Part shown: positions 1-64,000 of the stretch, piece by piece
How the letters are laid out: every line of letters begins with the position of its first letter
How positions within the stretch are numbered: the first letter of the stretch is position 1
Source of the DNA: Promethearchaeota archaeon
Lineage (GTDB): Archaea; Asgardarchaeota; Lokiarchaeia; Sigyniarchaeales; SOKP01
NCBI GenBank assembly: GCA_016840085.1
Contig: JAEOTA010000088.1
Coordinates: 64,001-128,000 of the forward strand
Length of the DNA: 64,000 bases
Direction of reading: 5' to 3'
Notes under the pieces: generated by a model
The model's input: the letters and a program-made list of their open reading frames with translations, nothing else
Database searches by the model: none
What the model was told of the DNA's origin: nothing
Translations under genes and position numbers: made by a program

Positions 1-1
1 A

Positions 2-787
2 GGAGGTAATTTGCAAGCCATAGATGAGATCCTGAGTGGAAATATTCAAAATGGATTCGCATTAGTAAGACCTCCTGGGCACCATTCTAATTCTTTTAGA
101 TGTGCTGGCTTCTGTATATTCAATAATATAGCAATCGGTGCAGAATACCTCTTTAGAGAAAAGAATGTAAAAAAAGTAGCAATAATAGATTGGGATTGTC
201 ACCATGGTAATGGAACACAAGATATTTTTTATCATGGTTCGAAATCTAAAGAAGGGCAATTAATTATATTTAATTCTCATCAGGATGGTAGAACACTTTA
301 CCCGGGAAGCGGTTTTATTGGTGAAACAGGTTCAGGAAAGGGAGAAGGTAAAATAATTAATTACCCCATGCCCCCTAACGCAGCTGATGATGCAATTATT
401 ATTTATTTTGACGAAATTATTTCACCGATCTTATCAGAATTTAAACCCGAATTTATTCTCATTTCTGCAGGATTTGATACTCATTGGACAGATGAACTCA
501 CCAATATGGGTTGGACTATTCAGGGCCCAGCAAATTATTTAAAAAGGATTAAAAAAGTCGCTGAGGAATACGCGAATGATCGGATATTAATTACACTTGA
601 GGGAGGGTACCAAATTGATAAACAAGCAAGAGCAGTTTATAACTGTTTAAGAGTTCTTAATAATGAAGAAGAAAACTTAATTCTTGAGAAGTCAAGATCA
701 TCAGAACAAGCACTATTAGATTATTTAAATAAGAAGCTAATTCCTGCATTAAAGGATAAATTAAGTTCTTATTGGAATTGCTTTTAA
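2..787 (+). CDS. Histone deacetylase / AcuC-family Zn-dependent deacetylase (5'-truncated by window edge)
   Basis: RPPGHH, GFCIFNN, IIDWDCHHGNGTQ, YPGSG, SAGFD and LEGGY motifs; frame is open to the window start (GGA GGT AAT before the TTG at 11). Confidence 0.93.
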   Translation, partial: GGNLQAIDEILSGNIQNGFALVRPPGHHSNSFRCAGFCIFNNIAIGAEYLFREKNVKKVAIIDWDCHHGNGTQDIFYHGSKSKEGQLIIFNSHQDGRTLYPGSGFIGETGSGKGEGKIINYPMPPNAADDAIIIYFDEIISPILSEFKPEFILISAGFDTHWTDELTNMGWTIQGPANYLKRIKKVAEEYANDRILITLEGGYQIDKQARAVYNCLRVLNNEEENLILEKSRSSEQALLDYLNKKLIPALKDKLSSYWNCF

Positions 788-903
788 TATCACCTATTCA
801 AAACTATATTATATTATAATTATGGTATAATTTTATAAACTTACATCCCATATTTATGTTAGAAAAGTATGTTATAAATTAATTTAAAAATGAGGAGATA
901 ATT

Positions 904-1827
904 TTGTCGAACGAATATGAGAGAAATGATGATGAAAAAAAGAAAAAGAAACAAGTGATACCCCCTCAAATGCCACCTCCCTCAGTCACACCGTTAACTC
1001 CTCCTCCTTCAATGCCTCCTCCTTCAGAAACTCCCCCCATGACACCCCCTCCATCTCGACCTCCATTAGAATCTACTGTGAGTCCTCCGTCTATGGAAGC
1101 ACCACCTCCACCCATTACAGAAACTATTACTCCAACTTTAATGGAACCTATACCAACTGCTCCAATAGGACCATCACAAGAAGATTATGACTCAGTATTA
1201 ACCCGACTCCAAGATAAAGATTCTAATATAAATCAATTGCAAAATCAAGTAAGCAATTTAAATGTTCAAATATCTCAATATAATGCTCAACTAAAAGAGA
1301 GAGATAACCAAGTGACTCGATTAAGTAACCAAGTGCAATCTCTTCAAACTTCAGCTGAAGCATATCAACAACAAGTAAATCAACTTACAAGTGAAAATGC
1401 TCAATTACAAGCACATATTCCTGGATTACAACAACAAGTACAAGAATTGCAGCAACATAATTCGATGTTACAACAGCAAATTGGACCTTTGCAAGCTCAA
1501 ATCACTAAATTACAAGAAGAAATCGCATATAAAGAGAAACGAATTGAAGAATTAAAAGAACCAAAAGCAGTTATGCCCTCCAGTTTAGCTCAAGGGATCA
1601 CGTCTCAAACAACTAGCTATGGAACTACACCTTCTTATACACCCTCACCAACAACAACCCCTAGTCAATCCGTACAGACTGGTGCTGGACGAAGAATTTG
1701 TCCTAATTGTGGAGCTTCGGGTTTTGCTATTAAAGAAGTTGAAGATAAAACTAAAATAATTAGTTATATCCCTAAACCTATTTATGCTAAAAAATCTGTA
1801 TGTACTAAATGTGGATTTGAATTTTAA
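904..1827 (+). CDS. Pro-rich / Gln-rich coiled-coil protein with C-terminal Zn ribbon
   Basis: N-terminal TPPPS-type repeats, central heptad coiled coil, C-terminal CPNC...CTKC; TTG start preceded by GAGGAG. Confidence 0.8.
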   Translation: MSNEYERNDDEKKKKKQVIPPQMPPPSVTPLTPPPSMPPPSETPPMTPPPSRPPLESTVSPPSMEAPPPPITETITPTLMEPIPTAPIGPSQEDYDSVLTRLQDKDSNINQLQNQVSNLNVQISQYNAQLKERDNQVTRLSNQVQSLQTSAEAYQQQVNQLTSENAQLQAHIPGLQQQVQELQQHNSMLQQQIGPLQAQITKLQEEIAYKEKRIEELKEPKAVMPSSLAQGITSQTTSYGTTPSYTPSPTTTPSQSVQTGAGRRICPNCGASGFAIKEVEDKTKIISYIPKPIYAKKSVCTKCGFEF

Positions 1828-2083
1828 TAAATCAAATATGTTATTTTTTATCACTTTTAAGAAAATTTTAATTCTATTTGAGATTTAATTGTATAAGTTA
1901 ATCTAATTCACAAATCCATCTTCCACATCAATCGATTAACCATTATAATCTCAATTTTAGTTTAAAATGTTAAATTTTAAAAGGTTATAATTTAATATAG
2001 TATGTGGAAAATTATATATATAATAATTTTAATTAATATTCTAAGCTCTTTTTGGTTAATAGATAAGTTGATTATTGTTTAGT

Positions 2084-5000
2084 ATGTCAGAATTAAGAGA
2101 GGAGTTATTAGCTGGGGGAATTAATAAAAAGAGAATAATTGGACTTGTGCTCGTTGCTGCTATATTAATTTCCATATTTACCTTTTCAGTAGTGGCTGTT
2201 AGTCTATTGTTTGGTACCCAACGAACGAAACCTAATAAAGAAAAAGCTGAAACCGATCCTGAAGATGCGATATTAGTAATACCTCCCCTTCCGCTTGACT
2301 TTTTTGAACAATTATTGGAATATTTCCAGAATGATCCAGAAGCATTACAACAAATCATTGATTCTTTAAGTGATATGTTTGATGGGGACATTGATAATTT
2401 TGATTTAAGTGATTATTCAGAAGCTCTTCTTCTACTTGGAGCATTAGCGGGGGGTGCAGCAGCTGAACAAGAAGTGTTCAGATTTTATAATACTACTGAT
2501 CCTTTTTATACCGATATTAATAGTAATAAATTAACAGGCGTTTTATGGAGAATGGAATGTTTTGATCAATTCACTGGTGATGAATGGCAGTCAACAGCGA
2601 GTAAAGGATTTTATGATTTTTACCCTTATAGTGATTATTATTCTAAATATTCCTATTTAGATTTATTTAGGATGAAGATACCGTTATCCCCAACTCCAGG
2701 AACGGCAAATTCAATGGTAATTCCTGCACTATTTCCAATTCCATTCATAATGGAAAATAGTCTATTTGCCCCCAATTTAATCCCTGAATCGACAATCTTG
2801 TATAGAGATGATTTTAATTGTACGACTGTCGACCTTGACTTTACAAGTGATGAATCCGTTAATATGACATATGAAACATTTGGATTAGATTTACCCTCTA
2901 ATAATGATATTAATAATAGTGCGATTCATTCATCTTATACTCCAAATGTCATAAAAGATTTATTTTTACAATTACCACCTTCCATCAATGAATATCTTAA
3001 CTCACATCCTCTATTTAAATCTCATTATGATATTTTAGACACAAAAATAGAGGATAATGATAATGCTTTTGAGGTAGCCAACAAAATAAGAAATTATCTT
3101 CAAACCAACTTTGAGGTTGGGTATGATGCTTTAATGAACGATCCTCAAGAAGATGGAGAAGATATCGTAGATTGGTTCTTGGAACATGAAGAGGGATTAT
3201 GGGCTGAATGGGCTTCCACTTATTGTGCTTTTACAAGAGCCTTTAATGTGCCAAGTCGCTTTGTGGATGGATTTAGAACTGATTTTTTAGGAGAAGTTGA
3301 TGAAATTTATGATGCCGATGAAGGCAGAAATTCTGTCTTGATAAAATATAAACACTTATACAATTGGGCCGAAGTTTTTATTCCTACAGATGTATCAGGG
3401 AATGGTCAATGGGTCCAAATGGATACTATTTTTGATAATTTTGGAGGAGGTCCTATTGAACCTCCAATAAGTCTTTTCAATATAGATATAATCTCAAATT
3501 TTACAGCCGGTTATCGACCTCAAGTAGCTGAATTAACTGCTACTTTGAGTTCTCCAACAGGAGGATCTGTTGAGAATAAAACAATTAATTTTTATGATCA
3601 TACTTCAGAAGTAGCTATTGGTAGCGCTTTAACAAATCAATATGGCAATGCGTCAATTCTAGTTGATATTGATGATTCTCAAGTTGTTGGTCCTCATTTT
3701 ATTAGTGCTTCATATCAACTATCAACTAATTTTACTTATTTTGTAGTTTACGGTGATATTGATGTGTCTCTTACAAGTGTAAATCCAACAATGATTAATC
3801 GCTCAATTAGTAATACTACCCGTATTCAGGGATTTGTTAATGATCCTATAGCTAATCAGAGAGTGATAAATGCTACCGTTGAATTCGTTTTATTAGAAAA
3901 AATCTCACAGAATATAATGCCCTGGCCTTTTGATATTACTTATACCAATACAGATGATAATGGTGATTTCGATGAATATGTGAATGTAAACTCTTGGATT
4001 CCTAAGGGATTTTACGAAATTCGGGTTGATTTTAATGGCTCTTGGGGTGGTTGGCCCGTAGCTTTCGGTATTATGAATGATTCAAGCAATAGAATAGATT
4101 TTAATATAACCGAAGAACCTACTTTTAATGTATGGTTTTATATTAACAACTTTGAAGCAGATTATTATGAGAATCCTCGTGTTTCGAGGTATTCAACACT
4201 TAAATTAAAAGCTCGAATACTTAATGAAACAGGAGATCCGGTCCCCGGCGAATTAGTTCAATTTTATGACCATTCTCTTGATAAACCTATAGGTAGTAAT
4301 ACTACAGATCTAAATGGAATTACAACTTATGATTATGATGTTGATAGTAATACTGCTGGCCCTAATTTATTATATGCGAAATTAGGAAAAGTAAGGAATT
4401 ATTCCTATTTCATTCTTGATGCCCCGATTAACATAAATCTTGATATGTGGCCTCTAAATCGGGAGATTAATAAATCTGGTACAATTGATAGAACCTTTTT
4501 TATTCATGGATTTCTAAATGATGCTGTAAATTCTCAGCCAATCAAAAATGGTGAAATATCAATTCATATGTTCGATACTTCTACTTCTACTGAAATATTT
4601 AATGGGCTAATTTTAGAAAGTGGATCTTATCAATCTGATGTGAATGGAGAGATATATGCTGTATTTAGCATTGCTACTTTTGTTAATATTGGAAATTATA
4701 CTTTAGAAGTATGGTTCAATGGAACATTTTATACCCCGCCTCCGAAACCATATGCGTTCTATTTATCTTATGTTAGTAACTTTTCAGTTGCTGTTAATTC
4801 TGATTATGAGTTAAAAGTATTTGATCCTGATCTTGTTATTATTATTTTTAAGATTGAGGGAAATCATAGATCACTATTTTATGATTATTTTAATCCTCCA
4901 GCAACATACAAACGAGGAGAAAATGCAACCTTTGATGTAAGGATAAATCAGAGTGGAAGTTATGCTCCAGCGGGCTCAATCGTGCGTCTTAGGGATGTAT

Positions 5001-5896
5001 ATACAGGTAATATTTTAGGTTTTTCTCATACTTTTGTAGTTGGAGATTTTGGATATCATCAATTTGTTATTAATACTACCACTCCAGCACTTTATGCAGG
5101 TTTGCACTATATTGAGGTAGAATATGAATATAATTCCATTGTTTATCCTTATAATTCAACATATATTATTATTAATGAAACAGTTAGTATCAGTGGTAGT
5201 TCAACTGATTATTATGTTTTTAGAAATAATAATATTTTTACCATTTCAGGAACCTTATCTGATCTTACAGAAAATCTTAGAGGATTACAGGTAGAAATAA
5301 TACTCCTCGATAGCATAGGAACAGACGTTTCCGTTCACCTTGATTTATTTGATCCCAAAATTCAATTTATTAATGATGCTGGAGATTACTCATATACCAG
5401 CATGATTTTCCAAATTTGTCCTCAAGGATCATATGATATTTTAATTAATTTCACAGGAAGAATAGAACATTCAGATGGAATTCTATTGGTTTCTTTGTCA
5501 AATCCTTACATGGTTAGTTCCAATAGTGCACTTATACACCTTGATATTATAGCTGATACTAATATTAATGGGAATTATGAGACATTAAATTATCCAGAAG
5601 GTTGGTGGTATGGGGACACTTGTTCTGTATATGGGTATTTAACCTGGGATAATGGAAGTGCCATTGCAGGAATGGAAATAAATGTCACAATAAGAGATGG
5701 TAATGGCAATATTTTAGCAACTCTAACAAATACTACAGATGGCAGTGGATATTTTATTATTAATTTTATTGTAGGGAGTTGGCTCGAAGATACTGAAGTA
5801 TGGGTTTACTTCTTCCCTGAAGATCCAGCTAATTTTGGACCTATTGATGGACTTTATGTAGATCCTGTTCAGGAGCAATTAACTAGAATTGTATAG
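2084..5896 (+). CDS. Large membrane-anchored transglutaminase-like (TgpA-type) surface protein with Ig-like beta-sandwich repeats; catalytic triad degenerate
   Basis: N-terminal TM helix; LWRMECFDQFTGDEW and RAFNVPSRFVDGF...WAEV...WVQMD transglutaminase core; repeated TDxxG Ig-like motifs; about 30 N-x-S/T sequons. ATG at 2084 (ORF track uses TTG at 2075). Confidence 0.8.
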   Translation: MSELREELLAGGINKKRIIGLVLVAAILISIFTFSVVAVSLLFGTQRTKPNKEKAETDPEDAILVIPPLPLDFFEQLLEYFQNDPEALQQIIDSLSDMFDGDIDNFDLSDYSEALLLLGALAGGAAAEQEVFRFYNTTDPFYTDINSNKLTGVLWRMECFDQFTGDEWQSTASKGFYDFYPYSDYYSKYSYLDLFRMKIPLSPTPGTANSMVIPALFPIPFIMENSLFAPNLIPESTILYRDDFNCTTVDLDFTSDESVNMTYETFGLDLPSNNDINNSAIHSSYTPNVIKDLFLQLPPSINEYLNSHPLFKSHYDILDTKIEDNDNAFEVANKIRNYLQTNFEVGYDALMNDPQEDGEDIVDWFLEHEEGLWAEWASTYCAFTRAFNVPSRFVDGFRTDFLGEVDEIYDADEGRNSVLIKYKHLYNWAEVFIPTDVSGNGQWVQMDTIFDNFGGGPIEPPISLFNIDIISNFTAGYRPQVAELTATLSSPTGGSVENKTINFYDHTSEVAIGSALTNQYGNASILVDIDDSQVVGPHFISASYQLSTNFTYFVVYGDIDVSLTSVNPTMINRSISNTTRIQGFVNDPIANQRVINATVEFVLLEKISQNIMPWPFDITYTNTDDNGDFDEYVNVNSWIPKGFYEIRVDFNGSWGGWPVAFGIMNDSSNRIDFNITEEPTFNVWFYINNFEADYYENPRVSRYSTLKLKARILNETGDPVPGELVQFYDHSLDKPIGSNTTDLNGITTYDYDVDSNTAGPNLLYAKLGKVRNYSYFILDAPININLDMWPLNREINKSGTIDRTFFIHGFLNDAVNSQPIKNGEISIHMFDTSTSTEIFNGLILESGSYQSDVNGEIYAVFSIATFVNIGNYTLEVWFNGTFYTPPPKPYAFYLSYVSNFSVAVNSDYELKVFDPDLVIIIFKIEGNHRSLFYDYFNPPATYKRGENATFDVRINQSGSYAPAGSIVRLRDVYTGNILGFSHTFVVGDFGYHQFVINTTTPALYAGLHYIEVEYEYNSIVYPYNSTYIIINETVSISGSSTDYYVFRNNNIFTISGTLSDLTENLRGLQVEIILLDSIGTDVSVHLDLFDPKIQFINDAGDYSYTSMIFQICPQGSYDILINFTGRIEHSDGILLVSLSNPYMVSSNSALIHLDIIADTNINGNYETLNYPEGWWYGDTCSVYGYLTWDNGSAIAGMEINVTIRDGNGNILATLTNTTDGSGYFIINFIVGSWLEDTEVWVYFFPEDPANFGPIDGLYVDPVQEQLTRIV

Positions 5897-5931
5897 TATT
5901 AAATATATAGATAAGGTGATAAAAAAGAAGG

Positions 5932-7551
5932 ATGAAATTTCATAAAATAAAAGAAATTCATAAGTGTAATCATCTAAGAATGAAAACATACCTTATCTTT
6001 CTAATTTTAATTTTTTTAATAGGCTATATTAACATTAATTTTATTTTTAAAAACTATAACTTTCAAAATAAAGCAGTTCTAAATAATCATGAAAATCCAA
6101 AACCTTCATGGATTTGGGCGCAATTAGATCTTACAAATCCAGCCGAAATTAATAATTCTCAATTCCCTCATTATATAAGTATAAATGTAGAAGGAAGGGT
6201 ATACAATCCATATGCTCCAATTGCTAATGATGGGCTACGAGTAGAGATAGTTGTTGATGGAGAGACTGATTCACGTTATTCAGATTTAACAGATTCTGAT
6301 GGTAATTTTAGTATTAATTATATAGTTGATCCTTCTCTGGATGTATATATAAGTCATATAATTGAAGCAGTTGTGTCTGATCCTGAACCTGGAGGACCTG
6401 GCAGTGAAATTCAATATCATCACTTTTATATTATAGATGTAAATGCAACTTCATACCTTGACACTTCATATTCAGATCATCTATACATGTCAGGTGAAAT
6501 GTTTCCTATAGGTGGGTATTTGAGGTATGATAACGAAAATGGTACTGGGATTTTAAACAAACAAATAAATTATAATTGGTATAATAGTTCATATAATTGG
6601 TCGACCAGTTCTTTTTTTACAGATTCTAATGATGGATCTCTTACGACAGATTTACGAATCCCTACTAATGTTTCACAGATAATTAGTTTAAATTTAACCT
6701 TTCCTGGAGATCCCTATTATATTGGAAACTCGGAAATTACAATCCCTAAAATAACATTATTTTCAGGTGTAATATGGCAAAATATAGAGATACCAACTAA
6801 AGCTTCTGAGGGAGATAATATCACAATTTCAGGACAGATTATTTCGAGAGATAATACATCTCTTAAATTATACAATAGAACTGTTATTATCTCATATGAA
6901 GGAAATCAAGTTGATGATATTGAGACTGACTCGGATGGATATTTTACTACTACATACACAATTCGATCTGGAGCAGGTAATAGGACTATTCGAATTAGTT
7001 TAGTCAATACTGCAGGATTAGATATTTCTGTTGAACAAGATATAAATATTACAGCAGCTACTTATGTTCCTAGACCTTCAAACGAATTACCCCCTTTTTT
7101 CCTTTTTTCTGTAATATTCTTTCCAATTTTAGCAGTTATAGTAGGCGTTTTAACTGTGTATGGAATTCGATATTATAAAAGACAGGAAAAAGAATCTAAA
7201 GTTGTTGATTTGCCTCTCGAATCAAAGCTAATTAACCTTAAAATTCTTAAAGATACAGGAAGATTAGAAGAATCTTTATCATATTTATTTAATGCAATTT
7301 TTATGGATTTAATAAATGCAAAATATGGGAGAACTAGAAAAGAAACTGAGACAATTAGAGATTTTGCAATAATTTCTGTAAAAGAATTAAAATTAACTCC
7401 CGCTGCAATATACCCATTTATTCAAAAAGTTGAAGAAGTAATTTATGCAAAACCTTATAAAATTACTGATAACGATTTTTATGAAACATGTGGGCTGTTT
7501 TCACCAATATACTTCCAATTAACAGGATATAATTTTGTATTAAATTTTTAA
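5932..7551 (+). CDS. Membrane protein with extracellular Ig-like repeats and C-terminal DUF4129-like helical domain
   Basis: N-terminal hydrophobic segment, TDSDGNF/TDSDGYF repeats, TM FFLFSVIFFPILAVIVGVL, cytoplasmic ETIRDF...EEVIY domain. Confidence 0.7.
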   Translation: MKFHKIKEIHKCNHLRMKTYLIFLILIFLIGYININFIFKNYNFQNKAVLNNHENPKPSWIWAQLDLTNPAEINNSQFPHYISINVEGRVYNPYAPIANDGLRVEIVVDGETDSRYSDLTDSDGNFSINYIVDPSLDVYISHIIEAVVSDPEPGGPGSEIQYHHFYIIDVNATSYLDTSYSDHLYMSGEMFPIGGYLRYDNENGTGILNKQINYNWYNSSYNWSTSSFFTDSNDGSLTTDLRIPTNVSQIISLNLTFPGDPYYIGNSEITIPKITLFSGVIWQNIEIPTKASEGDNITISGQIISRDNTSLKLYNRTVIISYEGNQVDDIETDSDGYFTTTYTIRSGAGNRTIRISLVNTAGLDISVEQDINITAATYVPRPSNELPPFFLFSVIFFPILAVIVGVLTVYGIRYYKRQEKESKVVDLPLESKLINLKILKDTGRLEESLSYLFNAIFMDLINAKYGRTRKETETIRDFAIISVKELKLTPAAIYPFIQKVEEVIYAKPYKITDNDFYETCGLFSPIYFQLTGYNFVLNF

Positions 7552-7662
7552 ATTCAAATTAACCTAAAGGTAATATAAATCAAAAGAAGTACAAAAAATT
7601 ATAAATTCAAAAAAAATTATTAAATAAATTGTTTAAAAAAATTACAGAAATAGGTAAAAAAA

Positions 7663-8040
7663 ATGGCGAAAAAGAAGAAAAAGAAACCGGAACCAGAGAT
7701 TGATATCAAACAGAGACTAGATAATGTCAAAGTATTAGTAGAATCTAATAGAGCTAAGGAAGCTATCGCTTACATATACCTCGTTTATGATGATCTTATC
7801 AATATTAAATTTAAAAAACCTAGATCGGCTCATCAAACTATTAGAGAATATGCGATTACATGCGTAAATGAATTAGAAAAAAAATTAAAACCAGAATCTG
7901 TGTACCCTTTTATTAAAAAAATAGAAGATATCATTTATGGCGGAGTTGAACCAACTAATAAAGAATTAAACTTTACTATTGATTTATTCTCAAATTTATA
8001 CAATGAAATTACGGGTAAAACAGTCTCGTTTAAAATATGA
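7663..8040 (+). CDS. Stand-alone DUF4129-like helical protein, paralogous to the C-terminus of the upstream gene
   Basis: QTIREYAI...VYPFIKKIEDIIY aligns with ETIRDFAI...IYPFIQKVEEVIY of 5932..7551. Confidence 0.7.
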   Translation: MAKKKKKKPEPEIDIKQRLDNVKVLVESNRAKEAIAYIYLVYDDLINIKFKKPRSAHQTIREYAITCVNELEKKLKPESVYPFIKKIEDIIYGGVEPTNKELNFTIDLFSNLYNEITGKTVSFKI

Positions 8041-8102
8041 AATTTTTTGCTTAAAAAATTTAATAAATTAAGTTTAAAATAATAAATTTAAGTTAGAAAA
8101 AA

Positions 8103-9866
8103 ATGGTTAAAGCGGCAAAAGCGACAGAAAAAAGTTTAAATATTTCCAAAGGGATAATATTTACTTTTTTTACTTTTTATCTCATTTTTTTTGGGATATT
8201 TATAAGTAATTTTTTTACATCTAGCACAGGCGATATACCTCCTTTTGTAAGCTATTTACCTCTTTTATGTTATATTGGTGCTTTTTTCTGTGGAATTGGT
8301 TTAATTATATTTATTAGGAATGTAACTACCCACAAAGTGCGTCAAACACAATCTCGTAAAAAAATAAAAGCAGGATCAATTTATAAACAAGCACTCTTCT
8401 TAATTATTTTTATCTTTGCTTTTGTCCCTTTACTTTCTCCTATTATTGATAGAGGAGTTAACACTCAACACTTTTCAGTTTATAATAATAAATGGAATGG
8501 TTGTTCAGAGTTTAAACGAACAATCAGGGAACAAGCGGGATATCAAAATATAATGTCTGTTCAATCAAGTTTAAGTGCTACTGAAAGACTAAATCAATCA
8601 ATATTGTTAATTTTATTAGGTCCAAATCAGTTTTACGACCCCATTTTTGAAATTCCATATTTTATAGATTTTTTTGAGGGTAGAAATTCATTATTATTAT
8701 GTCATGATCACGGGTCTACAAGTACTTTATTATGGGAGATTCTTATAGCTAATATTCTTAATATGGGAAGTCAAAATGCAACAGGAATCTTTCCTGTAAC
8801 ACTATTTCCAGATGGAATTCTACGTGATAATTTTTCTTATGACACAACCCCCGAATTCCCCGTCATTACTAATTTTGATTATTCTCATCCAACAACTTTT
8901 GGAATTGATGAAGTAATTCTTTCGAGAGCATCCAGCGCTGCAGGAGGCCCCCTTGTAGAATTTTTTGGATGGGATGTCGTAGGTTCTGCAAGTGAATTAT
9001 ACAGCTGGGTTGATAAAAATGATAATGGTAGAGTAGATCCTGACATTGATGTCCTTGATTTAGGATTTATTGGTGAGATGCTCACAGGTTTTCCTAAAGA
9101 AATATTAAAACTACCGCTTTATAGTCCGTTTACTCCACGTGTATTCATGGCTAAAGAATTAGGAAACTCTAGAGTATTTGTGTCAGCAGATGCTAGTCTA
9201 TTTAATAATGAACTAATTGATGATGATCTTGGATATGATAATAAACAATTTGGGATCAATATAGTAGAATGGCTTACATTCGCAGATTATGGAGTAAATA
9301 AAGATGATTGGGTGGTAGTTTTTGACGAAGCTCATATTCGCCCTGAAAATTCGAGAGATCTAACTTCTGCTGGAATTTATGGATTTATAATGCAGTACAT
9401 AGTTCATCTCTCAACAAATCCTATTACTGCATGGATTTACCCACTCCTCGCAGTTTATACTTTAAAAAGATATCTTCCTAAAAAAGATAAGCAGAAAGAA
9501 CAAGAAAAAATTGCAGAAGAAGAAGAAAAGAGGGAAGAAAAGGCACGCTTTAGAACATCTTCATTTTTTGCACAAAAAATTGAAGAATTTAAAGATAAAG
9601 GTAAATACAGTGAAGCATTGAAACTACTCTATAGAAGGCTGGAAAGAAAACTAAATACATTATTAAAAGGCGAAAAAATTACTACAAAAAGAGTAATTGA
9701 TATGGTGATTGCCAAAGATCCATCATCAACGAAATTAAAGATAAGAAGATTATCCAGATTTATGGAAAGAATTTTATCTATTAAAGAAGGTAAATATAAA
9801 GTTAGAACTGAAGAAGATTTCGAAGAATTGTTTTTCGAAATGGGTTGGGCAGTTAATAATATTTAG
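8103..9866 (+). CDS. DUF4350-like membrane protein of MoxR operons
   Basis: 3 N-terminal TMs; FSVYNNKWNGCS, VSADASLFNN and VVFDEAH motifs; TM then charged helical tail; directly upstream of moxR. Confidence 0.7.
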   Translation: MVKAAKATEKSLNISKGIIFTFFTFYLIFFGIFISNFFTSSTGDIPPFVSYLPLLCYIGAFFCGIGLIIFIRNVTTHKVRQTQSRKKIKAGSIYKQALFLIIFIFAFVPLLSPIIDRGVNTQHFSVYNNKWNGCSEFKRTIREQAGYQNIMSVQSSLSATERLNQSILLILLGPNQFYDPIFEIPYFIDFFEGRNSLLLCHDHGSTSTLLWEILIANILNMGSQNATGIFPVTLFPDGILRDNFSYDTTPEFPVITNFDYSHPTTFGIDEVILSRASSAAGGPLVEFFGWDVVGSASELYSWVDKNDNGRVDPDIDVLDLGFIGEMLTGFPKEILKLPLYSPFTPRVFMAKELGNSRVFVSADASLFNNELIDDDLGYDNKQFGINIVEWLTFADYGVNKDDWVVVFDEAHIRPENSRDLTSAGIYGFIMQYIVHLSTNPITAWIYPLLAVYTLKRYLPKKDKQKEQEKIAEEEEKREEKARFRTSSFFAQKIEEFKDKGKYSEALKLLYRRLERKLNTLLKGEKITTKRVIDMVIAKDPSSTKLKIRRLSRFMERILSIKEGKYKVRTEEDFEELFFEMGWAVNNI

Positions 9867-10022
9867 GAGGAGGAAGGAAACGCAAAGTGAAGAAAAAAAT
9901 TCACAGAAAATATACAAAGCATCAAGGAAAATAAAAAATAAAAATAAAAAAGAAAAAAAAATAAAAAAATAAATTAAAATTTTAAAAAAAAGAAAAAAAA
10001 AAAAATATGAGGTTATTAAAAT

Positions 10023-11003
10023 ATGGAAACTCAAGATAAAGCAAAATACTATGAAAGAGAAGAAATTGATGTGACCCCTATTCGTGAAATAGCACAGGAA
10101 GTCCTTAGCGAGGTATCTAGAGTAATAGTTGGTTATGGAGAAATTCTCCAACAACTTTTTATTGCATTATTAGTTAATGGGCACGTTCTCCTTGAAGGTG
10201 TACCAGGACTAGGAAAAACTGTCATGGCTAAAACATTTGCTTCCACCTTAGGAATTGGTTTTAGACGAGTTCAATTTACACCCGATCTACTCCCTGCAGA
10301 TATAACTGGTACTAAAATTTTCGATCAAAATGAGGGTGCTTTTGTTCTCCAAAAAGGACCAATTTTTGCTAATGTAGTACTTGCTGATGAGATTAATAGA
10401 GCCGCTCCTAAGACACAAGCTGCTTTACTCGAAGCTATGGCCGAAAGACAGGTAACTATCGAAGGTCAAACACTTCTACTTGAAAAACCATTTATTGTTC
10501 TAGCTACAGAAAACCCTGTAGAAATGGAGGGTACTTATCCATTACCAGAGGCGCAGGTGGATCGATTTTTGTTTAAACTTTGGTTAGATTATCCAGAAGA
10601 TACAGAAGAAGTAGAGATTATGAGAAGACAATTATCAGGTGAACCACCTTCAGTTGAAGCAATAACCGCAGGAGAAGAAATATTAGCAGCACAAAAAATT
10701 ATGAATCTAGTTTATATTGATGATAGAATTCTAAAATATATCAGAGATATCACAATTAAAACGCGAAACCATCCACAAATCGCTCTCGGATGTGGCCCCC
10801 GAGCTTCACTCACTTTAATGAAATGTGCCAAGGCACGTGCTGCGATTCTCGGTCGAACGTATGTAACTCCTGATGATGTGCGTGCATTAATCATACCTGC
10901 ATTAAACCATAGAGTTCTTTTAAAACCAGAGGCAGAATTGGAAGGTTTAGATACTCAAAGTGTATTAAAATCGATCGTAGAAGAAATTCCAATACCAATC
11001 TAA
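10023..11003 (+). CDS. moxR: MoxR-family AAA+ ATPase
   Basis: GHVLLEGVPGLGKT, RVQFTPDLLPADITG, LADEINRAAPKTQAALLEAM, EGTYPLPEAQVDRF. Confidence 0.96.
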   Translation: METQDKAKYYEREEIDVTPIREIAQEVLSEVSRVIVGYGEILQQLFIALLVNGHVLLEGVPGLGKTVMAKTFASTLGIGFRRVQFTPDLLPADITGTKIFDQNEGAFVLQKGPIFANVVLADEINRAAPKTQAALLEAMAERQVTIEGQTLLLEKPFIVLATENPVEMEGTYPLPEAQVDRFLFKLWLDYPEDTEEVEIMRRQLSGEPPSVEAITAGEEILAAQKIMNLVYIDDRILKYIRDITIKTRNHPQIALGCGPRASLTLMKCAKARAAILGRTYVTPDDVRALIIPALNHRVLLKPEAELEGLDTQSVLKSIVEEIPIPI

Positions 11004-11064
11004 TTCACCAATTTTTTTAATTATTAATAAAATTATAAAGGTTAATAAGAGACGGTGAAAAAAT

Positions 11065-12393
11065 ATGTTAGGTGGAAAGGGTAGAAATTTAATCTTATTT
11101 GCAGTATTTTTTCTTACAGCAGGTTTTGCATTTGTGAATTACTTTCTGCTATATTTTGCCGTACTATTACTTTTTAGTACTATTATCAGTTTACCCGTAT
11201 TCCACTATAAGATGAACGTTGAAGAATTATTAGTACATCGAGAACTTGAGAAAGAAAAAGTATTTAGAGATGATTTTGTTCATGTAAAAGTAGTTATAGA
11301 GAATATTGGACGTAACAGTTTTGATTTTCTTGAAATCAGAGACATTTTTAACCCTCAACTTTTTAGATTGATTTTAGGTGAAAATTTTATATCGACGAGA
11401 ATTGGCCCAAAAGAAATAGTTAAGTTTTCCTATGTTCTTGAACCAAGAGTTAGGGGGGAATATGCACTCGGACCCTTATCAGTAATAGTAAAGGATAGAT
11501 TAGGGTTCAATTCATTAGAAAGAATCGTTCCTGACAGCGTTACTGATATATTAATATATCCACCATATGAAGATATTAAAAGAATTGAAATATTGGGTTC
11601 AAAAAGATCTTTACAATTAAACTATGGTCTACAGAGATCAAAGCAAAAGGGTCTTGGTTCTGAATTTTATGGCATGAGAAAATATGTTTTTGGGGATCAA
11701 TTTAGATTAATAGATTGGAAAGCAAGTGCTCGAACTCAAACCCTAATTGTAAAAGAATTTGAGAGTGAAAGAGATGTGACTGTTATGATTTTAGTAGATT
11801 CTTCAGAAACAATGGCGGGGGGTGCTATTGAAAATACTAAATTTGAATATGCAATAAGAGCATGCATGCTTTTAACTAAAGTAGCTTTAACACGAAGGGA
11901 TAGCGTTGGCGTATTCACATTTTCAGATAAGAAAAATTTCAATTTCTTAAAACCAAATAGCGGTGAGGAACATTTTTATCAGGTATTAGATTTTGTTGCT
12001 CGAGTGAAACCAGAGGGGAAATGTAGAATTGTTGAAGCCCTTGATCATTTCACACGTAGATTTCAGAAGCGAAGTTTAGTTTTCATTATATCTGATTTAG
12101 AAGCAAATCCTAAAGAGACTAGTCAAGCGATAAAAAAATTAATACCATTCAATCATTCTGTCATTATTATCAATCCTTTTAGTCCTTGGTTCGAAATTCA
12201 TGAGATAGATTTATCATCAACAGATAAGGCATTAGCAGAAGCGATTAGCGAGGCGATGATGGAACATGTTCTAACAATTAAACAAGAACTTCGAAATTTA
12301 GGTATCAATATTATAACATGTGGACCTGATGATATGATGAATCAAGTTTTAAGTAATTATATGGAAGCAAAGAAGAAGGGGAGGGCGTTTTAA
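11065..12393 (+). CDS. DUF58 / vWA domain protein (MoxR partner)
   Basis: EFYGMRKYVFGD, IDWKASAR, VKEFESE, MIDAS-like VDSSETM, ISDL; N-terminal TMs. Confidence 0.92.
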   Translation: MLGGKGRNLILFAVFFLTAGFAFVNYFLLYFAVLLLFSTIISLPVFHYKMNVEELLVHRELEKEKVFRDDFVHVKVVIENIGRNSFDFLEIRDIFNPQLFRLILGENFISTRIGPKEIVKFSYVLEPRVRGEYALGPLSVIVKDRLGFNSLERIVPDSVTDILIYPPYEDIKRIEILGSKRSLQLNYGLQRSKQKGLGSEFYGMRKYVFGDQFRLIDWKASARTQTLIVKEFESERDVTVMILVDSSETMAGGAIENTKFEYAIRACMLLTKVALTRRDSVGVFTFSDKKNFNFLKPNSGEEHFYQVLDFVARVKPEGKCRIVEALDHFTRRFQKRSLVFIISDLEANPKETSQAIKKLIPFNHSVIIINPFSPWFEIHEIDLSSTDKALAEAISEAMMEHVLTIKQELRNLGINIITCGPDDMMNQVLSNYMEAKKKGRAF

Positions 12394-12396
12394 AGC

Positions 12397-13839
12397 ATGG
12401 TGCGTAGCTATTTATTAACATTAAAGATTATTAATGTATTTGTGTATGTTTGGCTATTCTTAATATTTCTCACATCAATATTTCATTTTGATGCAGTTAT
12501 TACAACCGCAGAGGATGAGTTCGTCATATTAGCATTCTTTGAAGCGATTAGAAATGTATTTTCCTACTTAATATATGGAGGAAGTTTAGCTATTGCTTAT
12601 ACTTGCGCTTTCTTCACTTCGGGTATGTATAGTAATTATATATTTGAGTTTGTTAATATATTCTTTGAGAAATATTTAAGCTCATGGTTTTTGATTGAAA
12701 CACCAACTTTGCAGGACATTCCTAATCTGATTTCAAGCGAACTGGGAGTATTATTTAATGATTTTTATTTATTTGCTTTTCAATTGTTATTTGTAATTTC
12801 AATTGTCTATGCCATTAGAGCATTTATCAAAAGCGATCCAAAAACTTATCTTATATCTCTTGGTTCAATAGTTCTTATGATTGTATTCCCTCTCATGATA
12901 ATTGGTTTGAAAGATTTGTTAGATTTGTTAAATTTTCGATTTCAATACATAAATCAAATGGCAAGCGCAAACCCACTTGATCCTATTTTATCTGAAATAC
13001 CAATTGATAATTTCTTTCTATTTATATCAAGTCCAGTTATTCTTTTTGCCATAATCTCTTATATTTATTTAGAGCTAGCATTTCAAATCGATTATACAGA
13101 TACTGTTACGAAACCTTCTTTAGAAAGGAGCGATAGGTTAGAAGCACAATTAAATATTTTAGAACGAGAATCGCATTTTGTAATTGCAAATGTAGATAAA
13201 ATTAGAGAAGAAGCTAAGAAAAGGAGAGAAGAAATTGAGGCAGAACAAAAAGAAGGTTTAGCAATAGGAAGATTTTTTGCTAAAACAGGTAAGCGATTTT
13301 CATATGTAAAAGAAATGATAGAAAGAAGGAAATTAGAAGAAGAAGAAAAAAAATTAGTAACCGCTGCTTCTAAAACGAGAAGGCTTGGAAGATATATCGA
13401 ACGTCTTTTTAGGGAGGATTTAGAAGCAAGAGATACTTTGACTGCAAGTTCTTCAGCACCTCGAGCTAAAAATTTAATTACATCAACCTTAATTAATTTT
13501 ACTTATAGAGTAGGTTTACTCTTAATAATAAGTTTCATTATTATCCATCCTCTTTGGTTTTTAGGTACAGTTATTCAATTACCGGATTCAATTACAGAAA
13601 GTGTGGCGATGTATTCCCCTGAAGTAATCATAATATTATTACTTCCAATTATGCTTCTCTTTCCTGTAATTTCTCAATTAATATCGTTTATTAAACATCG
13701 TAATTTAATAATTAGATTGCAACAAGAAGGGCGTATAAAGGAAATTCTTGCATCGGTTGGGGATTATGTTAAGGTTGATAAAGAAAAAATAGAAGATCAA
13801 AAAGTAGAAACTGAAGAAGTCGCTACAGAATCAACTTAG
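12397..13839 (+). CDS. Polytopic membrane protein with central cytoplasmic coiled coil
   Basis: Multiple hydrophobic helices plus an E/K/R-rich segment; 3 bp after the DUF58 gene. Confidence 0.75.
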   Translation: MVRSYLLTLKIINVFVYVWLFLIFLTSIFHFDAVITTAEDEFVILAFFEAIRNVFSYLIYGGSLAIAYTCAFFTSGMYSNYIFEFVNIFFEKYLSSWFLIETPTLQDIPNLISSELGVLFNDFYLFAFQLLFVISIVYAIRAFIKSDPKTYLISLGSIVLMIVFPLMIIGLKDLLDLLNFRFQYINQMASANPLDPILSEIPIDNFFLFISSPVILFAIISYIYLELAFQIDYTDTVTKPSLERSDRLEAQLNILERESHFVIANVDKIREEAKKRREEIEAEQKEGLAIGRFFAKTGKRFSYVKEMIERRKLEEEEKKLVTAASKTRRLGRYIERLFREDLEARDTLTASSSAPRAKNLITSTLINFTYRVGLLLIISFIIIHPLWFLGTVIQLPDSITESVAMYSPEVIIILLLPIMLLFPVISQLISFIKHRNLIIRLQQEGRIKEILASVGDYVKVDKEKIEDQKVETEEVATEST

Positions 13840-13856
13840 ATATCTTTATATTTAAT

Positions 13857-14789
13857 TTAAGATAAATTGATTATAAACTGAGCCAATTGAATTTTCTTTT
13901 CTATACTTGTCATTAGTGTATCGTAACAATAAGTTCTTATTCCTAATTTTTCAATTTCTGGTTTTAATTTGCAATCTTTATTATCTATTATAAAATGACC
14001 TATAATATTTTTATAAAAGTTTGCGACTCCTACACAGGAAACTTCTAAACCTAAAGATTTCATTAGCTTATCAGCGGGGCCCTTTACAGTTGTTCCTTTT
14101 ATTATTGGGCTAATTGCATACACTTTTTTTTTAACTTTTGAAAGACTATCTTTAATTCCTTTTACTTGAAGTATTGTTTCTATTGATACAATTGGATTAG
14201 ACGGACAAATAATAATTCTTTTCGCCTTATTGATATATTCTAAAACTCCCTTGACAGGTTTAGCTTCTTTTATTCCTTTAAATTCTACTCCCAAAATTTC
14301 TGGTTTACATTGATATTTTATATAATATTTTTCAAAATGCATCGATTCTGTAGGAGTTTTAATGTATGTTTCAACTGGTTCATTAGACATAGGAATTATT
14401 TGAGATTTAACTCCAAAACTTTTGCAAATCTTAGCTGTTATCTCTGCTTTACTAAAACCTTGACTATATAAGTCTGTGCGATAAATATGTATTGCTAAAT
14501 CCTTATCACCAGCATTAAACCATCCTGCATTGTAAAATTTTTTTAAAATACTTAAACAATTAAAAGTTTCTTCAGCAAATCCCCATCCCTTTTCCTTATC
14601 AATAAAATTTGACAGTGTATAAGTTATTATATCCAAATCAGGACAAATTTTCAAACCGAATAAATCAATATCATCACCAGTATTCACGATAATTTTTAGC
14701 AGTTCAGGATTTACTACATTTACCAATCCTTCAATAAATTTAGCAGCACCAACACCTCCCGCTAGGAGTAAATAAAAATCGCTATTCAT
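13857..14789 (-). CDS. cofD: 2-phospho-L-lactate/PEP transferase CofD (F420 biosynthesis)
   Basis: LAGGVGAAKF, IVNTGDD, ICPDLD, GDKDLA, ICPSNPIVSI, GPADKLM. Confidence 0.95.
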   Translation of the reverse strand: MNSDFYLLLAGGVGAAKFIEGLVNVVNPELLKIIVNTGDDIDLFGLKICPDLDIITYTLSNFIDKEKGWGFAEETFNCLSILKKFYNAGWFNAGDKDLAIHIYRTDLYSQGFSKAEITAKICKSFGVKSQIIPMSNEPVETYIKTPTESMHFEKYYIKYQCKPEILGVEFKGIKEAKPVKGVLEYINKAKRIIICPSNPIVSIETILQVKGIKDSLSKVKKKVYAISPIIKGTTVKGPADKLMKSLGLEVSCVGVANFYKNIIGHFIIDNKDCKLKPEIEKLGIRTYCYDTLMTSIEKKIQLAQFIINLS

Positions 14790-16216
14790 GATTTTTGTCC
14801 ACTATTAGTTTTAATTTCATATATAATATTTTTCAATTCTCTGCGTAGTGGTGCTTTAACCACCTTTAAGGGATACCCAACCGTAAAAAATGCCATTGGA
14901 ATATAAGATTCAGGAAGTTGAAGGATTTCTTTGATTAGATCTTTAGCAAAAAGGGGAGCACAATACCAACATGCGGCTAAATTCTTCATCTCAAGCGCTA
15001 GAAGAAAATATATTGCTGAACAACTTATGCTTTGGACACCAAGAATAAACTCATTTTGTGTTCGTTCCCTATCAGGATATTTTTCTAAGTCTATTGTGTC
15101 TAAGCACAGAAGAACGAGAATTGGTGCTTCGAAAAAATTCGTTCTTGTCTTATTTATTTTAGATTCTATAAAGTCATTAGACTTTCTATCATCTTGTAAA
15201 TCTTTTTTTAATTTTTCATTCATCTTATTTATTAATTTTTCGCGAAGAATGTCTTTTTCCATTATACAATACCTCCAAAATTGCCCATTATGGGCACTTG
15301 GTGCCCATCTTGCAAGTTCAATACATTCTTCGATTAAATTCTTGTCTACTTTTTTATTTTCAAATTGAAATTTATAACTTCTTCGATTTCTTAGAATTTT
15401 CGTTAATTTTATACGTTCACTATCAACGAATAAATCAAGTTCTTTCTTTCTTATTATTGGTTTAATTGTAGCATTTTCATTTAGTTCAAAATTATAACCT
15501 CTTATTAATACAACCGGAATTCCCTCATCAGCTTCTCCCATGACCAATTGCGCTGCTGAAGCAAGACTATCAACTTGACCCATAATTGTGCTTTGTAGTT
15601 CATAGCCAAATAAATCTTTCTCACCTCTTTTATCCAATATCGGATCTATCCCTGAAACCCCTACTGCAACACCTACAGCGCCTATCCTAAAAGCTCTTCC
15701 AAAAGAATCAGAAATGATGATTGCTATATCTTTATTAAATTTACTTTTTAATACTTTTCTTATTGTTTCAGCATCTTCATCGGGATTTTTTGGTAATAAT
15801 GTTACATTGCCCTCACCTTCAATATTGGACTTATCTATTCCTGCATCAGCACAAATAAAACCATGCTTAGTTTCAGTAATTAATACATGCTCAGCTCTTA
15901 TAATATCTTTGGATTCATCTAAAATTGCTTGGATTAACCTCGGATCTTTTGTTGGAATTCCTTGATTCTTTGCTTTTGGATTTATAGTTTCGTATAACTC
16001 CAAAGCTCTCCCACTTGGTTTGATATCGCTTAGATTTCTAATTCTTCCATTACTTTTCGATATCAAAGATTGAGCAATTACAATTATATCTCCATTTTCT
16101 AAAGTCAATTTGTGTTTTTCTAAAGCATCAGTAATAACTTGAGAGATATCATCTCCTTCTTTAATTAATGGAATACTTTTTAACCCTATTACTTGAATTT
16201 GATTTTCTAAACTCAT
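14786..16216 (-). CDS. cofE: F420-0:gamma-glutamyl ligase fused to FMN nitroreductase domain (FbiB architecture)
   Basis: N-terminal AGIDKSN, ISDSFGRAFR, LVMGEADEGIPVVLIRG; C-terminal RRS, WAPSAHNGQFW, LAACWYCAPLF. Confidence 0.93.
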   Translation of the reverse strand: MSLENQIQVIGLKSIPLIKEGDDISQVITDALEKHKLTLENGDIIVIAQSLISKSNGRIRNLSDIKPSGRALELYETINPKAKNQGIPTKDPRLIQAILDESKDIIRAEHVLITETKHGFICADAGIDKSNIEGEGNVTLLPKNPDEDAETIRKVLKSKFNKDIAIIISDSFGRAFRIGAVGVAVGVSGIDPILDKRGEKDLFGYELQSTIMGQVDSLASAAQLVMGEADEGIPVVLIRGYNFELNENATIKPIIRKKELDLFVDSERIKLTKILRNRRSYKFQFENKKVDKNLIEECIELARWAPSAHNGQFWRYCIMEKDILREKLINKMNEKLKKDLQDDRKSNDFIESKINKTRTNFFEAPILVLLCLDTIDLEKYPDRERTQNEFILGVQSISCSAIYFLLALEMKNLAACWYCAPLFAKDLIKEILQLPESYIPMAFFTVGYPLKVVKAPLRRELKNIIYEIKTNSGQKS

Positions 16217-16228
16217 AATGTATCAGTT

Positions 16229-17284
16229 TTAGATATTTAAATATCTTTTATTATCCACATCTTTACTAACAGCTAATTTTTCATATTTTTCTGGAATTGC
16301 ACAACATGCAGAAAAAAATTTATATTGAATTTTAGAGTTATGGGATCTTAACCATATTAAAGTATCTTTTGAGGGAATTTCAATTCTTGTAATCCCTGCT
16401 TTTAAGGCATATTTTTCAACTTCTATCTTTATTTTACCCCTAGGTCTCATACAGCCTAATGATATTTCTGTATTTGGAAAAACGAATCTTATCAGAGCTA
16501 TAACTTTTGCTATATCTATTGGATGAGGTGTTTCAAATTTAGTTTTAGAATATTTTGGAGGAATTAATACAATTAAGACTATCAATGATGGATGTATTTT
16601 AGTTTCTTGAATAAATTTTATACAAGCTAACTCTTTATGTAGCCGTCCATAATATAATCCAATACAAATATGTGGAACTATATTTAAATTATATTTTTTT
16701 AATAAATTAATTGCCCTTTTATATTCACTTAATTCAATATTTAAATGATAAATACTTCTAACAATTTCCTCATCCATAGTAATATCAAAAGATACCATAT
16801 CTACTTTAGCATCTGCAAGTTTCTTTGCAGTTTCTTCATTTAATAAACCCGTATGAGTATTAATTACTAGATTTGTATGGTTTTTTATTTTTTTTATGGT
16901 GTCTAAAAAATTCAATAAAGGTACTGATCCATCAAGTTCACTTCCACCAGAAATTAAAGCTCCAACCCCATCATTTTCATAGAGATCTATTAAAAATTTC
17001 TCTAAATCGTTATTTTCAGTAATTTGCTTCATACCCTTTAAATATTTTTTATTACAATGTTCGCATTTTAAAGCACATTCGCTACCAGTTATACTGATAG
17101 CAGGGAATCTAGTAGAAGGATTATATACTTTCAAAACATTACCAAAATTTTTTCGAGTAATATTTTGAGCTAAATTAAAGAATGGTTTCAATTTATCTGC
17201 TTTTAAGTCTAGAAAAGATGAAAAATCTGACCAAGAAGCAGATCTGGATTTTATTTTATCAAACAATTCTTGAGTTTTACTCAT
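16229..17284 (-). CDS. lipS1: Radical SAM lipoyl synthase subunit LipS1
   Basis: CALKCEHC radical SAM motif plus the LipS1-type GCMR and CC (SACCA) motifs; adjacent to lipoate ligase. Confidence 0.85.
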   Translation of the reverse strand: MSKTQELFDKIKSRSASWSDFSSFLDLKADKLKPFFNLAQNITRKNFGNVLKVYNPSTRFPAISITGSECALKCEHCNKKYLKGMKQITENNDLEKFLIDLYENDGVGALISGGSELDGSVPLLNFLDTIKKIKNHTNLVINTHTGLLNEETAKKLADAKVDMVSFDITMDEEIVRSIYHLNIELSEYKRAINLLKKYNLNIVPHICIGLYYGRLHKELACIKFIQETKIHPSLIVLIVLIPPKYSKTKFETPHPIDIAKVIALIRFVFPNTEISLGCMRPRGKIKIEVEKYALKAGITRIEIPSKDTLIWLRSHNSKIQYKFFSACCAIPEKYEKLAVSKDVDNKRYLNI

Positions 17285-18056
17285 ACTTTTTTAACCATTT
17301 TAAATTTGAGTATTTTTCTTTTACCAACTGTTCAGCTAAAATTAATTCCTCGTCAGAAAAACTTCCTTCTATTAATTTAATTCCCAAGGTTTTTTCAAAT
17401 CCTCGTCTAAGTGATTCTATTAATTTTTTTTCATTATAATTTGGTAATTGTTCCTTAATTCCAATACATTTAGCACGAACAGATTTCACCATTCTAGTTT
17501 TACTAACAGTCTCGGGTGCTTTTAAAACTGAATACATTAAATCAGGATCAAGATCTAATAAAATTGTACCATGTTGGAGAATATAACCTTTCTTCCTCAC
17601 TTGTGCATTTCCAGAAAATTTTTTTCCCTCTATCATAATTGCAGGACAATGAATTACATCTTTTTCAGGCGTCAGTCCAAAAATCATTAATCCTGCAATA
17701 ATTCCTTGTGTAATAATTTCAAATTGGTCTAATACTTTTCTACCGCCTAGATGTTCTAAAAATTTTATTGGACATATAATTGAATAGGTCAACTCCCGAT
17801 CTTCATCATGAAATACGGCACCGCCTCCTGTAATACGTCTAACAACATTAAATCCCTTTTGATTGGCAAATTTAATATCTATTTCTGCTGATAAACTTTG
17901 ATTTCTTCCAATACTTGCTGTTGAAGGTCTCCATTTGTAAAATCTCAGAGTATTTGGTGATTTTTTTTTGATCATCATTCTTAATATGGCTTCATCTAAA
18001 GCCATATTCCAAAATCCATTTCTAACGGTTAATGGTATATATCGGAATGAATTCAT
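17277..18056 (-). CDS. Lipoate/octanoate-protein ligase catalytic domain (LplA/LipM family)
   Basis: NMALDEA, SIGRNQ, VVRRITGGGAVFHD, KKFSGNAQ, QHGT. Confidence 0.93.
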   Translation of the reverse strand: MNSFRYIPLTVRNGFWNMALDEAILRMMIKKKSPNTLRFYKWRPSTASIGRNQSLSAEIDIKFANQKGFNVVRRITGGGAVFHDEDRELTYSIICPIKFLEHLGGRKVLDQFEIITQGIIAGLMIFGLTPEKDVIHCPAIMIEGKKFSGNAQVRKKGYILQHGTILLDLDPDLMYSVLKAPETVSKTRMVKSVRAKCIGIKEQLPNYNEKKLIESLRRGFEKTLGIKLIEGSFSDEELILAEQLVKEKYSNLKWLKKYE

Positions 18057-18072
18057 TTTGCCTATTAAGATA

Positions 18073-19074
18073 CTAGTTTGTAAAATTTATTAATAGATTA
18101 TAGATTTCCTGTTTCTCAATTTCATTTAATTTTCTTGGATAGTTATAAATAGGCCCTGATGGCTTTGAAGTGTAATATGGGCGATTACATCCAGGACATC
18201 CTGATGTTAAGAAAGCATCAGTATCATGTAAAATGTTTTTTAAATCTCCTTTACTGATATTAATATTTACAATATTATTCTTCATATTAAAAGTAAAATT
18301 TTTCAAATCTTTATCCATATTTATAATAACATATCTACCTAACTGCAATTTTCTAAAACTCAATAGGTTTGGTTGATTCAAGTTTTCACATCTTGTACCT
18401 TTTATTGGAGTAAAAGCAAAAAGAGCCACTGTTATCTTTAAATTGTATAGTTTTTCAATGAGTTGCATTACATCTCCTTCAGTTTCTCCTAATCCTATGA
18501 TAATATGTGTACTTACAGCCCCTTCTCCAAAAATTTCTAATGCTTCTTTCAATTTTTGAAAATGTTTATCCCATGTATAAGGACCCTCAACTTTAATCCC
18601 TTTAATTTTATCAAAAATCTCTGGTGTTGCTCCATCCAAAGCAATACCCACTCTCTGAACACCTTTACGTTTTAACTCACGCAATTTTTCTATTGACATA
18701 GGAGGGATAGCAATAGATATGGGCGTATTAGAATTAGTTTTAATTTGAGCAACAATATTTATTAAATCATTAAAATTTTCAGAATAGTTTAAAGTTTGAA
18801 TGCAAATTCTTCTGAATCTTCTTGAAGGAGGTAAATATTTTAATTTTGTCAAAAAATCCTTGAATGAAAAAACAGGCCAATTAATCCGAGAAAGTTTTTC
18901 CCTCGAGCTTTTCGAGCTTCTTGCTTGTGGGCAAAAACCGCAATTTGCCAAACAATGACCCTCTTTAAAAGTCATAATATAGCAAGTTGTTGGATCATCT
19001 TTGAATTTTCTTTTTGATTCTAATCCTAAAACAGAAGCACTTCCTACAGATACCCTTATTTTTTCAATAGCCAT
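18073..19074 (-). CDS. lipS2: Radical SAM lipoyl synthase subunit LipS2
   Basis: CLANCGFC plus C-terminal TSGCPGCNRP (TxGCPxCNRP signature). Confidence 0.87.
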   Translation of the reverse strand: MAIEKIRVSVGSASVLGLESKRKFKDDPTTCYIMTFKEGHCLANCGFCPQARSSKSSREKLSRINWPVFSFKDFLTKLKYLPPSRRFRRICIQTLNYSENFNDLINIVAQIKTNSNTPISIAIPPMSIEKLRELKRKGVQRVGIALDGATPEIFDKIKGIKVEGPYTWDKHFQKLKEALEIFGEGAVSTHIIIGLGETEGDVMQLIEKLYNLKITVALFAFTPIKGTRCENLNQPNLLSFRKLQLGRYVIINMDKDLKNFTFNMKNNIVNINISKGDLKNILHDTDAFLTSGCPGCNRPYYTSKPSGPIYNYPRKLNEIEKQEIYNLLINFTN

Positions 19075-19273
19075 TGATCTCTCTAGTAAATTAGTAATAT
19101 TAAGTTTTATTCCTTCAAATTATAATTTTATCTTGTTGTAATAATAATTGCTTTCTTAAGAAATATCAGAATTTACAGAATATATTTCTCTACATAAATA
19201 ATTTATTGAATCAATAATTAAGATATTAAATATAATGCATATCCCCGAATTTTAAAAAAAGTGGTAAAGAATT

Positions 19274-22063
19274 ATGGTTCAATATGATGCGCAAAAAATA
19301 GAAAAAAAATGGCAGCAAAGGTGGGAAAAAGACAAAATTTTTGAAGTAAAGGAGGATCCTAAGAAAAAAAAATATTATGTGTTAGAGATGTATCCATACC
19401 CTTCAGGAAAACTTCATATGGGACACCTTAGAAATTATACAATCGGGGATTGCTATACTAGATTTAAAAGGATGAATGGTTTCAATGTTCTTTATCCAAT
19501 GGGCTACGATTCGTTTGGAATGCCAGCAGAAAATGCAGCAATTGATCATGGGGCTAATCCAGAAGAATGGACAAATAAAAATATAGAAAAAATGAAAAAA
19601 CAGCAAAAAAGGATCGGACTCTCGTATGATTGGACAAGAGAAATTTATAGTCATAATCCTAACTATTATAAATGGGATCAATGGTTTTTTTTAAAGATGT
19701 TAGAAAAGGATTTAGCATATAGACAAGAAAACTATGTCAATTGGTGCCCAAAGTGCGCTACAGTTTTAGCCAACGAGCAATCCCAAGGGGGTAGATGTTG
19801 GAGATGCAATAGTATCGTTGATCAAAAGTTTTTAACACAATGGTTCCTAAAAATAAGAGATTACGCAGAGGAACTACTTGAAGGGTTAAATATCGTTGAT
19901 TGGCCTGAAAAAGTGAAGATAATGCAACGAAATTGGATTGGAAAATCAGAAGGAACAATCATAAAATTCCCTATTGTGGGAGAAGATCGGACTATTGATA
20001 TATTTACAACAAGACCAGACACGCTTTTTGGCGTGACATTTATGGTTTTTGCCCCAGAACATCCTTGGGTTCGTAAATGGGTGGAACAAACTGAATATGA
20101 GAAGAATTTCAAAGAATTATATGATGAAGTAATGCATCAAGATAAATTCACACGGACTGATATTGAAATAGAAAAAAAAGGTATGTTTATTGGAAAATAT
20201 GCTATAAATCCAATAAATAATGAGGAAGTACCCATCTATATTGGTAATTTCGTCATTTATGAATATGGAGCAGGTGCAGTAATGGCGGTTCCAGCACATG
20301 ATCAGAGAGATTTTGAGTTTGCTAAAGAATATGATATTCCCATTAAAATAGTAATCCAACCTCATAATTATGAATTAAATTTAGCTAATATGACGAGAGC
20401 CTTTGAGAGTGAGGGCATTCTTATAAACTCAGAGGAATTTAATGGGATGGGAAATCGTTCTGCTATATCTGCAATAACAGAAAAATTGGAAGAAATTAAT
20501 ATGGGATTTGCTACAATAAATTATAAATTAAGAGATTGGGGTATTTCACGTCAACGTTATTGGGGGTGTCCTATTCCAGTTATTTATTGTGAGGTGTGTG
20601 GTATAGTTCCGGTCCCATACGAAGACTTACCTGTTTTTTTACCTAAAGATGTTTCTTTTACAGGAGCGGGTAATCCATTAGAAACAAGTCTCAGTTTTAT
20701 TAATACTAAATGTCCTAAATGTGGTAAAAATGCGAGAAGGGAGATAGATACTATGGATACGTTTATAGATAGCTCTTGGTACTTTTTCGCTTTTTGTGAT
20801 CCACCTTCTGTTGAATCAGATATTCCCTATAATAAGAATGTTGTAAATTATTGGGGTAATGTCAATCAATATATAGGAGGCATAGAACATGCTGTTATGC
20901 ACTTAATATATGCAAGATTTTTCACTAAGGTTGCTCGAGATCTGGGGCTTCACAAATTTGATGAACCTTTTCAATCTTTACTAACCCAAGGAATGATTAA
21001 TAAAGCTCATCCATATTGCCCTAATTGTAATGCATTCTTTATGAAAGCTGATTTAAAAGAAATGAAATGTAAAATATGTGGGAATATTGACCTTATTCAA
21101 AAATCTGTTAAAATGAGTAAGAGTTATGGAAATACTGTAGACCCTGGTAAGATTATTGGTAAATATGGAGCAGATGCAGCAAGATTTTTTATTTTATTTG
21201 GAGCAAGTCCATCATCAGGATTAGAATGGTCGGATGAGGGTGTTGATTATGCTTATAGATTTATAAAAAATACATTTAGTCTTTTAACTGAATTTCCTAA
21301 TAATGTAAGACAAGAACTAACAATCAGAGATTCGTTAATTAAATACTATTTGAATAAAACAATAAAAGAATTCACAGAAAATATGCAGAAACTAGCAATT
21401 AGAAATGCAGTTAATAATTTAATACAATTTATAACAGAATTTGGCAAATATAAAAACGAAGGTGTGAAAAGAGAAATTTTTGAAGAATGTAGAGAAAATC
21501 TAGTTTTACTACTTCATCCAATAGCACCTCATATGACTGAAGAAATTTGGGAAATTATTGGTAAACAGAAATATGTAAGTCTAACTACCTGGTGTTCTTA
21601 TAACCAAGAACTTTTAACAGAGGAATCTGACTATAAATGGAACTTAATGAACAATATCTTAGATGATATTAAGAATATAAAAACAATAATGAAGAAAGAT
21701 GATTTAGAATCTCTTTCACTGATTGTTACTGATCCTTGGAAAACGAAATTTTATAACTCGTTAATATCAATTTTAGAAGAAACTAAGAATCAAGGAGAAA
21801 TAATAAAAAAATTAATGCAAAATAACGATTTTAGAAAGTATAGTAAACAAATTAGTAAATTTGTTGTCAGAATATTAAAGAATGTTGGGAAATATCCAAA
21901 ATATTGCCTATCTTCAAATGAAGAATTTCAATTTTTTAATGAAATTAGAACTATTATTGAAAAGAAATACAGATGTAATGTTAAAATTATCTTCGAAAAA
22001 GAATCTACTGAACAAAAAGCATCTCAAGCTCTCCCAGGTAAACCCGCTATAGTTATATCGTAA
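19274..22063 (+). CDS. leuS: Leucyl-tRNA synthetase (bacterial-type core, archaeal-type C-terminal domain)
   Basis: YPYPSGKLHMGH (HIGH), FTTRPDT and GAVMAVPAHDQRD editing domain, DWGISRQRYWG, KMSKS, C-terminal ALPGKPAI. Confidence 0.97.
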   Translation: MVQYDAQKIEKKWQQRWEKDKIFEVKEDPKKKKYYVLEMYPYPSGKLHMGHLRNYTIGDCYTRFKRMNGFNVLYPMGYDSFGMPAENAAIDHGANPEEWTNKNIEKMKKQQKRIGLSYDWTREIYSHNPNYYKWDQWFFLKMLEKDLAYRQENYVNWCPKCATVLANEQSQGGRCWRCNSIVDQKFLTQWFLKIRDYAEELLEGLNIVDWPEKVKIMQRNWIGKSEGTIIKFPIVGEDRTIDIFTTRPDTLFGVTFMVFAPEHPWVRKWVEQTEYEKNFKELYDEVMHQDKFTRTDIEIEKKGMFIGKYAINPINNEEVPIYIGNFVIYEYGAGAVMAVPAHDQRDFEFAKEYDIPIKIVIQPHNYELNLANMTRAFESEGILINSEEFNGMGNRSAISAITEKLEEINMGFATINYKLRDWGISRQRYWGCPIPVIYCEVCGIVPVPYEDLPVFLPKDVSFTGAGNPLETSLSFINTKCPKCGKNARREIDTMDTFIDSSWYFFAFCDPPSVESDIPYNKNVVNYWGNVNQYIGGIEHAVMHLIYARFFTKVARDLGLHKFDEPFQSLLTQGMINKAHPYCPNCNAFFMKADLKEMKCKICGNIDLIQKSVKMSKSYGNTVDPGKIIGKYGADAARFFILFGASPSSGLEWSDEGVDYAYRFIKNTFSLLTEFPNNVRQELTIRDSLIKYYLNKTIKEFTENMQKLAIRNAVNNLIQFITEFGKYKNEGVKREIFEECRENLVLLLHPIAPHMTEEIWEIIGKQKYVSLTTWCSYNQELLTEESDYKWNLMNNILDDIKNIKTIMKKDDLESLSLIVTDPWKTKFYNSLISILEETKNQGEIIKKLMQNNDFRKYSKQISKFVVRILKNVGKYPKYCLSSNEEFQFFNEIRTIIEKKYRCNVKIIFEKESTEQKASQALPGKPAIVIS

Positions 22064-22226
22064 TATATTTATAAATATACGTAATTTTTCTTTGTAATTT
22101 AATAACTTTTAATAGAAATTTATTAACTTAAGATTAAATAAATTATTTTTATACTGAAAATATTAAATCTAATAAAAAAATGGCTTTAATTAAATTCTTA
22201 GAAAAGAATCAAGGAATTTATTAAAA

Positions 22227-23096
22227 ATGACTATATATGAACTTAGTATCATCTCAACTACAGGTTTTCCATATTACAACAAAAATATTAAACCGATACC
22301 TGAAGGTGTAAAAATTTTTCTAAGATTTTTTGATTTTTCTAAAGACAAGTCTACAGTTCATGAACAATTAGATTCAAATTCAAAATTTGATCTTACTGCA
22401 GGTTTAATTTCTGCTTTATATGAATTTGCTTGCAATATAGATAAAAGAATACATGTTTTAGAATTTAAACCTACAAAGACATTTAAAGCTTCAAAAAAAG
22501 TTAAAGAGAAAGCAAAATATCAAGGAGATGTATTGATTACAACACAAACAGAATCTTTTTTGCTCCATAAATCAGTTCAAGAAAAAATAAAGCTTATATA
22601 TAATTATTTTATAAATTCTAAAATTCCTCTTGATTCTTCAGAAGAAATTCAAGAAAATGAACAAAATAAAATAATTGAAATTTTAACTGATTCAAAAGCA
22701 AGAAGTATGATAAAAGATCATCAAAATGAATTAAAACGCTTAGCAAATGATTTTCTGAGTGAGATGAAAGATTATGGTTTACGGGGAATTTGCATAACTT
22801 CATTTGACCTTTCACCCATAATTACGTTTGGAAAAAAATATTCCTTGAAGCATATTAATGAGATTTTAAGACATATTGGATATATTCCAGAAATAACACC
22901 TTTAGATTGGATTTATAGATCATCATTTTTTTCTGAAGAACAAATTCAGGTATGCATTATAAAATCAGGAGTCGGACCCACTGTTAAGGAAATTTTATTC
23001 GAGCCATATTTTTACTTACTTTTTGCCGATCCCCAAAGCATCTTTGGAGAATTCCCGGGAAAAATAACAACTTCATTTAATAATATTCTTGATTGA
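22227..23096 (+). CDS. Hypothetical protein, possible longin-like plus roadblock/profilin-like alpha/beta domains
   Basis: N-terminal IYELSIISTTGFPYY...LTAGLISALYEFA resembles a longin beta1-beta2-alpha1 pattern; second half GLRGICITSFDLSPI. Confidence 0.5.
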   Translation: MTIYELSIISTTGFPYYNKNIKPIPEGVKIFLRFFDFSKDKSTVHEQLDSNSKFDLTAGLISALYEFACNIDKRIHVLEFKPTKTFKASKKVKEKAKYQGDVLITTQTESFLLHKSVQEKIKLIYNYFINSKIPLDSSEEIQENEQNKIIEILTDSKARSMIKDHQNELKRLANDFLSEMKDYGLRGICITSFDLSPIITFGKKYSLKHINEILRHIGYIPEITPLDWIYRSSFFSEEQIQVCIIKSGVGPTVKEILFEPYFYLLFADPQSIFGEFPGKITTSFNNILD

Positions 23097-23145
23097 AAAA
23101 ATAAAATCAAATAAATCTTTAAATATTAATTACTCCTCATTTTAG

Positions 23146-23913
23146 TTAATCACTCTTAAATGCAGCCTTTATTATTTGAAAAAAAGAATTTGCATCAAGT
23201 GATGCCCCTCCAACTAAGCCACCATCAATATTTTCTTTTTTAAATAAATCTTTTGCATTTGTTGGTTTGATTGACCCCCCATATTGAATTCTGATTAAAT
23301 TGGCTGTCTCTTTATCATATTTTTGGGATAAAAATTCTCTAATGAAAATGTGAACTTCTTCTGCTTGTTCTGGAGTTGCTGTTTTACCCGTACCTATTGC
23401 CCAAATTGGCTCATATGCGATAACGACCTTTAATATTTGTTCTCTCGTCAAATCTTTAAAAGTTTCATTCATTTGAAATTTAATTATTTGCTGTGTATCA
23501 CCAGCTTCTCTTTCTTCTAAATGTTCTCCAATGCACACAATGGGATTTAAATCCATATATAATGCCTTTTTTAACTTTTTATTAGTTAATCCATCTGATT
23601 CATTAAATATATTTCTTCTTTCACTATGACCAAGAATCACATATTCAACACCTATAGTTTTTAAAAAATTTGGTGAAATTTCACCAGTAAACGCACCCTT
23701 CTCTTCAAAATACATGTTTTGAGCACCTAATTTGATATATGTATTTTTTAACATCTCGTATGCACTAGTTAAAGCAGTAAAAGGTGTAGCAATTACTATA
23801 TCGACAGCATTAATTCCTTTTACCAAAGGTATTAACTTTTTTAACATATTTCTGCATTCTTCTGGAGTTCCCCTATTCATTTTCCAATTTCCACCAATTA
23901 TTGGTTTCCTCAA
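23146..23913 (-). CDS. tpiA: Triosephosphate isomerase (bacterial/eukaryotic-type length)
   Basis: GGNWKMN, LGHSERR, AYEPIWAIGTG, YGGS, DGGLVGGASL. Confidence 0.97.
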   Translation of the reverse strand: MRKPIIGGNWKMNRGTPEECRNMLKKLIPLVKGINAVDIVIATPFTALTSAYEMLKNTYIKLGAQNMYFEEKGAFTGEISPNFLKTIGVEYVILGHSERRNIFNESDGLTNKKLKKALYMDLNPIVCIGEHLEEREAGDTQQIIKFQMNETFKDLTREQILKVVIAYEPIWAIGTGKTATPEQAEEVHIFIREFLSQKYDKETANLIRIQYGGSIKPTNAKDLFKKENIDGGLVGGASLDANSFFQIIKAAFKSD

Positions 23914-24043
23914 CTTTTCTTACCTCTTAATATGATTTAATCTTTTTATAATATAATTTCGCTATAATAGTTGTAAAGTTTAAATTCTATAAAATTCTAC
24001 CTAAAATTTCTAGAAATAACAAACCAATGAGAGAAAATAAAAA

Positions 24044-24547
24044 TTATTCTTGTTTAGGCAGTTTTTCGGACAATTTAGTTGCTTTTAGAATCTTCTTTAC
24101 ATCATCTACATCAGGAGTCATTATTTCTGGTAAACTCAACTGTGTACGTCTCCTTTTTATGGCAGGTTGCATTGGTATTGCTTTACCATGTTCTAAAATA
24201 GTAGTAGCTTGGCCAGTATAATATGTTGGAGCTTCTCCCCTTTCCACACTCATATTCTTTAAGATAATAAAGATTTCCGTTAATTCAACTTTTTGGGGAC
24301 AAACTTCATCGCATGTATCGCACATTGTACAACCCCAAATATTGAAACTATTTTCAGCACCAAATATTTTTTCTTTAAGTCCTAATAGAGCATCTAGAAT
24401 CAAACGCCTTGGGTTATACCTACCTTCTGTAACTTGTGCGACTGGACACGCACCACTACAAGTAGCACATTGATAACAATATGCTAATGTAGTGCCAATT
24501 TCATTACCAAGAATTTGGTTTCTAAAATCAAAATCTATAGTTGCCAT
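24044..24547 (-). CDS. hdrC: Heterodisulfide reductase subunit C-like 2[4Fe-4S] protein
   Basis: CYQCATCSGACP, YNPRR, IWGCTMCDTCDEVCPQ. Confidence 0.85.
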   Translation of the reverse strand: MATIDFDFRNQILGNEIGTTLAYCYQCATCSGACPVAQVTEGRYNPRRLILDALLGLKEKIFGAENSFNIWGCTMCDTCDEVCPQKVELTEIFIILKNMSVERGEAPTYYTGQATTILEHGKAIPMQPAIKRRRTQLSLPEIMTPDVDDVKKILKATKLSEKLPKQE

Positions 24548-24788
24548 TTGAATTGATCAGTTTATCTTAATATTATGTAATATAACTTATAGTCGGTTTT
24601 AAAATTAATTCTTTTAAAATTTAGTTTTTTAACCAGAAAAATATCTATTAGTTTTTTATGTTTTGACAATCATTATTTAAGTCTTCTTTTTAAATTGTAA
24701 TTGAAATTAATATAAGTAATTAAATATTTAATCTTATAACTATATAACAAAATTATTTTAATGGCAAATATTATTAAATTGAGATAGA

Positions 24789-25145
24789 ATGACAAATATC
24801 GAAGAATTAAAAGAGTATGGTCTTGAAATCACAGAAGATATGAAAAAAGGAAAGGTTATCATCGATATTTATACAAATTGGTGTGGACCCTGCCAATTTT
24901 TAAGCCCTCTCTTAGAAAAATTGGAACGTGAAGGATTGATTAAATTGTTGAAAGAGGACCTAGATCAAAATAGACCCCTTGGTGAAAGATTTGGAATTAC
25001 AGCCATTCCAACTACTCTACTTTTCAATAATGGTGAACTCTTAAATCATCCTATAGAAGTTCAGGGACAAATACTAGTAAAAAACGGACTAATGGTTGGA
25101 GCAGCAGGAGAACAAATAATTCGTGAAATCATTGAAAAAATGTAA
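24789..25145 (+). CDS. trxA: Thioredoxin
   Basis: WCGPC, FGITAIPT. Confidence 0.9.
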   Translation: MTNIEELKEYGLEITEDMKKGKVIIDIYTNWCGPCQFLSPLLEKLEREGLIKLLKEDLDQNRPLGERFGITAIPTTLLFNNGELLNHPIEVQGQILVKNGLMVGAAGEQIIREIIEKM

Positions 25146-25388
25146 TTGGATTAAAATTAAATTGTTTTCACAGGAAATTTTCATTTTTCCTTTTTTATAT
25201 AAACATTTACTAAAACAGAATTAGTATTCGAATAATATAGATTAAAAATTTCAATGATCGAGTAAGATAATATGTTTTCTTAATAATCAATTACTATGTG
25301 TTAATAAGAATTCATACAAATAATCTATTATTCAAATTATAAATTTTTTATTTAATGAAAGTTTTTCAATATTTAATTTGATAAAAGA

Positions 25389-25916
25389 TTGGAAAATAGC
25401 AATATGAATTATTCAAGAAAAGAATTAATACAAACAGACGCAACTATGAATCAAATGAGAAATGCAATTTATGGCTTAGCTCGTTTTATGGAGAAAAACG
25501 GAGTCACTGATTTGAAGAATAAATTGAGGAAGATGGGACAAAATATAGCTAGAACTTATATTCAATACTGGAGACCAACAAATTTAATTAATACTTCTAA
25601 TTTAAAAGATGTTATTACAACAATTTATCAAAAAATATTGAATAGTAGTGTGTCAATTGAAATAAATCAAGTAGAAAGTTTAATAAAAGTTCAAGATTAT
25701 AAATGTGCTTTGTGCAAATATCATTATGATGATATAGAGATAGCAGGTTGTGAAATAATATTAGGTATGGTTTCTGAAATCATTTCTCTTATAAGTCAAG
25801 AATCTCATGATCCTTCTTCTATATTTTTAGAGCCCTATGATGTAACAGAATCTCGAGCATATGGAAATAAAACATGTATTCAATTATATAAATATAAAAT
25901 AGGAGAGAAAGGTTAG
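25389..25916 (+). CDS. V4R / Bet3(TRAPP)-like domain protein
   Basis: LRKMGQNIA helix; CALC...GCEIILGMV...ESRAYGNKTC V4R-type ligand pattern. Confidence 0.65.
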   Translation: MENSNMNYSRKELIQTDATMNQMRNAIYGLARFMEKNGVTDLKNKLRKMGQNIARTYIQYWRPTNLINTSNLKDVITTIYQKILNSSVSIEINQVESLIKVQDYKCALCKYHYDDIEIAGCEIILGMVSEIISLISQESHDPSSIFLEPYDVTESRAYGNKTCIQLYKYKIGEKG

Positions 25917-25918
25917 AA

Positions 25919-27391
25919 ATGGGGGCTTTTCAGTGGTTAATGAAAAAGATAACGAAAGTATTTGGTCGTTCTACAAATGCTCTATTTTATACCTTACTTT
26001 ATAGAGAAATTCTTAAGGAAATTAATGAGGTCACTAAGAAAGAAGAAGACAGCCTTATAATTCTTAGAGAACTTGGAAAGAGAGCAGCTATTGAGTCTTG
26101 TGAGCGACATTCAAGTATTTTTAAATTTATGCCAGGATCTCCTAAAAAAGTTTTAGATTATTTCGAGATTCTTTGGGTTGTCGTGTTTGGAAGAGATTTA
26201 GATGATTATTCATATGAAGAAATTCCTAAAGTAGACTCAAAATATAATGATTATGTTTTAAAAATCAGTAAATGTCCTATCTGCGCGGGCTATGGGAAAG
26301 ATATTGAAGATTCATTTGATTTTAATAAATTGAAAAGTAAAGAAACAGAAGGGCTAGCTTGTGGACTTTGCGGAATGTTAGAAAGTGTTGCTAATTTTAT
26401 CTTAAAAATAAAAAGGAATAATTATAGAATTCAAATAGTTGAGCAAGAATGTATAGCTAAAGGAGGAAATTCCTTACAATTTATCTGCAAAATACATGAT
26501 ATAAATGAATGGAAACAACTTATGGCTTCAAGAGTTGAAGAAAAGGCTATATTAAGTGTGCATTTTGAAGAAGATTTAGAAGAAGAGGAGATTATTCAAG
26601 AAACAAAGATTGATGTTATAGATAAAATCCAAGATGTTATCTCAATCGATAAACTAGAGGAATATCTTGATGAACCATTAGAAAGTATAAAAAATAGAGT
26701 TTCTGATATTATTAGAGATAAATTAAATATGGAGCCTAAAAATTTCTTCGACTACTTCCGTAATTATGAGGATGATATGATAAAAATAATTGGATATTTA
26801 GGCACACATCTTTTAAATGAATATGGAGGATTATTGGAGAAATCTCTTAAAAATGAGTGGTTTGCAAAAGTTTTAGGATATATTTTTAAACAACTTAAAG
26901 AAATGACGCTATTATTTATTCCATTAGACGTTATACGTGATTATAATGAATTATTGGTCAGTTTTCTTGATGATTTAGCTCCCTCAGAAATGGTTGATAA
27001 TGTAAAACAATTTACAAGCAAAGATACAATTAATTATCTCTTTGAGGGTGCTCAAATGGCTCTTGAAAATTTAGGGATTGATTTTTCCGAACTTAAGGAT
27101 AATGTATGGGAGGAATTAAAAGCGGAACGTGAGAACGGCTTAATTTCTTCAGAAACATCAACAATTGAAAGGACACGTGACAGAGTACCACAAATAATCA
27201 ATATAATGCAACAAATTTTAATGATAATGAATGATATCCTCACTTTGCCAATTAGAGTCTTAATATCAGAAAGCCATTACGGATTAAAAACAGCAATTAA
27301 TTCTGTGGTCTCGGAAGAAGAAGGGTTATATGGCTCAATACGTGGGAAACTTGATAACATATTTGACCAGATTCAAGAAATAAGAAAATAA
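25919..27391 (+). CDS. V4R / Bet3-like domain protein with long acidic helical C-terminus
   Basis: LRELGKRAA, CPIC, CGLCGMLE, EQECIAKGG; last 111 codons are duplicated at 31958..32293. Confidence 0.7.
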   Translation: MGAFQWLMKKITKVFGRSTNALFYTLLYREILKEINEVTKKEEDSLIILRELGKRAAIESCERHSSIFKFMPGSPKKVLDYFEILWVVVFGRDLDDYSYEEIPKVDSKYNDYVLKISKCPICAGYGKDIEDSFDFNKLKSKETEGLACGLCGMLESVANFILKIKRNNYRIQIVEQECIAKGGNSLQFICKIHDINEWKQLMASRVEEKAILSVHFEEDLEEEEIIQETKIDVIDKIQDVISIDKLEEYLDEPLESIKNRVSDIIRDKLNMEPKNFFDYFRNYEDDMIKIIGYLGTHLLNEYGGLLEKSLKNEWFAKVLGYIFKQLKEMTLLFIPLDVIRDYNELLVSFLDDLAPSEMVDNVKQFTSKDTINYLFEGAQMALENLGIDFSELKDNVWEELKAERENGLISSETSTIERTRDRVPQIINIMQQILMIMNDILTLPIRVLISESHYGLKTAINSVVSEEEGLYGSIRGKLDNIFDQIQEIRK

Positions 27392-27392
27392 T
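27055..27392 (+). repeat. Left copy of imperfect ~338-bp direct repeat (3' end of the V4R gene)
   Basis: AATGGCTCTTGAAAA...GAAATAAGAAAATAAT; colinear and gap-free with 31957..32294. Confidence 0.93.
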
Positions 27393-27432
27393 GCGTAGAG
27401 ATTCAAATAAAACTCTTTCTTACGTTAATAAT

Positions 27433-28902
27433 TCAATCTTCATCTGGACCCCAGGCTTCTTCTATTTCTTCTGGCGTCATACCATTAAACCAAGTCATAA
27501 AATCTCGTTTAAAATTAGAAGGATAATAAGGCTTTTTGAAAATAAAAGTATATATATTTTTAAGTCTCATACCTTTTTTCCTCATCTTTATAGTTATATC
27601 TCTTCGATGTTTAAATAAGATCTCATTTCTTCCACCAAAATTATGTTTATACACGCTTACTATTGTATTAAAAGGTAATCCACTAATCTTTGCAATTTCA
27701 TAATTTGGAACTTCCTTGGTTACCCATTCCTCCCATTGGGATTTAGATATCCCACAGTATTTCTCTTCAAGATTTTCAAGTATATTTCTTATTTTATTAA
27801 TATCTAATATCTTTAATTTGAGCCAAAATTTAAAATCTAAATTCTCTTCTTTTTTCCACCATTTAAAAAGCCACCCCTCCTTAGAATGAGGAGATGAAAA
27901 AGTATTATAAATTTTTTTATATGAAAATCCTTCATAAACTAATGCTTCAACTACTGGTTTTAAAAATAATTTTTGAGCCTTTACCCAATCTTTAAATTCC
28001 TCAATGATTCTTCTACGTAATGTGTTCTCTGCAATATTCTCATTCATAAAATCATTCTTATATAATTTATTTAAAATTTTCCAAATTTTCTTCTGAGTAT
28101 ATCCTAATGCAATCATGCCAACTATGTCATAAAATGGAAGAGGGATATAGGGGAGTCCCCCTTGACCTCCTCCAAGCTCATTAAGTTCTAAGGTGGTATC
28201 ATATTTGTGTATGAGTTTAATCTCTTGCTTTATTGCTGTCTCTAATTTTTTATGACATACCAAATCTACTACATCAAAATAATTTTCTTCAATTTTATAT
28301 GATAATTTTTCCAACATTCTACTCTGGGAATATACATCCTCAATTTGGAGAAAATCATAAATTTCATTAATTATATAACCCATATCTTCTAGTGCCAAAA
28401 TAATTGACCTGTTAAGTTTTGTTGGTATTTCACGTCGATATCCCCTTTGATAATCAATAAATTGTTCAATAGCTTCTTGAATATGAGTCTTAAATCTAAT
28501 TTTTTCAGTTGAGTGTGTATAACCAAAATATTTCTTCTTTTTGAACCAATTATTAGGAAAACTATTTTTACACTTAATCAAATATACCATAGCTTCATAA
28601 TTTCTGTATCTTTTTACGAATCCATAAAATTTATCCTTAACAGTTATATAATCTTTACCTTCATAAATATCAACTAACTCTTGTTGAATAGTTAATCGTT
28701 TTTGCACTGCTCTGTATAAAGGAAGTTTACCCGATCTAATACAATATTCTAACACTATATCAGCATATTCTAATATCTTTAAATAAATGGTTTCATCCTT
28801 ACTTTCCTTTAAAATCTTATCTCGCATATAATTATAACCATTTAAACTCACATCATGTCTAGTTATTAGAATTCCATTTTTTTCTTTTGGTTTTTGAACC
28901 AC
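27433..28902 (-). CDS. GIY-YIG-like endonuclease with C-terminal HTH-like repeats
   Basis: MVYLIKC...KYFGYT...RFKTH, then EIKLIHKYDT...LNELGGG; repeated helical units (MIALGYTQKKIW, LVYEGFSYKKIY, MRKKGMRLKNIY). Confidence 0.65.
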   Translation of the reverse strand: MVQKPKEKNGILITRHDVSLNGYNYMRDKILKESKDETIYLKILEYADIVLEYCIRSGKLPLYRAVQKRLTIQQELVDIYEGKDYITVKDKFYGFVKRYRNYEAMVYLIKCKNSFPNNWFKKKKYFGYTHSTEKIRFKTHIQEAIEQFIDYQRGYRREIPTKLNRSIILALEDMGYIINEIYDFLQIEDVYSQSRMLEKLSYKIEENYFDVVDLVCHKKLETAIKQEIKLIHKYDTTLELNELGGGQGGLPYIPLPFYDIVGMIALGYTQKKIWKILNKLYKNDFMNENIAENTLRRRIIEEFKDWVKAQKLFLKPVVEALVYEGFSYKKIYNTFSSPHSKEGWLFKWWKKEENLDFKFWLKLKILDINKIRNILENLEEKYCGISKSQWEEWVTKEVPNYEIAKISGLPFNTIVSVYKHNFGGRNEILFKHRRDITIKMRKKGMRLKNIYTFIFKKPYYPSNFKRDFMTWFNGMTPEEIEEAWGPDED

Positions 28903-29358
28903 TAAAACACCGTTTTTATTTTGATTTTTATAATAAAAGGCTTTTTCTGACTATGATTCAAGAAATGACAATCACAAAGAGACCCTATCCTTACTTTTAT
29001 AATAGAATTTCTATCTATCTTTTTTAACCACATTATTAATTTTTTTATTATGAATGATGATTATTTTTACTTGCAAAATAAAAGTCCTTTTTAATAATTT
29101 ATTTAATATAATGATAAATTTCACATATTTAAATCTAGTCAATTTACATCAATTATTCCATCCAACCGATTTTGTCTTTATAAATAACTTAAAAATTTCT
29201 TAAGGAATTTTTCCTTTATAAATATTTCGTAAAATCTATAAATATACATACCTCATAAATACCTTATACGAGTATAAAGTATCAATCTAAAATAGCTTTT
29301 AGTAATATAAGATTTTTATTCCAAGATTAAAAATAATACTTTCTCGTACACGTTAATT

Positions 29359-30189
29359 TCATATTTCAAAATTTTTCATAAAATTTTCTAATGAAATAAA
29401 ACTAATCTTGTCATAATGATTTTCCAAAACTAGTTGTTTCCAATTGATACTATCTAAAATTACTGCCAAATCTGTGATATCGGAAATTGCCGGATCCATA
29501 TCCATATATTCGTTGTCTAAATTTTTTACAATTATTTTTTTGAATATGTCATTGATGATATATAAAAAATCTAAAAATGTACTAACTTCGAATTCTTTAA
29601 AAACTGAATTTAATTTATCCCATTGGTCATAAATATAAAAAACCTGTGAAGTTAATAAACATGCTTTTATTAAACCAAAAATCCCATATCCTGCTCTAAA
29701 TGTCGTTTGGAATGAATGGAAATTAAGTTTAATATGTTCTTCTGGAATTGACTTGTCAATTTTTTCATGAACTAAATAATTTGCTATAAAATCAAAAAAA
29801 ATCTCATTTAAATTAACTTTGAAATACTGATTATTGATTCTACATTTAACATATTCATCAAACGGTAATATATAAGAATGTAATTTATTGAATGTCTCAC
29901 ATGAAATTGAATGCCCATATTCATGACGGGCAACCTGAATAAAATAATTTCTGTATGATTCGGGATTATCTTTAAATATTTCCCTATGTGCGGGATTTGA
30001 TAAGTAATAATCGATGGGAATGATTTTAAAACTAATATTGATATGTTGTTGAGACCAATTACAATCCACTAATCCTTTATCATTTATCTTGTCTAATGAA
30101 TAATTCAATTGACGCTTATCCTCAAATCTTTGCATTAATGATTCAAATTCCTTTTTAAAATATTCAATGATATCGTCTTGATTAACCAT
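29359..30189 (-). CDS. HExxH zinc metallopeptidase-like protein
   Basis: VARHEYGHS plus downstream NEIFFDFIAN (candidate third ligand E); overlaps upstream DUF4238 gene by 8 bp. Confidence 0.6.
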   Translation of the reverse strand: MVNQDDIIEYFKKEFESLMQRFEDKRQLNYSLDKINDKGLVDCNWSQQHINISFKIIPIDYYLSNPAHREIFKDNPESYRNYFIQVARHEYGHSISCETFNKLHSYILPFDEYVKCRINNQYFKVNLNEIFFDFIANYLVHEKIDKSIPEEHIKLNFHSFQTTFRAGYGIFGLIKACLLTSQVFYIYDQWDKLNSVFKEFEVSTFLDFLYIINDIFKKIIVKNLDNEYMDMDPAISDITDLAVILDSINWKQLVLENHYDKISFISLENFMKNFEI

Positions 30190-31111
30190 GTATAATTCTA
30201 AACCTGTTTAGGTCTTTTAAATCCTTATATTCTTTAACATATTTCCGTGCGAATTTAAAATCATTTGTTCTCGTAAAAACGGTTCTATGTGCCATTGCGA
30301 TGATTTGCGTGTTAATAAAATCCAATTCACGTTGAATTACCCTTTTTGACATTCCAAAATGTCTATATTCTGATATTTCCTTATCATAAAAAACCAAACA
30401 TAATCTCGGTGTTAAAGGAAAAAAAATTTCCACACCCTTCGCTGTGTATATTTGTCTACCAAAACCTCTAATTTTCAATTCTTTATTTTCAGGGGGTATA
30501 TATACGCGCACGGGATGGTCAGATGTGTAAAACTCTCTTTTTAAATCGTTTTTTAATAATACGGAACCTAACTCTGCCATCTCGAATATTGTTTCAATCG
30601 GATAATGAATGGTACCATCTTCCATTTCCACGGGATTAATCATGACATTTAATTGCCCTCTCGCCGCACCTCCTTCTAATAATTTCTTTTTATATTCTTC
30701 GGAAAAGTTTTCAAATGGAGGAAATCCTTGTTCTTCTTCAAAATTCTTGTAAACCAACTCATATATTTGGGCATTGCGGGTACGGGCGCTACGGGTACGT
30801 TCATTCTGTATAATTATATAATGGTACATAATGTATTTATCATATAATGTTAAGTGTTTGATTGATTGGTCTTTTATGATTCTATGATATACCGTGGCGT
30901 GTAATCCTTCCAAATGCGAAAAGTAATTCTCAAACTCGGGTGGATCATCATTGTCATAAAAATATCTTTCCATTGCTACTTGTGTGATGTTTGAATTATA
31001 CGATTTATCCAATTCCTTGTTATAACATTGAATTGAATATTCCCCCGACGCTTTTTGTATAGCGAAATTTTTCAAATAAAATTTCGGTACATAATGCTGC
31101 TTTTTTTTCAT
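30182..31111 (-). CDS. DUF4238 domain protein
   Basis: QHYVPKFYLKNF, RT motif, FYTSDHPV, FFPLTPRLCL. Confidence 0.88.
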   Translation of the reverse strand: MKKKQHYVPKFYLKNFAIQKASGEYSIQCYNKELDKSYNSNITQVAMERYFYDNDDPPEFENYFSHLEGLHATVYHRIIKDQSIKHLTLYDKYIMYHYIIIQNERTRSARTRNAQIYELVYKNFEEEQGFPPFENFSEEYKKKLLEGGAARGQLNVMINPVEMEDGTIHYPIETIFEMAELGSVLLKNDLKREFYTSDHPVRVYIPPENKELKIRGFGRQIYTAKGVEIFFPLTPRLCLVFYDKEISEYRHFGMSKRVIQRELDFINTQIIAMAHRTVFTRTNDFKFARKYVKEYKDLKDLNRFRIIHG

Positions 31112-31117
31112 ATTATT

Positions 31118-31798
31118 TCATTCATCTTGGTTGCTCAAAAATTGTCTTACAAATTCAAAATCATTCGTTTTTGAAAAAATGAAATCTTTAGCTACCTGAA
31201 TCATGGCTTTGTTAGCTTCATTAACAAACCATTTGCTTGCTTGTATTTTTTGACTTGGATACAATTGCATCCAATCTTCGCTATTGTTCATTATTAAAAA
31301 TAGATCTGGTGCTAATGGCATTGCAACTTTAATGCCTTTTTCATTTGATTTATCGAATTGTGAAATGGGATGGTCGCTCGTGTAAAATATCTTTTCTGTG
31401 TTGTTTTTCAAAATATAATAATTGAAATTCATTAATTGTTCCATCGTTAATTCCCGTGCTCTGCGGGTGCGTGCATGGGTAAGATAAACGAATTCCATGA
31501 TTTTTCTTTTCTCTGGTTCCATTAATGCATACATGGGGATTTCTTCAATAAATCTATAAATGGTGGAATGATAACCATCTATAATGCTCAATGCATCTTC
31601 AAAAATGTTATGCCTGTCGTAAAACCAATTTTCCTTGCAAATATTATTGATATTTGACTCAAATACATCCCCTGTCTTTTTATTATAACACCATACATAA
31701 TGCTCCCCGTTTCTTTCTATTGAAAATTGTTTTAAATAAAACCTAGGTATATAATGTTGACCTTTCCTTTTTTGTCGGCTATTTCCTATTGGATGCAT
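31118..31798 (-). CDS. DUF4238 domain protein (shorter paralogue)
   Basis: QHYIPRFYLKQF, FYTSDHPI, MPLAPDL, SKTNDFEF. Confidence 0.85.
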   Translation of the reverse strand: MHPIGNSRQKRKGQHYIPRFYLKQFSIERNGEHYVWCYNKKTGDVFESNINNICKENWFYDRHNIFEDALSIIDGYHSTIYRFIEEIPMYALMEPEKRKIMEFVYLTHARTRRARELTMEQLMNFNYYILKNNTEKIFYTSDHPISQFDKSNEKGIKVAMPLAPDLFLIMNNSEDWMQLYPSQKIQASKWFVNEANKAMIQVAKDFIFSKTNDFEFVRQFLSNQDE

Positions 31799-31956
31799 GT
31801 AATAATACCGTTTTAATCCATAATGTTTACTTCATTATTACACACCCATATTCGTTTCAACCTATTATATTTTACTATTAATCCGGGGATGAGTTTTCAT
31901 TCTCATTAAATGATGGTTGATTTTAATTCGAATTAGACTTCAATTAGTAATTTTAT

Positions 31957-32294
31957 AATGGCTCTTGAAAACCTAGGGATTGATTTCTCTGAATTAAAGG
32001 AAAATGTATGGGAAGAATTAAAGAAAGAACGTGAAAATGGATTAATAAATGCAGAAGCTTCAGCAGTTGATAAAACACGTGAAAAAATTCCACAAATTAT
32101 TAACATTATACAGCAAGTTGTAATGGTTATTAATGATATACTCACTTTACCAATTAGGGTATTAATCTCGGAAAGTCATTACGGACTGAAAACAGCCATA
32201 AATTCTGTTATTTCAGAAGAAGAGGGATTATACGGTTCTATTCGAGAACGCTTTGACAATTTATTTGATCAAATTGAAGAAATAAGAAAATAAT
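31957..32294 (+). repeat. Right copy of imperfect ~338-bp direct repeat
   Basis: Same length and frame as 27055..27392; first 15 nt identical. Confidence 0.93.
31958..32293 (+). pseudogene. Displaced 3' fragment (111 aa, still open) of the V4R gene 25919..27391
   Basis: 88/111 identical residues to the C-terminus of 25919..27391; no indels or stops; T7 tract at 32327..32333. Confidence 0.8.
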
Positions 32295-32373
32295 AAACAT
32301 AAAATTGGTTAACATCACTAGAACTCTTTTTTTATTTTTAAATTTATAAACTTTTGATATTATTTTAAACCTG

Positions 32374-33801
32374 TTAATAGTTTTTTTCTTTTTCAGCATA
32401 GTAAATATCAAAAATCCAATCTACAATATATTGAAAGAAAAATCGCTCTCGCAATACATCATAATGAGATTTTCCCCTTAAACTTGTTAATTTAGCAATA
32501 TCTTCTGATTTTATTTTATCCTTAGCAACTAAATCCATACGCGTTATAAATTGATCTTTAAGCTTGATTTTTCTAAAAATAATAGAAATTGATTTAGAAA
32601 TCTTTTTTATTATCTCTTTTAATTCCGATTTGTAATCCTGTTGAAATTCATCAATATCGTTAATGAAATTTATTATTTCTTTTAAAATTGAATCTCTATC
32701 GAAATAATTAATTAGTTCATTTGGATTAAGAATCCCTGATAAATAATCAATAATTTTTTCTCTAATGTCTATTTTAATATTAATATTTATTAACTCTTTT
32801 TCTAATTTACCTAAAAATTGTCTTTTAAGAAATTGCTTGAATTTTATTATAATCGCTTCATTTTCTTTCTGATCTGAGCAAATTTCAATGATCTCTCCTT
32901 TTGGAGTGGAATAAGTGAATCCTAAACCCTGTGGCCCTAAACCTCCAAGTAGAACCATAGATAAACTGTAAAACTTATAATTATCTCTCGCCAAAATACT
33001 ACCCAAGTTTTTCAATATGTTTTCTGGTGAAATAAAATGCTTTTTAATTTCACTGTATTCACGATTTTCCTCAACACCATAATAAAATGTTCTATAAATT
33101 ACATTAAATTCCATAAATCTCTTATTTTTATCATTTAAATCTATTTTTTCTTTTATTTCTTCATTTTTGAAAAAATTATAATACTTTTTAAAAATATCAA
33201 TAAATCTCCTTATGGAACTTAAATATCTTACACTTAAACCATATATAGTATACTGGTTGAAAAAATCATTCTTAATATAGTGCATTAGACCATCTCTATC
33301 TTGGAAATATGAATTCGATCTTTTCATGAAATGTTCGTAAATATCTCGTGGAAATACTAAATACACATAAGAAATAAATGAATCTGACACTTTACCATAC
33401 AAATCATTTAAGTTAGCTAAAAATAACTTATCTTTTTTGATTTTTATTATTGAATTTTTTTCTTCTTCAGTTAATTCTTTTTCCAATAAACTATATTCAT
33501 TACAAAATCTTAAAATATCAATTTGATCTCCCAATGCTGAAGTTTGATACTCAGTAGAAATCCTATCGATAAGATTCATAAGTACTTTAGAAATAAATTC
33601 AAATCGTTGATTTATTTTTTTTACATCAATAAAAATATCAAAATCAATCGATGCATTAAATAACTTCTTGAAGTTTTTTAATTGTCCATGCTTAAGGCAT
33701 TTAGCTAATTCCTCATAATAAGCTATTTCAAATAATTGCTTATCTTTGATATTTGAAGTTTTTAATTTGAATTCCTCAAAAAATTGATTTGAATGCATCA
33801 T
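32374..33801 (-). CDS. Hypothetical protein
   Basis: 475-aa ORF with a compact Gly-rich core SMVLLGGLGPQGLGFTYSTPKGEIIEICSD. Confidence 0.75.
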   Translation of the reverse strand: MMHSNQFFEEFKLKTSNIKDKQLFEIAYYEELAKCLKHGQLKNFKKLFNASIDFDIFIDVKKINQRFEFISKVLMNLIDRISTEYQTSALGDQIDILRFCNEYSLLEKELTEEEKNSIIKIKKDKLFLANLNDLYGKVSDSFISYVYLVFPRDIYEHFMKRSNSYFQDRDGLMHYIKNDFFNQYTIYGLSVRYLSSIRRFIDIFKKYYNFFKNEEIKEKIDLNDKNKRFMEFNVIYRTFYYGVEENREYSEIKKHFISPENILKNLGSILARDNYKFYSLSMVLLGGLGPQGLGFTYSTPKGEIIEICSDQKENEAIIIKFKQFLKRQFLGKLEKELININIKIDIREKIIDYLSGILNPNELINYFDRDSILKEIINFINDIDEFQQDYKSELKEIIKKISKSISIIFRKIKLKDQFITRMDLVAKDKIKSEDIAKLTSLRGKSHYDVLRERFFFQYIVDWIFDIYYAEKEKNY

Positions 33802-33871
33802 AAAAATAATAAGATAAAAGATTTAATAAAAATACATTCATTGCTAATGTTATTGCTATGATTAAAACAAA

Positions 33872-34243
33872 TTAATCTAAAAGTTCAGCAATTTTCTTAG
33901 AAACACTTTGAATGTTTAAGAAAACCATCCCCAGTGAAGCATCGCTTCGAGCTAACGTGCATAAAATTGCATTTTCTCCTGCTTTTGACAAAATAATTAT
34001 CCCATCAACGCCTTCTATAAGAATTCGTTTTAAATCTCCACGAGCAAGCTCCTCTACAGCACGTTCTGATACACTTAGAATCGCTGCACTCATAGCACTG
34101 ACAATCCCATCGTTTACATCTCTAGCCAACGCCGAACAAATCGGAAGGCCTTGCACACTCACTATTGCACTTCCTTGGATATCGGGATTAACTGCTTCCA
34201 TTTGGCGTAATAAGTCAGTGAGTTCAGCAATGTTTTCACTCAA
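33872..34243 (-). CDS. Roadblock/LC7 (MglB/LAMTOR-like) protein
   Basis: IQGSAIVSVQGLPICS, VSAMSAAILSVSERAVEEL, LGMVFL. Confidence 0.93.
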   Translation of the reverse strand: MSENIAELTDLLRQMEAVNPDIQGSAIVSVQGLPICSALARDVNDGIVSAMSAAILSVSERAVEELARGDLKRILIEGVDGIIILSKAGENAILCTLARSDASLGMVFLNIQSVSKKIAELLD

Positions 34244-34331
34244 CGATTAATCAACTTGAATAAATAGTGCTTAATAATCTAATAAGATAATTATATTATA
34301 AAATTATTTTTTTTTTGATCTTATTTTAATG

Positions 34332-34353
34332 TTAACTTTATTATAAAAGTTAA
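34332..34353. promoter_or_regulatory. Inverted repeat in the roadblock/map divergent promoter
   Basis: TTAACTTT-ATTATA-AAAGTTAA; AT-rich context makes a chance occurrence possible. Confidence 0.3.
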
Positions 34354-34400
34354 TTCATATTTAAAAAATATTTTTATCAAACACCACATTAGTAATTGTA

Positions 34401-35378
34401 ATGACTGAGAATCAAAAATTAAAAAGCGATACGCAAGAAGAAAAAAGTAAGGAAGAATTGGAAAAAGAAGAAGAAGAAAAAATTAAAGTAAACTCACTAA
34501 GAAAAGCTGGAAAAATTGCTCAGCAGGTAAAAGAGTTTATCAAGCCAAAAATAAAAGTAGGAGCAAAAGCAATAGACTTAATTACTATTACTGAGGCAAA
34601 AATTGAAGAATTAGGTGGATTTTCTGCTTTTCCTGTAAATTTAAGTATAAATAATATTGCTGCGCATTACACCTCTCCAATAAAAGATGATGGTTTGACT
34701 ATTAACGATGATGATATTGTTAAAATCGATTTAGGAGTTCATGTTGAAGGTTATATTGTTGATACTGCTTTTACAGTTAAATTCAATGAAGATGAATCAC
34801 TTGAAAATATAATTCAAGCTACTGAAGTAGCTCTTGATGCTGCAAAAATGATGGTCAAACCTAAATTAAATACAAAAGAAATAGGAAAAAAAATTGAAAG
34901 TATTGTAAGGGGATTTAAGTATAATCCAATAAAAGAACTTGGTGGTCACCAAATTGAGAGATGGACTGTTCACGGAAAAAAAGCATTACCAGAATTAGGA
35001 TCTCAAGGTGGTGATATTATAGAGGAAGGAGAAATATTTGCTATAGAGATATTTGCAAGTACAGGTGAAGGATCAGTTCATAATACTCCATATTCATATA
35101 TATACGAATTAAATCCATATGCTGGAAGAGTTCCTTTACGTAGGAAGGTATCTAAACAACTTTTAGGTTTTATCAATAAGAATTATAAGACTTTACCTTT
35201 TGCCGAAAGATGGTTAGCGAAAGAATTTAGATTAGGCGTAGCATTTGGACTTCAAGAACTTGTACAACAAGGAAAATTACAAGCCCATTATGTTCTGGCA
35301 GAAAAAAAAGGTGAATATGTTGCTCAATCAGAACAAACTATACTAATAACTGAGGACGGATATGAACAATTAACTTAA
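34401..35378 (+). CDS. map: Methionine aminopeptidase type II
   Basis: AFPVNLS, AAHY, KIDLGVHVEGYIVDTAFT, GHQI, AIEIFASTG, TLPFAERW. Confidence 0.95.
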   Translation: MTENQKLKSDTQEEKSKEELEKEEEEKIKVNSLRKAGKIAQQVKEFIKPKIKVGAKAIDLITITEAKIEELGGFSAFPVNLSINNIAAHYTSPIKDDGLTINDDDIVKIDLGVHVEGYIVDTAFTVKFNEDESLENIIQATEVALDAAKMMVKPKLNTKEIGKKIESIVRGFKYNPIKELGGHQIERWTVHGKKALPELGSQGGDIIEEGEIFAIEIFASTGEGSVHNTPYSYIYELNPYAGRVPLRRKVSKQLLGFINKNYKTLPFAERWLAKEFRLGVAFGLQELVQQGKLQAHYVLAEKKGEYVAQSEQTILITEDGYEQLT

Positions 35379-35419
35379 CTTTTTCAAGATTTTTATTAAC
35401 AAAAATTGATAAGTTTTTT

Positions 35420-36529
35420 ATGGAAAAATTAAATATATGCCTTGTTTCTTTAACAATCGCTCCAGACAGCCAAGATGGAGCTGGAAAAAGTTTTAGAGGA
35501 ATTTTTGATTATCTCAGAAAGCAAGGACATAATGTTAAATTAATCACAGGTAAATGGAATATCGATCTCAATGATCCTGATATCATACAAATTAATTTAA
35601 TACGGAAACGTTTTCTTTGGGCGCCTCAATTTTTCTTGAACGCAATCAAATCTATCAATAAATATAAATTTGATATTTTCCATGGAAATGCTCCTAAAGG
35701 CACTTTACCCATTTTATTTGCCAATAAAAAGAAATTTATCACTACAATTCATGATTTAGGACCATTTGAAACTACATTTACTAAAATTCCTATAGAAAAA
35801 TATTTAATTAAGTTAGCTGTACAAAAAGCATCAATGATAACAACTGTTTCTGATTTTATAAAAAATGAAATTAATTATTATATACCCAAAGTAAATTTGA
35901 ATAAAATTTCCACTATATATAACGGTATTGAAGATAAATTTAAACCATATCCAAAAGAAGCTGAAAAACTGAAAGATAAATTGTCGATTGAAGGGCCAGT
36001 ACTTCTCTATATTGGACGAATAGCATTTTATAAGGGTGTGGATGATATCATTGCTGCTTATAATATTGTAAAAAAATCAATTCCAAATATTAATTTAGTT
36101 ATTGGTGGGAAACCTGATTTCCAAATGGAAAAGATTTATAATGAGTGGGTAACTAAATATAAAGATATTCATTTTGTTGGTTTCGTGCCTGATAATGAAA
36201 TTCCTTATTATTATTCTTTAGGAGATATTTTCATTACTTATTCTTTTGCATCCGAAGGTTTTGGCTTAACTCCTATTGAGGCTATAGCATGTGGAACTCC
36301 AGTTATTTGTTCTTCAATGATAGCCTATAAAGAAATTTTAAAAGATAATGCTATCTATGTTGCTCCTAGGAATCCTAATCAATTGGCTAGAGAAATTATT
36401 CGCTTATTACGAAATGATTTTGACAGGAATAACCTAATTAATAAAGCTCAAAAATTTATAACAAGATATACATGGAATTCTGTAGGTGAAAAACTTGAAA
36501 CCATCTATAAAAAATTCCTTTATGATTAA
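35420..36529 (+). CDS. GT4 family glycosyltransferase
   Basis: TIHD, IGRIAFYKG, EGFGLTPIEAIACGTPVI. Confidence 0.92.
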   Translation: MEKLNICLVSLTIAPDSQDGAGKSFRGIFDYLRKQGHNVKLITGKWNIDLNDPDIIQINLIRKRFLWAPQFFLNAIKSINKYKFDIFHGNAPKGTLPILFANKKKFITTIHDLGPFETTFTKIPIEKYLIKLAVQKASMITTVSDFIKNEINYYIPKVNLNKISTIYNGIEDKFKPYPKEAEKLKDKLSIEGPVLLYIGRIAFYKGVDDIIAAYNIVKKSIPNINLVIGGKPDFQMEKIYNEWVTKYKDIHFVGFVPDNEIPYYYSLGDIFITYSFASEGFGLTPIEAIACGTPVICSSMIAYKEILKDNAIYVAPRNPNQLAREIIRLLRNDFDRNNLINKAQKFITRYTWNSVGEKLETIYKKFLYD

Positions 36530-36558
36530 AAGCTTATTCGGTTTAAGTTTTAATCTAT

Positions 36559-37671
36559 CTAAACTAATTTATCTTTAACAAAATTAAAACAAATTTCTAC
36601 AGGATTTTCAAATTGTTTAATTTTTTCTTTAAACAAATTTATTCTGAATCTGTTTGATGATGGCTCTTTCGAAAGAATTTCTATGGATCTTTTTATCAAT
36701 TGTTCTTTATCTTTTATATGTTCTAATGGAAATCCATTTTTCATTAGAAATAATTCTTGAGGTGCAGAGTCTCCTGGAAAAAATTCTATACTAGGAACAT
36801 TTAATAGACTTGCTTCACGAACAATAGTTCCGCCACCACTCAAAGTTAAGGCTCCATAAAAACATAAATTAACTATATTGGGTAAATATTGAGTAATTAT
36901 AACATTTTTTTCTTTGCTATATTCATTGAGCTTTTTTGAGAGAAATTGCTCTTGTCTATCTGTCCTGACAAGGATTAAATATTTATGGTTAGGAAATTCT
37001 TTATATATTGGTGAAAAGAACTCACTTATCATCGTTTCCTCCGGTTTAAATTTATCAATTAGATAACAGGCATGAGTAGGTTCGCTTCTAATTAACACAA
37101 ACTTTCCTTTTTCTAAATCAAATTTATTTAGAATGTTTGGATTGGGAGTATATTCCGAAAGCCAAGCAATTTCATCTAAACCATTATAACGAATTATTTT
37201 TTCTGGGGCAGCATGTAGTTGTACATACAATTTTTTAGGGATACAATCCGGTGTAATAACGTTTCCAATTAATGGATGAATTAATTTACAAACAGGTTCA
37301 TTTCGAGGTTCATCATTAAACCCTATTGAAGGAATATTTAATCCATAAGCAATTCGTGTACCTTCTACTGATAAAAAAGTTATAAAATAATTAGGAGAGA
37401 ATTTTTTGACTAAAGGGAAAAGATCCTTCAAACGTTCTATATATGTGCTAAGCTTATTATCTAATCTATCACCACCATGTTTCCCGATCTTTTTATAATT
37501 TACCCCAGTACTATCTAAAATTTGAAATGTAGAATCATAATTTCGAGCAGTAATTAAAAGTTCTGATTTTTCTTTTTCAAACATTCTTATTAACGAACGA
37601 AACATAATAGCGCTTTTAGGTTGCTCAATATCTATCCATATTTTTTTACGTTGAAGACTCATATTAAACAT
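36559..37671 (-). CDS. DUF354 family GT-B fold protein
   Basis: IWIDI, ITARNY, IGKHGG, RYNGLDE, GGGTIVREASLL. Confidence 0.82.
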   Translation of the reverse strand: MFNMSLQRKKIWIDIEQPKSAIMFRSLIRMFEKEKSELLITARNYDSTFQILDSTGVNYKKIGKHGGDRLDNKLSTYIERLKDLFPLVKKFSPNYFITFLSVEGTRIAYGLNIPSIGFNDEPRNEPVCKLIHPLIGNVITPDCIPKKLYVQLHAAPEKIIRYNGLDEIAWLSEYTPNPNILNKFDLEKGKFVLIRSEPTHACYLIDKFKPEETMISEFFSPIYKEFPNHKYLILVRTDRQEQFLSKKLNEYSKEKNVIITQYLPNIVNLCFYGALTLSGGGTIVREASLLNVPSIEFFPGDSAPQELFLMKNGFPLEHIKDKEQLIKRSIEILSKEPSSNRFRINLFKEKIKQFENPVEICFNFVKDKLV

Positions 37672-37793
37672 TAAAATAGTAAAGATGTTAAAATGTTTAT
37701 GATAAAAAGTATTATAATTTTTAGAAATTTTAACAGTTTATATGATTTTCTAAAATCTAAACATTTATTTTTATAAAAAAAATGAAATGATTA

Positions 37794-38087
37794 TCATTTT
37801 CCACATATACATGGATTTGATTTGCATTTAATACACATATTAGGATATTTTTTTAATAAACTTAGTTCAAGATCAATTTCTAATAAGTTTGCTATTGAAG
37901 ATGTCCATGCAATTATATCAGCTAATTCTTCTGATACTTTATTTTTATCGATTTTATTATATTTAAAAATTCTTGCTAATTCTCCAATCTCTTCTATTAA
38001 CCATATAAAAGTGCTCTTCAAGCCTCTTTTTTTATCTTGTTCAAAATAGAGACTTTTTATTAATTCTTGGAATTTTAAAATTTTCAT
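37794..38087 (-). CDS. MazG-like nucleotide pyrophosphohydrolase
   Basis: WLIEEIGELA, EELADIIAW, C-terminal CxxC-x3-PCxC. Confidence 0.88.
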   Translation of the reverse strand: MKILKFQELIKSLYFEQDKKRGLKSTFIWLIEEIGELARIFKYNKIDKNKVSEELADIIAWTSSIANLLEIDLELSLLKKYPNMCIKCKSNPCICGK

Positions 38088-38134
38088 CTAAAAAAAAAAT
38101 AAGTAATTTACTTAATATATGGTAAGGGATTAGA

Positions 38135-38356
38135 TTAACCACCACCTGGAGTAAAAAGCCAACTAAAAACACCTAAATGTGCTAATATTACTAATAATAT
38201 AAGAGTTACTGAGAGTAGCACTGTACTTATTGGACCAACTTTAATACCAATTGAGCTGTCTTCAAAAAATCTCATTAATCCTGCTCCTCCCATAGGCATT
38301 GGAGCACTTCCACTCCTTCTCTTCTTACGTCTAGATTGAGTACGACGGGATGACAT
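38135..38356 (-). CDS. Protein translocase subunit Sec61beta
   Basis: Basic N-terminus, GAGLMRFFED..IKVGP, single TM ending in LAH. Confidence 0.92.
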   Translation of the reverse strand: MSSRRTQSRRKKRRSGSAPMPMGGAGLMRFFEDSSIGIKVGPISTVLLSVTLILLVILAHLGVFSWLFTPGGG

Positions 38357-38493
38357 TTTGAAATATGTGACTTAAGCTTTTTACACTTATATAGTCTATA
38401 AATAATAATAAAAATATAAAATTTTATCTTTAAAGTTTAAATTTATTATCTAATAAATTTTTATAAATTAATTTTATTTTTTTAAGATAAATT

Positions 38494-40371
38494 ATGACAT
38501 TGAATGCTAATATGTTGAAAAGAGAAAGAGTCCTGTTAATTTCTGTGATGATCATTCTCTCTTTTGCTCAAATCTTATTTATTTCAAATGATTCTGATTT
38601 GAATTATCTCACTCATGATGAAATAAAAGATCCAAGATATTCTGCTAGTGTAGAAGGAATAGAAAATATCATTATTACAAAAATCATTAGAATAGCAAAT
38701 ATTAGTAGGTGTGGTTTAGTAAATTTTGAAGATTATATAACATTTAAAAATTTAAATAATAATCCAATTACATCAATTTTTATAGGAATTCCATTGAATT
38801 ATTCAGATGATTTAGTTTATTATGCAGCTACTGGAATTGATAAGAATACTTTACTAATTGAACGTTCACATTTAATTATGGAAGATTTTGAAATAATAAC
38901 GATATACCTTGACTCTCCTCTTTTACCTTATCAAACAAAATCAGTTATTTTCAATCATCACTATAAAAACCTTGTAACTTATCATATAGAATATACTCCG
39001 GAAGGAACTCCTAATCAATACCATACTTTCAATGGTTTTGTTTATCCTACTTTACCATATAAATTAGAAAAAGAAGTAGATGCACGATTTTTTGTACCAA
39101 GAAGAATGGGCGATTTAGAAGGCGGTTGGGGTTGGGAAGATCCAGAGAAACTTAATGTTCGATATCAGTTCTCATCTATTGAGGACGAATTTAAAGATGA
39201 GTTCATTGCACCTTTTTTAGAAAATTTAAATAATAAAAAAATAATTAATATTTCTTTCTTTCATAACGAATTTACTCGGTTAGATGTAGAGGAAATTAAT
39301 CGAGAAATATACATTTCACCATGGGGGATCATTGAAGTTAAAGAAGATTATACCATCAAGAATTTTGGAGCTATAGATCTTAATTCTTTTACACTAAATT
39401 TGCCACGTTCTGCTAGAAAAATTTATGTTTCAGATAATTTTGGTGAAATCCCATTCTCTAAAACAGAAGGCAATTTAAAATACAAAGAGATAACAATTAA
39501 ATTAATAGAAAATCGAGTGAAATTAACGCCAAATTCTTCTTTTACTTTTAATCTCAGATATTTTTTACCTTTTGAAAACTATTATTCAATGAATTGGATT
39601 CAAGAATCAATTGAAATTGATCTATTAACTTCAAATTTTGAATATTTAGGGAGACAGCAAATTATTAAAATAATTATTGATGGATGTTATAGAATTGATT
39701 CTATATCTGAACCGCCCGAATCAATTGAAAAAGCTAATGGAGCTACTGTTTTAATTTATAGTTCTAATTATGTGTCTCCTCTAGAAACTAAATTTATTCA
39801 ATTTACATTTACACTAGATCTATTTGATTTACTTTTAAGACCTATTATAATTTTACTTTTAATTTCTATAATTCTAACATCATATGTATTAGTAGTAAAA
39901 TTAAGAAAAAAAGGGACAGAATCACCTCTATTAAAAAAAGAATACATTCCTGTAAATGAAATTCGAGAATTCTGTTCTTTACATGAGGAAAAAAATGCCT
40001 TAATCTTAGAGATTAGACAAGCAGAAGAGGATTCAAAACGTAAAAAAATAGCAAAAAAGAATTACAAGAATATTTTAAATAAAAATACTTCAAAAATAGA
40101 TGAAATACAAAAAGAAATAGTTCCATTTAAAAAAACCCTAATAGAAACAAGTGAAACTTTCGAAAATATCGTAAAAAAACTAGATATCTTAGAAGCGGAG
40201 CAAATTAGTATTAAAGACAGCTTAAATCTTTTAGAAGCCCGTTATAAAAGGGGTAGATTACCTTCTAGAGCAGCCTATTTGAAATTATCTGATGATTTCA
40301 ATAAAAGAAGAAGAAAAATAGACAGAACTATTGATAAATTTATTCAGCAATTAAGGAGTTATCTTTTATAG
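38494..40371 (+). CDS. Ribophorin I (OST subunit RPN1/Ost1)-like protein
   Basis: Signal segment; two luminal beta domains incl. REIYISPWGIIEVKEDY (cf. ribophorin I R.I.VSHWG.I.VEE); TM; cytoplasmic helical bundle. Confidence 0.75.
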   Translation: MTLNANMLKRERVLLISVMIILSFAQILFISNDSDLNYLTHDEIKDPRYSASVEGIENIIITKIIRIANISRCGLVNFEDYITFKNLNNNPITSIFIGIPLNYSDDLVYYAATGIDKNTLLIERSHLIMEDFEIITIYLDSPLLPYQTKSVIFNHHYKNLVTYHIEYTPEGTPNQYHTFNGFVYPTLPYKLEKEVDARFFVPRRMGDLEGGWGWEDPEKLNVRYQFSSIEDEFKDEFIAPFLENLNNKKIINISFFHNEFTRLDVEEINREIYISPWGIIEVKEDYTIKNFGAIDLNSFTLNLPRSARKIYVSDNFGEIPFSKTEGNLKYKEITIKLIENRVKLTPNSSFTFNLRYFLPFENYYSMNWIQESIEIDLLTSNFEYLGRQQIIKIIIDGCYRIDSISEPPESIEKANGATVLIYSSNYVSPLETKFIQFTFTLDLFDLLLRPIIILLLISIILTSYVLVVKLRKKGTESPLLKKEYIPVNEIREFCSLHEEKNALILEIRQAEEDSKRKKIAKKNYKNILNKNTSKIDEIQKEIVPFKKTLIETSETFENIVKKLDILEAEQISIKDSLNLLEARYKRGRLPSRAAYLKLSDDFNKRRRKIDRTIDKFIQQLRSYLL

Positions 40372-40399
40372 AATAATACTTCTTTAAGTGTTAAAAATT

Positions 40400-41023
40400 A
40401 TGAAACCATGGCTATTTGATATTCTTGCCTGTCCTATAGATAAATATTTCCCATTAGAATTATATATTTTCTCGTATGAATCTAAAAACGAAGAATTTCA
40501 AATCCTTATTGAAGTGTATGAGAAAAGAGATATTGATCATATTAAAAATGAGAATATTATTGAATTGTCAAAAAAAAATGGTAATCTTTTCTTAAAAGAT
40601 AATATTATCATTGAATTTACTACACTTAAATTTTATATTAATTCGATTCTCACAAGTTTAAATGAAATGGATTCCATTTTTGATAAAAGTGGGAATGATT
40701 TGGCCAACAAATGTTTAAATATTATTAAATCAGTAATTAAACCTAAAATTTTAGAATTTTCTAAACAGCTAAATCTTGATAAACTTGAAAATATTTTTCC
40801 TGAATTATACTTTTTGAATAAAATTAAGTTGGAAATAGAGATAGATTCAGGATTATTATTTTGTAAAAATTGCAATCGATGGTACCCAATTATTGATACT
40901 ATACCACAAATGCTCCCTGATGAATACAGAGATGAGGGAAAAGAAACTGAATTCCTTCAAATCAATAAAAATTTATTGGATGAAGAATTTTTAAACCAAG
41001 AATTAAAACCTTTTAATATATAA
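40400..41023 (+). CDS. Trm112-like methyltransferase activator with long internal insertion
   Basis: MKPWLFDILACP...GLLFCKNCNRWYPIIDTIPQMLPDE; ATG at 40400 (ORF track uses GTG at 40388). Confidence 0.82.
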   Translation: MKPWLFDILACPIDKYFPLELYIFSYESKNEEFQILIEVYEKRDIDHIKNENIIELSKKNGNLFLKDNIIIEFTTLKFYINSILTSLNEMDSIFDKSGNDLANKCLNIIKSVIKPKILEFSKQLNLDKLENIFPELYFLNKIKLEIEIDSGLLFCKNCNRWYPIIDTIPQMLPDEYRDEGKETEFLQINKNLLDEEFLNQELKPFNI

Positions 41024-41053
41024 ATTATAATTGAATCATAAACAATAATCTGT

Positions 41054-41126
41054 AGCCGCGTGGTGTAGTGGCCAAGCATTTAGGGCCTTGAACCCTGAGA
41101 CCACGGTTCGAATCCGTGCGCGGCTA
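41054..41126 (+). tRNA. tRNA-Gln(UUG), intronless, CCA not encoded
   Basis: Acceptor AGCCGCG/CGCGGCT (A1-U72), anticodon arm TAGGG-CCTTGAA-CCCTG, T-arm CACGG-TTCGAAT-CCGTG, discriminator A. Confidence 0.92.
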
Positions 41127-41435
41127 TCCCTTATTATATTATCTTCAATAAAAATAATTATTATATATCTTTCTTAACATTCAAGATAATAGAATTTCGA
41201 TTTTATTATTTAATAAATCTATTATAACTTGGAAATTAGTGACGCTTTAAATGTTTCAAAATAAAATTTAAATTATTTATTTATTAACTCATTTCTATTT
41301 TATTTTTTAATTAGATATTAAATAAAAAATGATTCCCCTTATTTTGTAAAAAATCATTAAAGATTAGAAAAGTTAAATTAACTATTTATTAATTAACTAT
41401 TAAAATCGCTACATTATTTCAATAAAAAAAATAAA

Positions 41436-41879
41436 ATGCAAAATTATAGAAAAAAAAAGATTAAAAGAGTGATGTTATTTATACTTTCTACTGCATTAAT
41501 TACAACCCTGATTATTTCTATTCTATTCGCTGATTTTAATATAAAATTCAACCTCGACGATGATCATGTTGATAATGATGAAGAGTGTAAAATATGAAAA
41601 CGTTCATTAAATGAAAATAATAATATTGAAGATTGGGAAATAATTCTAAAAGAATCGAACAATTATCAAACAAATGAGCTCTTTAAAATAGAAAAAAATA
41701 AAAATGTGGATGAATCTTTTGAAAAAAACCTAGTTAAAGAGGACAGCCTTGTGAGGGTCTTATTTTTCTTACAATCTAATAAGTTTAATTTTTATAATAA
41801 AGATTTAATAACGCTATTAAATTTAAAAATTAATGAACTTTTAGTAATAATAAAACTCTTCATCATTAAACTAGGTTAA
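41436..41879 (+). CDS. Candidate membrane-anchored selenoprotein (CxxU); alternatively a 53-aa peptide (41436..41597) or a pseudogene
   Basis: MQNYRKKKIKR, TM, DDDHVDNDEE-C-K-I-TGA(41595..41597); frame then stays open for 93 more codons to TAA at 41877..41879. Confidence 0.5.
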
Positions 41880-42542
41880 TATAATTTGATCAACCAAAAG
41901 ATAAATTGCAAGAAAAATTAAAATTATTCCACTTAATATTCTTAAATATGGGCGATATTTCAGTCTGACATCATTTATCTTATTTGATTCTAAACCCAAC
42001 CGTATTAATACTAATAAAAATATAATCGGAATAATCATTCCTAATAAATATACAAAGATAAAAACGTAAAGTAAAGGATTATTTTGGAGATTATATAGTA
42101 ATGACAAATAAACTGTGCCAAAACATGGAATTTTAATTAGCACAAAAATGATTCCTACTAAAAAAGCATAAAACCCTGAGTTTTGTTCGATAAAGTCTTT
42201 TAAGATTGTCTTAACTTTTTCTGGTGTTCTATAGATTGTGCTATGTTCCTTTTTACATTCTATTATCTCCCAGATACCGATTATAATTAAAATACCAGCA
42301 AATATATAGCTAGAAATGAAAAAATTTTCTAATAGCTGGAAAAAATAAAGAAAGACAATTGATATAAGAATATATGCTAAAATCATACCTGAGAGTAAAC
42401 CTAAAGAAATGGCTATAAATTTCCTCTTTTCTTCAGTTAAAATAAGGGATGTGCCAAACACACTTAACATTAATAATATACATGGTGTTATGCCTATTGA
42501 TAAACCAGATATAAACGCTATCGCAAAATTAACATCAACCAT
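41871..42542 (-). CDS. ccdA: CcdA/DsbD-type transmembrane thiol-electron transporter
   Basis: About 6 TMs with two PC motifs (GITPCIL, KIPCFG). Confidence 0.75.
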   Translation of the reverse strand: MVDVNFAIAFISGLSIGITPCILLMLSVFGTSLILTEEKRKFIAISLGLLSGMILAYILISIVFLYFFQLLENFFISSYIFAGILIIIGIWEIIECKKEHSTIYRTPEKVKTILKDFIEQNSGFYAFLVGIIFVLIKIPCFGTVYLSLLYNLQNNPLLYVFIFVYLLGMIIPIIFLLVLIRLGLESNKINDVRLKYRPYLRILSGIILIFLAIYLLVDQIILT

Positions 42543-42773
42543 AGTCTCTACTAGAACATTTTTTAAATAAATTTTCTATAATCTCATTTCATTCTTAATT
42601 TTTAAAAATGTTAATATAATTAAGGTTTAAATTTTTAGATATTACATCAAATCTTAATTTCATATTAAATCTGAGGATTTTTAATTTCCCTTCATTATTA
42701 ATTTTCTTGTATCAAATATAAATCACCAGTCTCTTTTCTTTTAAATCTGATACTCTCCTTTCATATTATTGGA

Positions 42774-43964
42774 ATGAGACTGACAGAACAGATTCAATTA
42801 AATAAAACAACTCAACTATCTTATCTATGTCATTTATCTAAAAATCTCTATAATCTTGCCAATTATTATGTGAGACAAGAATATTTTTATTTAGGAAATT
42901 GGTTGAGATATTACGATTTATGGTATATGTTAAAAGAGAAGGAACCATATAAAAAGCTCCCTTCACAAACTGCTCAGCAAACTTTAAAACTCGTGGATAA
43001 AAATTGGAAATCATTTTTCCAATCACTTAAAATCCATAAAAAGCATCCAGAAAAATATTTAGGAGCTCCAAAGCCGCCACGTTATAAAAAGAAAGATGGT
43101 GAGTATATGTTTCTGTTTACGAATCAACAATGTAGGATCAAGGGAGGTTTTCTTTTTTTTCCGAAAAAAACTCAATTCCTTCCTGTCAAAACTCGGATAA
43201 AAAGCAAATTGCATCATGTCAGAATCATTCCTAAAGGAGTGTATTATATCTTAGAAATTATTTATCAAAAAGAAGTAAAAGATTTAAATTTGGATAAAGA
43301 GAGAGTTATTGGAATTGATTTAGGGTTGAACAATATCATAACTATGGTAAATAATGCTGGACTACAACCCGCTATTGTTAAAGGTGGTATTGTTAAATCT
43401 ATTAATCAATTTTATAATAAACAACTTGCCAGATATAAAAGCATAAAGGATAAGCAAGGGATTAGTTCTGCAACAAAAAGAATGCAATGGTTAACTCGGA
43501 AAAGAAATAATAAAATAAATGATATGTTTCATAAAATTTCAAGAGAAGTGATTAATTATTGTATTATCCACGATTTTGGAACGATAGTCATCGGTTATAA
43601 TAAAACTTGGAAATATAAAATAACATTAGGTAAGAGGAACAACCAGAACTTTATCCAAATTCCTTTTGCCAAATTAATATCTCAAATTACATACAAAGCA
43701 GAGTTACTCGGAATTGACGTAATTTTAGAGCCAGAATCTTTCACTTCGAGATGTAGTTTCTTAGATAACGAATCAATTGCCAAGCATGAAAAATATCAAG
43801 GAAAGCGTATTTGCAGAGGGTTATATCATAGTCAAGAAAGAATCATTATCAATGCGGATGTGAATGGCGCATACAATATTCTTAAAAAGGCAGTCCCAAA
43901 AGCCATATCGGCAGATGGGATAGAGGGTGTAGGGTTACACCCATATTCTATTGCGATTTCATAG
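42774..43964 (+). CDS. tnpB: TnpB RNA-guided endonuclease (IS200/IS605 family, solo IS1341-like)
   Basis: KNLYN, QQTL..W.SF, PPRYK, GIDLG (RuvC-I), ESFTSRCSFLD, NADVNGAYNI (RuvC-III); no tnpA nearby. Confidence 0.95.
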   Translation: MRLTEQIQLNKTTQLSYLCHLSKNLYNLANYYVRQEYFYLGNWLRYYDLWYMLKEKEPYKKLPSQTAQQTLKLVDKNWKSFFQSLKIHKKHPEKYLGAPKPPRYKKKDGEYMFLFTNQQCRIKGGFLFFPKKTQFLPVKTRIKSKLHHVRIIPKGVYYILEIIYQKEVKDLNLDKERVIGIDLGLNNIITMVNNAGLQPAIVKGGIVKSINQFYNKQLARYKSIKDKQGISSATKRMQWLTRKRNNKINDMFHKISREVINYCIIHDFGTIVIGYNKTWKYKITLGKRNNQNFIQIPFAKLISQITYKAELLGIDVILEPESFTSRCSFLDNESIAKHEKYQGKRICRGLYHSQERIIINADVNGAYNILKKAVPKAISADGIEGVGLHPYSIAIS

Positions 43965-43990
43965 CTGTGATAAGAGATAGAATAAAATTT
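43880..43990 (+). ncRNA. Putative omega/reRNA scaffold and element right end overlapping the tnpB 3' end (boundaries approximate)
   Basis: Perfect hairpin GGGTGTA-GGGT-TACACCC at 43925..43942, extendable by ATAGA/TCTAT; position typical of TnpB guide scaffolds. Confidence 0.5.
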
Positions 43991-44138
43991 TAATTTCATG
44001 AAGGGAAATTAAAAATAACCTTAAATCTTAAGAATAAAAATAAAAAATTAAAATATATCAAGCATTTTATTTTTTCATCCTCAAAATTCAGAATATTAAT
44101 AATAATTTTATAAAATATTTACAAAATTCTTTTGATCT

Positions 44139-45515
44139 ATGATTCCATTATCGGATTTAAATTGGGGTTTTCTGCAAATCTTATTTTTAATAATTATTTT
44201 TTTAGCGGGTTTTTTTATTACCTATTTTATTCTCCCCTATATCATGAATTTAATGAAGAAAAAAGGTTATGTTGGTTATGATATTCATAAAAACGCTAGA
44301 CCCGAAATTCCAGAATCTGGAGGGCTTAGTATAGTTATTGCTTTTACTGTTACAACAATACTCTTAATGATCTTCTTTATTGATTTTTTTAATGAAATCT
44401 TAATTTTTCTTTTGACAGTTTTACTAGCAGCAGCCATCGGGTTTATTGATGACCGTAAAAAGCTTAGATCACGATATAAAATAATTTTATCTATTTTCAC
44501 GGGAATTCCAATTTTTTTAGCTAATTATAGTAATTTTGTAAATATCTCTTCTCCAATTATTCCTCTCCTTGATAGAACAAGATTGACTATTATTTACCCA
44601 TTATTAATTCCTATAATTATTGCTATTTCTACAAATACTGTAAATATGTTAGAAGGCTATAATGGTGAAGGTTCAGGAACTTGTTTGATAGCTGCTTGTT
44701 TTCTTCTTATCTGTAGTATTATATGGGATTCCACTGAGGGAATATTATTCACTATACCAGTTATCGCAGTTTTAATTCCCTTTTTTATATATAATAAATA
44801 TCCAGCGAAAATATTCCCTGGAGATATTGGAACATTAAGTATGGGTGCGATGATAGCATGTATTATGTTATTTGGTTCACTTGAAGTTGCTACTTTTTGT
44901 GTATTACTAATTCATATATTCAATAGTTTTTATGTTATTTATTCAGTACGAGGTTTTTTGGAAAGTGATAAAATAAGAGAAACAAAAGAAGATATTATTT
45001 TACTCGAAAATGATCAAATTAAAGCCTCTGATCAAAAGGATGCTGCTTTAACTTTACCACGATTAATTCTCGCGAAAGGACCTTTATCAGAACCAGATTT
45101 AGTTAACAATTTCCTGGCAATCTCAATAGTATGTGGTTTATTTTCAATAATCTCAGTTTTATTTACACAATTCACGATAGGGGTTTTAGAAATCATACCA
45201 TTTCTTATCACATCTCTAATACTTATTGCCCCTATTGGATATTTATTATTAAAATTCCCGAGGTTAAGAGGAATAATCGTGTTAATGGTATGTTTATTAG
45301 TAGGGATAGTTATTTTTCTAATGATAGTAGAATCTCTAATTATGCCTCTTCCTCTGGGAAATATCAATCTAGGAATAATTCAACTGCCTCTTAATCTAAT
45401 CGTTATTTTCCTTTTATCTATAGTAGGGATCATAATATGGTATTATGTTACAATTAAGTATTTTTGGTATCAAATTAATGAAATGAAAATAAAAGAAATT
45501 CAAGATTCTAGATAA
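44139..45515 (+). CDS. UDP-GlcNAc:dolichyl-phosphate GlcNAc-1-P transferase (GPT/Alg7/AglH, MraY superfamily)
   Basis: GYDIHK, IPESGGL, GFIDD, NTVNMLEGYNG, YPAKIFPGDIGT; extra C-terminal TMs. Confidence 0.9.
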   Translation: MIPLSDLNWGFLQILFLIIIFLAGFFITYFILPYIMNLMKKKGYVGYDIHKNARPEIPESGGLSIVIAFTVTTILLMIFFIDFFNEILIFLLTVLLAAAIGFIDDRKKLRSRYKIILSIFTGIPIFLANYSNFVNISSPIIPLLDRTRLTIIYPLLIPIIIAISTNTVNMLEGYNGEGSGTCLIAACFLLICSIIWDSTEGILFTIPVIAVLIPFFIYNKYPAKIFPGDIGTLSMGAMIACIMLFGSLEVATFCVLLIHIFNSFYVIYSVRGFLESDKIRETKEDIILLENDQIKASDQKDAALTLPRLILAKGPLSEPDLVNNFLAISIVCGLFSIISVLFTQFTIGVLEIIPFLITSLILIAPIGYLLLKFPRLRGIIVLMVCLLVGIVIFLMIVESLIMPLPLGNINLGIIQLPLNLIVIFLLSIVGIIIWYYVTIKYFWYQINEMKIKEIQDSR

Positions 45516-45524
45516 AACTTAAAG

Positions 45525-48077
45525 GTGCTTAAAGTGAAATTACATATAAGACTTACTCTATTTATTTCTTATCTTATTGGGTCAATTGCTTTTTTTTACA
45601 TTTTTATTATAATTTTTCTTAATATGAGTACTATTGAACTTATAACAGATTGGAGTTTTATAATCACTGTTTTACTTTATTTTTTATCAATTGAAGAATT
45701 TTATCATTGGTTAAAAAATGGCAAAAGAAGTGAAATGAGTGATCTTGTTGCAATAATATTTTTCTTTTTCGTCATTTTTTTCTTTTCGAAGGATCTACTG
45801 ACATCATTAATGGGCGCGTTTTCAATCTATTTATGGATAGGAGTTTTTGAATTGAAGGATTATCCAGTTTTAAATAAAATTTTAATAATATCGTTAGTCA
45901 CATACAATATTATTTTTATCGCTGGCATATTTTCCTTTTATTTAGATGATCCTTTTTATATAAATACAAGTTTTGCTTTTTCTTTCTGGATTATCCTTAT
46001 TATGGGATTTCTACTGTTTGGAAGGAAATATATAATGGTTTGGCGTTTTATGAGCCCTGAATACTTAATATTATTTCTCTATATTATCGCTTGGTTAGTT
46101 GTAGTTTTTATTAATCAGTATACCCCATTCGATTTGACTACATCAAATCCTATTGGTTCCAATCAATTTCGATTAATTGATTTCTTTTTGAATATTTATT
46201 TTATTTTAATTATAGTAAATTGGATAATTTATTTCATTTCAGGTATAATTTTAGACAAATTACTCGGTATTAAAAAAGTTGAAAATAAAAATGTAATAGA
46301 TATTGTAAATGAAGTCAAACATAACGTTGGGATTAACGGTAAGGTTAAAATTGGGTTTGGAAAATATCCAATCTTGAATGCAATGGCATATGGCTCTATT
46401 TTTGATAAAAGAATCGCTGTTATAGCAGATGATATAAATGCTATTCCAGAAGACGAACTAAAAGGAATTGTAGCCCATGAATTGGCTCATACTAAAGGGA
46501 ACCATACACTTATATTAACACTCATTACATCTATCGATCTTTTTTTGAGAATGCTTCTCGGTATCCCCGCTACTTATTACGATTACACTTTTGGAGACCC
46601 TCAAATTCCATTATTTATGTTTATTCTTTTGAATTTATTAATATATGTAATTCTCTTTATTTTCGTAAGATTCTTAGAGGGGAGGGCAGATTTAAAAGCT
46701 AAAATTTCAGGATATGGGAATGAGCTTGTCAAGGCTTTATATAATTTAGAAAGTTTTTACGCGTCAGGTCGAGAAATTGGATTTAATACAATGTTATTAT
46801 GTGAAGAAAAGATATCAAAAGATAATCAGCTATTAGATTATATGAACACAGCTTCATATTTATATCGTTCAATAATAAAACCTTCAAGAGCATCTCTTTT
46901 AGGTAATTTTATAAACTCTCATCCACCAAGTTATTTTAGAATAGCAGCAATTTTAAGTGATGAACTAAAACCAAGTAAAGAGGCAATTCTTCCATTTATT
47001 TGTTTAAAAAAATCAAAACAAAAGAAGTACGCTCACAAATTTGAAAAATCAAGAGAAGAATTTAAAAGGATAGCAAATGAAAAATTTAAAGAGCTTTTTC
47101 AAATTAATGATATCTCTTTATTAATGAATAATCTTAAGAGAAAGGACTTTTATAAATATGAACTTAATAAAGATTACATCTTTAAAAATAAAATTACTGA
47201 TGAGATTATCCTTGGCAACTTAGAGAATATACGATTTATTGATGATATTTGTGAAAGTGTTCAATTTATTATTACAAATTTGAAAACTAATAAAACCCAA
47301 TATTTGGAATCCTCAATGTATACCCGTAATCAAATTGATTTGAATGAAACATATTTTTTCAAGAAAGATAATCCTTTAATTTTAAGAGATATTAATTTAA
47401 AAGCTGATCAAAACGAAAAGGGATTCATTGTTTTTTTAGATAAAGAACAAAATCAAGTTTTTAAACCTATTTTAAAAACAAAATTACCAAATTCAATAGG
47501 ATTAATTAAAAATCTTAAAGGTATTAGTATCTTTCTAAAATTAAAGGGAAACTTAAAAATATTAACATGTCTAAGCATATCTACCGCTAACAATTATGAT
47601 GAATATAAGATAACCTTATCTAATCCAAATGCTACTAGAAATCAAGATCAAGAAATCTTGAATTATACTCTTAAAGAATTAATTATTAAACCCAAAAAGA
47701 TATATTTACCGATTAGTAAAGATAAAAGTTTTAGAAAATCCGAAGTTGAAGTAATAAATTGGTTAATACAAAATAAAATTCTAACACATATTTATCTTAA
47801 AAAACCCGTAAATAATTTAGAAACTGGATTTATTACAAGAATTATCTTTGAATCCAAGAGTTTAAAGACACAGAAAAAAGAAGAAAAAGAAGAAAATATC
47901 ATTTATTTAAGAAATATTTTTGAAAATGAAATTAAGATACCATACGATAAAGTAGATTTGATTGCTTTTGAGTATAATAGCGTAATGATTCAAATCAAAT
48001 CTGCTACTAGCATTTCTAGTCGTTTAGGTTATAGGATCTTAAAGAAATTTAAACCTGAAAGGATTATAATGACTTAA
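45525..48077 (+). CDS. M48 (HtpX/Ste24) membrane metalloprotease with N-terminal TM array and long C-terminal soluble domain
   Basis: NAMAYG, ELKGIVAHELAH, EGRAD, SHPP..RI. Confidence 0.85.
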   Translation: MLKVKLHIRLTLFISYLIGSIAFFYIFIIIFLNMSTIELITDWSFIITVLLYFLSIEEFYHWLKNGKRSEMSDLVAIIFFFFVIFFFSKDLLTSLMGAFSIYLWIGVFELKDYPVLNKILIISLVTYNIIFIAGIFSFYLDDPFYINTSFAFSFWIILIMGFLLFGRKYIMVWRFMSPEYLILFLYIIAWLVVVFINQYTPFDLTTSNPIGSNQFRLIDFFLNIYFILIIVNWIIYFISGIILDKLLGIKKVENKNVIDIVNEVKHNVGINGKVKIGFGKYPILNAMAYGSIFDKRIAVIADDINAIPEDELKGIVAHELAHTKGNHTLILTLITSIDLFLRMLLGIPATYYDYTFGDPQIPLFMFILLNLLIYVILFIFVRFLEGRADLKAKISGYGNELVKALYNLESFYASGREIGFNTMLLCEEKISKDNQLLDYMNTASYLYRSIIKPSRASLLGNFINSHPPSYFRIAAILSDELKPSKEAILPFICLKKSKQKKYAHKFEKSREEFKRIANEKFKELFQINDISLLMNNLKRKDFYKYELNKDYIFKNKITDEIILGNLENIRFIDDICESVQFIITNLKTNKTQYLESSMYTRNQIDLNETYFFKKDNPLILRDINLKADQNEKGFIVFLDKEQNQVFKPILKTKLPNSIGLIKNLKGISIFLKLKGNLKILTCLSISTANNYDEYKITLSNPNATRNQDQEILNYTLKELIIKPKKIYLPISKDKSFRKSEVEVINWLIQNKILTHIYLKKPVNNLETGFITRIIFESKSLKTQKKEEKEENIIYLRNIFENEIKIPYDKVDLIAFEYNSVMIQIKSATSISSRLGYRILKKFKPERIIMT

Positions 48078-48115
48078 AAAAGTTTAAAATTAAAGTACCT
48101 TTCAAACAGTTAATA

Positions 48116-49039
48116 ATGGTAGGGAAAATTAGAAGTATTATACATCTATTGCGAATACGTCAGTATTATAAAAATGTAATGGTATTTGCAGGGATTTTTT
48201 TTAGTGAAAAACTATTTGATACATCTCTTTATTTTAACCTTATATTAGGTTTTGTACTTTTATGCTGTGCCTCTTCCTTTAATTATATTATTAATGATAT
48301 TAGAGATATCGAAAGTGATAAAAAACATCCAGAAAAGTTGAAAAAAAGACCCCTTGCCTCTGGAGCTCTATCTCTATATTTCGCTATAATAATATTATTT
48401 GCATTAGCTGGTTTAATTATATTATCTCTTATTTTCCTAATTCCTAATATAGGTCTTATCTTTATGATTGCTTTAATAATCATAACTGGTCAACTTTATA
48501 ATCATGTTTTCAAGAAATTTGCTTTCATTGATATTCTTATTCTATCTACTGGATATTTATGGAGAACATTAGCAGGATGCATGATAATTGAGGAATATGT
48601 TTCTGCATGGTTATTTTTAGCTATTTTTGAGGTAGCTATCTTTTTAAGCATAGCTAAGAGAAAAGGGGATTTGAAATTTCTTGAGAAAGATATAGCAGTC
48701 GAGCATAAGAAGGTCTATGATCAATACTCTTTAAAGTTATTAGATCAATTTCACATCATCATTGCAGGCTCTTTGTTTATGACTTATTCTCTCTACCTAA
48801 TTTTAAAATTTAATTTATTTGAGCCTGGAATCGCCAATTTTTATGAATATATTGCAATAATTACAATCCCTTTAGCTTTATATATTCTTATGAGATATAT
48901 GTATTTGACTTCAGCAAAACCAGAAATTGCCCGCAATACCGAGAAAGCATTTCTGGATAAAGGAATTGTGATTGCCGGATTATTACTAATAATTATTCTA
49001 TTTTTCTCTTTCTATTTCGATATAGTATTTAATATTTGA
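48116..49039 (+). CDS. UbiA family prenyltransferase (polyprenyl-phosphate phosphoribosyltransferase-like)
   Basis: RIRQYYKN, YIINDIRDIESDKKHPEK.KRPLASG, KRKGD. Confidence 0.88.
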   Translation: MVGKIRSIIHLLRIRQYYKNVMVFAGIFFSEKLFDTSLYFNLILGFVLLCCASSFNYIINDIRDIESDKKHPEKLKKRPLASGALSLYFAIIILFALAGLIILSLIFLIPNIGLIFMIALIIITGQLYNHVFKKFAFIDILILSTGYLWRTLAGCMIIEEYVSAWLFLAIFEVAIFLSIAKRKGDLKFLEKDIAVEHKKVYDQYSLKLLDQFHIIIAGSLFMTYSLYLILKFNLFEPGIANFYEYIAIITIPLALYILMRYMYLTSAKPEIARNTEKAFLDKGIVIAGLLLIIILFFSFYFDIVFNI

Positions 49040-49264
49040 AATCTGAGAAAAGAAATCCCATTTTTTACCCACTTCTAAGCTCTCAAGAGTTAGATACAGT
49101 ATAATTCAAATATATTGATAATTCCTAAATAGAGGGGTACAATAATAAATAAAACTACAATACAGAATAAATTCTCAAATTCCGAAGACTTATTTATATT
49201 TATGATTGCCATACATACAATAAATAGTTATGATTTCAAGAAATAATAAAAAAAAAAAGATAAA

Positions 49265-49304
49265 ACTTATAAGTATACGAATTTAACAACATATTTAACA
49301 ACAT
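49265..49304 (+). promoter_or_regulatory. Candidate TATA palindrome plus 12-bp tandem direct repeat upstream of the ABC binding-protein gene
   Basis: ACTTATAAGT at 49265..49274; ATTTAACAACAT twice at 49281..49304. Confidence 0.4.
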
Positions 49305-49349
49305 ATATAAAAAAAATTAAAAACACACACAATATATAGTGAATTCAAT

Positions 49350-51152
49350 ATGGAAAAGAAAAATTTAGCAATAATTGTCTTAGCTATTGCACTCGCTGCT
49401 TCAGGAGTTGGCAATGTTATTCTTGGCGTTATGACTGGATTTGTCCAATTAGCTCCCGAAGAGAAACAAACATTGGTTATTGGCTATGGATCAAATCCTG
49501 CAGAGCTTGATCCTCTTGATACATGGGACGTACCTTCCCACAATATGCAACACCAGGTTGTAGAAGGTCTAGTTAAATATGATATAACAACTCATCCTAA
49601 TTATACGATAAAACCTGTACTTGCTGAATCTTGGGAATGGATTAGTGCCTCAGAAATCAAATTTAACATAAGAAAGGGTGTGAGATTCCATGATGGAGAA
49701 TTGTGTACTGCTGAAGAAATAAAATGGAATTTTGAAAGAGTTCAGTGGTTTATTAATGCCAGTGGTGATCTTCCTGCTAATGAAACTTCTTGGCCAGCAT
49801 TTCCAGGGTCATTATACTTTTTCTCTGATGGTACCCCTATCTTTAAAGAGTTTAGAGCAGATAGTACATATGAGTTTACAATAGTCACAACTAAACCTAT
49901 GTCAGCGTTATTAGATTTACTTTGTTTTAGTGCAACCTATATTATGTCACCTGCTTCTACCCCTAGATATACATATCTAGATTTAGCAGAGGATATTCTA
50001 GTTGGTACTGGTCCTTATGAATATATACGCTTTGAAAGAGATAAAGAAATAAGATTGGAGGTTAATGAACATTACTGGGGTGAAAAACCCTATTTTGAAG
50101 AAGTAGTAATGTATATCATCGAAGATGATACAGCTAGAATGACTGCTGGGTTAGCTGGAGTATTTGATCTGGTTGGCGGTGTACCAAAGTCATTTATTGA
50201 CACATTTAAAGCTGACGATGATTTCATTGTGAAAGATGTTGGTGAAGATCTCTGCTACTGGTACTTAGAAATTTACTGTGGACCAAAAGATGAAAATGGG
50301 GATTGGCTTGAAACAGGTTCTAATAAATATCAAGCCCAGAAAAATCCTGCATACTTGAGACGAGCTCTTGCATATGCGGTCAACTATTCATATATCTGGG
50401 AAGAAATTAAAGCTGGATATTCTGTTGAAGGAACCACAGCAGTTCCTAGGACTATGCCTGGAAATAATGCATCTGTTGTCCAGGCAAGTGACGAGAAATT
50501 CGATTGGGAGGACAATGTCGAGAAAGCAAGACAACTCTTGAAAGATAATGCTGCTGATATAGTAACAAGAGGAGGAATGAATGTTTCTGGATTCGCTGTT
50601 GATAAAGATTCGGATTGGAAAGGTAAAAATATCCTTGGAAGAAAACTTGCATTAAACAGACACTTTGGAAGCGTTACTAATCTCCGGTTAAATCAATTAA
50701 TGGCAGCAAACTTTGATTTGCTTGGAATCCAAACTGAAGAAACAATAAGACATTGGGATCCCTATTTAGAAACAGGAGAAAACACTCCGTGGGAGATGGA
50801 TATTGGATATGTTGGATGGTGTCCAGATTACCTAAATCCATTCAATATGATTGATCCATTATTCAACTTAGCTTCTGGCTCATGCTTTTCACGAATTAAT
50901 GATACCAGCCCTGGGGGTTTAACAGCATTAATGGAAGCTGCTGCAGCTGAAACTGATAGGGATACTCAATTAGATCTTTATAGGGACATCCAATCATTAA
51001 TTTATGATGTAGAACGTCCATTAAATCCAGCAAGCCACACTCATATCTCAGGTTGGTCTGATTTGGTACAATCAACTCATAAGGCCAACTTAATGAAACC
51101 ATACACTACTTTGTCATATACTGAATATGCTCTATTCTACTGGGAAGATTAA
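49350..51152 (+). CDS. Peptide/nickel ABC transporter substrate-binding protein (family 5)
   Basis: LDP, EGLV, LAESW, RKGVRFHDG, GTGPY, LRRALAYAVN, GWCPDY. Confidence 0.93.
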   Translation: MEKKNLAIIVLAIALAASGVGNVILGVMTGFVQLAPEEKQTLVIGYGSNPAELDPLDTWDVPSHNMQHQVVEGLVKYDITTHPNYTIKPVLAESWEWISASEIKFNIRKGVRFHDGELCTAEEIKWNFERVQWFINASGDLPANETSWPAFPGSLYFFSDGTPIFKEFRADSTYEFTIVTTKPMSALLDLLCFSATYIMSPASTPRYTYLDLAEDILVGTGPYEYIRFERDKEIRLEVNEHYWGEKPYFEEVVMYIIEDDTARMTAGLAGVFDLVGGVPKSFIDTFKADDDFIVKDVGEDLCYWYLEIYCGPKDENGDWLETGSNKYQAQKNPAYLRRALAYAVNYSYIWEEIKAGYSVEGTTAVPRTMPGNNASVVQASDEKFDWEDNVEKARQLLKDNAADIVTRGGMNVSGFAVDKDSDWKGKNILGRKLALNRHFGSVTNLRLNQLMAANFDLLGIQTEETIRHWDPYLETGENTPWEMDIGYVGWCPDYLNPFNMIDPLFNLASGSCFSRINDTSPGGLTALMEAAAAETDRDTQLDLYRDIQSLIYDVERPLNPASHTHISGWSDLVQSTHKANLMKPYTTLSYTEYALFYWED

Positions 51153-51199
51153 ATATAAATAGCTATAAATATATACATTTAAAACTTAACAAATTAATC

Positions 51200-51211
51200 T
51201 TTTTTTTTTTT
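51200..51211 (+). terminator. Oligo-T archaeal terminator
   Basis: T12 run about 50 bp after the SBP stop codon. Confidence 0.55.
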
Positions 51212-51598
51212 CTACTTATTTAATTATATTGTAATTATTAGATTCAAAAATGGTGTTTTGATATCAATTTATAAATCTACACTTCTTTTTGAATTTATTT
51301 TAGAAGTAATAAACGATTTAAGTTAAGTAAATGCATATTTACAGCTGTGTCTCTCTATAATTACGATTTGTGAGGATAATTTGATTGTGTTAATTTTAAT
51401 TAAATTAAGATTTAAATAATTAGTATCTACCAAAATTTATTACCATAATTAAAATATATAGGATGCACATGTCAAGATAAGTTAATGATTTCTCAAACAA
51501 ATGGAATATTTAATAAAGGATCAAATCTAAATAATTTTAAGTTTTCAATTTACATAATAATGTAAAAATTCACTTACAAATTGGTTCGAGAATAGACG

Positions 51599-52084
51599 AT
51601 GAAATTTTCGAAAATTCACCTTGGTCGGCAAGGAAATTTTATATTAGGGTTATTATTGCTTTATTTTGTATTATTTGGATATATAGCTAATGCATATCCA
51701 AGATACATAGATGTAGATTTAAATAAAACCGTTCAATCAGCAATTGGGCTAAAATTAATCTTTTTATATCAAATATTTTTTAATATAAGGACATTCTGGT
51801 CATTTATAATTCTTTTTGCTATTATTTTTTTCGTTGCACTTAGAGAACCATTTTATGAATACGCAATTAGAAATAGTATATGGTATATTCCAGCAATACT
51901 TATAATGTCGTGGATTTGGTATTGGATACTCTATGGTTTTGATCCTACTGTGTTTTATATTTATTTTATTAGAGTTGAAGGTTATATAACAATATTGACC
52001 CTATTAGGTACTAATCTATCAGCGGCAATATTAGCTTCTGTAATAAATGAGAAGCGAAAATTGATGCGAGAAATTGAAATTTAA
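51599..52084 (+). CDS. Small 4-TM membrane protein at the head of the ABC permease operon
   Basis: Hydrophobic ORF 24 bp upstream of dppB. Confidence 0.7.
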   Translation: MKFSKIHLGRQGNFILGLLLLYFVLFGYIANAYPRYIDVDLNKTVQSAIGLKLIFLYQIFFNIRTFWSFIILFAIIFFVALREPFYEYAIRNSIWYIPAILIMSWIWYWILYGFDPTVFYIYFIRVEGYITILTLLGTNLSAAILASVINEKRKLMREIEI

Positions 52085-52108
52085 TCAAAAATATTAAGAG
52101 GTATAATA

Positions 52109-53140
52109 ATGAGTTTATTAAAATATATAATTAGAAGAATTATAGTAATGATTCCTGTATTGTTCGGTGTATTAACCTTAACCTTTATACTTACTCGATT
52201 GATGCCTGACAACCCTGTCACTGCTCGATTAGCTGCTGCTGGAGTACATAACGCCGCACCAGAAGTCGTCCAACAGATGAAATGCCAACTTGGACTCTGT
52301 GATCCAATAATTATACAATATTTTCGATATATAGGCGAAGTATTTACTGGTCAGTGGGGAGTATCTGTGTCTATTGTCCACAATCAAGAAGTTTGGGATC
52401 TAGTAATGGGGAGGATGCCTTTAACAGTAGATTTAACACTATTTTCTATTGTAATTGCTTCATTTATAGGAATTAAGGCAGGAGTTTTTTCTGCAGTCCA
52501 TAGAAATAGAACACCTGATACTGTTGTTAGAGGCCTCGCTTTAGTAGGAGTGGCAATTCCAGTATTTTTTCTCGGAATGTTACTTCAATATACGCTAGGT
52601 TATCAATTACATTGGTTTGAACCAACGGGTTATCTAACTCCTACAAATCAAAATCCTCCATTTGTCACTGGTTTCATCTTGATTGATTCACTTTTATCGG
52701 GACAATGGTATTTAATTGGAGATTATTTATGGCATATGTTTCTACCTGTATTTTGTTTATCATTTATAATGCTGGCAGGGATAACAAGACAAACACGTTC
52801 CAGCATGCTGGAAGTGATGGAACAAGATTTTGTAAGAACAGCTAGAGCAAAAGGTTGTAAAGAAAAAGTAGTTATACATTCACACGCATTAAGAAATGCC
52901 CTTATTCCCACTGTAACTATTATTGGATTGAGTATTGCAGGTTTATTAGGGGGTGCAGTTCTAACTGAGGCCACCTTTGGTTTAAATGGAATGGGAAAAT
53001 TATTTATTGATGCTATTTTGCTCTCTGATTATTGGGTAATATCCGCATTGGTGTTTATGATAACAATCATCTTCATTGTAGCAAATTTATTTACAGATGT
53101 TATCTATGCAATACTAGATCCAAGAATAAGATACACATAA
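52109..53140 (+). CDS. dppB: Peptide ABC permease DppB/OppB
   Basis: YIIRR, RSSMLEVMEQDFVRTARAKG (EAA), HALRNA, LDPRI. Confidence 0.93.
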   Translation: MSLLKYIIRRIIVMIPVLFGVLTLTFILTRLMPDNPVTARLAAAGVHNAAPEVVQQMKCQLGLCDPIIIQYFRYIGEVFTGQWGVSVSIVHNQEVWDLVMGRMPLTVDLTLFSIVIASFIGIKAGVFSAVHRNRTPDTVVRGLALVGVAIPVFFLGMLLQYTLGYQLHWFEPTGYLTPTNQNPPFVTGFILIDSLLSGQWYLIGDYLWHMFLPVFCLSFIMLAGITRQTRSSMLEVMEQDFVRTARAKGCKEKVVIHSHALRNALIPTVTIIGLSIAGLLGGAVLTEATFGLNGMGKLFIDAILLSDYWVISALVFMITIIFIVANLFTDVIYAILDPRIRYT

Positions 53141-53161
53141 AGAAAAAAATAGGTAAAAAAA

Positions 53162-54169
53162 ATGGAAAAATCTTATGTAGTAGTAGAAGAAGAATTAGAA
53201 GAAGTGGAAGAGAAAGAAAAAATTATAAGAAATATTTTATCTTGGATTTCTAAGAATATTAAATTTCTTGTCCTTCCAGGATCTAGAATAGAAGAATTAT
53301 CAACTCGTCAATTCGAATATGAAAAAAATACTAGTAAAAGAAATCTAATACTACGATTAAAAAATCCATTGACTATTTTAGGGTTTTGTATCATCTTTTT
53401 TATTATAACTTTAGCTGTGTACGCACCATGGTTATCTCCTCAAAGTTTTGAAGATGCAATGCTACCTCATAGTGGTTCATGGAATCCTCCATCTCCAGAA
53501 CATCCTTTTGGACAGACAGTTATGGGGGGTGATATATTATCACGATTAATATGGGGCGCTAGGACTTCTTTAACAATCTCTTTACCATCGATTTCCATTA
53601 GTGTAAGTGGTGGTATAATATTAGGTGTTATTTCAGCATACTATGGTGGATGGGTTGATTCTATAATAATGAGGATCTGTGATATCTTTCTTGCTTTTCC
53701 AGCATTAGTTCTTTCATTAGTCCTTATAGGTATTTTGGGTCCCACTATTGAGGTCATTTTATTGGTGTGGGGATTTTTAGGAATTCCTATCTATGCAAGA
53801 CTGATTAGAGGTAGTGTTTTACAGGCTCGTGAACTTCCTTATATAGAGGCAGCTAGAGTTGCTGGTGCAGGAAGTTGGAGAATTATGTTTCGCCACATTT
53901 TACCTAACGTAATACAGCCGATTATTGTGTTTTTTACTTTTGATATTGGTGCTTATATCTTAGGTTTAGCAGGACTTTCTTTTCTTGGTATGAATCAATC
54001 TGTGTTGATTGAATGGGGAAATGATATTAGCGTGGCAAGAGAGAATCCTTATGATGCACCTTGGGCGGGTTTATGGCCTGGATTTATGATCTTCCTAACT
54101 GTTTTAGGTTTTATGTTAGTTGGTGATGGCTTAAGGGATGCTTTAGATCCACGATTGAAAAACTTATAA
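53162..54169 (+). CDS. dppC: Peptide ABC permease DppC/OppC
   Basis: HPFG, GARTSL, YIEAARVAGA, HILPN, GDGLRDALDP. Confidence 0.93.
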   Translation: MEKSYVVVEEELEEVEEKEKIIRNILSWISKNIKFLVLPGSRIEELSTRQFEYEKNTSKRNLILRLKNPLTILGFCIIFFIITLAVYAPWLSPQSFEDAMLPHSGSWNPPSPEHPFGQTVMGGDILSRLIWGARTSLTISLPSISISVSGGIILGVISAYYGGWVDSIIMRICDIFLAFPALVLSLVLIGILGPTIEVILLVWGFLGIPIYARLIRGSVLQARELPYIEAARVAGAGSWRIMFRHILPNVIQPIIVFFTFDIGAYILGLAGLSFLGMNQSVLIEWGNDISVARENPYDAPWAGLWPGFMIFLTVLGFMLVGDGLRDALDPRLKNL

Positions 54170-54221
54170 TTAAATCTTACATTTTTTTTTAATAATTTTA
54201 ACTATAGGAAAAAAGGGAATA

Positions 54222-55484
54222 ATGGAAATAGTAGAAAATGAGAAAGAAGCCGTAGCTACTGCTAAAATTGAATCAAAACCTTGGAAAAAATTACTCGAAG
54301 TTAAGAATTTAAAAACATATTTTTATACTGAAGAAGGTATAGTTAAAGCAGTTGATGGAGTAAATTTTGACATTTATGAGGATGAAGTCCTTGGTCTTGT
54401 TGGTGAAACAGGATGCGGTAAATCTGTTACAGCACTTTCAATTTTACAACTTGTAAGAGCCCCAGGTAAAATCATTGATGGAATAACCATCTTTAAAGGA
54501 GAGAATCTTTTAGAATTAAAGGAAAATGAGATGCGTGAGCGTCGTGGTAAGGACATTACTATGATCTTTCAAGATCCTTTAAATTCTCTCAATCCTGTAT
54601 TTACAGTCGGTAAACAAATTTCAGAGGTCTTCTTATTACATCAAGAAACAGATCTTAAAAGAGGACTTGATAATCGTTTATTAGAAAGAGCAAAAAAAAA
54701 AGAAGAAAAAAATAATTTAAAAGCATTACTTGAGGATGAAGAAAGCGGCTTATCAGAGGAAGAGAAGAACGAAATTAAAGCCAAAATTAAAGAGCTTAAA
54801 AAAGAAACAGCTCATATCCCCAAATTAGAAGAGATAAAATGGGAGTGGGCTGAAAAAATAATAACTGAAGTAGGGATTCCAGATGCAAGTGGAATATTAA
54901 AACGATATCCTCATGAATTAAGTGGCGGTATGAGACAACGTGTCATGATAGCTATGGCACTTTCATGTAATCCAGCACTTCTGATTGCAGATGAGCCTAC
55001 TACTGCTTTAGATGTTACAATTCAGGCTCAAATTCTTGATTTGATGAAAGGTTTGAAAGAAAGATTTAAAACTTCAATCCTTATTATAACTCACGACTTG
55101 GGAATTATAGCTGAATTGTGCGATAGAGTTGCTGTAATGTATAGTGGCAATATCGTTGAATATGCAACCGCAGAACATTTATTCCAAAATCCACGTCATC
55201 CATATACAATAGGATTGATTGGAGCGATTCCAAGTATAGAAAAAAAGGATCAAAAATTACAAACTATTCGAGGAATGGTCCCAAATCTCATTTATCCCCC
55301 ATCAGGTTGTAGATTCCATCCCAGATGTGATCATAGACTTGAAATTTGTGATAAAATCAAGCCACAATTAACTGAAATTGCTGATAGATATTTTGTGGCT
55401 TGCCATCTTTTTGATCCAAAGTATAAAGATTCACCTAAATATGTGTGGACTGAAGAAGAAAAAGAAGTTTCTTTGAGAGTATAA
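54222..55484 (+). CDS. dppD: Peptide ABC ATPase DppD/OppD
   Basis: GETGCGKS, YPHELSGGMRQR, IADEPT, HPYT, GCRFHPRC. Confidence 0.93.
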   Translation: MEIVENEKEAVATAKIESKPWKKLLEVKNLKTYFYTEEGIVKAVDGVNFDIYEDEVLGLVGETGCGKSVTALSILQLVRAPGKIIDGITIFKGENLLELKENEMRERRGKDITMIFQDPLNSLNPVFTVGKQISEVFLLHQETDLKRGLDNRLLERAKKKEEKNNLKALLEDEESGLSEEEKNEIKAKIKELKKETAHIPKLEEIKWEWAEKIITEVGIPDASGILKRYPHELSGGMRQRVMIAMALSCNPALLIADEPTTALDVTIQAQILDLMKGLKERFKTSILIITHDLGIIAELCDRVAVMYSGNIVEYATAEHLFQNPRHPYTIGLIGAIPSIEKKDQKLQTIRGMVPNLIYPPSGCRFHPRCDHRLEICDKIKPQLTEIADRYFVACHLFDPKYKDSPKYVWTEEEKEVSLRV

Positions 55485-55516
55485 AATTGAAAATTCAATA
55501 TTAATTACCAAAAAAA

Positions 55517-56785
55517 TTGTCTAAAATGACTGTTCCAGAATTAAAGACTAAAAAAACTGAATTAGGAAAAACAAGAAAGTATAATAATAAACGAGATGCG
55601 ATAATAACCGTAAAGAATCTTAAGACGTATTATCCTATATATGGAGGAATGTTCAAGCGTAAAGTAGGGGAAGTCAAAGCTGTTGATGGTGTCACATTTA
55701 ATTTTTATAGAAATGAAACTTTAGGATTAGTTGGAGAGAGTGGTTGCGGAAAGACAACAATTGGGAATACAATTTTAAGATTAGTACCAAATACCGATGG
55801 AGAGATTTATTATGAAGACCTGAGAATTGATCCAAGAAAAGTACAAGGATTACTTGAACGATGGATAAGTAGATATAAGACTTTAGTACTCTATGCAATT
55901 CCAGGAATCTATGAAAAAAATAAAGAAAAATTTGAAAAGTGGATGTCTAGATTACCCTCATTTCTCTATAAACGATATAAAAGGCTTAAAATTGATATTA
56001 AAATACTTCAGAGAGATTTTCTTGTAGGTAAATTTATCCGTAAAAGAATTCAAATGGTTTTTCAAGATCCAGATGCATCCTTAAATCCTAGGTGGAAAGT
56101 AGTAAATATTATCGGTGAACCCCTCAAAATATTGGAAGGAATTACTAAAAAAAGAAAAATTCGAGCAAGGGTTTTAGAACTCCTTCAAACAGTATCTATG
56201 AAGCCTGAACACTTGGATCGATATCCCCATGAATTTTCGGGGGGACAAAAGCAGAGAATAGTGATTGCTAGGGCTTTGGCATGTAATCCTGAAGTAATTA
56301 TCTTAGATGAGCCCACTTCTGCTCTTGATGTGTCCGTGCAGGCTCAAATATTGAATTTATTAAAAGAACTTCAAAAAGAATTTGATCTTTCATTTCTCTT
56401 TATTACTCATGATCTTAGTGTTGTACAACATATTGCTGACAGAATCGCAGTAATGTATTTAGGCAAATTTGTCGAAACTGGAGCGGTAGATGAGGTATTT
56501 TATAATCCGTCTCATCCATATACTAAAGCATTATTGTCTGCACGACCTACATTCGATCCTACTTCAAAAACAAACAGAATTATTTTAGAAGGCGATGTTC
56601 CAAGCCCTATTAATCCACCAGAAGGATGTCCGTTTCATCCAAGATGTCCTGAAAAAGACAAACATATCGGCTGTGGTGTTGAAAATCCAAGGAAAATTCA
56701 TTTAGGTGGAGACCATTATATAGTATGTCTACCATTTAAGGATGAGAAAAAATCCTATGAAGGCATGGAATATATATCAGATTAA
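55517..56785 (+). CDS. dppF: Peptide ABC ATPase DppF/OppF
   Basis: GESGCGKT, YPHEFSGGQKQR, LDEPTSALDVSVQAQ, GCPFHPRC. Confidence 0.93.
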   Translation: MSKMTVPELKTKKTELGKTRKYNNKRDAIITVKNLKTYYPIYGGMFKRKVGEVKAVDGVTFNFYRNETLGLVGESGCGKTTIGNTILRLVPNTDGEIYYEDLRIDPRKVQGLLERWISRYKTLVLYAIPGIYEKNKEKFEKWMSRLPSFLYKRYKRLKIDIKILQRDFLVGKFIRKRIQMVFQDPDASLNPRWKVVNIIGEPLKILEGITKKRKIRARVLELLQTVSMKPEHLDRYPHEFSGGQKQRIVIARALACNPEVIILDEPTSALDVSVQAQILNLLKELQKEFDLSFLFITHDLSVVQHIADRIAVMYLGKFVETGAVDEVFYNPSHPYTKALLSARPTFDPTSKTNRIILEGDVPSPINPPEGCPFHPRCPEKDKHIGCGVENPRKIHLGGDHYIVCLPFKDEKKSYEGMEYISD

Positions 56786-56798
56786 ATAAATTCAAATC

Positions 56799-56817
56799 TT
56801 TTTTTCGATTTTTTTTT
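56799..56817 (+). terminator. Oligo-T terminator
   Basis: T7-CGA-T9 just after the dppF stop. Confidence 0.55.
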
Positions 56818-56930
56818 ATATATCTATATCATATCAATAATTCTTATTTCTAATTATAAATTTCAATAATTAACATATTGAAATAATTCAATTATATGAT
56901 ATTAAAATAACATATTCTTTTTCTCATAAA

Positions 56931-58100
56931 ATGACACGAAAGAATTCTCAAATATTCATAATTAAAACAACACCTAAAACAATTTTGAAGGATTACCAGA
57001 AATTAATGCACATGGCCAATTATCAACAATATTATGATAAAAATAGCAAAATTATTCTTAAATTAAACTTGAGTTGGTCAAAGTTTTTTCCTGCTTGTTC
57101 TAGCCCACCATGGCAAGTTGAAGGTGTGCTTAAAACAATGGTTGAGGATGGTTATGATTCGAAGAAAATCTATGGTGCTGAAAATAGAACTGTTGTTACA
57201 AATATTGAAAGAGGTTTAAAAGGAAATAAGTGGAATCCAATCATTAAAAAATACGGTGTTTGGTTTGTGCCTTTAACTAGGATTCCATTTGTTCCATATG
57301 ATACTTTAAGACCTAAATTTTTAACATTGAAAAATAAAAAATTATTCGTATTAGATACTAAAATTTTTCCAGAGGGTTTTAGAATACCTAAATTTTACGT
57401 AGGGAAACCAATAATACACCTCCCTACAATGAAAACCCATGGACATACTGGAGCAGTAGGGGGAAGTTTAAAACATACAAAAGAAGAATTAAAACATGGT
57501 GGTATTACTTGTGCTATGAAAAATGCATTTGGTGGGCTATTAACAACAAGAAGGCATTTTTCGCATCAATTTATGTCCGAAGTTTTAGTTGATCTATTAA
57601 TTATTCAAAAACAAATTCATCCTCGTATATTCGCGGTTGTTGACGGAACTGTATGTGGGGATGGAGCAGGTCCTCGAATAATGATTCCTCGAATAAAGAA
57701 TTATTTACTCGCGGGGTATGATCAAGTTGCTGTTGATACAATTGTTGCTAAAATGATGGGGTTTGAACCATTAAAATTGCCTGCCATAAAACTCGCACAT
57801 GATGAAGGTTTAGGATGTGGAGATTTCGATCAAATTGAAATAATAGGAGAAGATATATCAAATTTAAATTGGAATTTCAAAGTTAAACGTAGTATAGTTA
57901 TTTGGGGAGATCAAATGGTACGAAAAGGGCCATTACAATTTCTTTATCCCTTATTTCGAAGCGATCTCTTTTTTTTAGGGCCGACTTATGCTTCTATGAT
58001 ATACCATGATATGTTTTGGTATCCTATAATTGGCAAGCACAGAATAAAGAAATTCTATCGTACAGAATGGGGTAAAATATTCAAAAATTATGAAAAATAA
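56931..58100 (+). CDS. DUF362 domain protein
   Basis: KLNLSW, LPTMKTH, TCAMKNAFG, VDGTVCGDGAGP, DQVAVD. Confidence 0.85.
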   Translation: MTRKNSQIFIIKTTPKTILKDYQKLMHMANYQQYYDKNSKIILKLNLSWSKFFPACSSPPWQVEGVLKTMVEDGYDSKKIYGAENRTVVTNIERGLKGNKWNPIIKKYGVWFVPLTRIPFVPYDTLRPKFLTLKNKKLFVLDTKIFPEGFRIPKFYVGKPIIHLPTMKTHGHTGAVGGSLKHTKEELKHGGITCAMKNAFGGLLTTRRHFSHQFMSEVLVDLLIIQKQIHPRIFAVVDGTVCGDGAGPRIMIPRIKNYLLAGYDQVAVDTIVAKMMGFEPLKLPAIKLAHDEGLGCGDFDQIEIIGEDISNLNWNFKVKRSIVIWGDQMVRKGPLQFLYPLFRSDLFFLGPTYASMIYHDMFWYPIIGKHRIKKFYRTEWGKIFKNYEK

Positions 58101-58123
58101 TTTGGATCCAACTAATTATTGTG

Positions 58124-58930
58124 TTAGTTGTACCTTACAAAATGATTTAATTTTAAGATGTTTTTTATTTTCTTTTTAAAATCAAAGATTAAGCCAGATT
58201 CTTTCAGCTTTAAATGAATAAAAAATTCGATTGAGCCCTCTTTGCCTAATAGAGGTGATTTAATAACTTCATATGGATAAAATTGATTTTTAATACTCCA
58301 TTGAATTAAATCATTGAGGATTTGAAAAAGTTTTATAGGATCCTCTATATTATCAAATCTACCTTTATTTTGGAATTCAGTCTCAAAAATCGGTTTTACT
58401 AAAACAATAATATCACCACTATTTTTTAGTAGATTCTTTATATTTGGAAGGATTGCTTTTAATGACGTGAATGTAACATCAATAGTACATATATCCGCCC
58501 TTTCTTCAATATTTAAAGAATTACGAGCATCTGCACCCAATATTGGAATTACTTTCCCTTTCATTTTCTCGCAACTTAATGATGGGTGGAGTAGATCAGT
58601 AGCAGTGTCAATAGCATAAACTTTTTTTGCTCCATGTTTTATCAAACAATCTGTAAATCCACCTACTGATGCTCCAATATCTATACATATTTTACACTCA
58701 ACTGGAACAGAAAAATCTCTTAATGCTGCTTCTAATTTTAATCCTCCGCGACCAACATAAGGAAATCTCTTCGTTAACTGAATTTTAAGAGAATTATCTA
58801 TTCTTCTTCCTGGTTTCACTATTTTTTTTCCACTAACGAATACATAACCACTCTTTATTAACCATTGTGCTTTTGTTCTGCTTTCTACTAATCTTCTTTC
58901 TACTAACAGAATATCAATTCTTTCTTTCAT
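58124..58930 (-). CDS. tlyA: TlyA family rRNA 2'-O-methyltransferase (S4 + FtsJ)
   Basis: RIDILL..ESRTKAQ, YVGRGGLKL, DIGASVGGFTD, DVTFTSL, LVKPIFE. Confidence 0.92.
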   Translation of the reverse strand: MKERIDILLVERRLVESRTKAQWLIKSGYVFVSGKKIVKPGRRIDNSLKIQLTKRFPYVGRGGLKLEAALRDFSVPVECKICIDIGASVGGFTDCLIKHGAKKVYAIDTATDLLHPSLSCEKMKGKVIPILGADARNSLNIEERADICTIDVTFTSLKAILPNIKNLLKNSGDIIVLVKPIFETEFQNKGRFDNIEDPIKLFQILNDLIQWSIKNQFYPYEVIKSPLLGKEGSIEFFIHLKLKESGLIFDFKKKIKNILKLNHFVRYN

Positions 58931-58947
58931 TGATTAAGTTTTATTCC

Positions 58948-60045
58948 TTATCTTTTATTTATTCTCTCTTCAATTTTCATTGTGATTCCGAGACTTAATT
59001 TACTAATTTGAACTTTTATTGATGCTGTTCCCTCCCAAATTTTATAGATAGCTCTTAAAATCAACCCTATAAAAATAAATGCCCCAAGAACAAAAAACCA
59101 GATATTAAAAACATTTAATTGATGTAAAAATAAAAAATAAAGTAGATTATGAGCTAAATAAATAGTAAGAGAATAGTATGAATAATAAAATAGAAATTTA
59201 TAACTTTTTGTTGTTTCTATAATCTCAAATTTTTCAAACAATATTAAAATAGAAATTAAAAGAACATTTATTCCTAAAGAATAGATTATCCATGATAGAC
59301 TCTCTCGTATTAAAAAATCTGGGAATGAATATAAAACACCAACAATTATTAAGAGAATTCCAACAATCATTGAGGGTGCTAAAAATTCTTTCTTAATTAT
59401 ACTTCTTTTATTACCATTCATTAATACTGTGTCAAAAATAATATCTCCAATAACAGTTCCAAATAGAAAAAAAGGAAAAAATATTATTATTGGATCTAGA
59501 TGAATATCATTATATAAAATATGAAATAATAATCCATATATATTTGAATCACCCTGATAGGGTGTCAATAATAAAACAATAAATAGATGTGCGATAAGAA
59601 TCATTATTGCAATTAAGATTCTAAAGAATTTTGGAGTTTTTAAAAGTGGCCAAGCTAAAAAAAGTGATATTGCTACGGTTAATAAAAAAAACCATGTCCA
59701 AACCATAGAAGGATCTTTTAGACTTATTGCAACTGCTGAATTATAAATCAAAGCAATGATTAATATGAAAAATGCTCGAAAAAGATATGAATTTCTTATC
59801 ATTCTATAGTTATAAGTTTCTGATCTCTCTGCTTTAATTAATCTCTTTCTGTATGATAATGATGTACTTATTCCTGATATAAATAAAAATCCAGTAGCTC
59901 CGATAGGATCTAAAATTCTTATCATAATTGATTTCAACCAAATATATTCAGATTTCAACCACCAATCAAATAAATGGTTTAAAACCATCCAAGCCATACA
60001 TAACCCGCGAAAAATATCAATACTCTTTAATCTTTTAAGTTCCAT
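58948..60045 (-). CDS. DUF1624 / HGSNAT-like membrane acyltransferase
   Basis: RLKSIDIFRG..MV.NH, FLFISG, SLTIYLAH; about 10 TMs. Confidence 0.75.
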   Translation of the reverse strand: MELKRLKSIDIFRGLCMAWMVLNHLFDWWLKSEYIWLKSIMIRILDPIGATGFLFISGISTSLSYRKRLIKAERSETYNYRMIRNSYLFRAFFILIIALIYNSAVAISLKDPSMVWTWFFLLTVAISLFLAWPLLKTPKFFRILIAIMILIAHLFIVLLLTPYQGDSNIYGLLFHILYNDIHLDPIIIFFPFFLFGTVIGDIIFDTVLMNGNKRSIIKKEFLAPSMIVGILLIIVGVLYSFPDFLIRESLSWIIYSLGINVLLISILILFEKFEIIETTKSYKFLFYYSYYSLTIYLAHNLLYFLFLHQLNVFNIWFFVLGAFIFIGLILRAIYKIWEGTASIKVQISKLSLGITMKIEERINKR

Positions 60046-60127
60046 AATAATATTTTTTTTATTTTCTCTAGGATCTTGAATTCTATAAGTAAATCATTTC
60101 AAATTGAGAATCTATTATTCTTATTTC

Positions 60128-60964
60128 TTATCTTATCGATTCATATGATAAATTAAGAGGTATTTCATTATCTAATATCTTTTTTATTATATTTTTTAAA
60201 TCTAATGGAAAATCCCTAATTTTTTTGAAATTATTTTCAGAATTAAATTTAATATCTGAATTTTGTAATTTGAACTGTTTAAGAATATTAAAATAATTTG
60301 ATTCATTTACTTCAACTCCATGCCTTAGAGCCAAAATCAATGCTGAAATTTCATGTTTTGAAATTCTTTTATTTTTAAGTTGTAATTTCAATTTCGAGGA
60401 TTTAGATTCGTCAATTAAAAAAACCTTCATATTTTTCCTATTTTTAAAAACACTATAGATTTCCTTTATTAATTCTATAGTTATTGATAACACACCACTC
60501 CCAAATTTGAAGGTTAATTCTAAGACATTTGAATTCTCATTTTGAAAGCAATTTACATAATTTTTGATAACTTCAACAAATTCTCTTTTTTCATAAAGTG
60601 TCTGAGACATTAAATAAAAATCATCTAAGAAAACGATAATCCCTACATATTTCGAACCAGGATCAATAGAAAAGATTAAATGTGAATATGATTCTTTATA
60701 ACCTATTCGATAAGCAGCTAATACCTTTAAAATGTAATTTTTGAAACTAATCTTTTCAGAATAAGGTAGAAATTTTAAATTTTTATAAGAATTTTTAATA
60801 TCGGAAATTTCACCTAATGTAGTAAGGATTAAGGATGAAATGTCTGGAAATTTAGTTCTTGTATTCAAAATCGTGAATTTAATACCAAGGTGCTTTAATT
60901 CCTTATTTAATCTGTAGAAAAAATTTAGGTTTTCTGTGTATATATATAAGGTTTTATTTCTCAA
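60128..60964 (-). CDS. RNase H-fold (YqgF/RuvX-like) nuclease domain protein
   Basis: SIDPGSKYVGI, FGSG, IDESKSS, HEISALILA. Confidence 0.6.
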   Translation of the reverse strand: MRNKTLYIYTENLNFFYRLNKELKHLGIKFTILNTRTKFPDISSLILTTLGEISDIKNSYKNLKFLPYSEKISFKNYILKVLAAYRIGYKESYSHLIFSIDPGSKYVGIIVFLDDFYLMSQTLYEKREFVEVIKNYVNCFQNENSNVLELTFKFGSGVLSITIELIKEIYSVFKNRKNMKVFLIDESKSSKLKLQLKNKRISKHEISALILALRHGVEVNESNYFNILKQFKLQNSDIKFNSENNFKKIRDFPLDLKNIIKKILDNEIPLNLSYESIR

Positions 60965-61007
60965 ATTATAATTATAAATATTAGATAAAATTAATAACTT
61001 TTAATTA

Positions 61008-61694
61008 ATGAAATTTCCAACCTTAAGATTAAATACTTATTTTAATAAATTAGATTTTTCTGAAGGTGTTATTTCTGTTTGGGGTGATTTTGGTGTAGGA
61101 AAAACCACATTTGCACTCCAAACAGCATTTAATAATACTAAAAATAGAAACAAAATCCTCTTTTTTTATACTAAACCTAATTTCCCTACAGAAAAGATTA
61201 TTGCCCTTTCTAAAAACTCAAAACAATTACTTGATAAAATTATCTTTATAACACCCACAAATTTTAATGATTTGTATAAAACTATTTTTAATTTAGAATT
61301 TGTATTTTTAGAACATCTTAAAAATAACAGGAATCAATTTAAATTAATTATCATTGACTCAATTACAGATCTCTATCGATTAGAATTAAATAGGGAGAAA
61401 AAAGAAAAAAATTACAGTTTAAATTATCATTTGAATCAAATATTAGCAAATTTGTTTTATATCAATAAAACATACAAAATTGAAATTTTAATCATTAATG
61501 AAATAAGTAGAAAAACTTTAAATGATCATATTGTTGAAGTCCAAGCAGGTGGAAAAGTTATGGAATACTGGATTTCATATAATATAAAAATAAATAGAAC
61601 TGAAAAGCTCAACCAGAGAAAATTCATAATGAGAAAAGGAGAAAAAATAATATTAGAATTTATTGCAAATTTAACTAATAATGGTTTTGAATAA
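61008..61694 (+). CDS. RadB-like RecA-fold ATPase
   Basis: WGDFGVGKTTFALQ, LIIIDSI, INE, GGKVMEYW. Confidence 0.75.
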   Translation: MKFPTLRLNTYFNKLDFSEGVISVWGDFGVGKTTFALQTAFNNTKNRNKILFFYTKPNFPTEKIIALSKNSKQLLDKIIFITPTNFNDLYKTIFNLEFVFLEHLKNNRNQFKLIIIDSITDLYRLELNREKKEKNYSLNYHLNQILANLFYINKTYKIEILIINEISRKTLNDHIVEVQAGGKVMEYWISYNIKINRTEKLNQRKFIMRKGEKIILEFIANLTNNGFE

Positions 61695-61941
61695 CCTGAA
61701 GATAAAATAAACTAGAGAATCAAACATTTTTTTAAACCAATAATTTACCACCTCAATTTTTTCATTAGCTCTAAAGTGTAATTGAACTTAATTTAAATTC
61801 TAATTTAGAAGGTAGGCTTTAATGATCTTTAACTATTATTTTTATAAAAAATCTTAACATTATTATACATGATTTATTTAAATCAAATATTCAACTAGTA
61901 TAATATTTATGTTTATCTTAAGATTTTACTAATATAAAAAA

Positions 61942-63198
61942 ATGGAAGAAAAAGATTTAACCATAAAAAGAGAAGGTCTAGCAAATTTTTATATTCATAC
62001 TATTGATAATAGTTTAATCCCGTCAAAGGCTATGAATGTCTTTTATAACAAAAAGATGGTAATTAATCGTGATATCACTAATCTCGCGATAAATGCTTAT
62101 AATGAATTATATAATCCGGATTCAATTATAATCGTAGACTCTATGGCAGCATCTGGAATAGGATCGATAAGACTTCTAAAAGAGTGTAAAAATATAAAAA
62201 AAATATATATTAACGATATAAATCCTACAGCTGTTGAATTAATTGAAAAGAATATCAAGTTAAATAAATTGGATAATACGAAAATTCAGATTGAAATTTC
62301 AAGAAAAGATGCTAATTTTCTCTTCTCTGAAATTGCTCAAGTTAACTTTTTTAATTTAAATAAAAAAATTGAAAAACCAGATGTCATTATTATTGATCCT
62401 TTTGGAACTCCAAATCATTATATCCACTCTGCTTTTAAAGCAATAAAAAAAGTAAATGGTTTATTATGTATTACAGCTACAGATACTACCGTATTGTTTG
62501 GAATTAAACCAAAAGCATGTTTACGAAAATATATGTCAAAACCTCTTCATAACGAGTATTGTAAAGAAATTGGAGCGAGAATTCTACTTTATTTTATATC
62601 ACGAATGGCAAATATAAACAATTTAGGAATCCATCCTATACTGACTTTTTATTCAAACCATTTTATTAGGGTATTTGCTCTAACTTTTAAAAAAAAAGAA
62701 AGAATTGTAAAATATATTAGAAAATATGGTTATATAATTCATTGCCGAAAATGTGGATTTAGAACTATCTCAAAAAATACATTTTTCGATATTTCACAAA
62801 AATGTCCTCAATGTAATTTTAAACAGGGTTTGGATTATGCAGGACCATTATGGCTTGGAAAACTTCACGATATTAAATTCGTAGAAGATCTTATTATTTC
62901 AAATAATATTTTTAAATTTGAAATGAAAAAAAGAATAAATAAACTCTTAAATTTAGCTTTAAGCGAAAATCTAATGCCGATATCTTATTATAATATTCAT
63001 AGACTTAGTGAAGAAATAAAGCTACCTTTTATTCCAAAAGTAGAATCAATAATCAAAAAAATTAAGGAGAGAGGTTATAAAGTTTCAAGAACTCATTTTG
63101 ATTTTTTATCAATTAAAACTAATATGGAAATTGAATTAATAAAGAATATATTATTAGATTTACAAAAAAAAAGAAATTTGAATAAGAGTGTCAGATAA
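61942..63198 (+). CDS. trm1: tRNA (guanine26-N2)-dimethyltransferase Trm1
   Basis: VFYN..M..NRD, DSMAASGI, IDPFGTP, TATD, EIGARIL, CxxC..CxxC, AGPLWLG, SRTHF. Confidence 0.94.
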   Translation: MEEKDLTIKREGLANFYIHTIDNSLIPSKAMNVFYNKKMVINRDITNLAINAYNELYNPDSIIIVDSMAASGIGSIRLLKECKNIKKIYINDINPTAVELIEKNIKLNKLDNTKIQIEISRKDANFLFSEIAQVNFFNLNKKIEKPDVIIIDPFGTPNHYIHSAFKAIKKVNGLLCITATDTTVLFGIKPKACLRKYMSKPLHNEYCKEIGARILLYFISRMANINNLGIHPILTFYSNHFIRVFALTFKKKERIVKYIRKYGYIIHCRKCGFRTISKNTFFDISQKCPQCNFKQGLDYAGPLWLGKLHDIKFVEDLIISNNIFKFEMKKRINKLLNLALSENLMPISYYNIHRLSEEIKLPFIPKVESIIKKIKERGYKVSRTHFDFLSIKTNMEIELIKNILLDLQKKRNLNKSVR

Positions 63199-63823
63199 TC
63201 ACCACTTTCATAAAAAAGAAGCATATTATAAACGGGCTAAAAATAATGGATATCGAGCAAGATCAGCTTATAAATTATTAGATATTCAAAAGAGATATAA
63301 TATTTTCAAAAGAGCATTTTGTATTTTAGATTTAGGTTCTGCTCCGGGCTCCTGGCTCCAGGTTGCAAAAAAAATTGCGGAAGATAATTTAGAAAAATAT
63401 AAGGATCAATATTACCATCGAGAAGATTATAAAATTATGGGTGTTGATATTAAATCCATAACTCCTGTTGAAAATGTAAAAATAATAAAAATGGATTTTA
63501 CTAAACCTGAGTTTAATAATGAAATCGAATCCTTTTTTCAAGATAAATTGGATTTAATCTTATCTGATGCCTCAATATCTAAAATTGGGAATAAATTTAC
63601 CGATCAATTAAGACAGATTAATCTTTGTTATGATATTCTTACTTTAGTCCAAAAATATTTAAAATATAAGGGTAATTTAGTAATGAAAGCTTTTCAAGGA
63701 TCTGATTTTGATAAATTAACCAAAAATATAAAAACAGAATTCAAAATATTAAAAATTCTTAAGCCTCAATCTTCTAAAAAGAAAAGTAATGAAATCTATC
63801 TTATAGGTTTGCAAAAAAAATAA
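63188..63823 (+). CDS. rlmE: 23S rRNA Um2552 2'-O-methyltransferase RlmE/FtsJ
   Basis: YRARSAYKL, LDLGSAPGSWLQ, LSDA, KAFQG, SNEIY. Confidence 0.93.
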   Translation: MSDNHHFHKKEAYYKRAKNNGYRARSAYKLLDIQKRYNIFKRAFCILDLGSAPGSWLQVAKKIAEDNLEKYKDQYYHREDYKIMGVDIKSITPVENVKIIKMDFTKPEFNNEIESFFQDKLDLILSDASISKIGNKFTDQLRQINLCYDILTLVQKYLKYKGNLVMKAFQGSDFDKLTKNIKTEFKILKILKPQSSKKKSNEIYLIGLQKK

Positions 63824-64000
63824 TTAAATATCTCGCAGACTCGATTCAATTTCATCAAAATTAATAACATATTCTTTTCCTTTAGAAGTCAACTCAATCC
63901 ATTCTGTTAACCAAGAACAGTGAAGAGGATTAAATTGATCTAAATTAGTATCATTACATTTATCTCGAAAAGGACAAATGAAACAGGGTTGTCTAGAAAA
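63824..64000 (-). CDS. C-terminal [4Fe-4S] domain of an Rpc34/TFEbeta-like protein (5'-truncated by window edge)
   Basis: Manual translation FSRQPCFICPFRDKCNDTNLDQFNPLHCSWLTEWIE...* matches the PCxxCP-x4-C-xn-PxxC-x-LTEW pattern of Rpc34; absent from ORF track. Confidence 0.7.
   Translation of the reverse strand, partial: FSRQPCFICPFRDKCNDTNLDQFNPLHCSWLTEWIELTSKGKEYVINFDEIESSLRDI

Follow-up and report, generated by a model that had tools for sequence, protein, structure and literature searches.

Foreign coding ends adjoining an endonuclease gene have been described in fungal mitochondria, where atp6, atp9, cox2 and nad3 of Glomus are mORF hybrids (PMC3630166); the same article also presents atp6 of Allomyces macrogynus as such a hybrid gene (PMC3630166). 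In these hybrids, as in the archaeal locus described here, the C-terminal coding end is foreign and in frame, and the native end is stranded downstream, where it clusters with sequences of close relatives. In contrast to the mORF hybrids, the present locus lies on an archaeal chromosome, and its nuclease gene is on the opposite strand, convergent and not co-transcribed with its target. The mORF arrangement is compact and free of cargo, whereas kilobases of unrelated cargo, serial arrays and nuclease stubs, apparently from older rounds, are found here. Intronless homing is known for the T4 Seg endonucleases SegA, SegE, SegF and SegG (PMC2988022). The likeness consists in a free-standing gene of the GIY-YIG type next to a conserved target, a co-conversion patch at the site, and the cut, predicted in our case to lie some 690 bp away from the gene for the nuclease; however, in T4 Seg homing the allele is exchanged and no second copy remains, whereas at the present locus the recipient keeps its own end and DNA builds up. 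In the HEG-islands of phages (Barth, Dunham, Seed; PMC10055350), recombinational repair likewise moves nuclease-linked cargo, and gene remnants were proposed as recombination substrates in later homing. Those islands are bracketed by two nucleases around essential genes in phage genomes, whereas a single nuclease and a repeated host gene end would build accessory arrays in a cell chromosome here.

The closest known systems are the fungal mitochondrial mORF hybrids and T4 intronless homing; the archaeal chromosome, the multi-kb cargo, the serial arrays and a putatively mapped target site are new, and the searched literature contained no element of this kind from Asgard archaea. Arrays of ICE, IME and CIME elements, integrons and Rhs/CDI loci with C-terminal displacement also grow by accretion, in which new units push older ones downstream and stranded gene ends accumulate. 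Entry at one site and the piling up of stranded ends are shared with the present locus. It differs from these systems in that no recombinase or att arms were found, its constant gene is the nuclease, and the replaced gene end retains the same protein, with no swap of a toxin tip.

Layout of the locus and the duplicated gene end

The window, a stretch of 64,000 nucleotides, comes from genome G000 of a marine-sediment Asgard archaeon, Promethearchaeota archaeon. The target gene (25919..27391, plus strand) encodes 490 amino acids and is intact but mosaic; it is single-copy in most of 135 family genomes. Its N-terminal part is V4R-like in that its language-model neighbours are V4R/DUF5943 proteins (0.88-0.90), but a Pfam search of the gene gave no V4R match, and the V4R likeness and the label of a eukaryotic-signature gene are treated as leads only. 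The initial annotation reported a duplication of the 3' end of equal length, which was borne out: 27056-27391 and 31958-32293 align without gaps, with 261 of 336 nucleotides and 88 of 111 amino acids identical (blastn E 2e-73), and the first 60 nt of the tract again showed 8 mismatches. The copies differ at 39 synonymous and 23 non-synonymous codons (dN 0.11, dS 0.7-1.9). Similarity does begin abruptly, with an identical 15-bp stretch at 27055/31957, but this stretch is neither an att core nor a cut site; it is only a conserved part of the gene, and empty genomes carry this allele more often than any other.

Four minus-strand ORFs separate the copies, consistent with the earlier description of a nuclease and three cargo genes, and no tyrosine or serine recombinase was found on the contig. 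The predicted nuclease (489 aa, 27433..28902) converges on the target gene, with its stop codon 41 bp from the target-gene stop. Its upstream leader (28903..29300) is partly common to other nuclease-bearing loci, with similarity that stops at varying points. An I-TevI-like operator in the leader was considered and rejected: the degenerate site in L098 is a short decayed stranded copy, and the site is absent from 14 other leaders. The 2.4 kb of cargo, all on the minus strand, comprises a 276-aa protein of no family (29359..30189) and two DUF4238 proteins, one at 30182..31111 (Pfam E 4e-40) and a shorter one at 31118..31798 (Pfam E 1e-33). A DUF4238 protein protected E. coli against T7 (PMC9122126); PADLOC returned no match for the window's cargo. 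An Rfam search gave no match, a promoter scan gave a chance-level result only, and comparison of the loci revealed no constant right boundary of the element. Behind the cargo lies the stranded 3' end of the target gene (31957..32293, plus strand; gene nt 1137-1473), eroded on its 5' side, followed by a conserved gene of 475 aa (32374..33801, minus strand), which in empty alleles is the next gene and points towards the target gene. The window holds the one-module state with an intact nuclease.

It might be argued that such a repeat arose by local duplication and divergence, or by chimeric assembly of two strains, given that contamination of G000 is 7.6% and that the supporting sequencing runs are probably those of the source study. 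Nevertheless, unitigs from two runs (runs of small share were left out) cover both junctions without a single difference (X1, 24520-27303 and 27274-34452; X3, 27142-32669), a clade uniting the two copies was rejected (p-AU 0.002), and the same layout recurs across many independent assemblies. These explanations are already largely refuted and are highly improbable.

Ancestry of the two gene ends

Phylogenetic analysis placed the right copy as sister to the closest empty allele, that of G024 (support 98/90); its identity to that allele, 86.5%, is on a par with the 87.6% found for the 5' part of the gene. The left copy groups with other nuclease-linked alleles, and its placement with G024 was rejected (p-AU 0.002). 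The replacement 3' end as a whole (26908..27391, including the left copy 27055-27391) is 89-94% identical to nuclease-linked alleles of distant hosts and 79% to the sister empty allele. For both G000 and G083, trees of the 5' and the 3' part disagree in the way that was predicted. The gene is host-type to about nt 774, carries a donor patch at nt 820-843, is again host-type at nt 849-909, and is donor-type from about nt 990. These data support the initial annotation's proposal of a foreign left copy and of a right copy that represents the stranded gene end of the host itself. Empty alleles do exist, since the target gene lies directly against the downstream gene in about 39 of the 51 alleles of the genus, and the same site carries different cargo in other genomes. 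In the sister genome G048 the same stranded end is eroded to about 32 bp, and therefore position 27055 is regarded as an erosion end and not as the target.

The predicted nuclease and its target site

The GIY-YIG identity of the 489-aa protein, proposed from the sequence alone, is supported. The catalytic domain spans about aa 103-243, with a helical insertion, and is followed by C-terminal helix-turn-helix repeats. Residues Y107, Y125, G127, R136, H140, E227 and N241 are intact, and all except N241 were found invariant among 24 homologues, of which distant members spell the motifs GIIY and YIG. PF01541 matches 17 of the 24 family members (best E 2e-8) but not the window protein itself, for which Pfam, PDB sequence and whole-model Foldseek searches were all empty; the assignment was obtained only from the distant homologues and a domain-level structure search. 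In that search the top three of 48,161 chains were all GIY-YIG enzymes, namely I-TevI (Z 7.1, a moderate score; rmsd 2.7, 88/92 aligned), PD-T4-3 (5.3) and EndoII (4.9). Against two homologues dN/dS is about 0.3. The gene lies outside any intron or intein and adjoins a conserved target gene, and all close homologues with flanking DNA are arranged tail-to-tail, 9-42 bp from the target-gene stop, in hosts that are 67-96% alike. In the L091 host, tpi and the upstream gene are 76-78% alike in amino acids and the nuclease 91%. A metagenome search for related loci with the nuclease as query found none.

The initial annotation placed the nuclease target across 27055, which the data contradict: the left copy there is only 1 nt from the empty-allele consensus, windows there rank about 250-256 of 266 for recoding, no other stranded copy starts there, and the stranded end is further eroded in G048. 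The foreign tract starts well upstream of this position. Of the stranded copies, nine, which represent six unrelated junctions, begin at nt ~814-826 of the gene, eleven others start further downstream and none upstream of the cluster (simulated P 2e-4 for such clustering), and the most-changed windows in nuclease-linked alleles, among 266 scanned, start at nt 829, 826 and 820. These results point to a target 315 bp upstream of 27055, at about codon 275 (window position ~26740), within codons 274-283 (gene nt 820-849; 26738..26767, plus strand), which are recoded in G000. Codon 281 is CGT here (26759-26761) and AGA, AGG, CGA or CGG in empty alleles; the 12 nuclease-linked alleles have CGT (8), AAA (3) or CAA (1). 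The motif TTY MGR AAY TA at codons 280-283, picked after viewing the data and scored among related alleles, occurs in 0/12 nuclease-linked, 42/46 nuclease-free and 8/8 scored stranded alleles. Independent changes of codon 281 number only three, and on 0/3 the Fisher P is 0.002. The presumably immune spelling also occurs in 4 of the 46 nuclease-free genus alleles and in several metagenomic alleles, which are read as probable relics.

A fixed start of the stranded copies would also be expected of an integrative island with an att site near codon 275, whose recombinase was lost or acts in trans and whose nuclease is a passenger; such elements bring a replacement 3' end and accrete in tandem, as at ICE/CIME sites. 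G000, G083 and G045 do encode tyrosine recombinases on other contigs, and L096, L097 and L265 have some pre-junction DNA in common. On the other hand, PF00589, PF00239 and PF07508 are absent from all island contigs searched, in assemblies that are fragmented, and no tyrosine recombinase was found near the arrays. No conserved att arm or identical junction core was found, as the six junctions have unrelated upstream DNA and starts spread over about 12 bp, and the occupied alleles are altered at the site instead of retaining an identical core. The nuclease is the sole constant gene, and modules free of cargo occur (L235, G019, G086). We consider an island of this kind improbable.

Arrays and the proposed mode of accretion

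In relatives, modules with varied, often anti-virus-type cargo, larger than that of the window, form arrays. At least two stranded copies lie within single contigs of G083, GCA_023705845.1, L281, L098 and G120, and several of them are trailed by C-terminal stubs of the nuclease; the total array length in G083 is unsure because contigs of this MAG join through repeats. Related nucleases show the same layout at three other genes (a radical SAM gene in G019, a dehydratase subunit gene in G086 and a gene in L149), in one case mirror-imaged at a 5' end. Not included among such gene-end replacements were an exact repeat of 78 bp near the G030 homologue and repeats of paralogues near the homologues G120 C90 and G000 C60. 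No intermediate of excision or transfer appeared among the assembled contigs.

Taken together, the comparisons make it probable that a free-standing GIY-YIG homing endonuclease and a recoded, in-frame 3' end of the gene it targets move together as one module. The nuclease would cut sensitive alleles at about codon 275, and homologous recombination would repair the left end from the donor, which would carry over the immune site and the replacement end together with the nuclease and any DNA behind it; the mosaic ancestry is observed, and this order of events is conjectural. Behind the copied DNA the recipient's own 3' end stays stranded, as is seen in the window. In a first invasion the right end may be joined without homology, while in later ones the donor's stranded copy could serve as the right homology arm, so that the new module precedes the recipient's existing DNA. 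We infer this role because two hosts share one junction (L098 and contig C43 of G083, whose copy is 97-99% G031-like), yet their stranded ends are host-specific. Deletions would then strip away the greater part of the nuclease along with the beginning of the stranded copy, the target site could revert, and re-invasion would add another block; stubs and arrays are found, and the cycle linking them is proposed. The outcome would be a recombinase-free cargo array.

Capture independent of the nuclease, through homology in a conserved gene on one side and illegitimate joining on the other, would give similar insertions, with the nuclease, perhaps a defence or repair enzyme, beside the stop codon by chance. 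The intergenic spot is indeed permissive, as five genomes carry a 3.3-kb insert without the nuclease; contig C43 of G083 in addition contains a stub from the end of the downstream gene, and many distant homologues occupy stable positions and show neither stranded gene ends nor duplications. However, capture predicts neither a single start point of the stranded copies nor convergent codon-281 changes confined to nuclease-linked alleles, and a nuclease or its stub is present in every genome with readable stranded copies of the target gene. This explanation appears unlikely.

For the homing module, a target sequence and single-codon immunity are predicted for a new GIY-YIG family. We lean, by a modest degree, towards recombinase-free, integron-like accretion in Asgard archaea, in which a nuclease, an immune end and a reused stranded end may stack accessory and defence-type genes over repeated rounds. 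This would be a testable route to the formation and growth of genomic islands that needs neither integrase nor transposase, in the archaea most closely related to eukaryotes. It would imply efficient chromosomal DNA exchange among Lokiarchaeia lineages about 20% apart, and, as the target gene is a mosaic, the 3' half of a conserved, marker-type gene misleads phylogeny.

Origin of the two gene ends

The 3'-terminal 336 bp of the 490-aa target gene (27056-27391, copy 1) recur at 31958-32293 (copy 2), as the initial annotation had claimed; the copies align ungapped, with 261 of 336 nucleotides and 88 of 111 amino acids identical (dN 0.11, dS 0.7-1.9). Between them lie four ORFs, all on the minus strand, encoding proteins of 489 and 276 aa and two DUF4238 proteins. 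Both junctions are crossed by unitigs from two sequencing runs (probably from the source study and not independent samples) with zero differences, which excludes a join error. The source labels of the homologues are Promethearchaeota/Lokiarchaeota. Elsewhere in the window, two adjacent paralogues of ~420 aa (54946-56536) have a 279-bp stretch in common at 67%.

Searching the genus recovered the target gene's 3' end from 51 of its 54 genomes. About 39 of these 51 alleles are empty, directly adjoining the downstream 475-aa gene; a nuclease at this spot was found only in the window's genome (G000), G048, G083 and G045, the last having a C-terminal stub. A tree of the 5' part placed the G000 gene together with G048 and G024, an empty allele (support 100/100). 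In the tree of the 3' part, copy 2 grouped with G024 (99/94; 98/90 on the duplicated stretch alone) and copy 1 with nuclease-linked alleles from other hosts (98/90). In identity to G024, copy 2 (86.5%) resembles the G000 gene's own 5' part (87.6%), and copy 1 stands at 79%. Topologies forcing copy 1 into a clade with either copy 2 or G024 were rejected (p-AU 0.002, in a set without mL096, mL099 and two distant remnants); duplication or artefact is an extremely improbable source of the recurrence. The same pattern was observed in G083, whose 5' part is sister to G031 and whose stranded copy in contig C43 is 97-99% G031-like. Therefore, the polarity originally proposed is right: copy 1 is a foreign replacement end, and copy 2 is the stranded host end.

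The GIY-YIG nuclease family

The 489-aa protein (27433-28902, minus strand) gave no Pfam match, and its assignment to the GIY-YIG enzymes was upheld by Pfam matches in 17 of 24 family members, a catalytic pattern invariant among homologues, and a domain model whose best match was I-TevI (Z 7.1, rmsd 2.7), the next two also being GIY-YIG enzymes. The C-terminus resembles AraC-type helix-turn-helix pairs, and dN/dS is ~0.3. Wherever flanking DNA is available, every close homologue (56-91%) terminates 9-42 bp from the target gene's stop codon, even in hosts with as little as 67% identity. In locus L091, the nuclease is 91% alike whereas tpi and the upstream gene of the host are 76-78% alike, which indicates horizontal movement of the module. 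The nuclease at L102:2315-3967 looks chimeric, with an N-terminal part of G083 type and the C-terminal ~70 residues and spacer of G000/L091 type. The homologues at L096:1911-4427, L097:3257-5644, L199, L200 and L203 (795-990 aa) bear long N-terminal extensions, either acidic or of Zn-ribbon type.

Related nucleases also adjoin other genes. At L079:7628-10645 (G019:C16), the layout is mirrored: a 27-30% homologue is flanked on one side by a stranded 62-codon remnant of the native 5' end (94% to G015) and on the other by a radical SAM gene that has a foreign start (73% to G015, 96% to G034). At L201:168-3767 (G086:C115), an HGD-D dehydratase subunit gene is followed by a convergent homologue and then by a stranded, 73% identical duplicate of the subunit gene's final ~165 bp, without cargo. 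At L149:123-3214, a 41% homologue and a 173-aa gene separate a gene end from a second, decayed version of that gene's final ~26 codons. No duplicate gene end was found beside many other distant homologues. A second, distant (25%) family member in G000 (L162:8504-10243, contig C60) has no stranded gene end, and its position is conserved in several genomes.

Arrays, stubs and cargo

G083 holds at least eight copies of the gene end across six contigs, two each in C47, C42, C40 and C43; C47-C42-C40 are chained by exact 127-bp overlaps into ~21 kb, a chain that runs through repeats. Nuclease stubs comprising the final 25-130 codons come after several of the copies (G083, G045, G120, L281). The same features, with other cargo or none, were found in GCA_023705845.1, L093, L098, L099, L235, L265 and L281. 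Among the cargo genes are some that encode DUF4238, SIR2-TPR, SMC-like, NACHT-like, RelA/SpoT-TPR, HEAT, subtilase and B12 radical SAM proteins, with partial PADLOC matches. No tyrosine or serine recombinase occurs on any island contig searched, in line with the integrase-less island first described; a recombinase acting in trans is quite improbable. The junction of nuclease leader and site is common to L098 and C43 of G083 despite the difference in host and the host-type sequence of the C43 copy, as expected if the donor's stranded copy serves as the right homology arm.

Several further arrangements were recorded. In another genus, the target-gene end and nuclease stub are duplicated 5 kb apart at 99.7% (L195:1483-8657, G120:C50), on a contig other than that of the intact gene. 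Stubs derived from the 475-aa gene's 3' end occur at L054:3801-4452 (G083:C43) and L123 (G000:C32:10825-11205); the former follows the target gene's last 41 bp and represents an old right flank inside the array. The RelA/SpoT-TPR cargo gene at L051:843-1335 has 102-bp tandem TPR repeats, and the same gene comes directly after the nuclease in L091. The leader at L098:4090-4200 contains a ~31-bp unit repeated in tandem about four times, and the L235 junction falls inside such a unit. A 3.3-kb two-gene insert between the target and downstream genes (L163, L104, L105, L106 in G006, G039, G082, G035) has neither nuclease nor stranded copy; it encodes proteins of 864-916 aa (penicillin-amidase-like in a relative) and ~145 aa.

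Proposed target site and mechanism

Nine stranded copies, from six junctions with unrelated upstream DNA, start at nearly the same gene position: nt 822 (L096/L097), 823 (L098, twice), 825, 823 and 821 (G083), ~817 (L213) and ~826 (L281), with a simulated P of 2e-4 for such clustering. Eleven others begin further downstream, at nt 1081 to 1433 (1137 in G000), and none upstream of the cluster. A scan independent of the stranded copies ranked 266 windows of 30 nt by how far nuclease-linked alleles diverge from the empty consensus, and the top windows begin at nt 829, 826 and 820. The pattern TTY MGR AAY TA at codons 280-283 is present in 42 of 46 nuclease-free alleles, 8 of 8 scored stranded copies and 0 of 12 nuclease-linked alleles, where it is broken in three ways (CGT, AAA, CAA). 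Since this pattern was selected post hoc and the scored alleles are related, weight is placed on the three convergent changes and their coincidence with the junctions. In G000, all 8 informative sites at nt 820-843 are of donor type; those at nt 849-909 are of host type, and donor type resumes from nt 990.

The nuclease site that the initial annotation placed across 27055, at a 15-bp identical stretch, was rejected, because the stranded starts cluster at nt ~817-826 and windows across that junction rank ~250-256 of 266 for departure from the empty consensus. Only ~32 bp remain in G048 of the stranded end kept in G000, so 31957 is an end of erosion. The immune site spelling also occurs without a nuclease in L018, L027, L111 and L113 (G021, G023, G036, G043) and in L219, L256 and L268; such alleles are possibly relics of past homing.

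The layout matches that of fungal mitochondrial mORF gene hybrids (PMC3630166), but the window's element falls outside that class in the strict sense because its nuclease is on the opposite strand, it carries cargo and it is chromosomal. T4 intronless homing involves cutting at a distance (PMC2988022), like the distant cut proposed here, and in phage HEG-islands gene remnants were proposed as recombination substrates (PMC10055350), which parallels the proposed use of the stranded copy as a homology arm. No archaeal report of such a system was found in the largely open-access literature searched.

A foreign replacement end, a stranded host end, a GIY-YIG gene, fixed stranded starts, a recoded site, arrays and stubs were all observed. 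As a whole, homing by the GIY-YIG nuclease, with cleavage deduced from these patterns, is the likely mechanism; capture of gene ends independently of the nuclease is unlikely. The nuclease would cut a sensitive allele at codon ~275, and the left side would be repaired from the donor; the right side would be joined without homology at the first invasion and later via the donor's stranded copy. Decay, site reversion and re-invasion would then follow.

Follow-up and report, generated by a model that had tools for sequence, protein, structure and literature searches.

A probable uncatalogued family of small membrane selenoproteins in Lokiarchaeia, seen through an atypical and possibly weakened copy

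Introduction

Single-helix selenoproteins are common in eukaryotes, and the CcdA/DsbD system feeds extracytoplasmic CxxC proteins. In Lokiarchaeota, the genes reported to carry a lokiSECIS are those for SelD, VhuU/FrhA, HdrA, VhuD/FrhD, and PrxL, and the published element consists of AUGA, a stem, an 11-nt loop that is A-rich at its start and ends in AG, and then GA (PMC4989117). AhpF-N-like and DsbA-like proteins are further selenoproteins of this group (PMC11227280). The surveys count seven selenoprotein families in Asgard archaea and 11 in all archaea, nearly all of them recognized by homology (PMC11227280, PMC13188914); their basis was known families, Cys homologues, or one early metagenome. 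The selenobacteriocin TIGR04081 is also listed (PMC13188914).

The DNA analyzed here, referred to as the window, is a stretch of 64,000 nucleotides from a Promethearchaeota archaeon (assembly GCA_016840085.1, contig JAEOTA010000088.1, positions 64,001 to 128,000), whose genome of 4.68 Mb and 29.5% GC has a Lokiarchaeia-like gene content. The original prediction, made from the letters of the window, was a hidden CxxU frame convergent with ccdA. The best explanation as a whole, with a probability of roughly 0.78, is that the gene belongs to a family of small type II membrane selenoproteins not catalogued so far, with two copies in this genome. The family appears to be real and is seen here via an atypical, possibly weakened copy; the lokiSECIS system it uses was already known.

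The Read-Through Frame

The frame starts at the ATG at 41436 on the forward strand, runs to 41879, and contains a TGA at codon 54 (41595-41597); both the frame and its TGA are real. It encodes 147 aa in the window strain if Sec54 is inserted and 53 aa if UGA is a stop. The layout is as originally described. A basic N-terminus (41436-41468, net +6 ahead of the helix), predicted to be cytoplasmic by the positive-inside rule, is followed by a single transmembrane helix (41469-41531, approximately residues 12-32, top 19-residue hydropathy 2.55), an acidic flexible linker (41532-41585, net -6 from the helix to Sec), and Cys51-Lys-Ile-TGA, or Cys51-x-x-Sec54 (41586-41597). An open spacer of 112 nt (41598-41709), coding for a weakly constrained tail, separates the UGA from a lokiSECIS at 41710-41744.

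Past the TGA, 93 codons are open, and the final TAA ends at 41879, giving an overlap of 9 bp with the ccdA stop. The frame is indeed missed by the list of open reading frames, where translation table 11 gives just pieces of 53 aa and 57 aa. Such an open tail is unlikely by chance, as claimed: the expected stop rate is 0.10 per codon, and 4 of 200,000 base shuffles were free of stops. The public gene calls for the family stop at the TGA as well. A promoter and terminator scan at the gene, using bacterial consensus sequences on an archaeal host, remained at chance level, and the RNA run X20 does not cover the window gene and is uninformative on its expression.

Distribution and Architecture of the Family

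Verified family loci with a TGA number 87, from 75 genomes of five genera that all belong to one Lokiarchaeia family; they come from related genomes and are not independent trials. The profile used to find them is driven by the low-complexity helix. After two rounds of profile search, matches were obtained for 88 of the 134 further genomes in that family, or about 89 of 135 with the window genome. With this profile, no verified member was found outside that family among 400 genomes of the phylum, which is not to be read as absence. In the sister family f2, the model R1 gave no match in three genomes and therefore cannot test there for remote members.

Each of the 87 loci has one in-frame TGA, preceded in order by a basic N-terminus, a helix, and a linker that is acidic or rich in Gly. 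The charge ahead of the helix is net positive in 83 of the 87 members and neutral or positive in all, the best 19-residue hydropathy of the helix ranges from 2.3 to 3.6, and the linker of 7-36 residues has a net charge of 0 or below in all 87. A Cys lies within five residues of the TGA, on either side, in 80 members, and seven are without a nearby Cys. In the subfamily of the window gene, Cys precedes Sec (CxU to CxxxxU), while in most others it follows. CxxU, taken at first as the defining motif, is thus one spacing among several: UxC is the most frequent, with Cys two codons past the TGA at 52 of 87 loci, and UxxxC also occurs. Many genomes carry one copy of the Cys-before type and one of the Cys-after type. 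The window genome is among them, with an intact paralog on contig C82 (24200-24520; L020, L149) that has UxxxC, 78 aa, and a perfect SECIS. Gly-Gly is found ahead of Sec in most members and is missing from the window subfamily.

The tail past Sec has 1 to 61 residues across the family, with a median of 20, and 93 in the window copy; it is restricted to one or two residues in six of the 87. L123, L130, L120, L146, and L127 end in this way (GG-U-G-stop type) and are the closest look-alikes of SELENOK/SELENOS ends. Tails are poorly conserved, with dN/dS mostly 0.4-1. The N-terminal part is under purifying selection in the comparison with G024 (dN 0.13, dS 0.45). Past the TGA, 403 codons contained no in-frame stop, whereas the two other frames had 43 and 34; in a held-out set, 10 were in frame against 95 and 23. 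Since the tails vary in length and are weakly selected, the working part would be the helix, the linker, and the Sec/Cys pair. TAA or TAG replaces the TGA at none of the 87 loci in a lineage of 30% GC. L126 and L143 share the family-like helix and acidic linker, have no TGA, Cys, or SECIS, and are possible Sec-less relatives.

A Cys homologue is a usual supporting test for a selenoprotein and lies outside the recoding mechanism proper. No clean Cys homologue at the Sec position was found among the family relatives and database entries. L041 was considered as a Sec-to-Cys homologue and rejected, because its TGT sits in a locally duplicated segment. At this locus (G100 C136:12794-13130), a 36-nt duplication overwrites the TGA region while SECIS and ccdA are kept, by rearrangement or misassembly. 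Trp at the Sec site in public proteins was likewise dismissed: in the two entries checked, the gene caller had translated TGA as W.

Pfam and NCBIfam gave no significant match for 27 members, and the family does not figure among the archaeal selenoproteins listed in the accessible surveys (SelD, FrhA/VhuU, FrhD, HdrA, FdhA, FwdB, HesB-like, Prx-like, AhpF-N, and DsbA-like). No description of it was found in the literature outside subscription papers. Because the family has no Cys homologue or domain, surveys based on homology are blind to it.

lokiSECIS Downstream of the TGA

The relatives keep the TGA and a 3' DNA element conserved where the frame is not. This element has every feature of the published lokiSECIS listed above. 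TGA and AUGA are 40-122 nt apart across the family and 112 nt apart in the window copy, in agreement with the minimum distance proposed for lokiSECIS. Among 60 held-out loci, 57 have the TGA and 56 a covariance-model match; the 57th TGA locus has a pattern match to the element, and the element is found at none of the three TGA-less loci. Two-sided changes are observed at all eight pairs of the stem, and 95% of positions are paired in the 56 held-out sequences, compared with 35-63% in slid controls. Of the eight sites that the model built from the family alone detects in the 4.68 Mb genome, two belong to the family genes, three to vhuD genes, and one each to prxL, vhuU, and a further UGA gene. 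As far as sequence can tell, UGA54 is coupled with a lokiSECIS of the type serving vhuD, vhuU, and prxL in the same genome.

In the window, the element contains all lokiSECIS motifs on the forward strand: AUGA at 41710-41713, the 5' arm at 41715-41722, the 11-nt A-rich loop ending in AG at 41723-41733, the 3' arm at 41734-41740, which is one base short, and GA at 41742-41743. A covariance model that never saw it recovered it as the sole match in the window (43.9 bits, E 2.6e-7), the check that had been suggested with the original prediction; Rfam gave nothing for it. Two SECIS candidates had been proposed, and the one starting with ATGA at 41710 is conserved, while that at 41674 is unconserved and unmatched by both covariance models. 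Their position inside the frame had been regarded as a caveat, which can be dropped: an in-frame SECIS is normal for the clade and is reported for lokiSECIS (PMC4989117).

A CC..GYRA..GG motif lies behind most of the SECIS elements read, including those of vhuD, vhuU, and prxL and one in a genome of another order. In the window, it is located just 3' of the SECIS (41747-41757, forward strand). Its C-G pairs are invariant and its structure is unproven; in a strict hairpin test, a clean 4-bp tetraloop stem was not above shuffles. The motif is not mentioned in the accessible portion of the lokiSECIS literature.

Strain-Specific Lesion in the Window Copy

One stem pair of the window element is broken (41719-41737, forward strand). 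T is present at 41719 where the relatives have G, and the partner C is gone after 41736. This 1-nt deletion shifts the frame, and therefore the last 47 codons, a C-terminal extension at 41737-41879, are peculiar to the window strain. Relatives have stops in the same frame, and their own frames stop in or shortly behind the SECIS. The 93-codon open tail thus stands for the window strain, whereas in relatives only about the first 46 codons are open; nor is the 147-aa product the conserved form, as the closest relatives lack the deletion and have products of about 100-115 aa. Two stops that relatives have in the shifted frame are Leu codons in the window strain, probably by chance combined with a scan that selects long ORFs.

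The Logan contig of the probable source run shows no differences and no gaps relative to the window, so that the deletion is not a slip of the window assembly, although this run does not count as independent. In contigs of another study, the G and the C of the stem pair are both present. In isolation, the window stem has no stable predicted fold; it is the weakest of 85 (median -5.5 kcal/mol) and the sole one with a gap. Its 43.9 bits are close to the 44.8 bits for vhuU and fall short of the nearest relatives by 14-16 bits. The proposal of a membrane-anchored novel selenoprotein decoded via a eukaryote-like SECIS holds at the level of the family, and the damage to the SECIS of the window copy had been overlooked.

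Sec Machinery

As the original prediction anticipated, the components of Sec synthesis and insertion were located in the genome: SelD, SepSecS, EFSec, PSTK, and tRNA-Sec. EFSec and PSTK are both below the curated cut-offs (best matches 235.6 against 242 and 138 against 290, respectively). SelD is represented by two Sec-type copies. These selD genes are arranged in tandem in the region C78:6089-7729, and a longer, different hairpin is found behind each. The tRNA-Sec gene (C32:24373-24528), beside the SepSecS gene, has a UCA anticodon and a 9-bp acceptor stem. It was missed by ARAGORN and fell below the Rfam cut-off because of its introns. There are two of them, the reported T-loop intron and a second one of about 40 nt in the D loop. 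Judged from these sequence comparisons, it is highly probable that the family inserts Sec.

A second uncatalogued selenoprotein candidate was observed in the window genome (G000 C19:107139-107580; L156, L202-L222). It has at least 111 aa, is unmatched in Pfam, and ends in Gly-Cys-TGA-TGA followed by a highly conserved 35-residue tail, and a lokiSECIS lies about 120 nt further on. All 16 loci read share the double TGA and a tail identical in kind. Homologues were found in 117 of 135 genomes, and the candidate sits behind an arsenite-transporter-like gene.

Gene Context and ccdA

A stand-alone ccdA gene encoding a DsbD-type membrane domain (41871-42542, reverse strand; PF02683, E 3.6e-6) is convergent with the window gene and is the sole copy in the genome. 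Upstream of the window gene, the syntenic context includes trm112 (40388-41023) and tRNA-Gln (41054-41126, forward strand). These belong to a cluster at 38135-45515 with sec61-beta, a ribophorin I-like gene, trm112, tRNA-Gln, and a GT4 glycosyltransferase gene, which is conserved in 12 loci. A TnpB/IS200-IS605-type gene (42774-43964) is inserted upstream of ccdA and is missing there in relatives.

The original prediction considered the product a redox partner of CcdA. The two genes are convergent and adjacent in nine genomes of one subfamily, and in G100 they are together in a different context. This relationship is not general. The family occurs in at least nine other gene contexts, from all of which ccdA is absent, and most members adjoin unrelated genes such as TrmB, FGGY kinase, ARMT1-like phosphatase, MFS transporters, and PGK. 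Just 20 of the 135 genomes yielded a close homologue of ccdA, compared with about 89 for the Sec family. At 12 stand-alone ccdA loci, including G107 at the same trm112 locus, neither a family gene nor a SECIS is alongside, and in G030, G026, G005, and G096 the Sec gene is kept at this locus and a close ccdA was not found. A link to CcdA is possible for the window subfamily only. A cis-regulatory leader as the general role was rejected, since the downstream genes vary and the next gene in the window is convergent.

The CcdA of other Lokiarchaeia families carries a signal peptide and a CxxC domain fused to its N-terminal side, in frames of 357-417 aa (12 loci, L190-L201). In the genomes of the family that has the Sec gene, CcdA stands alone with about 220 aa. 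A CcdA without the fused CxxC domain leaves room for a separate acceptor. A thioredoxin fold with CxxC was not found in the window family, which has no domain match and no conserved tail to fold.

Discussion

The following mechanism is proposed. The helix would anchor the protein with the N-terminus inside, and the charges, on which this topology is based, suggest that the C-terminus is directed outward. The acidic linker may act as a flexible arm that carries the Cys/Sec redox pair on the outer side of the membrane, where cycling between selenol-thiol and selenenylsulfide would reduce disulfides or peroxides on surface proteins. The tail past Sec may mostly be a spacer that holds the UGA far enough from the SECIS. 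The Sec/Cys spacing and order drift freely, which argues against a folded active site. An outward redox arm as the function is given even odds. In the window subfamily, the arm could be recharged by the stand-alone CcdA, yet it is doubtful that CcdA is the redox donor of the Sec peptide. A broader picture is put forward tentatively, in which the family comprises Sec-only, lineage-specific, foldless redox peptides tethered to the membrane, with Sec swapped between the pair positions; they would be the first membrane-anchored archaeal selenoprotein and an Asgard parallel to SELENOK/SELENOS, and one subfamily would substitute for the CxxC domain of CcdA.

It is very improbable that all members of the family end at the UGA as an ordinary stop and that the hairpin serves as a terminator or serves another gene. 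The variable, weakly selected tail and the public gene calls are compatible with a stop, but there is no other UGA gene near, the element accompanies the gene in all contexts, stop codons other than TGA never occupy the site, Cys is kept behind the TGA, and TGA-less matches are without the element. For the window copy itself, decay is a serious contender at somewhat below even odds: the SECIS would be dead, the gene would yield a membrane peptide of 53 aa with a single Cys, and the long frame would be accidental. The only gapped and unfolded stem of 85, the frameshift at the same base, the intact paralog, and the loss of the subfamily from this locus in G107 all argue for decay. On the other hand, AUGA, the A-rich loop, AG, the GA core, and seven possible pairs remain, the score equals that of the vhuU element, and the start, helix, Cys, and TGA are intact. 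The chances that the window allele still inserts Sec efficiently are about equal either way. Loss of the SECIS pair would probably lead to less selenoprotein and more of the truncated 53-aa peptide, and the C82 paralog could cover the loss.

Alternatives for the function of the family were weighed against the redox arm. A dedicated extracytoplasmic partner of CcdA, one that took over from the CxxC domain to which CcdA is fused elsewhere in Lokiarchaeia, is a rather doubtful proposition. The fusion outside the family and the stand-alone CcdA inside it fit this idea, as do the adjacency in nine genomes and the pair intact in the different context of G100; nevertheless, the convergent genes are not co-transcribed, the stand-alone ccdA loci have no family gene, four genomes have the Sec gene and no close ccdA, and the two differ widely in distribution (20 against about 89 of 135 genomes). 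The peptide is unlikely to be non-catalytic, that is, a surface selenium store, a trap for soft metals (Hg, Cu, As), or a double-glycine-cut precursor of a Sec peptide. The lack of a folded domain, the drift in Sec position and Cys spacing, the acidic linker, Gly-Gly ahead of Sec in most members, and the listing of similar small bacterial Sec peptides (selenobacteriocin) would suit such roles, whereas one Sec per chain makes a poor store, the window subfamily has no Gly-Gly, the surroundings show no conserved genes for processing or export, and NCBIfam is unmatched. An adaptor like SelK/SelS, with a cytoplasmic Sec on a disordered arm acting in membrane-protein quality control by the translocon and glycosylation machinery, is quite improbable. 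One helix, a Gly-rich arm, six members with Sec 2-3 residues from the end, and the location of the window subfamily near sec61-beta, ribophorin I, and the GT4 glycosyltransferase recall such proteins. Against this, the charges are reversed (basic before and acidic after the helix), predicting an outward C-terminus; PF10961 and PF06936 do not match the family sequences; the sec61-beta context is limited to 12 of 87 loci; and this profile found none in other Asgard groups.

Within a large Lokiarchaeia family, about two genomes in three carry the small membrane selenoprotein, which would give archaea a membrane-bound class of selenoprotein, and this in their group closest to eukaryotes. Its roughly 85 SECIS variants occur naturally, set a lower limit of some 40-55 nt on the spacing between UGA and SECIS, and include one damaged element; they are material for learning how a eukaryote-like SECIS is read in Asgard archaea in the absence of SBP2.

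The new family resembles the known lokiSECIS genes in the recoding signal near or over the frame end, the minimum UGA-to-SECIS distance, and the machinery. Those genes encode soluble oxidoreductase or hydrogenase folds with Cys homologues, whereas members of the new family are membrane peptides with a single helix, for which a folded domain, a database family, and a clean Cys homologue are all lacking. With the CxxC proteins fed by CcdA/DsbD, it shares a predicted outward two-residue redox center on a membrane anchor, and ccdA is adjacent in one subfamily; it differs in having no thioredoxin fold, in the use of Sec, in variable spacing, and in mostly lacking ccdA alongside. The selenobacteriocin TIGR04081 is also a small Sec peptide with Gly adjoining Sec, but it is bacterial and uses a bacterial SECIS, while the new family is unmatched in NCBIfam and has no processing genes. 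The eukaryotic SELENOK/SELENOS (PMC9344019) are similar in one helix, a Gly-rich arm, and Sec without a thioredoxin fold, and some members of the new family end in GG-U-G. The segment behind the helix is Gly/Pro-rich and positive in SELENOK/SELENOS, and 0 or negative in all 87 members of the new family; Sec is second or third from the C-terminus in SELENOK/SELENOS (PMC9344019), and so in six of the 87. The C-terminus of SELENOK/SELENOS is cytoplasmic, while the charges of the new family suggest the opposite, a reversed predicted topology, usually with a Cys partner and a tail of 11-61 residues.
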